Both the position numbers and the translations under genes were made by a program. Of a DNA stretch of 64,000 bases, positions 1-64,000 are shown in pieces. Numbering within the stretch: position 1 is the first letter of the stretch; the number at the start of each line of letters is the position of its first letter. The notes beneath the pieces were generated by a model. The model had not been told where the DNA came from, made no database searches, and was given only the letters and a program-made list of their open reading frames with translations. The DNA comes from Daphnia carinata. Taxonomy: Eukaryota. The stretch is from positions 930,001 through 994,000 of the forward strand of contig NC_081333.1 of NCBI RefSeq assembly GCF_022539665.2, written 5' to 3'.

Positions 1-39
1 GGAATCTAGATACTACGTGGTACGTTATTATACAAATAT

Positions 40-2765
40 TTATTCATTAATTGTTTTCTTAATTTATTTTTGTTACAGCTTTCACTTTACGCTATGTACT
101 TCGAGGACTTTGCGTTTAGCTGTGAAAACCTTATTCTTCTATAAGCAAGGCATGTCGTTTTGAGATTCCATTTTAATCATTACTAAAACATTTTCAAAAT
201 TGTATCACGTTTTCAGTGCGTCTTGTATTGCCAACGCTGCTGATGTCTGAAATAACCATGGCCTAGGTAAGGTTTGAGTCGTATAATTCTTTTATGTGCT
301 ATATTAATCTGAAGTCTTTCTTATCTGTGAAACGAGAGCAAAGAAAAGGAAGCATTCGTCTTTAAAACAACCGACTACGCAGCAACATGCAACCATGTAT
401 CTACCATTATCATAAGGGTTTGTTATTAGAAACACAGAGTTAAACATCCGGAATTGGCACAGCAGCAAAGCTTCAACTTCAAAATAGTTGGAAGCCATAC
501 AAGTAATAGTATTTATTTAAAATTTTACGCTTCTCAATCTGAAGTTGAGTGCTGAGAAGCTCTTCCCGTATTCATATATAATTGAAATGTTCAAGTGATG
601 TGAACGAGGTAGGACATCCATTTAGATCCAAATCATTCTAACATCTAGATATCTTGCGTAGTTTGTCATAAGTAATCCCTCAATCGTCCTCCATTTTACT
701 ATACCATTCTATTCCACAAATTCAAAGTTAATTCCAATTACAAAGGGAACGGCCTCCTTGCGGATATTTATTTATTACGTATAAATTTATCTTTGTTTAA
801 TGTATTTCTTTGAAAGTGAAAATGCAGGCAGAACGAAACGGAATCACTAAGAGCCGTTTTGGTCAGTGTGGGAACGGGGTGAAGTTAAATCCGGCTAAGG
901 TCTAAAGGCGAAGCCTTAAGCACGGGATTTATTTAATAAATTTACAATTCGGGTGATTTTTTTTTCTTATTTCACATCATGTAAACTATATACACACCTT
1001 TTGATTTTATGCTTAATAGGCTTTCTCGAATATACGCGGCGGATGTTTTAAAATTGCATTATGTCTGTATATTGGAGTAGGCCTATCGTAGTTTAAATCC
1101 CAGAAGTGTGTGATTCATTCCTCATCAGGGCAAAACATATAGTTAACAAGATGTCGAATTCAGTTGTCGATCGAGGAAGTTTTCAATGCTTTCTGTTGAT
1201 TTCGTCGAAGGTTTTCGGCCGGATTGCACTCAACTCGTCCCCATACTGACCGAAATGGCTCTGGATGATTTCGTTTGCTTTCCAACAGACAAACATTCCA
1301 TCTATTTCAAAGCGTGCTTTATACTTGAGAAAACCGAATACGCCTTGATAAGTCTCTGCACGTGAGGCCGTTTCCCCTGTAGGTGGAATGAAATGGTATG
1401 GTAGAATGGATGAAAATTAGATGAACTTGAATTAACAGATATTTTTCTGGATTTTTTTATCGCACACATCACGTACAGTCTACATTTTTCAATAGCAGTG
1501 GTACATATTAATCTGTCCTGATGGTGAATTAATAGAAAATTCTGATGTTCAATAATTCTTGAAATGCACAAAACTTATCTTCAAAGGATTAAGATTTTAG
1601 TTAGTGGTAATCTTAATAGCCATGTTTTTCTTGAATCGTTATAATATTTTTCCCTTCCAGATTACATTAAATCAAGGGATTGCTCTCCTACTATGATTAC
1701 AACAAGGAGTCACATCAATTCCAAACAAGTTAACAATGAAGGTTTTATGGAAAAGCACTAGCACGTAACCTGGATGAGCCCGGCGGATCTCCTTAGCCAA
1801 GGTTTAAAATGTTTTCTCTGTCTGGCTGTTACGCAAAACAAGGGTGCGTGACACATACTAAATCGGGTGAGTAATTAGTAAATAAGACCTATCGAAGTTT
1901 AATTATTCTCGGAACATTAAGAATCATCCTTATTTTCTTCTAATAGAAACTTTCTCTTTCTAGGTTACTAATATTGATGGATTTACATTGCGCCGGAAAA
2001 ATTGCAGCTAGCATCAACAGCCGTTAAAGTATGTAAATAATATGTGAACTTGCGTCACCAGGAAGTGGGTTTTGAGGACTGTTTGATTTGCCCAAAATTT
2101 TTAGTTTCCCAAGGATCTACGTAGGCGTCTCCAATTGGATACGAAACATCCTACTGACTGTCACCGTTTTACAATCTGCTGAAAGGTAATAAACGTTATT
2201 CTTGTTAGACTACTCGGTATTCTCCTGCGTGTTATTCCGCGCTATCCGATTCAGTTTTCTCTGGGCTATTTTGAGCGTGTTTTATACTTTTTACGTTCAA
2301 TCGTCTGACTCTGGGGACGAGCGCAAAAAACTAAAATGTCGTTCTTTTTGGTCAATATCTTCATTAAATTGGTATTAGCGCAAAGGGCACACAGGCGTTC
2401 GCAATACCGAACCGATTGTTTTATATGTAAATGTCGTGTTTTTGTATCATGTTGTGTGACCGACAGTTGATCTTCTAGTAATTCGTTGTTTTGACTTAAC
2501 TTTGTCATTTTGTATTTTCATTTTCTAACCGAGAAGACACAAGAAAAACCTGGTGATTATGTGTTGATATTTATACGACTAAAAGCTGGCAAGAGATGGG
2601 AAGTACTATTTTAAACAAAAACACGTAAGATTATTTATTCTTAAACTACAGTTTGATGCTGGTCAGACACGCTTGTAAAAAGCCCTGTGAAATTTCCAAT
2701 CTAAATCATGTATTTTAATGGTAATACCGAGGTTTTTTAATAAACAACTTGTTCACTAATTCTTC
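40..2765 (+). ncRNA. Candidate large fold-back (hairpin-type) lncRNA, probably starting upstream of the window
   Basis: No credible ORF. Nested + strand helices include 690-717/1383-1410 (27 of 28 paired, 3 G-U), 745-756/1364-1375, 836-913/1200-1276 (~70 bp, ~12 G-U), 185-194/1806-1815, 2007-2017/2653-2663, 2054-2062/2549-2557 and 2214-2244/2376-2410. AATAAA at 2739-2744 is followed by a U/GU-rich tract. Confidence 0.6.
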
Positions 2766-3676
2766 TTCGATTCACTTTTATTTTGGTTGTTGAGAAAAAA
2801 ACTAGATGTCGCTGTTGCGCTTCCAAAATGGTGGAATGTTTACGTGTGACAGTGGTGTAAGCAGTTAATCCTGCTTGAAAGTCTTTGTTAAAAATGTTAG
2901 ACTCCAGTGAAAAGTTGTATAAAATTAAGTACTATTAAGTGTTTTATTCCCTGTGTCGTTTTGGACGTGAAGCAAACCAAATATTTCATTTTTCATGTAA
3001 CGGGCAATCTTGCAAGCTATGCAAGCTGCCAATTCCAAACTGTCACAAATTGCTCTGTCAAAGAACTATGACCTTAGCATTCCATCATGCTACTCTGTTG
3101 CTCTATTTAGAGGTATGTAACTTGTGTGTGGCCGTTAATATTGGCATGATTCTGACTTTAACATCTAGCTTTGTAAAACTTACAACGGAAGACATACTAA
3201 CCAGTGGGAAGGTCACCAATGATAGAACCAACACACCACTGTCTCATTTTACTACCCTTTGCCTAGTCATCAGAAACAGCTTTAATCTGACTAGTGCATC
3301 ATGTCCCTCTTTGTTTGGATTCCAATGATTAACCACTACCAACCAACTTACATAGAAATGGACATCACAGCCAGTCCTGTTTGGTATTTTAAGTTTGAGG
3401 CTTATCTACTGTTGCCATTCTTTAAATATAATATCCCATCGTAGGTCTGCCGAGCCTTCTCCTTCAGCAAAATTACCAGCCCAACAACTTTTGCGTCTTT
3501 GGACAACAGGGTAAAGTAAATTTCCTTCCCTGTTATAATTATGCCAATAATATTATATTCCACATGTAGTAACGTTTTCTTCATATTTATCATTTAGAAC
3601 TATGCCATCATCTTCTGTTCCACGCAAAATTGAATCAAAATTCTAAGTTTTGCCCGTTCTTCACTTCATAATCCTT

Positions 3677-3915
3677 CGTCGCCTGGCTTTTCGCCCCGTC
3701 CGCCGCCTCGCCTGTAGCCGTCTTCGCCTCGCCCGTCGCCTCGCCCGTCTCCCCGTCTTCGCCTCGCCCGTCGCCTCGCCCGTCGCCTCGCCCGTCGCCC
3801 CGTCTTCGCCTCTCCCGTCGCCTCGCCCGTCGTCGTCGCCCTGTCATCGCCTCGTGGTCACGCCGTCTACGCCTCCCCTATCGCCCCTTCATCACCTCGT
3901 GGTCGCCTCGTCTTC
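3677..3915. repeat. GC-rich minisatellite, ~12-bp unit CGCCTCGCCCGT and variants
   Basis: Tandem TCGCCTCGCCCG/TCGCCCGTC units are visible. They explain the spurious ORFs 3635-3847 and 3650-3964. Confidence 0.9.
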
Positions 3916-3957
3916 GTGGTATGGTTGTGTTTTGTTTTATGTTGTATTATGTTTTGC

Positions 3958-4283
3958 AAACTAACACGTTGGCTGCCACCCACCCACTTTGATCCCCTTT
4001 TTTTTTGTAGCTTGACAGGGACGGGCCGCGCTGTTCTGCTCCATGGTCTATCTGCCATGGGGTGGAGCAGCGCCACTGCCCAAGATTGGCCGAATGGCCC
4101 CTAGGCAACGCACCACAGGGAATTCCCTTTTCCGATGCGGCTGATGAGACCTGGGGTGTGCGTTCCCAAAAAGGTCTCATCGCCGTGTCAGCCCGGCCTA
4201 CCCGGCCCCCTTGGTCGCTATCCCTAGGATAGCGACACTAGCGACAGTAGAAAATGGTGGCGTGGCAGCCAACGTGTTAGTTT
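3958..4283. mobile_element. MITE-like element (326 bp) with 22-bp perfect terminal inverted repeats
   Basis: AAACTAACACGTTGGCTGCCAC (3958-3979) and GTGGCAGCCAACGTGTTAGTTT (4262-4283). GC-rich non-coding interior with hairpins GATGAGACCT..AGGTCTCATC and GTCGCTATC..GATAGCGAC. No clear target-site duplication. Confidence 0.75.
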
Positions 4284-4424
4284 AAGTGTATCTGTGTATG
4301 TATTGTATGTTGTGTACTGTATTTTAAAATGTATGTAATAGTGGTGGATATGTGGGTGGAAGGAGGGACAATAAAAACGATTTTACACTATTTAATTTTG
4401 TATTTATTATTTAGCTGTACATTA

Positions 4425-4490
4425 ACTGATATGGGGATCGAACCCTAGTATTCTAGCATGACAAACACATGCTTTACCATTATTCCAACC
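4425..4490 (-). pseudogene. Degenerate tRNA-like cassette
   Basis: The minus strand reads ..TAATGGTAAAGC (A-box/D-loop-like)..GGGTTCGATCCCC (B-box/T-loop). The stems are degenerate. Confidence 0.55.
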
Positions 4491-4583
4491 ATGAACTTAC
4501 AAATAACTAATATGCATTCAACAATAAGCTAGTGTGTACTGAATATCTATATAGGTATCACAATCCGAAACAATGTTAACAAG

Positions 4584-4653
4584 GGTAGTATGACATACCG
4601 GTAGCACGCTGGCCTATGGTGCAAGAATTCTGTGGTTCAAATCCCAGACGACT
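4584..4653 (+). pseudogene. Degenerate tRNA-like cassette
   Basis: GGTAGC D-loop-like segment, GGTTCAAATCCC T-loop/B-box and a partial acceptor stem GGTAGT/ACGACT. Confidence 0.5.
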
Positions 4654-4815
4654 TAAAATGGATTATCGAAGTAAGAATATTAAATGAAGAAAGAAATTAG
4701 AAGAATGCCAAGCAGAAAACACAAGACCAAGCAATATAAAAAAAAAGAAAGGGCAGAGTAAGAAAGCAGTTAAAAACATAAGTTTTGCTATTTTTTGTTA
4801 AAAAAAAATAAATTG

Positions 4816-5311
4816 TATTGACATTACTCTGCACATATAAATGATTTTGCAACTTTAAAAAGGCACAATAGCCCTTTCAAAAGTTGCCGTCAACCCAGGC
4901 AGGGGGAGACACTGCCTTGTTGACCCACCGGGGAGATTACCCGGTGATTGGCTAAGAGAAGCCGGAAGAAGAGCCGAAGATATGGAACATTTTTACAGGA
5001 GCGATTAACCTTTAGTTCGGATTTGTGGATAGCCACGTCGCCCTCCGTGAACACATCATCGGACTAAGCGGACACCCCACGTCCCCTTTCCGGCCAGAGC
5101 CCTCCAAACCTCGGTATATGTTATTTTTATATATACCGTACAGTAGGGGCATGACCCCCTACGGGCTTATTACGAGTCAAGGGGAAACGGGGCTACGGAA
5201 AGGAAGGGAGCCCAGATATGCACTTCAATTTTTTAAATATCAAATACCGTCTCGGGAATCCGAATGAATTATAGAAATATCATGTCATCCATCCAATCAT
5301 TACAATTTATT
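4816..5311 (-). repeat. Structured repeat module, copy 1 (left arm of a ~500-bp inverted repeat)
   Basis: Near-identical reverse complement of 6952-7447. Confidence 0.95.
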
Positions 5312-5399
5312 CAGTGTCATGCCCCAACCAAGAATTTTTTCAGATCCAATGTTACTATTAACCTACACTGAGAAAAGAAAAACAACACCATTAAGCATC

Positions 5400-6770
5400 T
5401 CAATTGTTGCTCATGTGACTTACATGACTCATAGATTCAACTTCTGGCAGAAGCTCGGGAAAGGCCATACAAATTGTAGATGAAAATCATTGTATAAGGC
5501 TCTTGAAGGATAAAATAACACCCCTAGAATGTTGCATTGTTGATAGTTGTGTTCCCAGTATGCTGAAAATCCTTTCCTATTGGATAAATTTTTTTTGTAG
5601 ATTAGACATGGTTGGCAAAAAGGAGAAGAAAAGCTTCATCATAAATTCAAAAATTTTTCAAGAAAATTCCTTTCATACCTAAAGAGTCCATGTATGATGT
5701 TCATCGCTGCAATGCCAGTGAAGTGAAACATCTTTAGGGCCATTTAAGTACCCAGCTTCACCAACACTCTGAGTGTAAAGGACAAGTTGTTCTTTAGCAA
5801 GAGAAGCAGAATTATTTGAGGCTTCTAGCTATAACAGAACTATAAAGGATTGCTGTTACACAGGATTCATTCACACAAGATGGTACTTCTCATTAGACAA
5901 TTTGCATACTCTATTACTTTACCTCATACCTTAATGGTAATGCACTTTCAGTGTTTTTCAACTGTAGGCTCACTCTTCCATCCTGTAACACTTCTAGACT
6001 TGACTTGATCCCCCACTAGAATTCTGTGAATGCAAAATAATAGCATTAAAAATACTGTTTCGATAGACAAAAAACCGAAAAGTACCTAATTCCTGTTTTA
6101 TGTTGAACTCATGCTATTTCTGGGTTTCCGTACCACACCCATTTTCAGCCCAAATACGGTCCCACAATTGTTCACTTCCTTTGCTGCCTGGACTTATTAC
6201 TAACAATTCTTTTAGTGCAGCACTAACAGAATTTAACTTTAACACACTGTCAGGTGGTAGACTGAATAACTAAGCAATAAATAATTGTTTGTTAAAATTC
6301 TATACTTATTTTGAATTCTTATTTGAAAAGTTTAGGTACCTGACTGTGTTCGCCTAATGCCAATTCATCCTCATGTTCAGTTAGGGATGAGTTTGGAAAA
6401 ACCTCCTTCACTGTTTGGAAACTGTTCCATTCCAATTTGTTCTTTTCCCCTAGCTGAGCTTGTAGACTCAAAATTTGAGCTACAAAACACAAATGAATAA
6501 AAGCAAATAAATAGAATCATTATGTATAAGCCCTTACCATCCTTAGCTTTGCTGTTATCTAATATTTTGTGTTGTTCCAATAATTGGGCCTGCAGCTTCA
6601 TAATTTGATCTAATAAACAATAATTAATAATTGAAAAGCAATATAATAATGTTTATACTTACCATCCTTTTGTTGTATTATCTTATCCATTTTTCAATTG
6701 TTCCTCCAGCCACGCGTTATTCTCTCCATCCACGCTACTGAACTAACTGCGAATGGCATCCAATGGACTG
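5400..6770 (-). pseudogene. Decayed transposon cargo gene with a Ulp1/C48-like cysteine protease relic
   Basis: The minus strand gives HFTGIAA (5725-5705) and then, after a frameshift, YMDSLG (5694-5677), resembling the Ulp1 H..Y(Y)DSL motifs. Many stops. GT donor remnants at ~6537 and ~6662. Confidence 0.4.
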
Positions 6771-6951
6771 AAATTGCCTACGCCAGTAATAACGAGTCTG
6801 AGCGGTAGATGGCTACGTGTCGGAAAAAAAGAAAAAAGTGTGATTTTTTTTTTTTTTTGGCGACATTTTTTTTTTTTTTTGTGTAAAAAAAAAATGTCGG
6901 AAAAAAAAAAATCGCACTTTTTTCTTTTTTTAATAATTCTTTTTTTTCTGT

Positions 6952-7447
6952 AATAAATTGTAATGATTGAATGGATGACATGACATTTCTATACTTCATT
7001 CGGATTCCCGAGACGGTATTTTATATTAAAAAAATTGAAGTGCATATCTGGGCTCCCTTCCTTTCCGTAGCCCCGTTTCCCCTTGACTCGTAATAAGCCC
7101 GTAGGGGGTCATGCCCCTACTGTACGGTATATATAAAAACAACATATACCGAGGTTTGGAGGGCTCTGGCCGGAAAGGGGACGTGGATGTCCGCTTAGTC
7201 CGATGATGTGTTCACGGAGGGCTCTGTGGTTACCCACAAATCCGAACTAAAGGTTAATCGCTCCTGTAAAAATGTTCCAAATCTTCAGCTCTTCTTCCGG
7301 CTTCTCTTAGCCAATCACCGGGTAATCTCCCCGGTGGGTCAACAAGGCAGTGTCTCCCCCTGCCTGGGTTGACGGCAACTTTTGAAAGGGCTATTGTGCC
7401 TTTTTAAAGTTGCAAAAATAATTGTAATGTGCAGAGAATTGTCAATA
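6952..7447 (+). repeat. Structured repeat module, copy 2 (right arm of the inverted repeat)
   Basis: Matches 4816-5311 (inverted) and 22337-22765 (direct). Contains a series of hairpins. Confidence 0.95.
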
Positions 7448-7546
7448 AATTTTTTTTTATAAAATATTTTTTGCAAAATTCGTTTCTTTCATTGTCTGTG
7501 TTAGCTGTGTTTACAATTACCAATTTTTTTTTTATTTATCTTGCTC

Positions 7547-7912
7547 AAAAAAAAATTTTAAGCCCGACTAAATAAGCCCGGCTAAGTATATAAGAAAAGT
7601 TGGGCTTAAAAATTTTTCTGCAAAACCTAGCACTCATCGGAATTGATTGAAAATCACAAAATGTACTAAAAATTGAATGCTGATTCCGGTAAAATTGCTA
7701 TTTTTTTCATTAAGTTAATCGTTTTTTAGATACACTGAATATTTGGCGCAATGCTAGCACGCCAGTACGCTACAGTGCTAGTGCGATGCAGCAGAAATGT
7801 TCGGTGAGTGTATGTGGAGAACTAATTAGAAATCTGACCGCTAGATGGTGATAGCAGTAGAACAGAAAAAAAAGCCGATACTTTTTTTTTGGGGGTAAAA
7901 CGGATTGCCATG
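7547..7912 (+). repeat. Element-end repeat block (AAGCCCGACT palindrome plus CTCF-like motif segment)
   Basis: 7547-7809 matches 24481-24710 inverted. 7800-7880 matches 24711-24790 direct. 7837-7912 matches 20987-21076 inverted. Confidence 0.85.
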
Positions 7913-9019
7913 CACTGATGGCGGAAGCACTTTAGAAGAATGGGTATTTCTAGAACGTTGCCAAATAGGAGTATAGATTTTGGGTGTACACGTTTCATAT
8001 GGAGTCAAGCATTCAACGCAGTCAACCTAACTGTTGAATGCTGAGTCTGTTATTCTTCCACTGCCTCAGCTTCTTGCTGACGACAGTCTTAGAACCATTC
8101 TGGTTCTATGAAGTTATATCGTTAAAATCCCGATTGTTATGTTTAAAAACATGTTCTGATTATGTAGTATTTATTATTATGCTTTTCTTCAGTTCAAGGG
8201 AAAAGCGACGAATTCTAAAGAAAAAAATCAAAATGCCGGAACCGTAATACAATGTCAGGAGTTAAAGTTTACGAAAAAGAAAAGTTTTTTATTGCTGTTT
8301 AATGTCAGGTAATTCTGCTTTAACCGTGAGGGCAGCAAGTATAATTTTTTCTTAGCATGGTTGAATCGTCTGTTTTAGAATAAGTCTAAAATAATTTTAC
8401 GTTGAGTTTGCATCACCGACGTTATCAACTTGCTTTTAGGAAGCAGTTGGTATCTTTCCTCTTTTGTAAATTTCGACGTATTCTCAGCCAACATTCCATT
8501 TCGTTAAAACGTATGTAAGAACATTTCATGACTAACTTCTCCGATTAGAATGATACCGCCACCTTATGCAAGTAGATGTTCTACTTCCGTATCCTTTTGT
8601 CATTCCCATATTGTTCTTAACATTTCATGAATCGGAAGAGGACCTTCATTTACGTGTGGCGAAGCTCCTGCTTGCACTAGTCTCATTTCCAGTCAGAAAT
8701 TGATTTATCGAGCATTGCAATGCGTTACAACAAAGACCGATGGACATTACCGCGCAACATTGGTTCTACGATTTTGAAGATGTTTATCAAGACTACTTCA
8801 AGTTTGAAAATTACCAAATTGTAGTATGAAAAACCCATTGGTTCGATTGACGAGCCTCGTCAATCTTTAGAAGACGAAAAAAAAATATTTCCTTTTAAAA
8901 TACCAGATGTAGAATGGATTCCTTGTATTCGGTGATGACTATGAATACGTTACTTGAATTTACGATCAGATGACGTGAAATTTGGGTATAGAATTCGCGG
9001 GCAGTGAAATTGGAATGTT

Positions 9020-11339
9020 TTAATCGACCTCTTCGATGGTTGGGCCTGATCCCGCACCAGGGGCAGGACCTGGGCCAGCGCCGGCACCACCAGGGAAACC
9101 AGGAGGAGCACCACCAGCTCCTTGGTACAACTTGGTGACGATGGGGTTGCACACTCTTTCAATTTCCTTCTGCTTATGCTCAAACTCTTCTTTATCAGCC
9201 AGCTGGTTTGCGTCCAACCATTTAATGATCTCGTTGCATTTGTCCATGATTGTTGTTTTATCAGCATCAGATAGTTTGTCCTTGAACTTTTCATCCTCAA
9301 CAGTAGACTTCATGTTAAAGCAATAGGACTCCAACGCGTTCTTGCCAGACACGCGTTCGCGCTGCTTTTCATCTTCAGAACGATAACGCTCGGCATCCGA
9401 CACCTATTCATTAAACTTAATGATAGAGCAGAAGACTAGACGTGATAAATAATTTTCAGTACCATTTTTTCGATTTCTTCCTTGGACAATCGACCCTTGT
9501 CATTGGTAATGGTAATTTTGTTCTCGCGACCAGTCGACTTGTCGGCAGCAGACACATTCAAAATACCGTTGCTATTTAAAAAAAAAAAATGAAATAGCAT
9601 GCATTACTGGTCTGTCTGATCCTTTTTTTCCACAAAATAATATTGCTTACGCGTCAATATCGAAGGTAACTTCAATTTGCGGAACGCCACGCGGGGCAGG
9701 CGGAATACCGGTGAGTTCGAATTTCCCCAAAAGGTTGTTATCCTTCGTCTACCAATGTAAGTTTTTTAATGTCAGTAGCGTTTCTTACTTTTAATTTAAA
9801 AAAGCATAAAATTATTCACCATAGCACGCTCTCCTTCGTACACTTGAATCAATACTCCCGGTTGGTTGTCAGAGTAAGTAGTGAAAGTTTGGGTTTGTTT
9901 GGTTGGAATAGTGGTATTGCGCTTGATGAGTGCAGTCATAACACCTCCAGCTGTTTCAATGCCCAAGGATAGAGGGGCGACATCCAGCAGAAGTAGATCT
10001 TGAACAGCTTCCGATTTGTCACCCTAATAAAGGATGTGAGAATGACGGAAGAATGGAATTTCATTTTCTTTCAACTTACTTGAAGGATTGCAGCTTGAAC
10101 AGCAGCGCCATAAGCAACAGCCTCATCGGGGTTGATTGACTTGTTCAATTCCTTTCCATTGAAAAAGTCTTGCAACAGTTTTTGAACTTTCGGAATACGA
10201 GTTGAACCACCGACAAGTACAATATCTTGAATCTGAGCCTTGTCCATTTTAGCGTCACGGATAGCCTTTTCAACGGGCTCCATGGTGGATCGGAAAAGAT
10301 CGGCATTCAATTCTTCGAAGCGAGCTCTCGTGATACTAACAATAAAACGTTAATAAACACGAACTGCCAGATGATCAATATTGTATGTACCTCGTGTAGA
10401 AATCGATACCCTCGAAGAGAGAATCAATTTCAATGCTAGCTTGAGCAGATGAGGATAGAGTACGCTTGGCACGTTCGCAGGCAGTACGGAGGCGACGAAG
10501 AGCACGCTTGTTGGTAGCCATGTCCTTCTTGTATTTACGTTTAAACTCTTGAACAAAGTGGTTCACCATGCGGTTGTCGAAATCCTCTCCTCCCAAATGG
10601 GTATCTCCAGCAGTTGACTTGACTTCAAAGATGCCATCCTCGATAGTTAGGATAGAGACATCAAAAGTTCCACCACCGAGGTCAAAGATGAGCACGTTAC
10701 GCTCTCCGCCAACCTATTTTTAATGAAATTATTTAAATAAATAGACTATTAAATTAGGAACAGACTTTATACCTTTTTATCTAATCCATAGGCAATGGCA
10801 GCAGCAGTAGGCTCATTAATGATACGAAGAACATTTAGGCCAGCAATTGTTCCTGCATCTTTAGTGGCTTGTCGTTGGGAATCATTGAAGTAGGCAGGGA
10901 CAGTAACAACAGCATTGCTAACAGTTTTGCCCAAGTAGGCTTCAGCAGTCTCCTTCATCTTGAGCAACACCATGGAAGAAATCTCTTCAGGGAAGAAGGT
11001 TTTTGTTTCATTCTTGTAATCAACTTGAATTTTGGGTTTTCCTCCATCACTGACTACTTCAAATGGCCAATGCTTCATGTCAGCTTGAACAACCGTATCT
11101 TCAAACCGACGCCCGATCAACCGTTTGGCATCGAAAACTGTGTTGGTTGGGTTCATAGCAACCTGGTTTTTAGCGGCATCACCGATGAGACGTTCGGTAT
11201 CGGTAAAGGCGACATAGGATGGTGTAGTGCGATTACCCTGATCGTTGGCGATGATTTCAACTTTACCATGCTGAAATACACCGACGCACGAGTAGGTAGT
11301 ACCCAAATCGATACCCACAGCTGGAGTTTTGGCGGCCAT
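9020..11339 (-). CDS. Hsc70: Cytosolic heat shock cognate 70 kDa protein (HSPA8/Hsc70-4-like), 7 coding exons
   Basis: [53 protein letters not shown]-terminal GPTIEEVD*. Six short GT-AG introns in the CDS plus a 5'UTR intron at 11346-11689. Confidence 0.98.
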
Positions 11340-11415
11340 TATGTTCTATAGAATTAATGTACAACATTATACACATAATTCAACATCTTAATTATTTTAT
11401 GTTCAGATTTTAAAG

Positions 11416-11511
11416 ATTTCCTCAGACATGGGTTAAGACACACACTAATCATCAGATTACTCTTCTGGTGCGAACCGCGAATGGTGTAACCCAAATTTCA
11501 TCATAGGAAAT
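11416..11511 (-). ncRNA. U14: Intronic box C/D snoRNA, U14 (SNORD14)-like
   Basis: Minus strand: ATTTCC-T-ATGATGA (box C)...CCATTCGCGGTTCGCAC-CAGA (domain A + D')...TGATGA (C')...ATGT-CTGA (box D)-GGAAAT. 6-bp terminal stem. 3' end lies 70 nt upstream of the acceptor of hsc70 intron 1. Confidence 0.88.
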
Positions 11512-11532
11512 GGTACGCAAGGAAACGTATAG

Positions 11533-11545
11533 GAAAGTTCTAGAA
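11533..11545. promoter_or_regulatory. Heat shock element in hsc70 intron 1
   Basis: GAAagTTCtaGAA, three perfect alternating nGAAn units. Confidence 0.65.
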
Positions 11546-11827
11546 TATGTCCAGCCTATCCACGTGCAGATTGGCACGTTATTTGGTGGGGCGTAAAAAC
11601 TAATAAAAGGAAGCTCTTTCACGAATCAGAAGTAGGGAATCTAAGATTCACATACTCAGACAATAAAATGTTTGGGAAAAAACACTTACCAAAGAAATAA
11701 ATGACTGATGCGAAGAAAATGTGTACAATTATTACAGACACCGTCCGTACAGCGTGGCGTCTCGTCAAGAAAGACCGAATGTAAGGACTCTCAACTCGCA
11801 ACGGAAACTCAGTCGGCTGTATCGCTT

Positions 11828-11840
11828 TTCCAGAATGTTC
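11828..11840. promoter_or_regulatory. Heat shock element in the hsc70 promoter
   Basis: TTCcaGAAtgTTC, ~140 bp upstream of the exon-1 donor (GTAAGT at 11689). Confidence 0.75.
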
Positions 11841-13185
11841 TTTAGCATAATTTGTTCAATAAGTATAGATGCCCAACTGCAACTAAAACAGCTAGTAAAC
11901 GCCATCTAGCGTAGAAAAATTTTGCTTTCTTAGTTAAACAAAATTCCGTTACCTTCTTCATACGTCATGCACTTAGCATACGACCCTAGTTTACCGATTT
12001 GTAAATCAAAAATGAAAGAAATATCTAAAAAATGATTAATGTTGAGTTGAGAACTTATTACTGGAGAAAACATATGGAGGGTGACTCTATTCCTAACTTC
12101 TGCCGCACGGAAAAATTTACATTAGTTGAAACGTTGAAGTGCCCTTTGTGATGCCAGTCTACTTTTACTTTATGACAACGATGCCATTCCCTTTTTACAT
12201 TCAGGCGTAATTTTGTAACGTTCATGACTTCATGGTCAGTTGGTGCTTGGGAGGAAACTATCACATTATATTTACATGTGTATTTTACAGTAGCTTTATA
12301 ACTGCCCTAGATTTATTTACTTAAAAATGTTTTTAAATGTATGAAAAGTATAAGTATGAGCTTGGTGTAAAAGCGGTGGATTTCCATAACAATTTGTTAT
12401 ATATGGTAATATTGCATCTACTACCTCTACAAACTAATTAATAAAACAAAATATAAAAATACACACTGTCTGCGTAGTGGTTATAAGATTTTCTTTCATT
12501 TAGTAAAATCCTGCAACACATTTTGTTGCTATGTTATTACTTACAGTGGTTCCAGATGTCAAAATGATGTCTTTTGGATCAGCATTTATTAACCTTGCAA
12601 CTTGCTATGTGGATTGTATATTATACTATTTTTCGGTTGTGTCATAAATCCATAAACAATTAGAAAGATCATGCTTAACTGCTGTCTTCAGTATATATTT
12701 CCGCGTCTTTATTTTACAAGGATGAAGTTAAACACGAGACATCGTACACTGCGATGGGTTACTGATTGTGCTAGTCAAGTCATATTAGTATGTCAAGCCG
12801 ATTTTTTTTTTCTAATTCAATCGTATTCAATACTGCCCTTACTTCTTACCCGCTTATGAATACAAAAGGTTAACATGTCTGCATCATCATGAGAATTCTT
12901 AAAGGTAATACACTTGATAAGTTTATAAGATGATTCGGCATATATTTATTCCTGGTGGTGGAATTGGAGGTGGTCTTGTATCAACATGAAATAACTTTTA
13001 CAAAACCATGTTTCGAGGAATACAAAGAAAAAAGGAGAAAATTCGGAAATGGCTTCATAAAAAAACAACAGTACGCCTCAATCTAGTAAAGTTGTTGAAG
13101 AACAGAGCAAAAGAACATATTTAAGGGAAAGGAACTCAAAAATTATTAAAATCGTCAAAATATTTGTTCGTGAACTTCCATGGCA

Positions 13186-14994
<1,809 letters not shown>

Positions 14995-15524
14995 TATAGG
15001 AAATTATTTCAATCTAAATACGAAAATAATCTCCTAAAATGTAAAGTGTAAAACTAAACAACACTTCAGCAACTTAGTAGAAATAAATGCCAATGTGGGC
15101 GTCGTGAAAGAACCACTCCTCACTTCTCGGTTGGGCGTCGACAAGATAGCCCGTTTTAGATCTTTGTGGTAATGGTCGATAGGTGGCATTACAGGCTACA
15201 GTTGTTTTGTTTGTTAAATAGAAACACCAGATGTCGTGGAATAGTATTGCTTGACGCGATCAAGGGGATGGGGGTGTTCCAATCTAGAAGCGTGCAGCCG
15301 GCGAGCAACATTACAGATCGAATAGTCGAGAAACGAGAAGTTTAAACAAAACCTAAATACACTACGTTTCGGTATCTTGTGATCACGTTGGTTGACACGT
15401 AGTCAACAGTGTTATCGTGGACCATACAGTGTTATAACTAAACCTTGGTTTGCAAGAAGAGTTTTGTTAAGTGCGTATTTTTGAACACTGTGGGAAGACG
15501 CATTACATAGCGTGAATTCGGAAA

Positions 15525-18500
15525 ATGTCACTCGATTTAATATCAAGTCTCGATACTCGGTTTTTCGCGGACGAAATCAGCTCACCACACATCCCTTTCG
15601 GTAAGCACGGAAACTGCATCATGTTCTATTTGATCCAAACTTCCAAACCAAAATAATGAGCTATAAAACCTAGAGTTGAACAATGGGGTAAGAAGACGTT
15701 GAGGGGCGTTTTCTCGTCACGTCAGAATTTTACCTATTTACGAATTTATAACGGGTATAAGTGTTTTTTTTTAACCCCTACCCATTACCAATTGAGTAGC
15801 AGATTCTCGTCGTATTACGTGCAAAAGATAACGCTTAGCATTCAAAGCAATTGACAAAGTAATTGTTTTTACCCGCTACCCTTGTTCGGGAAACATCCTT
15901 TGTGTTGAAACAAGATCTGATCAACAAAGTACTTGCAATCCTAAAAAAAAAGGTATTTGCCTGATTCGTAACATAAAATGTTACACATGAGGAGCTAACG
16001 ACTTCCGTCAATGAACATTTCGTTTTTATCTACGAAAATCTTTTGTCTCCTCGTGCAATGCCACGAGGTAATAGAACTCAAGGTACGTGCAATAGGGAAG
16101 TTGATAAAAGCAAGTTATCAAAACCGCCTCCAGCTGGCATGGGGGAGCCACAGTCTGTTTTCAAGCCTGTCGTCATGTATGAAATGGAGTTTCTTTTACG
16201 CACGAGCATGGCCTTGGCCTTGAAATGGGGAAATTATTAAAGTCTACTTTCCTGTTTATTGGTTGTCTGGGTTTGAAGTAAACAAATATGGCGGATCTTC
16301 TCTCAATGACATTCGTGTCAATAGCACTTATAATTAACTATTTGGGTCTGTAATGTAGGGCAAAGACGGACAATCGGAAACGAAAGCGAAAGTAAAAAAG
16401 AATTATAATGATTCAAAGGAAAAGTAACCCGTATGTTGTTAATGATCATTATATTCCTACAATATCTTCCATTGATAGTTTGTGAGTGTGCGTAAATCTT
16501 GTACTCTGGCTAGCTATGACCTTTTCAATATATCAATCTTGATGGACCTGACGCTCTTGGCTACGTGCAGTGTTTTGCGTCTCACCATACAGGTCGTGCT
16601 ATTGAACCAAACTTGGCACTAATCACCCTGTTAGTGAAAACTAGGAAAAAACCCAACTGAGCAACGAATGGCTGAGGCAACAGGCGTTGACATCCAAAAT
16701 AAGGAAAAATCGAAAGGCGCGGTTTTTTCCCTCTTTTGCTTTCGTTCTTTCCGGTTCTCAAAGGCGGAACACGAAAAACAAAAAAAAAAAAACCTTTGGA
16801 ACTTCATTTCATCTTAAAGATCACATATGTGTTTCTAAAAGGATTGTCGTATAGCAAGAAACGTGAACTTTAACTCTCGTTTTCATTGAACTAAGTGCCA
16901 CGTAAAAGTTGAGTAGTCACCCCACGTATTGTGCATACGTCGTATACAGCTCGAGCGAAGGGCGTTTAAACTATGCGGAGAATTGAATGTATATTCGAAC
17001 TATACATCTACGATGTTGCTTAAGGTTCATGTTTCGCAAGAACATTTCCCTTCAAAATGGTGGGGTGTGGCGTCATGACACAAACCATAAACTGAAACTG
17101 GGTCAGAGGGTTTCGTATGACGACCAGTTGCGTTACTTGAAGTTCCACTATTCCTAAACACAAAAATATTTAATTTTTCAACGTTCCTTCAGTTAAAATG
17201 CGCTTTTTAAACAGATTTAGAAAGCAGTTTAGGCTCCGAGGAAAACATGATGTGTTTAAGTGAGCTGACCAACGATCCTATGGTAAGTTTTGATAATTTG
17301 ATGAATTTGAAACCGAAATTTAATTATAAAAATGATTCTAAATATTGCTCAGATACCATTTCATCCAACATACCATGACTCGGAATTCATGGACACCGGT
17401 TTGAGCTCGGACAGCGATTGTAATTCATACTCCGGTCTCCTTGAGTTCAATTTGCATCCCAATACATTGGAAAAAGATTTTTCCAAGTTTGACTCCAGTG
17501 ATTTCCCTAATCTTCTCGCTGGAGTTGGTATGTTTTTTGTTTGTTAAACAATTATTGTAAAATTTTGTTTTAAAACATTTCTCTCTTAAATAGATGAAGA
17601 TATAAAGCTGGAGCCAATATCACCTCTAGCTCACTCACCCCAACCTCTTTCACCATTTGAAAATGGTGTAACCTCGTTGTTCGGCGTTAAATCCGAAATA
17701 CAGGTACAGATGGTCTTCATCGGCGTAAAATATTTATGATTTATACCGGATGGCTTTCTCAGCTCCCCACTTAAGTCATCTATGTAATTTCAATCTGTCG
17801 AACTTTCTGTTAAAGAAAATGTAACTACAAAAATTCATTTTTTAAATAGAAACTTTTTATTTTTAACTTTCAGTTTCTATTAATAGAAAATCGATCTATT
17901 ATGACTTCCAGGCATTTTAATTGATGTTGTTGCCTTGATCATTTTTAGCCAAATTTGGATACGCCGCCCATTTCTCCTCATCTAAGCAACACATCAATTC
18001 CCTCGCATCATTCCAATAATGCAGACATTATTAAAGTCATTACCATTAATGCAGATGGTAAGTTTCCTGAAGTGACAAACACAGTGCACTCGTAAAGCTT
18101 ATCATATCTAATTGTGCCCCTTTATTCGTTCTTTTTTGCATGGATTTTTATTCAGGTAACTTTCACCTGCCCAAGGAGACAAAAGTAATGTTGGCTAAAA
18201 ATAACGTTACGAATGTTTCGTCACCATCCATACATTTATCCAACCAACTTGGGACGAACATCCAACCAAAACCGTTACCTGTTAACCCTATGGTCATTAA
18301 AGTCGTCACAAGTGGTGCTGCAAATGGAAAACAGAATATTTCTGGTAGGCTTCCATAGTTACCAAGCTCATTAGTTTGTAACGACGTAAGTAACAAAATA
18401 AGGATCTTTGTTTTGTTTTGCAGGTCAACCGCTTGTTCTTACCCCAGAGGAATTTGCTACTTTAACACAGCAGAATTCTGGCAAATGCGCAATAGAAGCA

Positions 18501-20210
18501 CTTCCAGTCCAAACGCAAAAGCTAGTGCAGCCATTAAATAGTCGAATACCAAGCCCGTCTGTTCACTATTCCAAACCAATTTTATCCTGTTCATCCCCGC
18601 CTTCAGGACATTGCGATGGCGATGTACGTCAAACCATATTCGTAATGAATTTCGTTGTGTTGCAGAACGTATTTAACTGTTTGCATTTCATAGGTGAAAG
18701 CTTTAAAACGACAACAGCGAATGATAAAGAATAGGGAATCTGCATGCTTATCACGCAAGAAAAAAAAGGAATACGTATCGTCGTTAGAATCAATGCTGTC
18801 GGATTTGAATCGCGAAAATCAACAGCTAAAACAGGAAAATTCAATGTTACGGGAGAAAGTAGCGTTGCTGGAACGAGAGCGTGACAGTGCAACCAAATCA
18901 CACGGTATTAGCCCTAATACAAAGAAGGCTACCACTGCCTTTTGTGCTGTGCTATTAATGCTGTCGTTTAACGTGGCCACGTTTGGGTAAATCGAGAATG
19001 CTAATTTTTTTTTTTTGCAAAACTTCATGCTCATTATCCCTTTGGTTGTGTAGAAAAAGTTACATGAATCCAGGCGGGCCAGGATTAGTATTGCCAGAGG
19101 GAGTCATGAAAGCTGAACCAGCCGTAGTTTTCCAACGTGGAGCTGGACGTACACTGCTGTGGGCTACCGAGGACAACCCTGACTTCGATACTGGGTAATT
19201 ACGCTTTTTGAATTGCTCTAATTGATTTATCTGATTTTTCACTAACGGTTCATTTAGGAGCGAAAACATGAGCCTGCCAATGTGTCCAATGCTTATTAAC
19301 AGTACCGAGTCATCAAGAATTGATAGCGAGTTACGAGATTGGTTCCACGCCCCAAGCCCTTCAAGTGTTCACATACCCATTTCCACAAAACCTGACGTCG
19401 AAGTAAAACACGAGTCACCATCGAAACATGAACTAGCAAAAGTATGCCTGAAACTCATCCCACCCATCTTGCCATTCGTTTCGCTAAAACCACGCACTAC
19501 TTTATTTATAATGTTTATTAGGTAATACCTCACTCCAATGAAATGAGCAGTACAGCTTACAGGAAATACTTGCTAACTCAACGGAATTCAGTAGTTCGAA
19601 ACACTCAAGCTCAATTGATATCGAAAAATGAAATTCAAATCTACGAGGCAGTCCCAGATCGATACCTCTTCGCAGCCTTTTTCGAAGCTATCCAGCGCAA
19701 AGATGACACATTTTACGTCGTCTCTTTCTCCGATGATCACCTTCTATTACCTGCCACCGAACACAACAGTACAGTTCGACCACGCATGTCCCTGCTCCTT
19801 CCTGCCATGCCTCTTAATCGTGAGTGAAACGTCCTTAATATGTTGATTATGACATTTAAATCAATAGACCTGTTTCCATAACAGAGACGATGCATGCCCC
19901 CCGTGGTCATATCGCTATGATGCAGGTAACTATTTCAATCCGGATTTTAAACTATTTTTTGTTTTCTTGCCTGACGAACTTGCTCAAACTTATAACGCCA
20001 TTATTTCCAACGCAGATTGATTGCGAAGTAACGAATACGCGACTTCTACACATTAGAGAAGATTCAATCCCGCCGTTCATGTCCGAAGGAAACCGAACCG
20101 AGGATCGGAGGCCAGAAACAGGGAAACGTGCGTGGCGGAAAAGCGGGAAAAAAAGCCAGCCAAAAGTGGGCAATTTCAATGCAACTTCAACTAGGAATTC
20201 CAGAGGGTGA
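15525..20210 (+). CDS. ATF6: ATF6 membrane-anchored bZIP ER-stress transcription factor
   Basis: Exon 1 [17 protein letters not shown] (donor at 15601), b[26 protein letters not shown], a TM segment, S1P-type RTLL, and luminal [44 protein letters not shown]. The start is inferred. Confidence 0.93.
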
Positions 20211-21914
20211 AATCAACCAACATGTTGGCGGGACATCTCGTCACCCAGTCGGCTGATCAAAACAATTTTCAACAGATCTCAATTGCTGAAAAAAATTTCC
20301 AGCTTGAACAGGAAATCCACAACAGGGGAGTTTTCTCACATCACACATTCACAAACAGCTCGCCTAAGCACTCTTTGGTTCACGTTGTTTTTCAATTATT
20401 TTGAATTTTTTTTTTTTACAAAGTCTTATGACTACCAAAGACTGCCTTACCTTGTGTAGGACCGTTTTTCATTTACGAGAGGCACAAGTTTAAAGTCACA
20501 CCAGTTATTGAGTTTTGAATTTTTTCTGTTTTTACGTGGGTTATGGTTCGGTATTTTTTTTTTATAAAATACATTTTCGTAATTCTTTTTACTGGAGAAT
20601 ATGCGAAGTGTGGTGTGTAAACTGCATCGGGGGCTGTTAGCGTGGTCAGTAAGACGACAGCTGACTTCTGAAAACAGTTTGGAATCGAGTTCTGTTTTGG
20701 AAATGTAGAGGAGAGGAGTAAACTAGCTCTAAACAGCAGTTCGGCGCGTCCTTCTTATGTGGATGTTTATAAAAAGGAGAATAATTCGAAGAATTTTTGT
20801 TTGCTGAAATCCTTGTTGGCTAACCTGTAGTTCTACTAAGTTGGAGTAAGACAATCCCGGAATTATGCTCCGTTCATATTTCGAATAAAAGTTATGGAAA
20901 AAAAAACTCTTTTACCTCAAACTGAAAGAATTCGTAAATTAACTATAAAGCCTTGGGCTCGGAACTTATTGCCGAAGACCCGGGATGTATGGCAATCCGT
21001 TTTACCCCCCCCCCCCCAAAAAAAAAAAAATATCGGCCTTTTTTTGCTGTTTCACTGCTATCGCCACCTACCGGTCGGTAGATGGTGACAGCAACCGAAA
21101 CAAATGCCAGCAAAAAGCAAACAAATGCCAAAGGTGAGACATGCTGGAAAAGCTTGATACGAATGTGTAGGCGTAGTTTTGGAATTCAGAGGTGCTAGCC
21201 GGATGTTTGGAAAAACTTCAGTTAAATTTGGTTTCAATTCAATATGTTTTACTTATTATTTGTGTGATTACGCAAAGGATTGCGCCATCCAGGCAATGTG
21301 GATATTCTGCCATGTACATGATAAACCTAGGATTCTTCGCCAACATGCAAGATGTTACCCCCTGGTAATGCTTTTCCGCTGAGTTTGTTTAGTTTTCTAT
21401 TTTTAATCGTCAATGTCGTATTAGCAAACTACTGTTGACAGAAAAGCTGATACATTGCGACAATGGTTACAGCAAGTGGGATGAATAAATCAGCATAGGT
21501 CAGTTGCCGTGCCTTCCCAATTGCAACGAAGACGAATCATGGAGTCAAAAACAATAAAAGGTGGTACTATTTTAATTGTTTTAATTGATATATTGCCAAG
21601 TGCTGATGATATGTGTGTAGAACATGCTGGAATTCATGTCATCCTGGAGAGGACTAAAAAAAAAAGTAGCTGTATCCATGAAGCAGCTCATTAGTCATGT
21701 TCCAAACCATTGCCTGCATCAGCCAGCAATCTTTCAATGGCTAACAAGCATTTAATAGTTTTGAAAATCGCGGTTTGCACTCCCAGAGGCGACATTCCTA
21801 AATCCCACCTGTCAAAAAATTTATGCAACAATTTCTATTCTGAACTGACGCCTACCAAATTCTTTTTCCATAAAATGAGGTGATATGAGGTTATAAAGGA
21901 AATTGTCGTCAAGA

Positions 21915-22290
21915 CTGCCGAGACCAGGTACATTGTTTACCTTAACGTTTAGTGATCAAAACAACCAACTTTGTAACCTTTCTGTTTTTTATGGTGCATG
22001 GAACGTCCAATCGGAAAGCCCATGGAAAATCTCTGTGGCCAACACGAAGGGTTCTTCCAAACTTTCGTATTCAAGTTTTGGCTATGGTGATCATTTGCAA
22101 CTGCATGGCCTTTTAGAAGCTCCTGCCAGGAATCTACAGGAATATGGCAGATGATGAATTTATGTACCATGTAAGCTATATCAATAAGAATCTTTTATGC
22201 TTATCTATGTTTTATTTTCTTAATTTAGATTAATATCAATAGTGAACCTGCGAAGGTTTCTGGTTGGGATGTGATGACGAAAAGTTATAA
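21915..22290 (+). pseudogene. OTU-like cysteine protease relic
   Basis: LPRPG-(HCL in the adjacent frame)..FSDQ...GYGDHLQLHGLLE...RNLQEY resembles the OTU GxCLF..SDQ / WGDH..LQAL motifs. Frameshifted. Confidence 0.35.
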
Positions 22291-22336
22291 CAATTTGAAG
22301 TACGGAATTGGATTTCCCTCCATGAGTCGCCTGTGT

Positions 22337-22765
22337 ATTCCCGCGTATTACGGTATTAATTATTTAAAAATTGAAGTGCATATCTGGGCTCCCTTCTTTT
22401 CTGTAGCCCCGTTTCCCTTTGATTTGTAATAAGCCCGTAGGGGGTCATGCCCCTACTGTGATCAGCAGCAAAGGTTGTGAGTGCGCTGTCTGGAAAGGGG
22501 ACGTGGGGGTCCTCATGGTCCGATGATATCATTGGAGGGCTATGGGGCTACCCAAAAATCCGAATTAACAGTTAATCGCTCACGTAAAAGCTTGTCCGAA
22601 ACCTTCGCTCTTCTTCCGGCTTCTCTTAGCCACGCACCGGGTAATCTCCCCGGTGAGTCAACTGAGGTAGTGTCTCCCCCTACCTTGGTTGACAGCAACT
22701 TTGAAATCGGCTATTTTGCCATTTCAAAGTTGCACGTCTTTAAATTGTGCAGAGTATTGTCAATA
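22337..22765 (+). repeat. Structured repeat module, copy 3 (diverged)
   Basis: Direct homologue of ~7004-7447. Stems are preserved by compensatory changes. Confidence 0.92.
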
Positions 22766-23089
22766 CAAATTCCTTAAAAAAAAATTACAGATCTTGTCTT
22801 TGTTACTGTCATGGTGTTGCTCTGCACTTTTCACTATTGTGAACATCTTTTTATTTATGTCGTAATGTCATTCTATTGAAGTTCACGTTGTATTTTCAAT
22901 TTTTGCTGCTCCCAGTCATGAGCGAATACTTCGTTATTATACGACTTCATTGTTTATGGAACGATGCACTTTAATCTCCCTTCATGGAGATTCTATAACT
23001 TTTAGTGCATTAATGATACTGAATTGTATACATGCATTGTATATTAAATTTGCCATTATGAATTATATTTATTTATTCAATCTTATTCT

Positions 23090-23159
23090 GACTCTTTAGG
23101 GGATTGAACCCTTGATTTCTTGCGTGCGACGCCGATGCTCAACCATAGAGCCATGAGTC
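23090..23159 (-). pseudogene. tRNA-like cloverleaf (degenerate anticodon arm)
   Basis: GACTC..GAGTC acceptor stem, GCTC-TATGGTT-GAGC D-arm, GGG-TTCAATC-CCC T-arm. Confidence 0.65.
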
Positions 23160-23496
23160 TTGTAAATTACTTAACTATTTTTCCAGGTCTTTTGAAGGAA
23201 ACCTATTTGCACTTGTAATAATATTGCTGTGCGTCCCAACGCAATTTAATATTTCCGTCTCGGAATGTCACCTATAAATACAATAGAGTGATTCATTTTT
23301 TGTACAAAGGTAATATTGTCTACAGTGGAAACCGTAACTCAATCCTCTGGCACAGCTGGCTGATGCTCAACCATGACGCCGCAAATCATACATATTTGCT
23401 CACTATTCTTCCTTGTCACTAGAAGGGAATGTTAGTAATATTGATTGAAAGTAAATTAAAATCCACATACCATCAGCGGACTTAACAGAACACTTT

Positions 23497-23562
23497 CCAG
23501 TTGTGACTCCAACTCTTGACTTTCGATTCCCGTAGTCAGACGCTCTACCTCAGAGCTATTAT
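23497..23562 (-). pseudogene. Degenerate tRNA-Arg(ACG)-like cassette
   Basis: TAGCTC..GGTAGAGCGTCTGACTACGG resembles the D-arm and anticodon arm of tRNA-Arg(ACG). The T-arm is decayed. Confidence 0.45.
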
Positions 23563-26500
23563 TATTACACGATTTCCAATTGGTTAACAAATAGTTTCGT
23601 AAGCGTCAAAAAATATCGTAGACAATTTCATCAGGATCTTTTCATTTTATCATACAATATCTTTGTGGTAAAGCACCGACAGCCAAGGTCATGGTTTCAA
23701 TATACTAACTGAGATGGAAAGTCAATGTTTTATGCAGAGTGTGCATCATTGAAAAACAATTTTCCTCTTCATACACTAGAAGCATTAATTAAGGTTCAAC
23801 TACTATTATATATTTTTTGACAATTGTTACAAATTTCCTTCTAGTGATAAAGGTATGCTGTTAGCGATGTTCAGTCAAGAATGGCACAAGAATATATTTT
23901 GCTAACTGTTTGCCATACAGTTGCTAATACCTCATTATGCATCCTACTCACACTCTTCGTTGGTTCTCACAAATCTCACATTTGGGTTGTTTTACTCACA
24001 TTCCTTAGAAATAACTCTTTTTAATAACACATATGATTGGTACTTATGGAGTGTTACAATACTATTTACTTGTCATGCATTCTTCCTTTTGAAGGCTTTC
24101 GGGATCAATTACGGCTGCACAACTTCTGAATTACAATAGGTTGGATTTCATATATGTTGACAACCTCAATACTGAAATTTATCCTATAGATCACAGATGT
24201 ATTAATCAGCTAAAAAGGATATAAATTTTTTAATCTCGTGCTATAAAATATTGTGATATAAATACGTTCCTCGTCTAAACTTACATAATACATAAGATAG
24301 TAGAAAGATTGGGTAAAACTTATGTTCTCCTGATAGTCAGTTTCACAATACTGTTCTTTAACCATCAAATGTTTGTTTTTTATATCTTTGAGCATAACAT
24401 AAGGGGGTTCTCTAAAAGTCCGCAACGAACGCCACGAGTAATGCTACCCATATCTGCATTGTATTATGGCAATCCGTTTTGCTCACCGAATATGTCTGCC
24501 GCAGCGCGCTAGCATTGCGTCAAATACTCGTTGTATTTCAAAAACGATTAACTTCATAACAAAAATAGAAATTTTCCCGGAATCAGCATTCAATTTTGAG
24601 TATATCCTGAGATATTCAACCAATTCCGGTGAGTGTCAGATTTTTCAGAAAAAATTTTTAAGCCCGACCGAGAAAAGTCGGGTTTATTTAGTCGGGCTTA
24701 AATTTTTTTTTTCGGTCAGTGTATGTAGAGAATTAACTAGAAATGTGACCGGTAGATGGCGATAGCAGTAAAACAGAAAAAAGGCCAATAATTTATTTCA
24801 ACAGAACTACAATATTTAAATGCTCAAAATGGTAAATCCTTTAATTGCACCAGTTAGCGTGAGCAGGTCATCCCATTTTAATTGATCAACAACTTCGGAC
24901 AACGTAATGCGATTCCAGAGTGTGAAAAATGTTTCTCCCCATCCATATGACAGTGGGGCAGTATAAGCAAAGAAGAATGGGATTAACTATTCGCATCATC
25001 ATTGCAAAAAAATTAGTACATTATTTAGTATTTTAAATGAGTTATAACCCTTGGATCTAGCAAGTTCATTCCCATTATCTCAAGCATTTGGTAGTGATTA
25101 GTTTTTCAACGAAAAAGTTTAAATCTGAAATCGCCATAATTAGATTTTGGACCTTAAAAATGCACGTCGACCTCTAATAGCCATTGCCCAACCAATATTT
25201 TAAAAACTTGCAGATGCTCTCAAACAAGATCGGCATTAATGTCCATTGCTAATTTTTATTATGACAATAAATTTTTTTTTAGCATCATCTTATCAACCAG
25301 AATTTCAGCTAATAGCTCATAGATTTTATCTTTACTTCTCCATCGCCATACAAAAACGTTGAAAGCATATTCGCATATAGCGATACGGTGTGACATTTAG
25401 TAATACTTATAGTTTTTGCGCTGACAACACGTAGAATACATTTCTGCAGCCGTGTAAATGAAACGAGAGTGTCACACAGTCCGAGCAGCGAAAGATTGAA
25501 ATGCCCAGTAATTAATTTTGTAGATAAAAGAGACAAGAGTAAAATATATAGTCTGCCGAAGAGGGCAGTTACGCGTTAAAGAGACCTGAAACTTGCTGAT
25601 AAAGATCGTGTGTAACCTGTTCAAACACGGTACATGGCGTTTTTTCTTTGTTTTTTTTTGCTGTACCTTGTTTGAAGTTCCCTCCTTTTTTAGAGGTTTT
25701 CCCACGGATCTTTCCCCCACATATATCCTTCTTTACATACTTTCCGATGAGACGCCTCGCTCGCTAATATTCACACACAGAGACACACAGAAAACCTTGT
25801 CGACAAGTTACGACGAAAATGTTTTGTGTCCATGGGAAAAAAAAAAAAATAAAATAAAACAACATTTTAAAAACTGATGCTCGACGTGTTTGCCTACGGT
25901 TGTCGTATCCGCAGGTAGCCGTGTTTTTGTTTTCAATCAACAGTTTGAATAGTTCAGTTTCCATTTCAAATAATTATTGGTTTTCACGCTTTGTTTGTTC
26001 TAGAAATAAATAATTCATTTCAGTTTACAATTGATAGACCAAAGGACGAGTTAAAAAAAAAAAAAAAAAGATGGCCGTTGCCAAAAGTGGAGAATGTTTC
26101 TCTAAGTGAGCTTTTTACATACGAAAATGCTTAGGTAATAAAGATTGTAGAATGTTTGGCTTAAGCTGAGAATGCCAATTTGTTTGCCGGATGTGATATA
26201 ATACGTTGCTGACCCTCAGTGCCCCACGGCCTCCTTTGAAGTGGTGTGTTTTTGTCCAGCTGAATTGATCCAACAACAGAGTGGCTCACTAATGTTACTC
26301 AGCCCTCTACTCTTTTTTTTTTTTTTTTTAACACTGGCCCAAGGTCTTGGTTCATTCCCAGCTTCTTTCCGTATGTTATTTTCTTTTCCCACCAGCAATC
26401 TGAGAAATATACATAACACCGCAAGGACAGATCTGAGAAACGAAAACTTCTCAGCGGCGGAATTCACACACTTGGCCTGGAATTTCTTCATGTCGCTATA

Positions 26501-29500
26501 TATATATGCAGCCCACAGTTGAGATGAAGATATTTCAAAAATCCTTCTATCTTATCCGCTTTAACCATCGCTTCTGAAAAATGTTGAAATTGTCGATGCG
26601 TCTCTCCGCGTATTGTTTCTCTCCGTTACATCGTCCATTTCTATTTAGTTTTGTATATTTATAGAAGATGTTGGCTGGCTGTCAAACCCTACGGCTCGAT
26701 GTCGTTCAGAATTTTCTTTTTCCGCTACATGTTCCCACATAATAAATATTTTTCTTCTTATCTCGCTTTGAAAAAATAAAAATAAAATGTTTTGGAATGT
26801 ACAGCTTTTGTGCCCATACCGTCTGGCATTTAAGATATCCTTCCCTATATCACATACTTACGGTGGGGCATTCCTCTTCTTAAGACGATGCTTACACATT
26901 AACTTCATTTAGTTTTTTGTGTGTGTGTTCGACAAATCTATCCACAAAATTTTGAATATTCAGATATTTTTTTTAAAAATAATTTAAGGCATCCCGGAGG
27001 GGGGTTTCTACACGGAAACCCTCATACTTGGGTGATTGCATGTAAAATATCCATGACGTGTATACCAGCGGCAACGTATATACCATAACCAGTTTTTTGG
27101 CTAAAAAGGCCGCAATGTAAATTTAAATAATTACGGTAAGAATATCCACATTTTAAACTGCCAGTTAAATACCGGAATGTATTTTTTTTAATTCAAGCGG
27201 ATGACCCGCTTTTTAATCCGACACTCGAGAAAGAAAGTGTTGAACATTTGGCTCTTTGAGCTATACAGATATATAAATGCGGTGGATTGTAGATCCGTAC
27301 GATGAAAAAAAAAAAAAAAGGACTCAAAAAAAAAAAAGGGCGACGACAGGCGGTGTGGAATTCTTTCCGTTAGCCGCACATTCATTTTGGAAGAAGAGAT
27401 AATCTTTTGTATATATAAAAGAGACGACAAAGAAGGAAATCGTCAAAGATACTTTTACTCCGGATGCGATTGTGTGTTAAAAGACGGGCCTTTTTCTTTG
27501 TGTGTGTAAAAGAACTTGTTGGAGGGATTTTCTTGAGGAGGCTTATATGCCTCCGATAACAAGACATACACACACAAAAAGAATTTCTTATTTTCCAGCG
27601 TGACTAACGGGCAACGACTGCCGGCTATTGTATGATCCATCAGCGACATACTTACAATCGACTAAACATCCTTTTCTCGAGAAAAAAGAAAGTGCTATGA
27701 TATTTCGATAAAGACCTTAAATGTTATGGTCGTAGTTTTTCTTTTTGCTTGGCCTCGAGTACGCGAAAAAATTCTATATATTTTAAATGAATAAAAAAAA
27801 TGTTGAAAGAATAGGCACGTTTTTTTAGACTGCGAAGTGCTCGTCATTATCTTCAGCTGGGAGTAATAAAAGAAAGATGTTGTGTCCTGAAATATACGTA
27901 AGGAAAAGCTATAAATAATGTTGGAAAATGGCGTATATAGTCTCATCGATGAGAACGAGAACAAAATTTCTCCCATCCCTCCCCCCGCCAGGAAATATAT
28001 ACATACCTAACAAAGTCTGAAAGCTGGACGTCAGTAATACATGTACCAGTCGTCATCAATTGGAAGATTACCGAGAGAAAAGAAACGAGCGCTTGGAAAT
28101 CTCACGGTAATGGCATCTCAAATTTCACATGGTTATGTATCCCAAGTGTGTGTGTATTTCCCGCAAAGTTACAGCATATCTCTCTCTCTCTCTTTCTCGG
28201 TAAATCTACAGACACTCTCACGACGTATTATTCGGGACCTTAAAAGAAGAGAAAAAAAAAAGAAGGCAGCAAAGATCCCACACTTTTACACAGCTATCAA
28301 CCATCTATACGTACATGTGTGTGTGCGCATGGGATTCTCTCGTTCGGACAGTTGATTATACAATCTTGCATGCACAGTAACTTCTCACTCGTATTCCTTG
28401 CATCGACCATTAGAAGTGAAACCTTTTTTTTTTTGGGGATTTTTTCCCGTGGAACTTTTCCTGCCCGATGCGATGGCTGAACATTTTCATTTAATATGTA
28501 CTGAATTCCAACGCCTGGGTCTATTAAGTTTTATGTGTTTTTCTTTTTTTCATCTGTCAATAATGACATTCTTTTTTTTTTATTTTACGATTACACTGAA
28601 ATAGCTTTTATTTTTGTTATCTTCCTAAATTATAGTAGCACAATATGAGCGTCGTTAACTTTGAATCGTTTTCGAAAGCGCGGACGTTTTTCTTTTTTGT
28701 GTGTCTTTATTAGATTGACTCTCACACGCTGTTCTTTTCTGACTTGATGGAATCTTTACACTTGTAACGTGGGCTTAGTAAATAGAACTGACCACCAAAA
28801 TAAATGCAATGTATTTATTTCTCTTCATTCCCGGATATCTTAATTTATTTTTGTTTTCTACAGTTTAAATTCTTATTTTCTTGATTGTAAAATTAAAATT
28901 GTTTATCACAAAATATTTGAAGGAAGAGGTTTCCCATCATTGAAAATCTGTGTTATTTACTCAAAGGATAAAATGTCAGAGTAAGTTAAAAAAAAAAAAA
29001 TAAATAATGCGGGGGATATTTAAAAAAAAAAAAAAAAAAAAAAATTCTCGAATAAAGAGCCATTCCCAACATAGTTTTCAGACGAGCCGTTTTTTGAATA
29101 GTTGAACACGTTTGAAAGCTCACCGCACGTTAAAAATCGAAACATTCATGGCTGATTGTCTATCAAACATAGTTCAGATAAACAAATTGCAAATTGCGTT
29201 TGTGAATAACATGACCTATTTTTAATTTTTTAAAAAATAAAATCACCAGTTCCACTCAAATTTGTTTTATCGGTCCTTCTAAAAAATAAAAGAAGAAGAC
29301 CCGCCGTGGGAAAAGACGATTGCAACGACAAGTCAAGAAAGAAAAAAAAACCGTTTGAGGAAAAAAAAAAAATGCATCCCATAAAAGTCGGCGGGACCGA
29401 TGACAGCTTATGACAGCCCTCAGGTATATAAATATATTCTTATGGTGGTATATTGTATAGCCCCCCTGAAAAAAAAAAATGGGATTGGGTTGACGGATGA

Positions 29501-32500
29501 TTGAGGTAGAGGAGGGGGGGGGGACACCTTTAAAATTTGAACCTTTGAAACAGTCGCACTAAAACTCTTGATATACGCAAACGCAAGTTGTCGGTGCCGC
29601 TCACCGTATGCTTCTTATTAATGTTTATGACTTCTCAGATTGATTTCCGCATATTTCGCGGGCAATCGCGCGCAGAACACGTTTGTACCAGGTAACCTCG
29701 CGGGGCCGGTTCTCTTTTCTTTTTTTATCACACACACAGACACACAAAATTACAAACAAAACAACAAGCTTGTTCGCATAGGCAATTAAAAAGATTCAAT
29801 TCGATTTTATTAAGGAGTATAAAAAAACAAAAAAAAAAAATACAGTTGCATTAGGTCGTTGCTTATGCACATGCACACACCTGAACCGGTATACAGTAAC
29901 TGTGCGATTGATCGCAAATTCGAGGAACCCATCAATCAACTCTCAAAATGAAAACTGCTTCAGAAAGTAGATTACGAATAAGAAGCAATTTGCGATGGCC
30001 TTGTATCATCAATGACAACAGAGGATAGAGAAATGGGTGAGAGATTTTTGGTTGTTGTTTTCCTTCTTCAAAAAGTTTGGTGAGAACAGCCAAACATTTC
30101 CCGAGCGGAGGCGACAAACAAACGAAGCTGACGACAAAAGCTCACCCTCCCCAAAAGAAGAAAAAAAAAAGATCTGAAAATATTCACACGGACACGGCTT
30201 ATAACAGCGCCTTGCGTCGTTTCCCATGAATCGGTGTGGAGCGCGGCGAGAAAAATAGACTTGCTCTCGCACGTTACTCGTCTACCTGATGAGAATATTG
30301 GACTAATGGCATTTTCGACCTGCTCTCCTTTTTCAAGTCTATTGTTTCATCTACAATGAGCCTTTTATTTTTGTCTTTTAATGATTTTTTTTTTGTGTGT
30401 GTGTGATCGAATGCCTCTTTCGTTTTTAAGTAAATCGTTTGTGTATAGACACAAGTATTATGTAAGATTACTAATTGCAGTCATTGGGTTAATGAGTGCC
30501 TTTTTTTTTTTTTGCTGTGATGCATCATTGTCGAAGAAACGAGGCGTTTAGTCGGAGAAATGAAAGAGATCGGGTCGTGACCCGAAACGTGTTGTTCGTG
30601 ATCATTTACGAAAGAAAGAGCCACTTGTAATCATCTTGTCAATACGTGATAATTTGTTACGGCCTGGCCACGTTTGATGGATTTCATATACAAATCCCAT
30701 CCATTGACTCGTATGGGTAACCTACAATGAATCATTCCCCGCCTATACGTCAACGGATATAATAACCCCATGTTGAACATGATGGCCGAGTTGCGAGCAA
30801 GGAGAGAGACCCATCATTAAAAAACAAAATCTGTTTTTTTTTTCTTTCGATTGTTAAAGATTTTTAATTCAACAAGAGAAAAGGTGTGTGAGTATTAGTT
30901 TCATTCGGTCAGCGAATTGAAGGGTTTTGAATCTTTTCGCGACCGTAATGAACTGGTTGTTACACTCATCAGTCAATCAGCAAATGCCAACTGTCTGCCA
31001 CAATACGCCCTTCACGCAAACTGCGATAACCGGATTCTTGTTATTGCAATGGAAACCTCCATTAGTTTTTAAGTTAGTAGCATGGCCAAGGAGTTGGTCA
31101 TTAAAATTAAAGCTATTTCATTCCTTATCGTGAAAGCATCATCAGCAATGTGCAACACGTTTATTCATTGTCATTTACACGGTGGCCTGTTCTTCTGGTT
31201 TCGTTACAATGTTTGCGCCCTCCTGGTGTTGCAACATTTATCAGCGTGAAATGTTAGAAGAACAAAAAAAAACAAAACAACCATACCCCTAATCTTTACG
31301 TAGGATCGGTGCCCTTTTAATTATTCATTTCACGTACAGGGTTGAAGATAAACAACCAAAACTATTGAGATTGCCATCGATACGTTTTTAATTGGAATTC
31401 GAGTTTCACCGTTGCTTAAATGCAGAAATAATTAATGCGCACAATACGCGGAATTGCTTGAAACAATGTCGACACTAGTTGTCCTCGTTCGTTGCGTAGG
31501 TGTCATAAAAAAGAAGACACAGTCGCAAACCAAAGTAACATTTATGTCGCATACGGTAACCGCTAGTTCTTCCTTATTGTTGCGCTTCTCTAGTTTCTGC
31601 GGCTATCGCTATAAACCAGTCAAACACAAAAAGGTGTTTTGTGATAGAGCACTCGCCTCCGTCGGTGTTCCCACCCGATTCGATACGTCACACAGTACGG
31701 GACTGTCTTTTTTTTTTTTTTTTTTTCTCAACAAAATTAGATTTCTCCGGTTCTCCTATAACTTTGGAAAAGGCGCTATGCGAACTTGTTTGTTTTTTTC
31801 CCGCGAAAAGAAAAATTTCCTACGAGCTGCTGCGAATTTTTCTCGCTCAAAAAAAAAAGGATATTCTCACGATGTTACGTTCTCATTCCGTCAGCGATGC
31901 TCATTTTCTAAGGATCTGCCATTTAGAATGAAGCAATTTCAATATTCATTATTCCTTATATACACGGCCCTTGTTATTGTCTAGCGTCAATTCTCACAGG
32001 TAAAAAAAAAAAAGAAAACAAAAGAAATGCGTTCTGAAGACGAGACATCAAGGTAGAACCGAACGTCCGTGTGAATAGTCGAAATGAAGTCGGAAACAAA
32101 AAAGAGTGAGAAATAGCGCGTCGAAAAATGGGATAACAAAAAAAAAAAAAAAAAAAGGAAAAACCACATACTTTTATCGGTAGGCCTGTTGGATGTATCT
32201 TATTCCCACACTAACCGGCGAAAACATATCCCCAGATAACCTATATACTATGTATACGCTTTGACTCTTCGAAAGGAGGGCTCGAAACATGGGAAGAGAG
32301 AGGAAAAGTTTGTTTCATTGTTCGACCATCGATAACTTTTTTTTTTTTCGATACTCGTCGAACTATCCGTCTATAACAGAAATTCCAAATAATAATAATA
32401 ATAAAAAAAAAAGCCTCTGACAAACAATATTCTTTCCCTCCTTGAAAAATCTATATAGGTTTTTATACTTTTGTGTGTTACACATATCTATGGAGCAAAC

Positions 32501-33496
32501 AAAAGGAAACTATTCGGTGGGAAATATGATCAAACAATTTCGATTTTTTTTTTTTTCAATCAAAAAATTATTTTAGAAAATAAAATGTCGACTATTGAAA
32601 TGCAAGATCCGGTCACACGACGGTAGCATCCGTGTATGGTCAAACATAGCTTTTCTTTGGTTACGGTTGGAGCAATAAACGTTGCCGATACATGCGAGAT
32701 GTGGTGTCAAATCTTATCTCTATAGATGTAGCGAGTTATCGTGAAAAAAACAAAACAAAAAAACAACAAACAAAATCTTTCGATCGGTGCATTTTTTTAG
32801 CAAATGGTTTGTTTCGTATTTCGTCCGTTTTTATTCTTTAAAAAAGAAAGCCGATGCTTTGTGAAAAGCTGATGAATTCACAGTTTCTTTTTATATTTGG
32901 CCATGGAACCAAGAAGAATAAAGAGGGAAAAAAAATAAATCCTCTGCGCACAAGGTAATTATCTCTCCTCCCCGAGTGTAAATCGCTCATTATGCAGGTA
33001 TATTTAAACGGTTGGGGTTCGGTTGATGGGAAAGAAGAAGAAGAAAAAAAAAAAACATTCTGTTGTTGTTCTCGGGTACTTTTTTTTTTTCTTCAGCCTT
33101 GTTAGTTAGTAAGCGCGGGATCAAGTAGTAACTGGCTGGACCTTAAAAAAAAAAAGGAGGAGGGATTTCTAATGGTGAATAGAGAAAAAAAAAAGAAATT
33201 GTAGTCACCTTAATGAGCCGAGAGAGCCCCGCACCTTTTCTATTTGCCGCTCTCTTCGTCCGACCGTTGATGCTGGGGTTTTTAAGGGACAAGGTACAGA
33301 AAAAAAAAAAAAAACACAAGAGTGTGCTGGTCAACTTCTTCTTTTGGTCTTTGATAATTGGACCCGCCGCTTTGGCCCGCCGGAAGGCTGGCAAAAAAAA
33401 AAAAAAGAGATGATAGTAAGAATGACAAAGATGGTCAAAGATTTTCGGCTGATTGAATCCCCTCCTTCTTCTCCTCCTCGTCCTCTTTTATTTCTA

Positions 33497-33500
<4 letters not shown>

Positions 33501-33556
<56 letters not shown>
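33501..33556. repeat. (GA)28 microsatellite
   Basis: Pure GA tract ~0.9 kb upstream of the NRARP-like ATG. Confidence 0.98.
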
Positions 33557-33558
<2 letters not shown>

Positions 33559-34490
33559 CTGGTTTGTTCAGTGCGGCACCATAACGAATTTCGGAAGAAA
33601 AAAGAGCGGTTGAAACCCAAAACGAAAACTGGCCATTTCGACCCGTTTTGTGAGAGTCCCGGACAAAAAACGAAAAAAAAAAAAACATAAAAAGGATGGG
33701 GATGAGATTTGTGGAGAAAAAAAACTACAAATGTTTCCCACGACGGCTGCTTACTTTTCTTCTGCAACCTGAGGATTTTTCAGTAAAGTTTTTTTTTTTT
33801 TGGTCGTTGGGGAAAAAAATTCATCTCTCACTTTAAATCATGTGATTTGAGTGACACATTGTACAAGAGGATTCAAATGCAATAAATAAACAAGAGGTTG
33901 TACCGTCCTGAACGGAAATGGGCAGACGTTTGGCGATTTGGTTCGGCTTTTAAAATTACGTAATTAAATCAACATCATAACGGCTACCAATTAAAGCCGA
34001 GTGTTATGTAATAATGAAATAATAGATATCAAAGTTTTTCGAAACCTGCTTGCACGTAATACAGATAATGGGTACCGTAAGAATCTTGTTTTCCCATAAG
34101 GAGTTTCCCGTTTGTTTTCTTTTGAATATTACTTATGCTAGTCGAATAAACTACCGCTAGATGGCTCTGCGATAAGCTTCCACCATTTTTGGCCACACCC
34201 CGCGTGGTCTGCCAAGCTGAAAAAGCCGGTGCATTCTTAGCGAGTAGCAGCAGTGCAGTAGATTTGTCGTCGGGTGGTGGACGTACAATCGAAGTTTCTC
34301 CCTATGTCCCCCGCATATCTCAACAACACTTTGTTCAGTGTCTGTGAAACGGCAATTCCAAAAAAGAACAAACTTTTTCAACAACAACAAAATTCAGAAT
34401 AGTGGATTATGTTCAGTGGTGATTGCAACAAGTGAAATACACCTCATCAAAGATTGTCCATCGCCATTTTCGAAAAGCAAAAACACAAAA

Positions 34491-35316
34491 ATGGATCACC
34501 GTCATTATTCACCTGCCGGATTATCCGAGTCGGAATTAGACGAGAGCTCGTCTACGGCCAGCTCACCGATGAGCATTTCGAGTGCGGAAGCCAGTTCGCC
34601 GTACGACAGCAGCCGATTGAACGGCGGCGACGAAGATCCAACGGATAGTTCGTTCTCGACGTCGGTCCATTCACCGAGCATCATCAGCTCATCGCCTCCT
34701 AGTCCGTCCGAAAGCCTCTGCAACAATAATTACGCGAACCAGTGGTCTAACCCGTATTGCAACGCAACGAAAAGTGTCCGGTGGTTCCGTGACGATCGTG
34801 GCCTTTGGAGCGAACGATCATCGTCCAATCGACGAAACACGAACAGTCCCTACAATCGGAATACGTTGTCCAGTGCTGCCACGACCCGACTCAACAACGC
34901 CAGCAGTCATAAAGAAATGAGCGAAGTGCTGATCGAAGCCGTTCAACGCGAAGATCAGGTGCAGCTGCGCCATTTGCTCGCCAAGAGCGCCACCCACGTC
35001 AACATTTTAGGACAGGAAGGCGATTCGGCACTGCATCGATCATGTCGGCAAGGAAACTTGGACACAGTCAAATTACTCGTAAGTTTTTTTTTTTTTTTTT
35101 TTTTTCTATTGATTCATTCGTGAGAAATTTTTTATTTGTTGTTATAAATAGAGATTCTAACGGCTTGTTTTTTTTTTTTGCTTTGTTAATGAAAAGGTAC
35201 GTTATGGAGCTGATCCGGAATTAGCCAACCGCGAGGGATGGAGTCCACTGCACTTGGCCGCACACAGCGGCTACCACGATGTTGCCCTTTATCTTTTGTC
35301 TCTTACCCGGCGGTAA
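34491..35316 (+). CDS. NRARP: NRARP-like (Notch-regulated ankyrin repeat) protein with a Ser-rich N-terminal extension; exons 34491-35078 and 35197-35316
   Basis: EAVQRED..VNILGQEGDSALHRSCRQGNLDTVKLL|VRYGADPELANREGWSPLHLAAHSGYHDVALYLL aligns by eye with NRARP (VNSFGPEGQTALH..GNLELVKLLVKFGADIRLANRDGWSALHIAA). Confidence 0.85.
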
Positions 35317-38300
35317 TCACCTCTGCCTTCTTCCTTTTTCTTTAAAAACTGGATTCTTCCGCCTGCTTATTTTTGATCCCGAATGTCACAAAGTCAAGTA
35401 TAGTTGCAAAGACATTCGAACAAAACAAAGAAAAAATGGATCAAAATCGTTGGAATCCCCGAGTCACTGTGATTGGCGACGTGCGGAAATGCCTCGAGCC
35501 TCCCCTTCTGACAAACTGACATTTTTTTTTTAGAGGGGGACACATCAATGGAGAGAGAACTGCCGAGTCTATTACTTGGTAATTAGATTCAATTTTGTTT
35601 TGTCGTCTTGAAAGAAAAAATAATTAAAAAGTCGTGTATCATATGGAAAATACCACAATGCAGCATATGCCTTCGACGATTCGAATAGAATCAACCATAT
35701 AATAATAAAACAAAAAATTCCTCCTTTGTTCTTGTAAAATACGAGTCTTTTCATATCTGGAAATTACTGATTTTTTTTTTTCTTCTTTAAAACTTAAAAA
35801 AAAACAAAAACAACAAAAAAATGGTTTAATGTTTGTAATGACGTCCTCCTTTTTTTTTATTATTTGTGTTGTTGCTCTGTACAGTACCACCTTCTACACA
35901 TGTGATTGTGTGGCTGAAAAATAAAGGCTCATGCAAATTACACTTCATTGTTCTACGAGAGAATGGAAGAGAAAAATGATTACTCGTCTCGTAAATGGTT
36001 TGAAATTGTCACGCATACCTTGACCCGCATTTCGTCTGTTGGGTGGGCAAAAACGATAGAAACTCGACGCCGTTGTGAAAAAGAGAAATATACTCTTGAC
36101 TTGAAAAGAAAAAAATTTCGTTTCGAAAAATGGACGTTAAATCAAGCGTTGCCGGGGCGCTAAAAAAAGGAGAAGTGAAGAGGAAGAGGCGCGGCCATCT
36201 TGGGTCTCGAAATGTTCTCAAGTTACTCGGTTCTGTGTGTCGAAGCTAGACAGTGTGCAACACGATCCAACGAGTCAATCCCTCAGAAAGGAAAAAGTTT
36301 TATTATCCGAGACAAGAGTTTCGCATTGTGTGTTCCTTTTTCTCTCTCCAATCAACTCTCGCTTGTTTTTTTTTTCTTTCTAAGCAGACGAATTTTTTTT
36401 TTTTTACATCTTCTCACGCTAAGTCCGTCCATTTTGTCCCCACGTTTTCACTTTGAAAATAATAAGCATACGCTTCTTCTTCTTTTTTGCGTGCGAGCTT
36501 CTGTTTAGTACACGCGGGTGAAAGTTTGGGTCTGACACGTTTAATGAAAAGTTTTCAAAAAAAATGCCCCCCCCCCTTAAAAAAAATTAGCATACGAATG
36601 TGGTAATTAAGCTGGACTTTAATGAGGCCTTCATCTTCTTTTTTTAACGGGTCTTTTTTCTTCTCTTCTTCTGGAAAACATGTTGCGCGCTGATTGCAGG
36701 TACGTCACACACAGTAGATGTCCTTACACACCTGAGACAGGCAAACAACACAAGGAAATTACGGAGGAATGCGCGCGCACACCGACGTGGTATACAAGAG
36801 AACGGGGGGGTCCATCTTGCAGCCGTGATGATTATATCGGTCCCCCCCCCTTCTACAACTTTTTCTTCTTCTTCTTCTCGAGTTCTTTTTTTTTCTTTTT
36901 TTCTCTTTTGAGGGTGCGCAGTCAACCAGATGCCTTTAACCTGTCTCGTCTGTTTTCTCTCTTTTTCAACTGCTGTTATTTTGAATATCTCCACCACCCC
37001 CACCGAACCCAAAAGTCCCAGAAAAAAAAAAAAAGAAAAATCTCACACCATTTTTAATGTTTTTAAAAATTTCATCTTCTTATCAACCGGCAAATAAGTT
37101 CCATTTTTTTTTTTTTTGGATGACTTATCACTTTGGATTATAAGCGATACTCGTGTATTTTGGAATGTTGTCGACACCCTCCGAAATATAACGCGATTTT
37201 CTTAAAAAATATATCGTTAAAAAAAAAAATCGGTATATACCTGAGCTCGAGTGTTCCAGGGAATTTTCCAGTCACATTACCCAGAATCATTCAGTCTCAT
37301 CATTGAGGCAAAATGTTATTTTCTTAAATGCATTTATATGTACACTGAAACGTTAAGTCTTTCAATAGACAGGAAGTTCAATACATTTATATATCTTTTT
37401 AGATTTTATTTTCTACTTCGAATGTGTTTGAAAAACTCTTGTTATACCTGAGCCCCGGTTTTTCTCTATACAATAGGGTACATTTATTCTGGCAAAGAAT
37501 CCGAGGAAAGAACAAGGGAATTGGTTTTGCTACCTGAGATTGCCGAAGAAAAAGAAATCTATGGGTACATAGAAGAAGAAGAAGAGGGGGGATAGGTAGG
37601 GGGTTGCATCTGAAGAAGCCAAAGAAGAAGCAGCAGCTAATCTATCAAAGTGGACAGCTTCCACTGGAGCAGCCGAAACAACTCGAACCTTTTTTATTTA
37701 AAAGTATTCAGTCATTCTCCTATAAAGTTCCTTCTTCCCGGGGCTATGTACGAGCCTCGCATTCCATTTGATTGTGAACGCAACGGATTGCGCCCACCTT
37801 TAGACGTTCAGACATTTTATTTATTTTTTTTTTTTTTTCGAAATTCTTGGACTGTTGCGCAGGAATGCGCCGCTATCTTTTGACCGTAAATCAATTCCTT
37901 TTAACCCGTTTTTGATTGAGCTATGAGAATAATGCTCGCCTCAAAAGAGATGTGCCGTACGTAATTAACTCTATAACAGTTGCCACTAAAAAGAAAGAAT
38001 GATAACGTCACGCTAAACGAGTTAGATGGACCCCAAAAAGGCGATTTACGGATGGCTTAATTCACGCTCTTCAACCTGTTTAGATGACGCAATACTAATA
38101 GGTAATTTAACTTTGTCTTTTTTTTATGGCCAACTCACGTTTTGCTTGTAGACGGACCTATTTTAATTCGAATATTTCTTTTTAACGATGGACAAAAAAA
38201 AATGTGTTTTATGTAAATTTGTGTTTCATAGTGCAAACGAAAAGGTGAATTTCATTCGCATTTCAAGTTTGAAGAAGAATAAAGTCACACATCGTATGAA

Positions 38301-41300
38301 TATTCAAAAGAGTTGAAATAACTCAATCAATGCTGGCCATTAGCTCCTCATCATGGCAACCCTCCGCACTCGTATATGTAATTTATAATGTAATGAGCTC
38401 CAGATTATAGAACATAATTGGCTTGAAGAGCTTTAAGGCAGCCATTATCTCAATAGGATCAAAACCACAATGATGAAACAAAAAAAAAAATAATAATCTG
38501 CTGGTAGGGGGACATGACGTTAGTTCAGTCTAATCATCATAATAACGGACGCATTCTTTTCAGACGCAAAAGAAACGAGTTTGATAGCTCAATACGCTTA
38601 GTTACACTATTCGGCAACAATCAATGTGACAAGCGAAAAAGAAAACATTCGATATGCTAATATCTGGTATAGAGTGTGGGAAACTCAAAAGCTCTCAAAA
38701 GGCTCGTTATACGCTTCATTGACAATATTGTAACGAATCAATGGTCGGGCTAATAATCGATGGCTGCTAACCTGCAACGATGTTTTTTTTTATTATTAAA
38801 ATATATGGAACAAAAAGAAAAGAGTTTTTTTTTTATGGTTCATTAGACAACGAAGAGATGACGATGTAATTAGTCTGTTATTTCATCCATATTATAAAAT
38901 TCAAGCGGCAAAAAAACAAAAAAAACGTTATGAAAATCAAAGAAAAAAGACGTGAGAAGCGAATTAACCTGGCCAAATAACGCCCGAGGGTTCATCATTT
39001 CAATCAAGGTAAAAAAAAAAAGCTTGAAACATTCCCGGACATTAGCGTATAAAATTATCTCATAGCATCTAATGATTCATCCAGTTAATCAAACTGATAG
39101 CCAAAAAAGTTAACTGATCAAACATTTTGGCTAATGGCTTTTGGCGTTCCTACGAGATAGGGAAACGATACGTTCGGCATGTAATAAAAGAACACGACAG
39201 CTGAAGGGACACATCCTTGTCACGCACAACGTCTGTTTTGTGTTCTTCGTCTTGGCCTCAAGAAAAAAAAAAGGTTATCTGATGTTTTTTTTTTCTTTTT
39301 TTTTTACCTTTCTGGCCGACTGTTTTCACTGAGGTCTATAGTGTTTGTGATGGTGGCACACTGAATATACAAGCAGGTGGCCAGTGTGAGTGAAACAGAG
39401 ACTATATCTCCCCCCCCCCTCTCTCTCCTACCCGACTTCATATTATAATTATACCACGGACCGTTTTCTTCTTGGCTTCTTACATACCGTCACAAGTCCA
39501 TATTTTTTATTTTTTTTTTTTAGAATGTGGAGACTGAACCCCCGCCCCCCCCCCCCCTATAGTCAAGTATATATATATATATACTCTTGTAGGCTACATA
39601 ACGTATTAAAACTTGAAAGAAATAATAATTTTCGGTCACTTTGTGTGTGCGCCCCCCGTTTTTTTTTCTGTTTCGAAACTTAAAAAAAAATTTTTTTTAG
39701 TGTTGATATCCCACGGTTTATTTGATGACGGCAAGTTGTGTTGATAATCCTTAATTTTTAAAAATTGTATTTTGCTGGCTAACTTTCAATTGGGCGAACT
39801 CCAAATGGACACCAATGGCTGACGACGAATCAAACGAATTTGGTGATAGGATTGACATAATTTTGATCGATTTTCAAGTAATTTTAAAGAATGAATCAAT
39901 ATTCTCAATTCGATTTTAAAATTTCAAAAATTGTTCCTCCCAAACAAAGAGAGAAGGGAACTGCAAACTGCTGGCAGTTCAAACGATGGCTTATAGCTAT
40001 TACGAGCTATTATATGGAAAGAGCTGGTTAAAGCCGACATCTATAAATACTGTAGGGGTACTTGACCAACTTGATTGGGGGTGTCCCATTCGAAATAACT
40101 TTTAACCAACCATTGGCTTATTTTCACGACTCGAGTCGTTTCTTTCTTTTTTTGGGGTGGGATTAACGAGACCGCTTGTCGACGGGGCGGCAATTAACCT
40201 TATGGGGAATCTCACAGATGCCAAGCGTCTCCTCCATATCAGCTGCAAAGCTTTTTCTTTTATTTAAAGATGGGACATTAAAATAAAATACTGGAAAAAC
40301 GCTGCTGTTCGTTTTTATGAACTGTTAATACTTTTGAGGAATTAAGAAAAAATTGTGATTAAAATTCGGTTGGTACTGATGCGAAATGCGTGTGATCGGC
40401 CGATATCGTACTGTTGAAAATTTGAATAATATCGAATTCGGGTAGAGCGCATTAACTCGAAAAAGCGGGATGACCTTCAACAGATCAAACGAAACGTCGT
40501 TATATTAAGAGAAAACTTTGATAAGGGTGACATGACGAGTTTCCTTATACAACCGGAATTAAGAAACAACGACCTTCCACAATCTTATATGATTTCCGCT
40601 CATTATTCAAACGACGAAGTCCAATAAAAAAAAAAAATATATATTGTCGGCCTCGTTCCGAGACTTTCTTCAACCTTATAAACACCCGCCACACACACAA
40701 AAGAGAAAAACAAACAAACAAAAATTGTTATTTTTAATTGATTGTAAAAAGAAAAAAAATATTCTATTGTCCGTCATCGTCTTCTCGTTTTTCTTTTTCG
40801 AAAAATGTGTTTTTGTCGTGGCCAAAAAAAAAGTGTTCGTGTGACACAAAAGAAATACCAAAAACCAAATACATCTCCGTGTGACGACAAGAGGACCCCT
40901 CCTATTCCCCCCCCCCCATCCCTTCTGGAGGAGGGGTTGAACAATCGCAAGTACGATCATTTCAAATCAAAAGAATATAATCAACCGTTTCGAAGAGAGG
41001 GAGCCCCAAGAAGAAGGGTCTGAGAAAAAATCTTCTCCCCCCTTGAAAAAAAAAAAAAGACCGGCATATATGGAAGAAAAAGAATAGGAAGAAGGGGGGG
41101 GGGGGCTCAAAGACCTTCTTCCATTTCGTACAAGATTCAACATAAAGGAAGAGGCAGGTTTGGCAAAGTGAAAAGAGAAAGAAAAGAGGGGGGCCTCAAA
41201 GAAGACGAAAAAGATTCTTTCCAGAGAGAGAGAGCGTGAGATCTGCGGGATCCCCTTCTCTTAGACACCGCACGGTTACACACAGAGGTCGCAGCTTCTT

Positions 41301-43365
41301 TTCATGACGGTGGAGATTCTTCATCCCCCTCTTTTTTTTTTCTTTCTATTTGTTAAGCGTTGAGCTTCTTGGGTTCCTTTGTGGTTTTTAGACCGAACGC
41401 GTCGAGCAAAAACGTGCGAAGAAAATGCCTATTTCTCAAATGGCGGCAACGTTGCTGTGGTTTGCCGCAGGCCACGGCGCCATCTTGAGAACAACGAAGA
41501 ATTGGATGATAAAGAAAACGTTTTCAGCCGGTAAACAAACCCAAAAAGTATAACGAGTTTTTCTTTTTCTTGTTCAAACGTCTAATCTTGTTTTTGTTCG
41601 ATGTGATCTCCGAATGATGATGGGATCCAACATGTTTCTCCCTGCCGATCGGTGTTACATTCTTCGCTTAATCTCTTTCACATCCAAGTGTTCTCTTTCA
41701 CACACACAAAAAAACATCCAGTTCTTGGAAGACATTGATGATAGTTCACCTGTATTCCCCTTAGAATGTCTCTCTAGTGACATGATGGCAAACAATGAAG
41801 AATAAAAAAAAAACATGTGTGGACGGAAACAAACAAGATGGCGATATGCCCAAAGGAGCACGAGGATAGACTCCCTTTTCTCGGAACATTCAAAACCAGG
41901 TGCAACATATTTTGGACGGTAATCACACGCAGGTGTAACATACGACTTTAATATTTTTGTTTCTTTCCACGTCATCGCTAATCATTTCAGCATCGAATTT
42001 CCGCCATTTCTTTTTCTCGCAACGCCATTTTTTTCATATGCAAATGAGTGACAAAACGTCATGTTTTTTTCCGCTCAAAGACAGTTCGAAAAGGTCATGT
42101 GAACCAGAGAAAAACTGTCCCATAGAGTCAAAAAGCCGCCATGTCCCCCTTTCCTCTTAAAAAATATCTACACATATTTTTATATTTTTTTTTGAAAAAA
42201 AAAAGGGGGGAGGGATTTCCTTCACCCCCTCCCGCTTTTTTTAAGCAGAGAAAAATGATGGGTTTTTCTTTGTACGTGTAGAGAAAAAAAAAAACGGGGT
42301 AGAGAAGAGATGATGATGACCACTTCTTCTGACTTTGTGTGTGTAGGCCTCAACGGCTTTTCACTAGCCATATCTAAGCAGCCCGTCGAATACTGGAGAG
42401 CAACAAAAAAGAAAAAGGCTTAATCCATCCTGTTTCCCACGTTCACATCCGTCACAAGGAATGAACAATGTTCTACATGGATATGTTTAGCATCTAAAAG
42501 ACACACAAAAACGTGCGGTACTCATAATTACGGACAGTCCATTATTCAAAACCAGCTTCGATAATGATCAACCATGGCCTTATTAGCGAATGTTGGTTGT
42601 CCAAAAAACAAAAGGAAGCGAACTGTTGTGGATTAAGCAGACGAAAAAAAAATGTCTGGTTTGATCAAGACGATGACGTCACTAGTTCCGCACAGTTAGC
42701 ATGGGAATGGAGAGACGACCGAGTCTCAGGAAACGGATAGAGGAACTGGGTATTCCGGTTCTCACATCATCTCTCATGAACGTTACCACGAGTTCCCGAA
42801 AAAGAGAGACACGGTTACCCGTGGAAAAAATGTACATAGGGGGTTCACACCTCCCCTCGAAAAATCATGCCCCGTTTGAAAAAGAGGGACGGGGATACAC
42901 ACACAAAAAAAAAGCCTCTCTTTTTATGATCTCCCCTCCACGGCCGACAGCATTCCCTGCCTCTTCTTCCCATCAACCCTCAAAGTACACACACACATTT
43001 TGACAATGAGGATCGATAACGAACTGGCAATTTTTTTTAACGGACACTCTCACTGAAAAACAGACGTTTTTTTTTGTCAAAACGCGCCACGCTAATTGAA
43101 ATCTTTTAATAATCAATTTGTAAGTATCGGGGGGGGGGGGGGGAATGAATGTTACTAATTAGCCAATTATTTTGAAGAAAAAAAAAACATTTATGGTTGG
43201 GAGCTGCGGAGGAATCGATGATCGGGAAATGCTGACACGAGATTGGGAAGACAAACGGCGCGTGATTCGAAAGTTTTGGTGAAAGAAAATGCGTGCCCAC
43301 TTCCCCTATACAGAAAATCAAACGGCTTGTACTTATCAAGGAGAAAGAGAGACGCTAGAGAGACG

Positions 43366-43581
<216 letters not shown>

Positions 43582-46500
43582 TAGTGTGGGAAACTCGTAA
43601 GTCACGCCGGATCTGATATCGCCACGTCGTGAAAAATACTGCCGCGCTCGGACGTGAAAAATTTATTTCTCAACAACAACAACAACAAGAGGGTCGGTGG
43701 GAAAAGTATATATATATAAGCAAGACAAATATTCTTGTGAAATCTTGAAATAGCCATCATTCAATGCACAGATAAATATATATCCCTTTACTGGGGGGAG
43801 AGAACACGTCCATGCGATTTTTTTAACAAATGGCCTCTTATGTTGCTGAAAGGCGTTTCGCGTATCGTTGATCGGACATTTGAGATGAATTTTAAGAACT
43901 TGTCACCCCCCTTTATCGACTTTTAGGACAAATTGCAATTCGATATAACAACGTGGATGATGGGCGGAATCGATCATGTTTGCATACGCCCAAGGCTGAA
44001 CCGGTTATGAGTCGTCTGCTTTTCAAGTGCAACGTGGGACGATTAGCATTTGGATTTGGTCAAATTCAATTCGCCACACGCAATATTGATTGGTTGAACA
44101 TTATTTTTAAAAAACGAATGTTTGGAAAAAGAAATTCATTATTGAAAAGGTTGGCAAAGGTCTTGGGAAAATATCGGCCTGTGTGAGAACTTTTTTTTTC
44201 TCCCTTTGAAAAGTACCGTACTGCGGCATTTCGTTTTTTGGTGAGGGTTTTTAAATTGGTGGTGGTCTACGCACGTCTTTGGTGTCGTGGGGCCAAAAGA
44301 AGTTGGGGTCTGGAGGAGAGGGGGGCGCCGCCGAGGAGTCTCGAACACACACACACACACACCGACCGAAGAAAAAAGAAAATGTTCAATGTTTTTATTT
44401 TTCGAAGAAAAAAAAAATAAAAACCCGTCTTTCCATCTGCCCAACTGAAGCCGCCATTTTGAACTAGAAATTCGAACATTTTTTTTTCTTTTCGACGGCC
44501 ATTTCCGAACGCGTAAGGTGTTTGAGGTGGACACACAGAAAAGAATTTTATGAATTAAACAAAAAAAACAAAAAATAAAGTCGTGAGAGAGAACCAAACA
44601 ATTTTTTGTTCAATTGATCTTGATTTTGTCAAGGTCACAGCGTCGCCATTTGCCTTCTACATTCCAACCGTTCTGGTGAGGCCAACCACTTGTCGTCGGC
44701 ATGGGTCCCCCCCATTTATTTTTGTTGTCGACGCAAAATCAGCAACAAAAAAAAAAATGCTTTTTGTTCGTCCCGCGTGAAAATTCCGACCGAATTTCTT
44801 TCTGCGACCTTGATCAATTCAACGGGCCGTGGGATTTGTTCACCGTCGGTAGCTACGTCGAACGTTTTTCTTTTCTCAAGCCTCAAAACTATTCCTTTAT
44901 GTTGGCTTACAAAAGAAAAAAAAGGAAATGGATGCAACGCACTCTAGCGGCCGATCGGAAAAGCCGTTGGGTCGCTCCTCTTTGCAATGTCTGATTCAAG
45001 ACCAGTTCCCACGGTTTTTCGTTTGGCTCGACGCTCATACACACACACACACACACACATTTTCTCCTTTCTATTTTTCTCCAATTTTCACGAATCTTTT
45101 AAAAGAAAAATAACAAATAAATAAATAAATTTAAAGAAAAAAAAGGAACGTGAAGATATTATCGATTACTTAAATTATAACTGACGGATCGATTAGAGGG
45201 GAATCTTTGGATAAGAAAGAGAGACGATGTATCCATTTTCATGGGGAGGTAGAAAAGGGGATTGAAGAGAGAGAGAGAGCGACTAAAAAAAAAGAAAGAA
45301 ACCCTCTGGCCGCGTCGACAGGTCCAATTAGGCAATGGTCAAATAATCATGATTGTAAATCAAACAGACGAACAAAACGGCCGGCCTCTCATCTCTCCAA
45401 CGAAGAGGAGGAGGAAAAAGAAAAAAAAATGTATTTAAAAAAAGAAAAAAGGATGATCTCTCAGGTCACGTGACTTTTCCTCATTTTCGCGGCCCCCCGT
45501 GGGAAATTTTGCGTCGATCTCAACTCGTGGGAAATCAACGAATGAATAAAAAAACGAGCCAAGGAAAACATCTTCGATACGAATGGTCGATCCCGTTGAA
45601 GGTACACGATGGGCACGCGACTCGAAACTTGCCAATAAACTGAGCAGTCACCCTTCATTTTCGAAGGGGGAGGGGGGAGTTTCGTGTCAACAAAAAAGTC
45701 TCATTGAGCAGCGTCGTTCACGGTAATTTAGTTCACAACATCTAGCGTCCCTCTGATTAAGAGCTTCCCTTTCAATGTGGACAAAAACAATTGATTCGAG
45801 TGTCGCTTCAAGGGATTTGAATGAGCACTTTTTTTTTCGTGGCCTTGGATTAGCGTCTTGGAGAAGAAAAAAAAAGAAGCGGTTGCCATGACTACGTCGG
45901 CAAGAAGACCGTGGGAAAAAGAGAAATTTCATTTTTTTTCCCCTTTTCTTCAACGGTTCCTCCGATTCTTCGCTGGATGGTCGTAAAATATAAAAAAAGG
46001 CCCTTTTTTTGTACCGAAATGTTGCGACTCCTGTCTTTCCTTTTTTTTTGCATCACGACGCATACACACTGAATCGGAGAGAAAACAGTTTCCATTTCTT
46101 TTTTTTTTCGCCAATTGTCAATAAATCAAAATCGGTGAACGTTGCCAAATTTCTGATTTTCTTTTTTTGTTTGTGGGAAATTTATGCAACGGTCTCCATA
46201 TATGAAACATTGTTAGTCTTATTTCTTTTCTGTTTTTTCGATGGAATGTCGAGGGATATTGAGTTCTATAAATTGAGTGAACGCGGTCAAGTGGAAAAAT
46301 GGATCCAATGCGCATTAACTGCCAGTCAACATGCAACGGTTTCTCGGCATGCCAAGAATCGTTTCCCATTTTTTCCTTATTCTTCCCAATAGCCGTTTCA
46401 AATTTCTATCATAGCGACGACATTCGTGGTGGTTGCCAACTCGATTGATGGCATAGAAAATTCCAATAATATCCCATATCTAATACACGAATTCGTCGAA

Positions 46501-49500
46501 GGAGAATGAAAGAAAAAAGAGCCGGATGTCTATACAGCATAGTTATTTGAAAATGTCAAGATTTTGTGGCCTTCTTGGCATTTGTTAAAAAGAATAACAA
46601 AAAGGAAAAGCTTTGAACATTTCTTCGTCGAGGCGGTTAATTTTTGCCATGACGCTCTCAATACGAGACTATTATCAGAAAGTCGGGATCTTTGGAACGA
46701 AGGGGAAACAAAAAAAATTATATTTCCCAGTGTATCGTTTTACCTGTTATCCGCTTCCCCAACGAAAATGCGGTTGGCATGCCACATCAAAAGGATGACA
46801 GGGGCATACAAAAAATTATGCAAGAATAAGAAAAAGTATTGAATAACGACTTGGTGGTCTGAAATGCATTTCAAGTCCTTTTTTTTTCTATCCTCCCCAT
46901 TTAAAAAAAATTTTAATTATGTCGATGGGACTAAACAAACATCGATACTCGGTAATAGTTGATGATGGGGTTTGAAACCGTGTCTCAACAGACGTCGGCT
47001 GTATACTGATCAAACGAGCGTGTCTCATCGTCACGCACACACACACATAGTGTTGTTGTGTTTTGATGGGATATCGTGATTGCACGTTTTCCGCTAGCGA
47101 TGATGGTGATCCGTGGTAAACGTGCACGATCATCTCCCACGATAAATAGCCAATGAATGACGTCAAAAATCTACTCGGAGGTGGCCTATTTTGAATAATC
47201 AATGCGTGTGTGTGTGTTTCTGTCTAACGGACTTTCCCACGCCAGACGGAGTGTCTATCGGTTAGAGGGTTGATTTGAACATCCGATTGAAAACGAAGGG
47301 GGGAGAGGGAAGAAAAATAAAACAAGCCTCGTGCCATTGCTCACACGTGCAATGGCACGTGTGACGACCGGTATCTTCTATCCCAACTGCTCGTTACATA
47401 TTGGAACACCCCCGCCCCACCCTTTTTCCGGGGGTCTCTCCCCTTCTCTTGATTTCTTTTTATAGATCCATTGAATCTAACCGATTTCCGCCCAACTGCT
47501 GGTACAGCACACGCTGCACCCTCCTTCGACTTGAATGGAAAACAACGGACCAACAACAATCCCCCCTCCCCCAACGGCTGTCGGCATCTCCAATAGACGA
47601 CCTAATGGCATTTCCGTTACAGCTTCCGTTTTTTTTTTTCGATTCACATCCTCCATTTTCGAAAAAAAAAAAAAACGCCGTTTCCCTTTTAATAAACGTT
47701 CATTGAACGAAAACAGTTTTGCCCGGACGTGACGATGTTGTTGGCCATGAGATGAATGTTTAATGCATTGTCGACATTCTTAATTGAGGCTTTTCAGGGA
47801 TAAAACTAAAGTCACCCCCCTGGACCGTTTCTATGAAATGTGAAACATTTTATCAGGGAAATGACGTAACATTTTGCGGTTGTGCCTTTTTAAAAACATT
47901 TGGCTCTCCGTTGGGAACAATCGGCACTAAACAACAAAGGGGTTTTGAATATTCGCAAATGTATACTTGTACGATTTCTACTTTCATGACATAGCTAGGT
48001 AGTGTTCAATGCGTAATGAAAGGTCATACAACATGCCTGCATAAGATCACTGCTTTCTGCAATAACAGTGCGTTAAAAAATGCACAACTCAAAATAAATT
48101 TGAAAGCACAACATTTTTGCACAGCATGAAATCACACGAAATTCCACTTTAGCAATGAACCGTCTGATCACGTGTACACTAACGATCAAAAAGAAAAAAG
48201 AGAAATGGTTTTTTTTTTTCAAAATGAAAAACCGTGAGAAAAACAAACGAACTTTATGGGAACCTTTTTTTCTATCAATGATGATTCAAGCCACTAGATG
48301 GCTCCTCGGTTTTTGGCGCCTGGGGAACTTAGATCATGAATTCACTCAATGCAAGCTTGGGTCAATAAAAAAAAAGTTCAAAGGGTATTCGTTGGAAACT
48401 CAAGATTTGAAAAACAACGTAAATTTCGTGGCCATTTTCAAGAAGAGCATTGAAAACAAAGCCGAATCATGCCAAACAAGTGCAAAATATGAAAAGCTCA
48501 TAGAATTCCTAACTGGATTTTTCAGCTTTGTGGTTCAGTAGATAACATAGAAGTTAAACTGACGGCCTTAATCTACCGTATACATTGAACGTAAATCGAC
48601 CTATGTGATTCAGCTGGATGGTGTACGTAATACGACTTCTTTTCTGTGGTCTAACCTCTCTCGATTTCGATTGCGTTTCGAGTTTTTTAAAATCAATTTC
48701 TAAAAAAAAAATAAATGATAGATGGAAATAAGCCTACCTTATATGACGAAAGGGAAATAGCGAATATTGTGGATTCTACTCCGACGACTGCTTTCTCGAT
48801 GCTCCAAGATGGATGGCATGGCGATTTGAACGATGAAAGCACTGCTGATGAGAAAGCCGAAGGGAAAAGTAACAGAATATCAATAGAAATCCAAAGAAGA
48901 AAATTCTGAAAGAAACAAGAAGTTCAAATGTAGCTTAACTTATAATCGTCGAATCAAACTGATTACCTTAGAGGTGGACAAGCCCCGTGAACCACGTGGC
49001 GCCTGTCGCATGGGGATGGTGTCTATCACAAGGGAACAGTAAGAATATCAGGGCCCTCGCTTCTAAAACGAATTTTCAGGCAGGTATGTCTTTGTCTTCT
49101 CACATATTTTCTGTTGTATATCAAAAGGACGATTTATAGTCCCATTTAAAAAATCACGTAACGTTTTGTGAGAAACGGTTGAGTCATCAAGATCTCAATC
49201 TGCACACTCGGCGCCAAAAAGGGTACTGTCGCTGCTAATGAGAGTAAGACAATAGGTTGACCAGGGATGCCAATCATATAGATATATGCCGCTGGCCCAC
49301 TGCCAATTTGCTTTCAGATTAACACGTCATTGAAAGTAGTATTATGATTTTTTGAATAAGCAAATTTCTTTATCAACTAATTTTTATTTTACTTAAGATT
49401 CGACACAGGTGAAAACGAAGGGAAAAGTATTTACAGGAAGTTAAAGGAAGTAGATAGTTTCGTTACCGCTAGATGGCTGACCTGAAATTGCTTTTTTCAA

Positions 49501-49580
49501 CCGGCATTGTAACAGAAGTTAAAAACGTGTGAAATTGGTGATAGTTTCGTTTTCTGTAGGAAAATTTCGTTGATTTAAGA

Positions 49581-52500
49581 ATGGCTAGCGCCCCTGATCC
49601 TGCTGAAGTCTTGGTAACCTGGAAGACTTTTATTTCTTAGTTTATGTAAGCTGATTTATCTGTTTTCGTTTCTGTAGGACTTCAAAATGAAGCAGTTATG
49701 TAGATTTAGAGTCACTACGAAGAAGTATGATGTCCAGGACAATTCCTCATTGATAGCCACCTCACATTTGTATGGATTGGTCTTTGTTGGTACACCGGAT
49801 AAGCTGGTTGTCATCAAAGTGGCAGACCTTGTGCAGATTGATCATGCATCTTCCAAGAAATCCGAAATTTCATCATTTCCCTCAAAGGAAATTCTTTTGC
49901 CCAGCAAACCTATTTTCGTAGCATTGAGCTGTGATAATCTTTCCTTGATGGTCTGCCTTCAAATGTCTGGATGCCCAGTAGGCTGGATGTATGATGTCCG
50001 TGGATTTGCAAGACAGGTAGTTGTCACTACTGCTTTACTTGTTATAGACAACAAAGGTATAATTCATTAAATGACATCTTTCAGACAGGAGAATGGAACC
50101 CATTTCAAGAAATTAGGCTTTCATCTACAGATGGAATAACAGTGAGTGATTGTGCGTGGAACCCCACTATACCTGGTCTAGTTGCTGTTAGCCTAAGTGA
50201 TGGATCTTTAGTTGCAGTTGAAATTAATAACACCCAATTCTCCATAATTAGCCTTCCATCAAACACACAAGCCCAGTATGCAGTTTTCTTCTTTTTCTCT
50301 TTTTTTTTCTTATTTTTAGCGTTTCTTAATAATCAACTTATTCCTAGAGCCATTTCTTGGAGTCCCAAAGGCAAACAGCTTGTTGTGGCCAGGCCTGGAA
50401 AACTAGTTCAATACAAACCTGATTTAAAAGAAGCCAAAACAACAGCGTTTAGTGGTAGCGATGTCCACATGAACACACCGGTTGCCTGTGGGCTTCAATG
50501 GCTTTCAACATCTCAATTTCTCGTGACATTCATCGATCAAGATGATCCAAATTCACGCCCTCATCTCCATATCGTCAATGTGCAGAAATCGGGGGCTACG
50601 ACTTTCATAGATTATGACGATGTTTGCTACGGTAGCCCTTCTGGAAGACCACATAAGTATTGAATCATTAATCGTATTCACTTGATTAATGATATTAATT
50701 CAAAGGTATCTGTGCTGTAGGTATCTTACACAGAGTATACCTTCTTGGAATGTTTTATTAGCATCTTCAGCGAATGCAATAGAAATTGCTGTTCTCGGCC
50801 AGACGGGAGGTGGGGATGCTGATCATCCTGAATGGAGGCAATGGACGTTGGAAGGTGAATGGCGAGCTGAACTACCACTCGATGAAAATACGGAGACGAA
50901 CCCAATGGGAATGGCCATCGACACTACAAGCCAAACTCCTATTAGCTGGGATGACAACCAGACATTACCACCTGCACCGATACTTTTCGTTCTAAGCACC
51001 CACGGTTTGCTTTGCCCTTTTCATATAATAAACCAGAAGAATCCCACACCCGTGAACCAGGTACCTCAACAATTGTCGGTGACCGGTGAGAGGCCAGCGC
51101 GAAGTGGAATTGGACTTAAAACGGCACCACTAGCAGCTTCAACTCCATTGCCTTCTGCCCCTAAAGTAGGCATTCCCAGAACAAACCTTGGAGAGCGGTT
51201 CGCCACGTTCGCCGAACCTCCTTCCTTGACAGTCCCAACTACAACGCATTCAGTGTCAGGTCCTGCCGTCCTCGATAAGGTTTTCGGTAACAAACCTCTT
51301 CAGCCCAGCGTACCATCAGCAACCGCGGATAACGGGGCATTCCTGCCTGCGCCTGTTGCACCTGTGAAGGCAGAAGCCACTCCTGTTGTTCCAAGCGCTG
51401 TTAAATTAGCAAGTCAAACCGTGGCGACAGAACAGCCAAATGTTCAGGCGTCCGTGGATGCTGCAACTGCAATTTTACGTGATGAAGTTGTCAAATTTGT
51501 TCAAGACTTGGAAGAGTTCAAAACGCGTTCGTCGTCTTTGAAAGTTACAGTTGCTAGTGAAGAAGATAAACAGCGATTGTTGAAACTGACTTCTGATCTG
51601 TCTGGCTTTGGTGTGGATCTAGTTGATACCACGAAAATGCAAGACGAAGAAGTTAGAGGCTTGTGCACTGATTTAGTTGAAGTTGCCGCACTTCTAGAAG
51701 ATGCCCGTGTACGACACGCTCGTCGTAAGAATTCCCGCTACAGCCACTTGCTCAAATTACGGCCTTTAGATCCAGGTAATCGCCGAAAAATGGACGATAT
51801 CGAGCGTTTGCACATTCATATAGAACAACAGCTTGTGGAAGCTTCACGATGCCTAGATTCTATCAGTCGCGAACGTACTAGAGACAGCAATCGAAAAGTT
51901 GAAATCCCCATAACTCAGGTAAATCTTTCTTGCCTTAGGTATTCGAAAAATTCTTAATTATTATTTTTTTTATGTCAGGTGATTTATGAAGCGATCAGAA
52001 ACAACGCCAAAGTTATATCACAGTTAAAGTCTCGGGTAGAACGCATCATAGCCCAGAGCAAGGAACAGCAGTTAAAAATCGCCGGAGCTGCTTTCGAAGT
52101 CCTAAGGTTGTTATGCATTAAATGATTATTCAAAACCTCGTAGCTAATCGAATGGTCGTTTCTCATAGGCCGAAGGGAGCTGATGACTCGTGCAAGTGGG
52201 AATCCGAATTGGCTGTTCTGGCCGACTCACTTCTAACATCAAGTATAAAAAGTGAAACTGGCATACACGCACCACATCCAGTCATCCCACAAGTATCCCC
52301 TGAAAAACAAGCAATGCTCAGGAGCGTACTAGCGCATAGGCCTGTGGCTCGCATTCGAGCTGTACGCCCAGAATCAGTTGCAGAATCACGTTTGCTGTCA
52401 AACCTCTCCGGTTTCATGCACAAGGAAGATAAAAGCGCGTCGACTGCTGCATCGAATTCCATCATTTCACAAGCGTCGTCCAAGAATTCCGTGCTGAATG

Positions 52501-55110
52501 CTAGAGATACTTCACTTTCGTCACCTGTGGAAATCAAACCACAGTTACCGAAATTGGGATCAGCAAACATTGGAGGCAATGCTGTAACTCCGGTAGCCTT
52601 GACACGTGCTCCTCTTGCCAAGTTTGTTCCCCAACCAACTCCCGAGGTAGAAGACGTCACTCCGCCATCCTCACCAGTAAACTTGGATCAAAAAGCGAAA
52701 GATATTGGTAGTGCGCTAATGATGAGCAGTTTCAGTTTACCTTCGCGTATCACAACAACTACTGTAGCAGACGACAAACCGACTTCGAAGTTAGCCGATG
52801 TGAAACCAACCGTCTCTTTGCCTACTTCTCTTCCACCACCTTACGAACCAAAACCAACGTTTGCTACAATGCCGACATCGATACCTAGTCTGTCGTTTGG
52901 AACTCCTAAGCAGACCCCTCAGCAATCTGGGCTAGGATCGACAAGTCTCTCCGGCAAGTCATCATTTGCTTCCGCATTTAGCGCTGCGTCTACACCTTCC
53001 ACTACTCCGGCGACTGCACCATCCAAAGTGACGGCCGAAAGTACGTCATTGTTTGCTGCTTTAGGCACACCTGCTGTTCCAACAACAGTCCAGTCACAAC
53101 CAACTAAGAGTTTAAGCACACCGTCGTTTGGACTGGCGTTTCCCCCTGTCACACCTACGTCCGCGCCCAGTCCTGTGCCAACCAAACCAGCAGAACAAGT
53201 TCCAGCTCTAAAAACGAGCTTTTCGTTTAACTCTTTAGCAACAGCTGTTGCAGCACCAACTCCGACTGTCGTGACAACGTCCACTGTGCCAGCTGCCGGG
53301 GCGCTTCCAAATTTTACATTCGCTTCTTCTACGCTCGCGACGACCACAACTGCATCGCCTACGATTGCTACCACCACTACTGCTCCCTTGTCTTTTGTAA
53401 CACCTCAGTCGTCCTCCTCGATTAGTACTTCGAGCAGCGATGGTTTTGCTACGACTGTTAAACCGACTGCAGCGCCAACAAATTTCTCTTTCAATCTGGC
53501 CAAAGTTCCGAGCTCATCGAGTGTCACCGCACCAGCAGCCGCACCTTTCACGTTCAACCCTTCCGGAGCTGGCTTGGCCACCACCGGTGCTACCCCAACA
53601 ATATTTTCAACGCCTAGTTCTACAGCAGTGGCCGGATCGCTGTTTTCGTTAACTTCAACAACCAAAACGCCAACCGCCTTCGGTGTCGTAAGCACCGTTG
53701 CACCAGCAACTACACCGACCTCCTCACTCTTTGGCCAGACTCCAGCAGTGTCTGCTGCGGCAACATCAGCTCCGGCAATTTCATCTCTTTTTGGTCAGTC
53801 CTCTACCTCGACCGTGGCACCTAGTACCTCTACCACAGGTGTAACACCTTTGTTTGGTCAAGGCCAACCTGCCAGCTCATTGGCTACAGGTGCCACTGTA
53901 ACGCAACCCGCTTTTGGACTTACCACTGCAAATGCAGCTGCCACTCCAGCACCGGCAGTTACGACAATTTTCGGCCAGCCAACCACTACATCGCAGAACA
54001 CTGGAAGTTTGTTCGGCCAGCCTTCTAATCCGCCAGCCGGACTGTTTTCATCCCCGTTTGGACAAGGAAGTTTCGGGCAATCAACTTCTACTACATCTAG
54101 TACAGTAAATACACCACTCTTTGGACAATCGACTTTTGGCAAACCAGCTCTACCTCAGACAAGCGTAGCTCCGTCCGTCTCATCTTTCGGATCACCGCCT
54201 GTGTTTGGACAGACCAGTGGAGCAGCCACTGGATTGTCAGCTGGAAGCGTTTTTGGACAAGGCACCACTGCGACTACGACCCCGATCAAACCGTTATTTG
54301 GTGGATCTGCATTTGGACAGACTCCGACCAATGCTGCGGCCAATGCTTCATCCCCGAGCCAAGGCTTTGGAGCTAATATGTTTGGTAACATGGGCTTAGG
54401 TGGCACTCCGAATGCTGCCAACGCCAATCGAAACGCTTTTGGTGGTGGAACGGTTTTCGGCAGCGCAACCCCGTCTGGTAATTCGACACATACACTTTCC
54501 TTTTGGGCTTGAATGACCTTTTTAAATAAATTGATAAGGTCAAGGAACGTTTGGCAGCACGGCTGGATCGTCTTCTTTCGGAGCTCAAACAGCTACCCCG
54601 TCTGCTGCTCCTTCGTTTGGCAGTCCTTCGCAACCCAGTTTTGGAGGGTTCAGTCAGACCCAACCAGCCTTTGGTGGAGCTGCAACATTCGGTGGTTCTC
54701 CGTTGTTTGGAAGTAAACCAACTTTCGGTGGTGGACCGACATTTGGTTCCCCAGTTAGTAGCCTTGCGGCACCTAAACAGGAAGCAGGTACGTTCATTAA
54801 TGTTATAGAATCGCAAGGAACTTGTTACCACATTGACAAGATCTATTCGGTAGGATTTGGTGCGTTCGCTGCCTCTAATAACGTCCCCACATTTGGAGTG
54901 CTCGCAAGTTCTGGACCGTCTTTCGAAGCCTTGGCAAGTAGCAGCAATTCGCAACCGGCATTTGGAGGGGCAGCGTTTCCATCCACCAATCCACCATCCT
55001 TTGGAGGGTAAGACTTTGTTAGACATAAAGTAGTATGTATTTTATGTAAAGCTTTTCCTACTTAAATTTTTCTCATTTTCAGGGGAAGCTCTTTTTCTTC
55101 ATGGCGTTAG
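49581..55110 (+). CDS. Nup214: Nuclear pore complex protein Nup214
   Basis: N-terminal beta-propeller (WSPKGKQLVV, LSTHGLLCPF), a coiled coil, a long S/T/P-rich region, many FG repeats, and a C-terminus ..GGSSFSSWR*. Multi-exon, ATG at 49581. Confidence 0.95.
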
Positions 55111-55747
55111 ATTTGTTAAGCGTTCGCCATTTTTTCGCCAAATTTGTTGTTTTGTAACTTCGTGTCTGAACTTGAAAACCCGAATAAATCCTGTACGTTC
55201 TAGTCTGGTTTTAAGATGTCTTTAACGCCCAATGGACAGAAGCCCCAAAGTGCGTTAAACAGTTGAAAAAGCACAACCTCCAGCACGCGCCAAAATAGTC
55301 TATTGAGTACTGATTTCGACCGTGAAAAAGTTCACTGCTCAGAAAAATACAGAAAAAATGAAGACTTCAACTATCCAGGGCTTAGAAAACACAACTTGCA
55401 TTTACAAAAATGACCAAATGATTAATCTCTTTTTGAACAAGCAGTCGGTCATTTGTCGCTTGTTTAGTGGGTTTCATATTTATGGCAAAAAGATCTGTCG
55501 TAGCACGTGCAATAAAAAGCACTTGTCATAATGCAAGTCACATTTTCTCTCCATCCTCATTTTCGGCACGAAATTCCAGGAATCCCGCACTGAAATCCGC
55601 ACTTTACCCACCATTCCCCGCAATTTATGCCGTCGCATCCATGAACTGCAATGTTATCGTCGAAGGTTTTGTTTTGTTTTCTAGATTGGTAAGTTTATCG
55701 ACGAAGGAGGCCGTTTTCATCTAGGCATTCATTAACTTACCTAGAAG

Positions 55748-58177
55748 ATGGAAGGTAGGAATCATAGCAGTGACTCATTGGCTTCTAACTCCTCCAACTC
55801 CAAGTTGGGACGCGATTCTGCATCGTCAAGTAGAGGTTTAACAGTTTTAAAGAAACTCCCTCGAATCAGTAATATATTCGTCTTTCATAAACAGGATCAG
55901 CAGTTAAAAGCCTTTCAAGTTCCACTTCAGCCTCAAATGAATACTTTCCTGATTTTGATTCTAAAATCACCATTAAAGAACCATCTGTTGTTGACAGTCC
56001 TACACCTTTATTGACAGGAGAAAAAATTCAAGGAGCTGCAAGAGATGTGACTTACTTGTGCCCCTTCATTGGGCCAGTCAGGGGGGCATTAACTGTAACA
56101 AACTATAAAATCTATTTTCGCAGTTCAGACCGGGAACCTCCATTTATACTTGATGTTCCATTGGGTGTTGTCAGTCGAATTGAAAAGATGGGTGGAGCTA
56201 GCAGTCGAGGGGAAAACTCTTATGGAATTGAACTTATTTGCAAAGACCTAAGAAATCTGCGCTTTGCTCACAAGCAAGAAAATCACTCGCGTCGAAATGT
56301 TTTCGAGAAATTGCAGCAACACGCATTTCCCCTTTCACACCGAATGGGTTTATTTGCCTTTGAGTTTAAAGAAGAGTACCCTGAAAATGGATGGACAATG
56401 TACGAACCTGTGGCCGAGCTGAAACGCCAAGGTTTGCCCAACGAAAGTTGGCGAATAACCAAACTTAACGAAAATTACGACATCTGCGATAGTTACCCAG
56501 CAGTCTGGGCCGTTCCTGCTGCAGCTACTGACGAGGAACTCCGCTATGTTGCTTCATTTCGTAGCCGTGGTCGTTTACCGGTTTTGTCGTGGATCCATCC
56601 TGAAAGCCAGGCAACTATTACGCGCTGTTCACAACCGCTCGTGGGAGTAAGTGGTAAGCGCAGCCGGGATGACGAGCGATACGTCCAGCTTATTCTTGAC
56701 GCAAACGCTCAGTCACATAAACTCTTTATAATGGACGCTCGGCCTAGCGTTAATGCTGTGGCCAATAAGGCAAAAGGAGGTACGTATTATAGCCAAAATG
56801 GCCATTCATTTCCTATTTACAATTGACTCGATATCGTTATCTAGGTGGTTATGAATCGGAGGATGCCTACCAAAACGCTGAACTTGTTTTCATGGACATC
56901 CAGTAATATTTTTTTCACGTGAATTTGTCGTATTCCAGTTCTAATCCCTTACCTTCTTTACTAGCAACATCCATGTAATGCGCGAATCTTTACGAAAAAT
57001 CAAAGGTTGGTATTTTCACGTTAATATTTATAATATCTGTTTTAGTAAATGTGTAATGAACATGTTTTGGCACATAGAAATTTGTTTTCCAACTGTGGAC
57101 GACGTGCATTGGTTGTCTGCCATCGAGTCAACCCATTGGCTCGAACATCTCAAGTGCATTCTTTCTGGTGCCGTCCGGATAGGTAAGAGACTTCAGTAAA
57201 TCTCCTGTGTGCGGTTTCACGAATTTTGCATTTAGTTGATAAGGTTGAAAACCATCGAACTTCGGTTATGGTCCATTGCTCTGATGGGTGGGATCGAACA
57301 GCCCAATTGACTGCAATTGCCTTGCTATTGCTTGATCCTTACTATCGGACCCTACGCGGTTTCCAGGTCATCATAGAAAAAGAGTGGCTCAGCTTTGGAC
57401 ACAAATTTGCCCAACGAGTCGGACACGGGGATGATCGACATTCAGATGCTGACAGATCACCTGTGTTTCTTCAGTTTATCGACTGTGTTTGGCAGGTAAT
57501 TACGGCAGTACGCAACATCACTAAAAGTTACGTCAATTACGAATTTCATAATCTAGGTGACTCGCCAGTTTCCTAGTGCGTTCGAATTCAATGAACATTT
57601 CCTCATTACTATACTTGACCATTTATACTCATGTCTATTCGGCACATTCCTATTCAACACGTAATTATTAGTTATTTTGATATTTTTAAACATTTGTATA
57701 CAATTGTTTCTAATAATCTCCAATAGCGAACAACAACGGGTGAAAGAAGACGTGAAACAACAAACAGTTTCATTGTGGTCTTTTATCAATAGCCACACTG
57801 ATGAGTTTATAAATCCGCTGTACTGTGCAGCCTACGTCGAACAACATGTTCTATTCCCAGTGGCAAGCTTGCGGCAGCTTCGGCTTTGGACCAATTATTA
57901 CTGCAGATGGAACCCCCGAGTCCGACCTCAGGTAATGTTTGTTTTATTTTGTAAGCTTTGTTTGCCAAAATGTGTTAATCCTAACAACCGTGTTTCTGAT
58001 TAGGAATCTATTGCCGCCCGATCGCGAGTGCTTGTGTCTCTGCGCTCTCATCTCCAACGACGAGTACAGGAATTGCAGAAAGAACTAGATGCCCGATTGG
58101 CTCGAGGATCTACTGCAGTTTCCCAGAGCAATGAAGGACGTCCCACAGCAAGAGTATCGTCTCCTATCTACAGTTGA
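55748..58177 (+). CDS. MTMR2: Myotubularin-related lipid phosphatase (MTMR2/MTM1 class)
   Basis: GRAM domain ([12 protein letters not shown]), [12 protein letters not shown], catalytic [24 protein letters not shown]-terminal coiled coil. Confidence 0.95.
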
Positions 58178-58676
58178 ACAACTAGATTAATGTACCATTC
58201 TGTTATGATAACCCGCATACTTTTTATTGGCTTAGTTTATTGCCTGAGCAAGTATTAAAATTCACGAAGCTCGCAAGTATGTGAATTATTGTCAGTGAAA
58301 CTAATACGCATAGTATTTTTAACATCGTTTTTCAGGCACAATTCCCGTCGAGGATTATTTCGATTGTGGGAAGGCGAAAAAAGCATTGGGCTTTCGTCAG
58401 TTTTATTAATCTTAATGACGTATCATCAAAGGTCTTAAACTTCATACAGTGAGCGAGATGTTTAGCCAACCATGTTGGAGAAAACAAGCCTTGAGAGCAA
58501 AAGAAAGACGCACGTTGTAATCTGCAGTGCCTCGCTGTTCAGGCAAATAATAAAGGATTATATTATAGACGGCATTATTAGAAATATCGTGTCATATATT
58601 TTCCAACAGTTTTCGCGCTAGCGAGTCACATAAAAAGAGCTTGAAATCTTAGCCAAGAGGAAATGGAATTTTACAG

Positions 58677-60018
58677 TTACAAATGATGATCCATCAGAAC
58701 CATATTTTTAGGAAGTGTATCTCTTATAAGAATTATTCGATTTTGGTGAATTTTTTCCAAGTCTTCCACGTATCCGAACCAATAGATTACAAGTCCCGGT
58801 CCGAATCTATCGGCAAAATAATACTACTCCAATGGCCTTTAGTTTAACTATTAGCATAAAAGATACCTGTTCCAATAGCTATACAGTTGATCTTTCAGAT
58901 AACCCCGATGAACTTCTTCGTCACCGAAAAGAGCTTTGCTCTCAATCCAGTTTATCACTTGCCCATCAATAGCTATCCAGTAGAGGGATAATTTATTATG
59001 ATAATATAATATGTTTTATGTAAGTGTTCTACATACCAATAGGAATTTCCAACTTTATATCTGGTGTTTTGTCATACCCTTTCATCCTAAGATGGTCTTC
59101 ATGAAGAAAGGTAACTTTACAGTTTTCCAGTTCCATTCGGAGATAAATTTCGTATTCATAACCTCTAGATCTGCACTCAGCAGAAAATTTGTCAAGAAAC
59201 AGATGTTATAAAAACAATTGAGGGAGAAATCACCTTAACAAAAAACTGAGAAACAATATTGAATGTACTTACTGCTTGGTAGCTTCTGCTATTGGACCAT
59301 ACTCTTCATCCTCAAGCAAACACTGGAAAGAAAACAAAATAATAAAAATAAAAATTACTGAATTGTCAACTCACATATGAAATGGTAATTTACCAGGTAA
59401 GTTTCAAATGCTAAATCTCTGTCGTCTATCAATGCAGTATTTTTCATTAGAGTTGAAACCAAGAGTTTTGCTGGCTCTAGGATTATTTAAAAAATGGGAT
59501 TATGGTGAAGTACACACATTCAAAATTTAAACACAGCCTACTCGACTTGTCATCCCTTTGATAATGTCTCTCTATTATGGATCGGGCTAGAAGAGCTGGA
59601 GTTAGACCAACTTCATCCGACAATCGAAGCAATATCCCTGGTTCTTCATTCATCAAAATAGAATTTTTGAACCTAATTGGAACATTTCCTAGGTTATTAA
59701 AAATCTATAAATAAAATATTACAAGGAATCCCATACTTCTTGTACATGGCCTCCACTGTTTCGGAAGTAGTTAATCTTCCATGAGAACCTTTCATTCTTT
59801 TTTGGCATTCTTGTGCAACAACACATTTTAAGGTGTCGACAGAGAGTCTGCATTGAATAGAAATTACGGTCACCGTTTACTCTGCATCAACAAAATTGTA
59901 TGATAACTACTCACTCTGGGAAACGCTTTTGTAAGCTTTGAACTCTATTTCGGAATGGTAACTTGTACAGGGAATCTAACAGCGAGTTGTACGTTGTTTG
60001 GTTCAGTACGCGCGCCAT
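58677..60018 (-). CDS. CDIN1: CDAN1-interacting nuclease 1 (C15orf41 homologue); absent from the ORF track because its exons are short
   Basis: Spliced translation: [25 protein letters not shown]..; [50 protein letters not shown]. Confidence 0.93.
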
Positions 60019-60298
60019 TTTAAATTTTTCCCACCTCGAATTCTGGAATATTTATTTTGATTTGACATGCCGTCGGGTGTTACACTTGGCACCGTTGCAA
60101 TTTTTGCGTTTAATGGTGGCGACGAAAATTTGTGAGTCTGTGATTGCTGTTGTTAATTTTTCGACCAAAGTATAATTCAAGAAAATACTGTACTGAGCAA
60201 AGAGTAAATTTGTATGATATGCGAAGTTTCCTTTGAGATGTTTGTAGTAATCAGGGCGTTTCCCTAACTAAAAATTAGGAATTACCCAGTATATCAAC

Positions 60299-62889
60299 AT
60301 GGCTAAAAACGGGACTCACTTCAGCGAGTCGCATTTTGAGAAGAAACTAAATAATCTGAAGGATACACAAGAAAGCATCCAAGGTCTCAGTGCGTGGTGT
60401 CTTAGTCACAAATCTGACCTGAACCACATTATAAAATGTTGGTTAAAAGCAATAAAAAAGAGCAAACCTGAGCAATGCCTTACATTGTTCTACCTTGCCA
60501 ACGATGTTATCCAACACAGCAAGAAAAAAAGCTTGTTAGAGCTTGTTTTGGCCTGGGAATATGCATTAAAAGAAGCTACTCCATATGCAAGGTATTTCAC
60601 ATTGTTACAGTTGGTATTACAGAGTTTTAAAATCTGAGAATGTTCATCTGAGAATGTGGTTATTTTGTATGTCATTCCATCAAAGGGAGGAGAAAGTTCG
60701 AAGCCGTGTGCAACGAATTTTCAAAATCTGGGAAGAAAGAGATGTTTACAGTGCCTCGTTTGTTCATGAACTTTCAATTCTGCTAGAGGATCCTGTGGAA
60801 ATTGAAGAAAAATCTTCTGTGGCACCGAGTTCTGATTTTGAAGTAAATGTGATCACAAAATCCAACTGAACCAATTGTAATTCTCTGAATGTTTTTGTAT
60901 TTTTTTTTCCAGACCACCACTCTCGTTGAAAAAATCCACCAGTGCAAAATACTTGAGGAGGATACAGACCTGAAGCAAAGAACATTGAATGAATCCAAGG
61001 TTTGTATAAATAAAACTATCTTTATCATATTTTTATTTCCATGCAACTGTATCGTTAGGTCAAAATTACCGAAGTTGATGCCCTCAGGGCTAGCGTAAAA
61101 GAGCGTCGTAAAACTGATGATTTTTTCAACGAGTTTGATGCCAGCGTAGGAAGAATGGAAGAATACGTCAAAGCCCTAGAAGTTGAAACGCGCGAAAGGG
61201 CATCTCTTTTAAGTTTGTTGGAGCAAGCAGACCTTTTTTATGAAGCACAACGAGGAGAATTTAAAGTAGTGTGCACGGTAAGGGACTTAATCATCTCAGT
61301 TTACGTACAAGTAAACCGTATTTGATTTTCTTTTGTTCTCAATATTGCTTAGGCGTACAAGCAGTTCGGAAGTCGAGTCAAGGGGGTTAAGCGTAAGGTA
61401 GAGGAAATGATGCATACGCTCCCCAAAACAAGTGAGACAAATCGGGCTCATTCGGACACTGCGGATGCCCCATCGCCCACGTCATCAGTGGGCTCAGATT
61501 TAGTACTCCCTGATCCCCCTTTTCTGTCATCAGGGACAGGTGGTAATTATAGAAAACCGCAAGAAAGCCGAAAGCCTGTAGGTATGGATCTGGATTCTAG
61601 GATTACGTCATTCTTGGCAGGAGGTTCACAAGGTCTTACTGTAAGTAGCGCACTTCCATAGTTTAATAATTTTTTATAATTTCAAGGGAACTTATCTGTT
61701 ACACTTAAAAAAAGGGCTCGTTTTTGGCAAGTCCCGTTAAAGCAGACTCTCCTCCCGTGCCACAAAGCAAGCCTGTATTACCTGCTTCGGATCCCTTTCC
61801 CTTTTATCCTGGAGTTAACAACCCTTTTGGCAACCTAGCGTCACTGCTGGTTGCTCCGCCACCTCCTCCTCCACCACCTCCCCTGATGCCGCCTCCTGTA
61901 TTTCAGGATCTACCAAAACCAGAACCACCTCCACCGCCACCTGTATCTCTACTCGGCCAAGAACCCTGGTTAAACAACAGTCCGGTCCACCATCCTCTAC
62001 CCTCGCGAATACCTTCTTGGGGTATGGATGAATCTTTAAGCGATAATGGAACCAACAACATTACTATTCATCATACGTCAGCTTTCTTCCCATCTCACGA
62101 CGTTGATCTCAGGTTACACCAATACCTTTCGTAAAAGATGCTATATGAACGTTTTCTATGTTTTGTTTTCATTTTGCTTACTTGTTTATACGATTGCGTT
62201 TACCATTGATTTATTTTTGTGTGCAATTTAGAAGTGGCCAGCGGCCTATTGATCATCGTAATCTGATTTCACTAACAAGTGGACCAGACAAGTACTCGCC
62301 ACCGCCGCCAATTTCCGATACTCACGACCACGTCGAACCTTCCATCGGAGAAGAAGAAATTTCTAGCTGGCTGAAAGACGTCTTGAAGGCCCAAGAAGCG
62401 AGGGAACGCAAACCTGACGATCTGAATGAGCAAGTTTTAAATCTTTTGGATTCTTTCGATCACGAAAAAAATAACTGCTTGACATCGCGGGATGGACCAA
62501 TGGCCGAAGGAGCACCATCAGGAGCGAAAAAGATCATGAGTCGCGTTGATTCTCATCATCTCTATTCCAGTCACAACAGCCGGATACCAACATCAAATAC
62601 GTCGTTTGTCTGTGTTGAACAACCCCGTAAGGACATCCCTGTCGTTAAAGCCGATCCTCCGTCAAAAGTACCTAGCTTAATGGCCACCGTGCTGTATCCG
62701 GATCCATCATCCTTTACCACAGCCGCATCGGACGGTAGCGCAAGTCGACATCAGCCATTTGATCAACAATCGCCACGCACCCGAAATCGTAGTAGCGCGA
62801 CAACATCATCGTCCTCAAACCCTTCAAGCCGCGGATTCACCCCGTCACGTTTTTCCCGTTCACCGTATCCTCGTGGATCTCGGTGGTAG
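60299..62889 (+). CDS. RPRD2: Pol II CTD-interacting (CID/RPR) protein, RPRD2/RPRD1 family
   Basis: FEKKLNNLKDTQESIQGLSAWC..LTLFYLANDVIQHSKKK..RIFKIWEERDVY, a CREPT-like coiled coil (AYKQFGSRV), DAPSP, and a long Pro-rich tail. Confidence 0.88.
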
Positions 62890-64000
62890 CGGTCATCTTT
62901 GTTGACCACTATAGTGTTGTCTATAACGCTTACTGGTTATCATGACTCGTGAATTTTTTTTTTTTTTTTAACAAGCACATCGTAAGGAATGGCCCGTCCT
63001 GAATTTCGGATCTCTTCCTGACTTAGCAATGTTAATTCTTTTCATCTTCTTTGTTTTTTTTTTTGCCCTCGAATTGTTTATGTGTCATTTATCTTAAACA
63101 AGTTGAAATTGCTTCTGGCGTCATAAGAAGGGTTCTTACTGTATGGCGGCATACATCGTCATTCGCTTGCCTATTGTGTGTGTATATGTGTGTATGGCAG
63201 AGCTAATCCTATCGTTAAGTAATCAAGGACATAAGTTTGATTTTTCCTGTAGAAAAGACATTGGAAATATCCAACTGGATCGTTTCAGGTCAAATGTAAG
63301 CAGGTTGTTTCCGATGCCAGAGTAGAGAGTAAGTTCCTTTGGGGAGGTAGCACGGTTAAATTACACCGCAAGGTTGATAAACATCCACGTTTGGTCATTG
63401 TTCGTGAGCGCCACGGCATTTTACTCGGCATCGTAATTGTTCTTCCACGTTAAAGCGGGCTTTAAGGTACCTTTTCTTTTCCCCCGAAGTTTGAAATAAC
63501 AGATCGCCGTACCAGCTCGATGCAAATTTACTACAAAATGAAAGCGTAGCATTTAGTTGCCTGTTTTAAGGATCTTATACGCGGATTTTATTCAATTTTT
63601 TTTCATTGAAATTCTTTTTTTTTAAATTTCACTTGAACCAAAAACGCTTTTCTTTTTTACTACGCGTTTTCGAATTCGATTTTTTCTAAAGCTCACCGTT
63701 CAGTCGATAAGTACAACGCGGAATTGGGGTTTCACCTTACGGATCTTGCGGTCGTTTCTTTCACCGCAAATACAATGCGCTGCGGCCATATTTAAAAGAA
63801 TTTCACGCTCGATTTTGATTAACCGTTTGATTTTATTTTTGAAGAGCGTCCTGTTACCTTTTTTCAAAATATTATTTTTTTTTTTTCATTCAAATAAAAA
63901 AATGTGCTAGTTGATTTCCAAACTGCCAAATGTTAAACATTTACTTCAATTCGCACCAATTCTCAATAAGTTGCCCGTTGGGATGAAGTACGTTGAATCT

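What the first reader, a model, noticed from the sequence alone, without database searches (positions are those of the whole stretch)
40..1875. Giant G-U-rich fold-back RNA domain (~1.8 kb) in an ORF-less locus
Seen: helices nest concentrically around ~1010: 923-931 region with 1094-1101, 836-913/1200-1276, 745-756/1364-1375, 690-717/1383-1410, 255-268/1791-1804, 185-194/1806-1815, 109-120/1825-1837 and 40-48/1866-1874. Side hairpins occur at 472-481/540-549 and 373-382/654-663. In 836-913/1200-1276 I count about 12 G-U pairs against about 2 A-C mismatches on the + strand. A neutrally decaying DNA inverted repeat should give both classes about equally. Inference: the pairing is selected in a + strand RNA. 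Established analogue: Drosophila hpRNA genes, which are long imperfect fold-backs diced into endo-siRNAs. I do not recognise it as rRNA, 7SK, SRP, or RNase P/MRP, so it may be an undescribed structured lncRNA or siRNA source.
Basis: partly seen in the sequence, partly recalled or inferred. Interest (0 to 1): 0.9.

Follow-up and report, generated by a model that had tools for sequence, protein, structure and literature searches.

The report
Spliced fold-back RNA in water flea
The water flea Daphnia carinata makes a spliced, apparently non-coding RNA whose large middle exon is predicted to fold back into a 740-base imperfect double strand, likely a source of small silencing RNAs like the hairpin RNAs of fruit flies.

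Summary
Partly confirmed. The window is Daphnia carinata DNA. A fold-back is real but spans about 740 nt (682-1418), not 1.8 kb: core z -11; the flanks fold no better than shuffles, and three named outer helices use intron bases. New evidence: contigs of one public run join six splice junctions that read GT-AG or GC-AG on the + strand. The core lies inside a 1,530-nt exon (337-1866) of a multi-exon RNA with no open frame above 72 codons on that strand; its 5' end lies upstream of the window. The arms are an old inverted duplication (67% Watson-Crick). The G-U argument is weaker than claimed: 13 G-U to 6 A-C (p 0.17); the + strand preference beats symmetric nulls (2 of 112; 0 of 70) but not a null with the G-U total fixed (12 of 135). 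No Rfam family, known Daphnia miRNA, orthologue or target was found. Best reading: a hairpin-RNA-like Dicer-2 substrate (0.4). Rivals: neutral relic (0.27), giant or nested miRNA precursor (0.2). No small-RNA data could be examined.

The parts
682..1418 (+). Fold-back core: imperfect inverted repeat, arms about 662-1035 and 1067-1439, axis near 1050; 229 pairs with probability above 0.5, 30 of them G-U
827..912 (+). 5' arm of the longest duplex (73 bp, 12 G-U, with 1201-1283); holds an 11-bp and a 23-bp uninterrupted helix (836-846/1266-1276; 850-872/1240-1262)
1201..1283 (+). 3' arm of the longest duplex
682..772 (+). 5' arms of the two basal duplexes (682-717/1383-1418, 32 bp; 738-772/1347-1382, 31 bp)
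1347..1418 (+). 3' arms of the two basal duplexes; carries the one listed sequence difference in the run (position 1383, at a helix end)
993..1112 (+). Apical hairpin of pre-miRNA size (46 bp, 9-nt loop); 1005-1100 folds at z -5.62 on + against -2.40 on -
79..149 (+). Exon; its 3' end is shown by a joint, its 5' end (acceptor AG ending at 78) is inferred; transcript continues upstream of the window
150..216 (+). 67-nt GC-AG intron
217..266 (+). 50-nt exon
267..336 (+). 70-nt GT-AG intron
337..1866 (+). 1,530-nt exon that holds the fold-back; covered by three contigs (335-962, 964-1320, 1352-1866)
1867..1963 (+). 97-nt GT-AG intron; minor alternative acceptor at 1946
1964..2028 (+). 65-nt exon
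2029..2104 (+). 76-nt GT-AG intron
2105..2185 (+). 81-nt exon
2186..2536 (+). 351-nt GT-AG intron, seen both spliced and retained; part 2330-2430 has diverged look-alikes in other contigs
2537..2760 (+). Likely last exon; AATAAA at 2739 and contig cover falls after about 2760 (3' end inferred)

Best explanation
This is a spliced + strand RNA of Daphnia carinata, apparently non-coding, whose 1,530-nt exon carries an old inverted duplication predicted to fold into a 740-nt imperfect stem, and it likely works as a hairpin-RNA-type substrate that Dicer-2 would cut into short silencing RNAs. Shown: the inverted repeat, its folding energy, the splice junctions and their strand, the lack of a long open frame in the visible exons. 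Inferred: one polyadenylated transcript from upstream of the window to about 2760; origin by inverted duplication; weak selection on the + strand fold. Untested: dicing of the 73-bp duplex (room for about three 21-nt duplexes) and of the 31-46 bp duplexes, loading into Argonaute-2, and silencing of a homologous target elsewhere in the genome.
For: Six joints in 147-2534 read GT-AG (five) or GC-AG (one) on +. Core z -11.05 on +. Arms align along their whole length, 233 of 346 columns Watson-Crick, as in a duplication. + strand advantage of 48-49 kcal/mol is reached by 2 of 112 orientation-randomised versions and 0 of 70 neutrally decayed repeats matched for alignment score; pairing is clustered in blocks (8 of 314 simulations reach the top-three block score). 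Fly hairpin RNAs are spliced, polyadenylated, detectable in RNA-seq and can arise within existing non-coding transcription units (PMC10317233, passages and section 5 part 1). D. pulex has two Dicer-2-type genes and an RNAi Argonaute (PMC2685406, passages).
Against: No small-RNA data seen. No target: arms match nothing else in the window, and the 77-codon antisense frame found no credible protein; the genome was not available. The stem is broken: longest ungapped block 47 nt at 79% Watson-Crick, against about 400 bp for CG18854, and Dicer-2 cut a more mismatched substrate less well (PMC11840564, passages). G-U to A-C counts are not significant (13:6, p 0.17; 12:6 in well-paired context). With the G-U total fixed, 12 of 135 permutations reach the observed asymmetry. 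The best-strand energy itself is reached by 9 of 70 neutral simulations and the best single block by 29 of 314. Contigs run through both arms, so uncut RNA is present. One run, one study.
Confidence: 0.4

Rival explanations
1. The fold-back is a neutral relic: an old inverted duplication or decayed long-terminal-inverted-repeat transposon that sits in an exon of a non-coding RNA; its G-U tilt would come from transcription-linked mutation bias, not selection.
For: Both strands fold strongly. G-U excess not significant. Fixed-total permutation 12 of 135. Neutral decay reaches the best-strand energy in 9 of 70. The neighbourhood is rich in repeats, with a 509-nt inverted-repeat element at 4804-7458. 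A-to-G and C-to-T changes on the RNA-like strand both make G-U, not A-C (own reasoning; the bias was not measured in Daphnia).
Against: Symmetric nulls reached in 2 of 112 and 0 of 70. No second copy in 64 kb and no diverged contigs listed over 337-1866, unlike 2330-3100 (8 differences not shown). The apical hairpin is strongly + specific.
Confidence: 0.27
2. It is a lineage-specific giant or nested microRNA precursor: Drosha would crop either at 849/1265 (11-bp lower helix, 22-nt duplex 849-870/1244-1265, 373-nt structured inter-arm region) or the apical hairpin near 1024/1080, and Dicer-1 would release one duplex.
For: Daphniidae carry the longest crustacean miRNA precursors, up to a 330-nt Dicer-excised region; such loci are easily missed (PMC12553114, sections 6 parts 1-2 and 15). 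D. magna pre-mir-750 holds a nested hairpin (PMC6828783, passage). A CNNC lies 18 nt after the 1265 cut. The apical hairpin has pre-miRNA size.
Against: No match to the D. magna precursors listed in part 1 of 2 of the file (by eye), none for the motifs searched in the held part of the MirGeneDB table or in two D. magna supplements; no Rfam miRNA hit. Pairing continues below both putative basal junctions. No CNNC for the apical or basal option. D. carinata has 67 predicted miRNAs against 66 in D. magna, so no obvious gap. Spliced RNA with the stem intact is present.
Confidence: 0.2
3. The stem acts uncut: as a binding or editing platform for double-stranded-RNA proteins (ADAR, Staufen) in a scaffold lncRNA, or as part of a long intron-bearing 3' UTR of a gene that begins upstream of the window.
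For: Intact RNA covered by contigs. The contig gap at 1321-1351 begins and ends at paired adenosines, which would fit editing but equally alleles. A 39-codon frame is open from the first visible exon to a stop at the end of exon 217-266.
Against: No A-to-G difference is listed in the exon (contigs drop rare variants). The frame through exon 79-149 found no protein of 94-2000 residues (weak evidence). At least four introns would lie after that stop.
Confidence: 0.13

Closest known systems
Drosophila hairpin RNAs (hpRNA1, hp-CG18854/esi-1, hp-CG4068, hp-mir-997-1, Nmy/Tmy, hp-ODox)
   Same: Spliced non-coding transcript with a long imperfect inverted repeat inside; repeat fragments elsewhere in the transcript (PMC10317233 passages; here).
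   Different: Crustacean host; stem far more broken (67% Watson-Crick, six duplexes of 19-73 bp); no target or parent gene found; no small-RNA or Dicer-2 evidence.
Giant miRNA precursors of Daphniidae and Lepidoptera (mir-375, let-7, mir-278, mir-750; mir-12)
   Same: Same animal family; long, highly paired region between two arms; nested hairpin as in D. magna mir-750.
   Different: No conserved mature miRNA recognised; pairing continues below the candidate Drosha sites; inter-arm distance (373 nt) would exceed the longest crustacean case reported (330 nt).
Foldback/MULE-type long inverted repeat transposons
   Same: Two arms of about 375 nt in inverted orientation; an element with 509-nt inverted ends lies 3 kb away.
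   Different: Arms only 67% alike with a 30-nt spacer, no homology to that neighbour, no second copy in the window, whole repeat exonic.

Membership tests
Drosophila-type hairpin RNA | mRNA-like spliced primary transcript | tested here: met
   six canonical joints on +; cap and poly(A) tail not seen, AATAAA at 2739
Drosophila-type hairpin RNA | long intramolecular inverted repeat in the mature RNA | tested here: met
   core lies wholly in exon 337-1866 and keeps its helices in the spliced model
Drosophila-type hairpin RNA | 21-22 nt small RNAs from the duplex arms | not testable with these tools
   no small-RNA run listed
Drosophila-type hairpin RNA | Dicer-2 dependence (siRNAs lost, precursor raised in mutants) | not testable with these tools
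   criterion from PMC10317233 section 5 part 1; Dicer-2-type genes exist in D. pulex
Drosophila-type hairpin RNA | homology of the arms to a target gene or transposon | tested here: inconclusive
   none in the window or by protein search of one antisense frame; genome not held
Giant canonical miRNA precursor | conserved mature miRNA with perfect seed and star partner | tested here: not met
   no Rfam hit at E up to 10; no match by eye to listed D. magna precursors; motif searches blank. Does not exclude a lineage-specific miRNA
Giant canonical miRNA precursor | lower stem of about 11-13 bp with single-stranded flanks and Microprocessor motifs | tested here: inconclusive
   11-bp helix and CNNC at +18 for the 849/1265 option, but pairing continues below it
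Giant canonical miRNA precursor | one miRNA/star duplex, no reads between, Drosha and Dicer-1 dependent | not testable with these tools
   criterion from PMC12553114
Foldback or MITE transposon | many dispersed copies with near-identical terminal inverted repeats | tested here: inconclusive
   single copy in 64 kb, no diverged contigs listed over the exon; genome-wide copy number not testable
rRNA, 7SK, SRP, RNase P/MRP, snoRNA and other Rfam families | covariance-model match at the family threshold | tested here: not met
   0 matches at gathering score in 64 kb; three chance matches each in 1-2600 and 2150-2800
Telomerase RNA (TTAGG repeat, recalled for Daphnia) | template longer than one repeat in the RNA | tested here: not met
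   longest template-sense match 6 nt in 1-2800
snoRNA host gene | C/D or H/ACA RNA in an intron | tested here: inconclusive
   no C box in 5 introns; H-like and ACA boxes in 2186-2536 but no Rfam match

The most novel reading that the evidence does not exclude
A crustacean hairpin-RNA gene, arisen independently of the fly ones, whose one stem feeds both pathways: a Drosha-type cut or nested pre-miRNA-sized hairpin at the tip, and Dicer-2 dicing of the lower duplexes. It would show endogenous hairpin silencing outside Drosophila and offer a source for the giant miRNA hairpins of Daphniidae.
Probability: 0.12. Interest if true: 0.8.

Novelty: new member of a known kind. Interest (0 to 1): 0.45.

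Why it matters
My searches listed no paper on a hairpin-RNA locus or fold-back lncRNA in Daphnia or another crustacean; only titles and abstract starts were seen for most. Fly hairpin RNAs silence selfish and testis genes (PMC10317233). A water-flea example would show whether this is a general arthropod use of Dicer-2, in an animal with a duplicated Dicer-2 and unusually long miRNA hairpins. The locus gives exact exon and duplex coordinates, so existing Daphnia small-RNA data can test it at once. If the arms prove neutral, it is an ordinary lncRNA holding an old inverted repeat.

Tried and rejected
No whole genome is held, so copy number, target and upstream exons could not be searched. Sequencing-run search: no RNA holder listed on record; of 2 runs laid, X1 gave spliced contigs and X2 gave 0 contigs, which is no evidence. 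A degenerate 20-nt arm motif gave 30 metagenome loci, none extending beyond 21 nt and none matching the rest of the window: chance; 0 in viral contigs. So no orthologue and no covariation test. Rfam blank; no tRNA. Pfam blank for 8 and 7 short frames apart from one hit at E 0.18. The 77-codon antisense frame 1183-1416: 0 of 40 candidates; 4 phmmer hits were summed weak matches to repeat proteins; Atlas blank. Frame through exon 79-149: 0 of 1 candidate (shorter proteins not searched). Seed-level likenesses to miR-92 (1222-1243) and miR-1 (1384-1404) were seen by eye, and others against recalled miRNAs; several such near-matches occur, so they are treated as background. Telomerase template and snoRNA boxes not found or inconclusive. 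The tiled background was not centred on repeat axes and is not used. The nulls rest on slightly different alignments (66 and 62 mismatch sites) and are not strictly comparable. Earlier-findings look-ups returned nothing.

Full report
Source. The window holds intron-rich hsc70, Abi, Nup214 and myotubularin genes (names recognised from the translations). A Nup214 exon is 100% identical to a Daphnia carinata protein and 92% and 91% to D. magna and D. sinensis. No whole genome is held.

The fold. A strand-symmetric alignment pairs 662-1035 with 1067-1439: 233 Watson-Crick, 37 G-U, 28 A-C and 48 other columns. The region 670-1430 folds at -266.3 kcal/mol on + (z -11.05, 0 of 20 shuffles) and -217.1 on - (z -8.36, 0 of 20). 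Against 41 other 760-nt windows its two-strand mean is -241.7 where composition predicts -175.7, sd 10.7. It resolves into six duplexes of 32, 31, 27, 73, 19 and 46 bp. Outside 682-1418 nothing exceeds shuffles: 337-680 z -1.0, 1420-1866 z +1.14, outer left against outer right z +0.28, -0.39 and -1.84 for three choices of flank. Three of the ten named helices have zero pair probability and one has 0.21. The 1.8-kb domain therefore shrinks to about 740 nt.

It is an RNA on the + strand. The run search listed two runs, neither on record as RNA. Laid on the window, contigs of X1 skip introns of hsc70 and Abi, so it is cDNA; X2 laid nothing. At the locus, eight joints were listed; six fall in 147-2534. 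They correspond to introns 150-216 (GC-AG), 267-336, 1867-1963 with an alternative 1867-1946, 2029-2104 and 2186-2536 (all GT-AG) on +. One 824-nt contig runs from the exons before 264 through 962; others cover 964-1320 and 1352-1866. Cover falls from 259.6 to 13.3 after 2760, near an AATAAA at 2739; two more such hexamers inside the big exon are crossed by contigs. That all exons belong to one transcript, and that it starts upstream of the window through an acceptor at 78, is inferred. The spliced model has no + frame above 72 codons and keeps all core helices. Arms 185-194 and 1867-1874 are intronic. Only one difference is listed in the 1,530-nt exon (1383), while 2330-3100 shows diverged look-alikes (8 differences not shown). 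The gap 1321-1351 starts and ends at paired adenosines; the letters in the variant branches were not shown, so editing is a hint only.

Is the fold selected? The + strand energy advantage is more telling: z -4.3 against genomic windows, 2 of 112 when each transition mismatch is flipped at random, 0 of 70 in neutrally decayed repeats matched for alignment score, with block clustering at 8 of 314. Against this, the best-strand energy is reached by 9 of 70 and the best block by 29 of 314, and with the G-U total fixed 12 of 135 permutations reach the asymmetry. A-to-G and C-to-T changes on the RNA-like strand both create G-U, so a transcription-linked mutation bias could mimic selection (own inference). 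The nearby transposon ends give 4 G-U to 6 A-C. These tests overlap and the region was chosen after the fact. Selection is suggested, not shown. The apical hairpin is the most strand-specific part (z -5.62 against -2.40).

What it is not. No Rfam family, no telomerase template, no protein relic, no second copy in 64 kb, no orthologue in metagenome or viral contigs.

Mechanism. A spliced non-coding RNA with an exonic inverted repeat is the anatomy of Drosophila hairpin RNAs, which Dicer-2 cuts into 21-22 nt siRNAs and whose arms match target genes or transposons (PMC10317233; passages and section 5 part 1 of 4). D. pulex has two Dicer-2-type genes and an RNAi Argonaute (PMC2685406, passages; PMC2592633, passages). 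I give this 0.4: the stem is much more broken than the roughly 400-bp CG18854 duplex, mismatches lower Dicer-2 cleavage (PMC11840564, passages), uncut RNA is present, and no target was found. Daphniidae also carry giant miRNA precursors (PMC12553114: outline, passages, sections 6 parts 1-2 of 3, 15 and 28). The main duplex has an 11-bp lower helix under a 22-nt duplex and a CNNC at +18, but pairing continues below it and no known Daphnia miRNA matches (PMC6828783: passages, supplement file 2 part 1 of 2 and motif searches; PMC4569176: supplement motif search only; MirGeneDB table held cut at 14,689 rows). Two supplement files of PMC12553114 were too large to read and may hold the D. carinata miRNA predictions. 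That reading gets 0.2, a neutral relic 0.27, and an uncut scaffold or long 3' UTR 0.13. D. magna piRNA clusters are long one-strand non-coding RNAs with transposon fragments (PMC9175491, passages); the repeat-like 3' part fits that loosely, and it was not tested.

Novelty and verdict. Five literature searches listed no Daphnia or crustacean hairpin-RNA locus; earlier scan findings were blank. The feature is real, smaller than claimed, and newly shown to lie in a spliced + strand RNA. It works most plausibly like a hairpin RNA; membership is unproven because the defining small-RNA tests could not be run. Interest 0.45.

Noticed in passing
window 4804-5311 and 6952-7458: 509-nt inverted ends, 95% identical, with a third diverged copy at 22350-22830 (77-78%). 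The interior is covered by many contigs and spliced on the - strand (joints 6479-6538, 6609-6663); five of its short frames have no Pfam match. Looks like an expressed non-autonomous long-TIR transposon.
   Followed up: partly
window 3690-4283: GC-rich 12-mer tandem array at 3690-3841 next to a small element with 28-nt inverted ends at 3958-3984 and 4256-4283.
   Followed up: no
window 2330-2430, 2580-2640, 2703-2744: Short stretches of the last intron and exon have diverged look-alikes in other contigs with unrelated flanks: repeat fragments or paralogous RNAs. 2340-2430 does not fold above chance; no Rfam match.
   Followed up: partly
window 2186-2536: This intron is seen both spliced and retained; it holds H-like boxes at 2325-2328 and an ACA at 2463.
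   Followed up: partly
window 2842-3450: A separate multi-copy + strand spliced unit (joints 3110-3167, 3382-3444); the 129-codon frame at 2939-3328 has no Pfam match.
   Followed up: partly
window 9020-11345: hsc70 gene on the - strand; the contig listed over 10771-11071 differs at 21 positions and one bin has no cover, which may be a paralogue or the tool's human-likeness filter.
   Followed up: no
window 7547-7914: Dispersed repeat matching 24504-24798 and 20986-21076 at 78-85%.
   Followed up: no
window 43341-43578: GA microsatellite of 118 units; another of 29 units at 33500-33557.
   Followed up: no

Follow-up and report, generated by a model that had tools for sequence, protein, structure and literature searches.

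A conserved, probably RNA-level structural module of an apparently undescribed Daphnia family

The locus and the module copies

The window, a 64,000-nucleotide stretch of a Daphnia carinata contig analysed as a whole, is animal DNA with genes that include Hsp70, Abi, a bZIP gene, Nup214 and a myotubularin. It contains three copies of a module, here numbered by position, copy 1 on the reverse strand and copies 2 and 3 on the forward strand (Table 1). In copy 2, a knotted 5′ domain (7031 to ~7270) is followed by 3′ hairpins and by a conserved end, GTGCAGAG.ATTGTCAATA. The 3′ end of the module has AATAAA or AATACA and then a T-rich tail.

Table 1 Features of the module copies and of the units around them
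Feature	Position	Strand	Observation
Module copy 1, core	4815-5232	-	96% identical to copy 2 (alignment)
Module copy 2, core	7031-7447	+	BLAST, alignment, covariance model, folding
Module copy 3, core	22367-22765	+	84% identical to copy 1
Leader	6952-7030	+	common to copies 1 and 2 only (close match, 94%)
Module head	7031-7085	+	highest conservation in the module; 30 nt at its start invariant in 4/4 aligned copies
Predicted helix GGGCT/AGCCC	7050-7054 / 7096-7100	+	invariant
Predicted long-range helix	7066-7073 / 7219-7226	+	8 pairs; 1 two-sided and 3 one-sided changes
Predicted long-range helix TCCCCTT/AAGGGGA	7078-7084 / 7175-7181	+	
Hairpin GTAGGGG/CCCCTAC, conserved GTCAYG loop	7101-7120	+	1 two-sided change; 2 broken pairs in L001
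Predicted helix	7156-7161 / 7261-7266	+	2 two-sided changes; crosses both long-range helices
3′ hairpins, n = 4	7299-7413	+	2 two-sided changes (copies 1/2 vs 3); other hairpins in L001
Exon-intron-exon stretch upstream of copy 1	5257-5450	-	homologous to 22144-22338(+), 64%; GT...AG intron at matching place
Cargo of copy 1: decayed RPC1 exon and start of next intron	5642-5770	-	RPC1, RNA polymerase III largest subunit
Cargo of copy-1 unit, further upstream: small multi-exon gene	5964-6690	-	coiled-coil-like start; premature stop
Cargo upstream of copy 3: decayed RPC1 piece	21685-21937	+	human residues ~788-872
A/T-rich palindrome	6824-6931	.	head-to-head junction of copy-1 unit and copy 2
11-bp direct repeat TTAGAAGAATG, left	4697-4707	+	possible target-site duplication
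11-bp direct repeat TTAGAAGAATG, right	7932-7942	+	encloses 4708-7931
5′ segment of copy-3 unit	21016-21085	+	61 nt, 70% like 6860-6800(-); ends in short palindrome

The count of three, made in an earlier note on this DNA, was borne out by three methods. By BLAST within the window, 6952-7458(+) matches 5311-4804(-) at 95% identity and 7013-7468 matches 22350-22786(+) at 78%. A 22-mer of the module has three exact matches in the window (0.01 expected), and a covariance model of the 5′ domain recovers only copies 1-3 there, at 259-267 bits, with the next hit at 13 bits. The same note had placed the block at 6952..7447; the module is present in it, but the conserved core begins at ~7031 instead of 6952. 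At 7127-7152, an additional AT-rich hairpin is present in copies 1 and 2, whereas the segment is shorter in copy 3 and in the fourth copy described below, and both types are present among contigs of public sequencing runs. The module was judged by eye not to be coding, as a stop occurs at a shared site in the window copies and silent and non-silent changes are mixed.

The exact-pattern scan of metagenomes gave one match, a fourth copy (L001) on a metagenome contig, in which the 5′ domain is kept and the 3′ hairpins are of another set; the exact module patterns had no match in viral contigs or in prokaryote genomes. Downstream of the L001 module, an exon-like stretch at 150-560 lies in tandem duplicate, without a Pfam match.

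Module variants were also found in contigs of six public runs out of the 24 listed, which contain only 14-16% of the query words. These data are contigs, only X17 and X18 being recorded as RNA, and flanks left uncovered in them prove nothing. At the copy-2 region, the module is covered in all four runs and 6700-7005 in none, while the few low-depth pieces beyond 7447 come from X17 only. At L001, cover in four of four runs is confined to the module head plus a single importin exon. In many run contigs the match ends after the first ~55 nt of the module and the sequence then diverges. The upstream flanks of these contigs are many and varied, so several subtypes of the family exist in those organisms. 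Some contigs extend up to ~1.3 kb beyond the matched part. These contigs attest to the presence of the module in other organisms.

Conservation was compared between copies 1 and 3, which are homologous beyond the module. The core is identical at 333 of 396 positions (84%), and the homologous flank at 121 of 188 (64%; Fisher p=2e-7), with core identity between copies reaching 95% in 40-nt windows. The flank alignment, which spans an exon, an intron and an exon, scores 147, whereas shuffled sequences average 45 and reach at most 80; searches with this stretch just upstream of the module, two of its three frames being used singly, found no identity for it. The claim that the module outlasts the relics beside it therefore holds at this contrast. 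The core was thus kept, by selection or, less likely, by conversion, while the flank drifted.

Predicted fold and base-pair changes

The 5′ domain was modeled by hand as 39 pairs on four sequences, copies 1-3 and L001. In this model 96% of cells are paired and 5 of the 39 pairs are changed on both sides; none of 500 shuffles reaches either value and slid controls are 44-56% paired, controls that are lenient because the model was drawn from the same sequences, two of them nearly identical. The two-sided changes occur in four helices of the domain. The best-supported helices are 7066-7073/7219-7226 and 7156-7161/7261-7266; the helix at 7050-7054/7096-7100, being invariant, gives no covariation evidence. 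Because these three and the helix at 7078-7084/7175-7181 cross, the model predicts pseudoknots, of which some may be alternative folds. Not all of the long-range pairs proposed earlier were retained, since TTCGGATT/AATCCGAA is not conserved and its 5′ arm is missing from copy 3 and L001.

RNAalifold yields a partly different, nested fold with 5 of 51 pairs compensated, and the GC-rich pyrimidine and purine runs of the module permit many alternative helices. Compared with shuffles, the module folds more stably on both strands (z of -2.3 to -5.9). Of 63 run variants, 40 are listed, and 13 of these 40 fall on paired positions, which make up 36% of all positions, so that stems are not depleted of variants; 10 of the 13 preserve the pair.

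The hairpins named earlier are present at 7101-7120, 7316-7336, 7338-7373 and 7375-7413. Among the 3′ hairpins, 2 of 39 pairs are compensated, a value reached by 47 of 500 shuffles, as expected because there are only two independent sequences. The change of AGGCAG/CTGCCT to AGGTAG/CTACCT is truly two-sided. In the last stem, one two-sided change keeps the pairing as had been claimed, but the other change is one-sided. The TCTCCCC motif, reported as lying in two loops, is wholly loop in one hairpin but half stem in the other.

Could the hairpins be chance products of a young or converted repeat with no selected structure? Few sequences, many alternative helices and stems undepleted of variants are what such a repeat would give, but it would leave the conservation contrast (p=2e-7) unaccounted for, as well as the two-sided changes, in four helices of the 5′ domain and two in the 3′ hairpins. 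The module also occurs in other organisms while its flanks are absent from the contigs, an absence of cover that by itself proves nothing. Overall, we consider this explanation very improbable, and take the module as a real, selected and probably RNA-level structure.

The earlier note held that G-U pairs favour the orientation of copies 2 and 3. The preference is modest: by RNA folding energy the plus strand is more stable in three of the four copies, but its z-score is better in only two, and the strong ssDNA fold of copy 3 is equal on both strands. One-sided run variants, with seven C>T opposite G versus two G>A opposite C, lean to the plus strand. We infer that the module acts as RNA.

Cargo and unit layout

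Wherever a module copy has a long upstream flank, it trails decayed pieces of host genes that run in its own sense (RPC1 in two cases, importin-alpha in one), and these relics are broken and set among introns. The RPC1 relics of copies 1 and 3 have E values of 3.9e-5, 0.002 and 0.009, and the importin-alpha relic upstream of the L001 module E ~2e-7. For the copy-1 RPC1 exon, the single match among 1.84 billion representatives is an Rpb1_5 protein and the best structure-bank match is RPC1. Pfam has no match in read-through frames of the flanks save a weak Rpb1_5 (E 0.038), and word-based protein searches with the RPC1 relic gave none. Identities as KDZ, tyrosine recombinase and Fanzor, suggested by eye, were displaced by the RPC1 and importin matches. 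Decayed RPC1 fragments with the same intron start are found in Logan contigs P0001-P0006, and the RPC1 relics may be part of a wider multi-copy family.

The small gene further upstream in the copy-1 unit has a cargo exon 79-100% identical to Daphnia carinata proteins. Its relatives, taken from 16 of 21 candidates, are 15 D. carinata clusters with 96 sequences and one D. magna protein. Among the members listed, at least 58 D. carinata gene ids lie on 10 chromosome-sized contigs (7.9-14.4 Mb). The 51 D. carinata proteins compared have a median identity of 88% with early stops scattered, and two of them, like the window copy, read through one and the same intron. The cargo retains GT...AG introns, one of which is common to copies 1 and 3. 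As judged by its members, the small-gene family has the pattern of a young dispersed repeat that keeps its introns. Captured gene pieces and this dispersed cargo family lend support to the idea, already raised, that the module belongs to a mobile unit. Near-identical copies of 5964-6690(-) make up dozens of ‘uncharacterized’ D. carinata gene models, which may be repeat cargo, not true genes.

The copy-1 unit starts at the palindrome at 6824-6931 and continues through the cargo into the module. Copy 2 begins at this palindrome too, as a short version in inverted orientation that has no reading frame, and copies 1 and 2 are inverted around 1.64 kb of cargo. In copy 1, the segment common with copy 2 is bounded by a 15-bp inverted repeat (14/15; 4807-4821 / 5297-5311), where copy 2 begins and which may have guided a template switch. 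The 11-bp direct repeat around the pair has a frequency of one in 350 background windows and was found post hoc after four window comparisons; further 11-12-bp repeats occur near it and a separate repeat at 7547-7914 lies inside its right end. Copy 3 lacks both an inverted partner and a clear duplication, and its short palindrome is at 21064-21085. The CCATCTA(C/G)CG motif of the copy-3 5′ segment also occurs near host gene starts; the shared 5′ segment may therefore be a promoter.

The module of copies 1 and 3 comes after a last exon with its stop codon, and together with AATAAA/AATACA and the T-rich tail this placement would suit a 3′-UTR element that controls stability, localisation or translation in a lineage-specific gene family and is carried by duplication. 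However, the upstream frames are decayed and dissimilar (RPC1, importin-alpha and the coiled-coil gene) and copy 2 has none, so there is no common protein to be under control. We regard such an element as quite improbable.

Helitrons and Pack-MULEs typically carry captured pieces with introns, and the module could be a subterminal structure, acting as ssDNA or RNA, of a gene-capturing DNA transposon of either kind, Helitron-like with rolling-circle movement or Pack-MULE-like with copies 1 and 2 as its long inverted repeats. Like the unit described here, both are dispersed and combine decayed exons and introns of host genes in a mosaic. The inversion of copies 1 and 2 around cargo, the possible 11-bp duplication and the ssDNA fold of copy 3 agree with this, and the Atlas search with the small-gene protein, in which all scores are below 0.9, has a weak lead to GCR1_C (0.77) that is a lead only. 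In contrast, similarity between copies 1 and 2 is lowest at their outer ends, with tails ~70% alike against cores 96% alike by alignment, the reverse of what terminal inverted repeats (TIRs) would give. A Pack-MULE was rejected on these tails and on the unpaired copy 3. No Helitron CTRR end was found by eye within ~80 nt of the module, true unit ends being possibly elsewhere, and the seven-to-two excess of G-U-forming changes leans to a fold of one strand. A DNA transposon is thus unlikely.

Other repeats and tRNA-like sequences lie nearby. Decayed tRNA-like sequences at 4434-4444(-), 4634-4644(+) and 23089-23159(-) are located 170-400 nt past the 3′ ends of copies 1 and 3. Two of them face the module, and they hold three of the six B-box matches in the window, six being no more than chance would give; the only Rfam tRNA hit is sub-threshold (E 0.099). 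They could hint at insertion near tRNA genes. The separate, MITE-like repeat of ~350 bp (7547-7914 / 24466-24798) is 81-85% alike between its copies, has ATGGCAATCCG ends and is inverted inside at a palindrome; the 5′ segment of the copy-3 unit is similar to the end of this repeat. An element of ~326 bp, read by eye at 3958-4283, has perfect inverted ends of 22 bp and GC-rich inner hairpins; it is preceded by a degenerate CGCC-rich tandem repeat (~3690-3920).

Relation to known RNAs and mobile elements

Copies 1-3 and L001 have no module match above noise in Rfam. The ribozyme guess of the earlier note did not hold for the known classes examined. The hammerhead core CTGANGA...GAAA is absent from both strands of the four copies, and rough descriptors detected no twister or pistol motif in them, nor is there an Rfam match for either. 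Similar descriptors for HDV-like ribozymes gave one loose match in copy 2 and one in copy 3, whose partners differ, and none in copy 1 or L001. Its guesses of a TnpB/Fanzor guide or scaffold RNA and of a Rep/DDE origin are unsupported as well, because the coding relics derive from the host genes for RPC1 and importin-alpha and not from transposases or nucleases; a Fanzor/TnpB omega-RNA was rejected, as the relics upstream, the unnamed small gene included, show no RuvC nuclease ORF. No reverse transcriptase or GIY-YIG relic was found in the flanks examined beside any copy. A tRNA-derived SINE is not indicated, with no genes by ARAGORN and no B-box inside the module.

A multi-copy host noncoding RNA, processed from polymerase II transcripts in the manner of crustacean RNase P RNA and spread passively by segmental duplication with the pseudogene pieces as bystanders, was also weighed. 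In D. pulex, ten RNase P RNA genes lie in different recipient genes, according to PMC4287351; this is likewise a large structured RNA in varied gene contexts, but the module copies have no RNase P/MRP match in Rfam and no CR-I motif. Invariant blocks in loops as well as stems of the module would fit a host RNA, as would the presence of both subtypes, copy-3-like and copy-1/2-like, among run contigs from other organisms (loose ends at 1036 and 1067). Semi-conserved TCYCA...GGTATT words, seen by eye upstream of many module heads, would fit too; pairing of the TCYCA word with the head has folding z of -1.2 to +1.3, which does not support a hairpin. The Daphnia telomere repeat is TTAGG, and the copies contain it as a telomerase template only in single 6-mers, none of them common among copies. 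In addition, the 3′ half of the module is swapped in L001, and the copies adjoin decayed, rearranged cargo and not intact genes. A host RNA of this kind is in our view improbable.

The layout fits Penelope elements. These are reported to disperse intron-containing host genes via terminal repeats, with head-to-head inverted copies, junction palindromes and 8-10-bp duplications (PMC3846280). We therefore favour, tentatively and short of an even chance, that the module is a folded RNA signal at the 3′ terminus of a non-autonomous mobile unit of Daphnia that is copied in trans, most likely by a Penelope-type reverse transcriptase. This reading is weakened by the failure to find an enzyme in the flanks examined, by the ~70% likeness of the tails of copies 1 and 2, and by copy 3 standing without a partner. 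Shared with Penelope elements, as described in that paper, are the terminal module beside intron-bearing host sequence, the head-to-head inverted copy, the junction palindrome, a possible duplication of ~11 bp and the dispersed gene family. In contrast, the present unit has no hammerhead, a ~420-nt knotted fold in place of a ~200-bp repeat, a single same-sense module copy per unit and no autonomous partner that could be found.

Some Penelope-like clades, Naiad/Chlamys among them, lack canonical hammerheads, and Naiad/Chlamys also have inverted 5′-truncated copies and non-autonomous derivatives, as given in PMC8557442. Unlike in them, no reverse transcriptase, endonuclease or (TA)n target was found in the unit described here, and the passages of PMC8557442 compared describe no conserved large RNA fold for them; their supplement contains no module motif and no Daphnia match. 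Animal non-LTR retrozymes are similarly short, structured and non-autonomous with a proposed pseudo-LTR derivation, but their defining features, a hammerhead and tandem arrays, are both missing from the module (bioRxiv 10.64898/2026.07.22.740005).

If the module is such a terminal signal, dispersal could proceed as follows. The promoter-like segment would start a read-through transcript over cargo and module. The folded module would recruit an enzyme encoded elsewhere, which would copy the module plus upstream gene pieces, and the inverted copy would result from self-priming or a template jump. The cargo would then decay neutrally, whereas each round of copying would select an intact module. 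By analogy, the module would work like a Penelope pseudo-LTR, with membership putative, and we infer that it drives cargo dispersal with a Penelope-like partner enzyme. A bolder version, to which we give a low probability, is a Penelope-like system in which a new, large, multiply pseudoknotted and possibly catalytic RNA replaces the hammerhead, makes upstream transcripts into mobile intron-keeping units and yields lineage-specific families; it may prefer sites downstream of tRNA genes.

Of the functional RNA or ssDNA structure proposed in the earlier note for an unrecognised mobile family, the selected, structured and dispersed module without an Rfam match stands, but the parent element was not found. 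The literature search, with most subscription papers outside it, gave nothing relevant for module motifs, Daphnia structured RNA or 7SK. The family is apparently undescribed and may stand in Dfam or Repbase as an unclassified repeat.

Large conserved RNA folds in animals are rare outside known families. Daphnia genomes have many lineage-specific duplicate genes. If true, the dispersal of intron-containing gene pieces by a portable RNA signal would be a concrete and testable mechanism for these duplicates. Extensive duplication in Daphnia is mentioned in PMC4287351. If the proposed signal is real, dozens of ‘uncharacterized’ gene models of D. carinata would be the cargo of a mobile unit.
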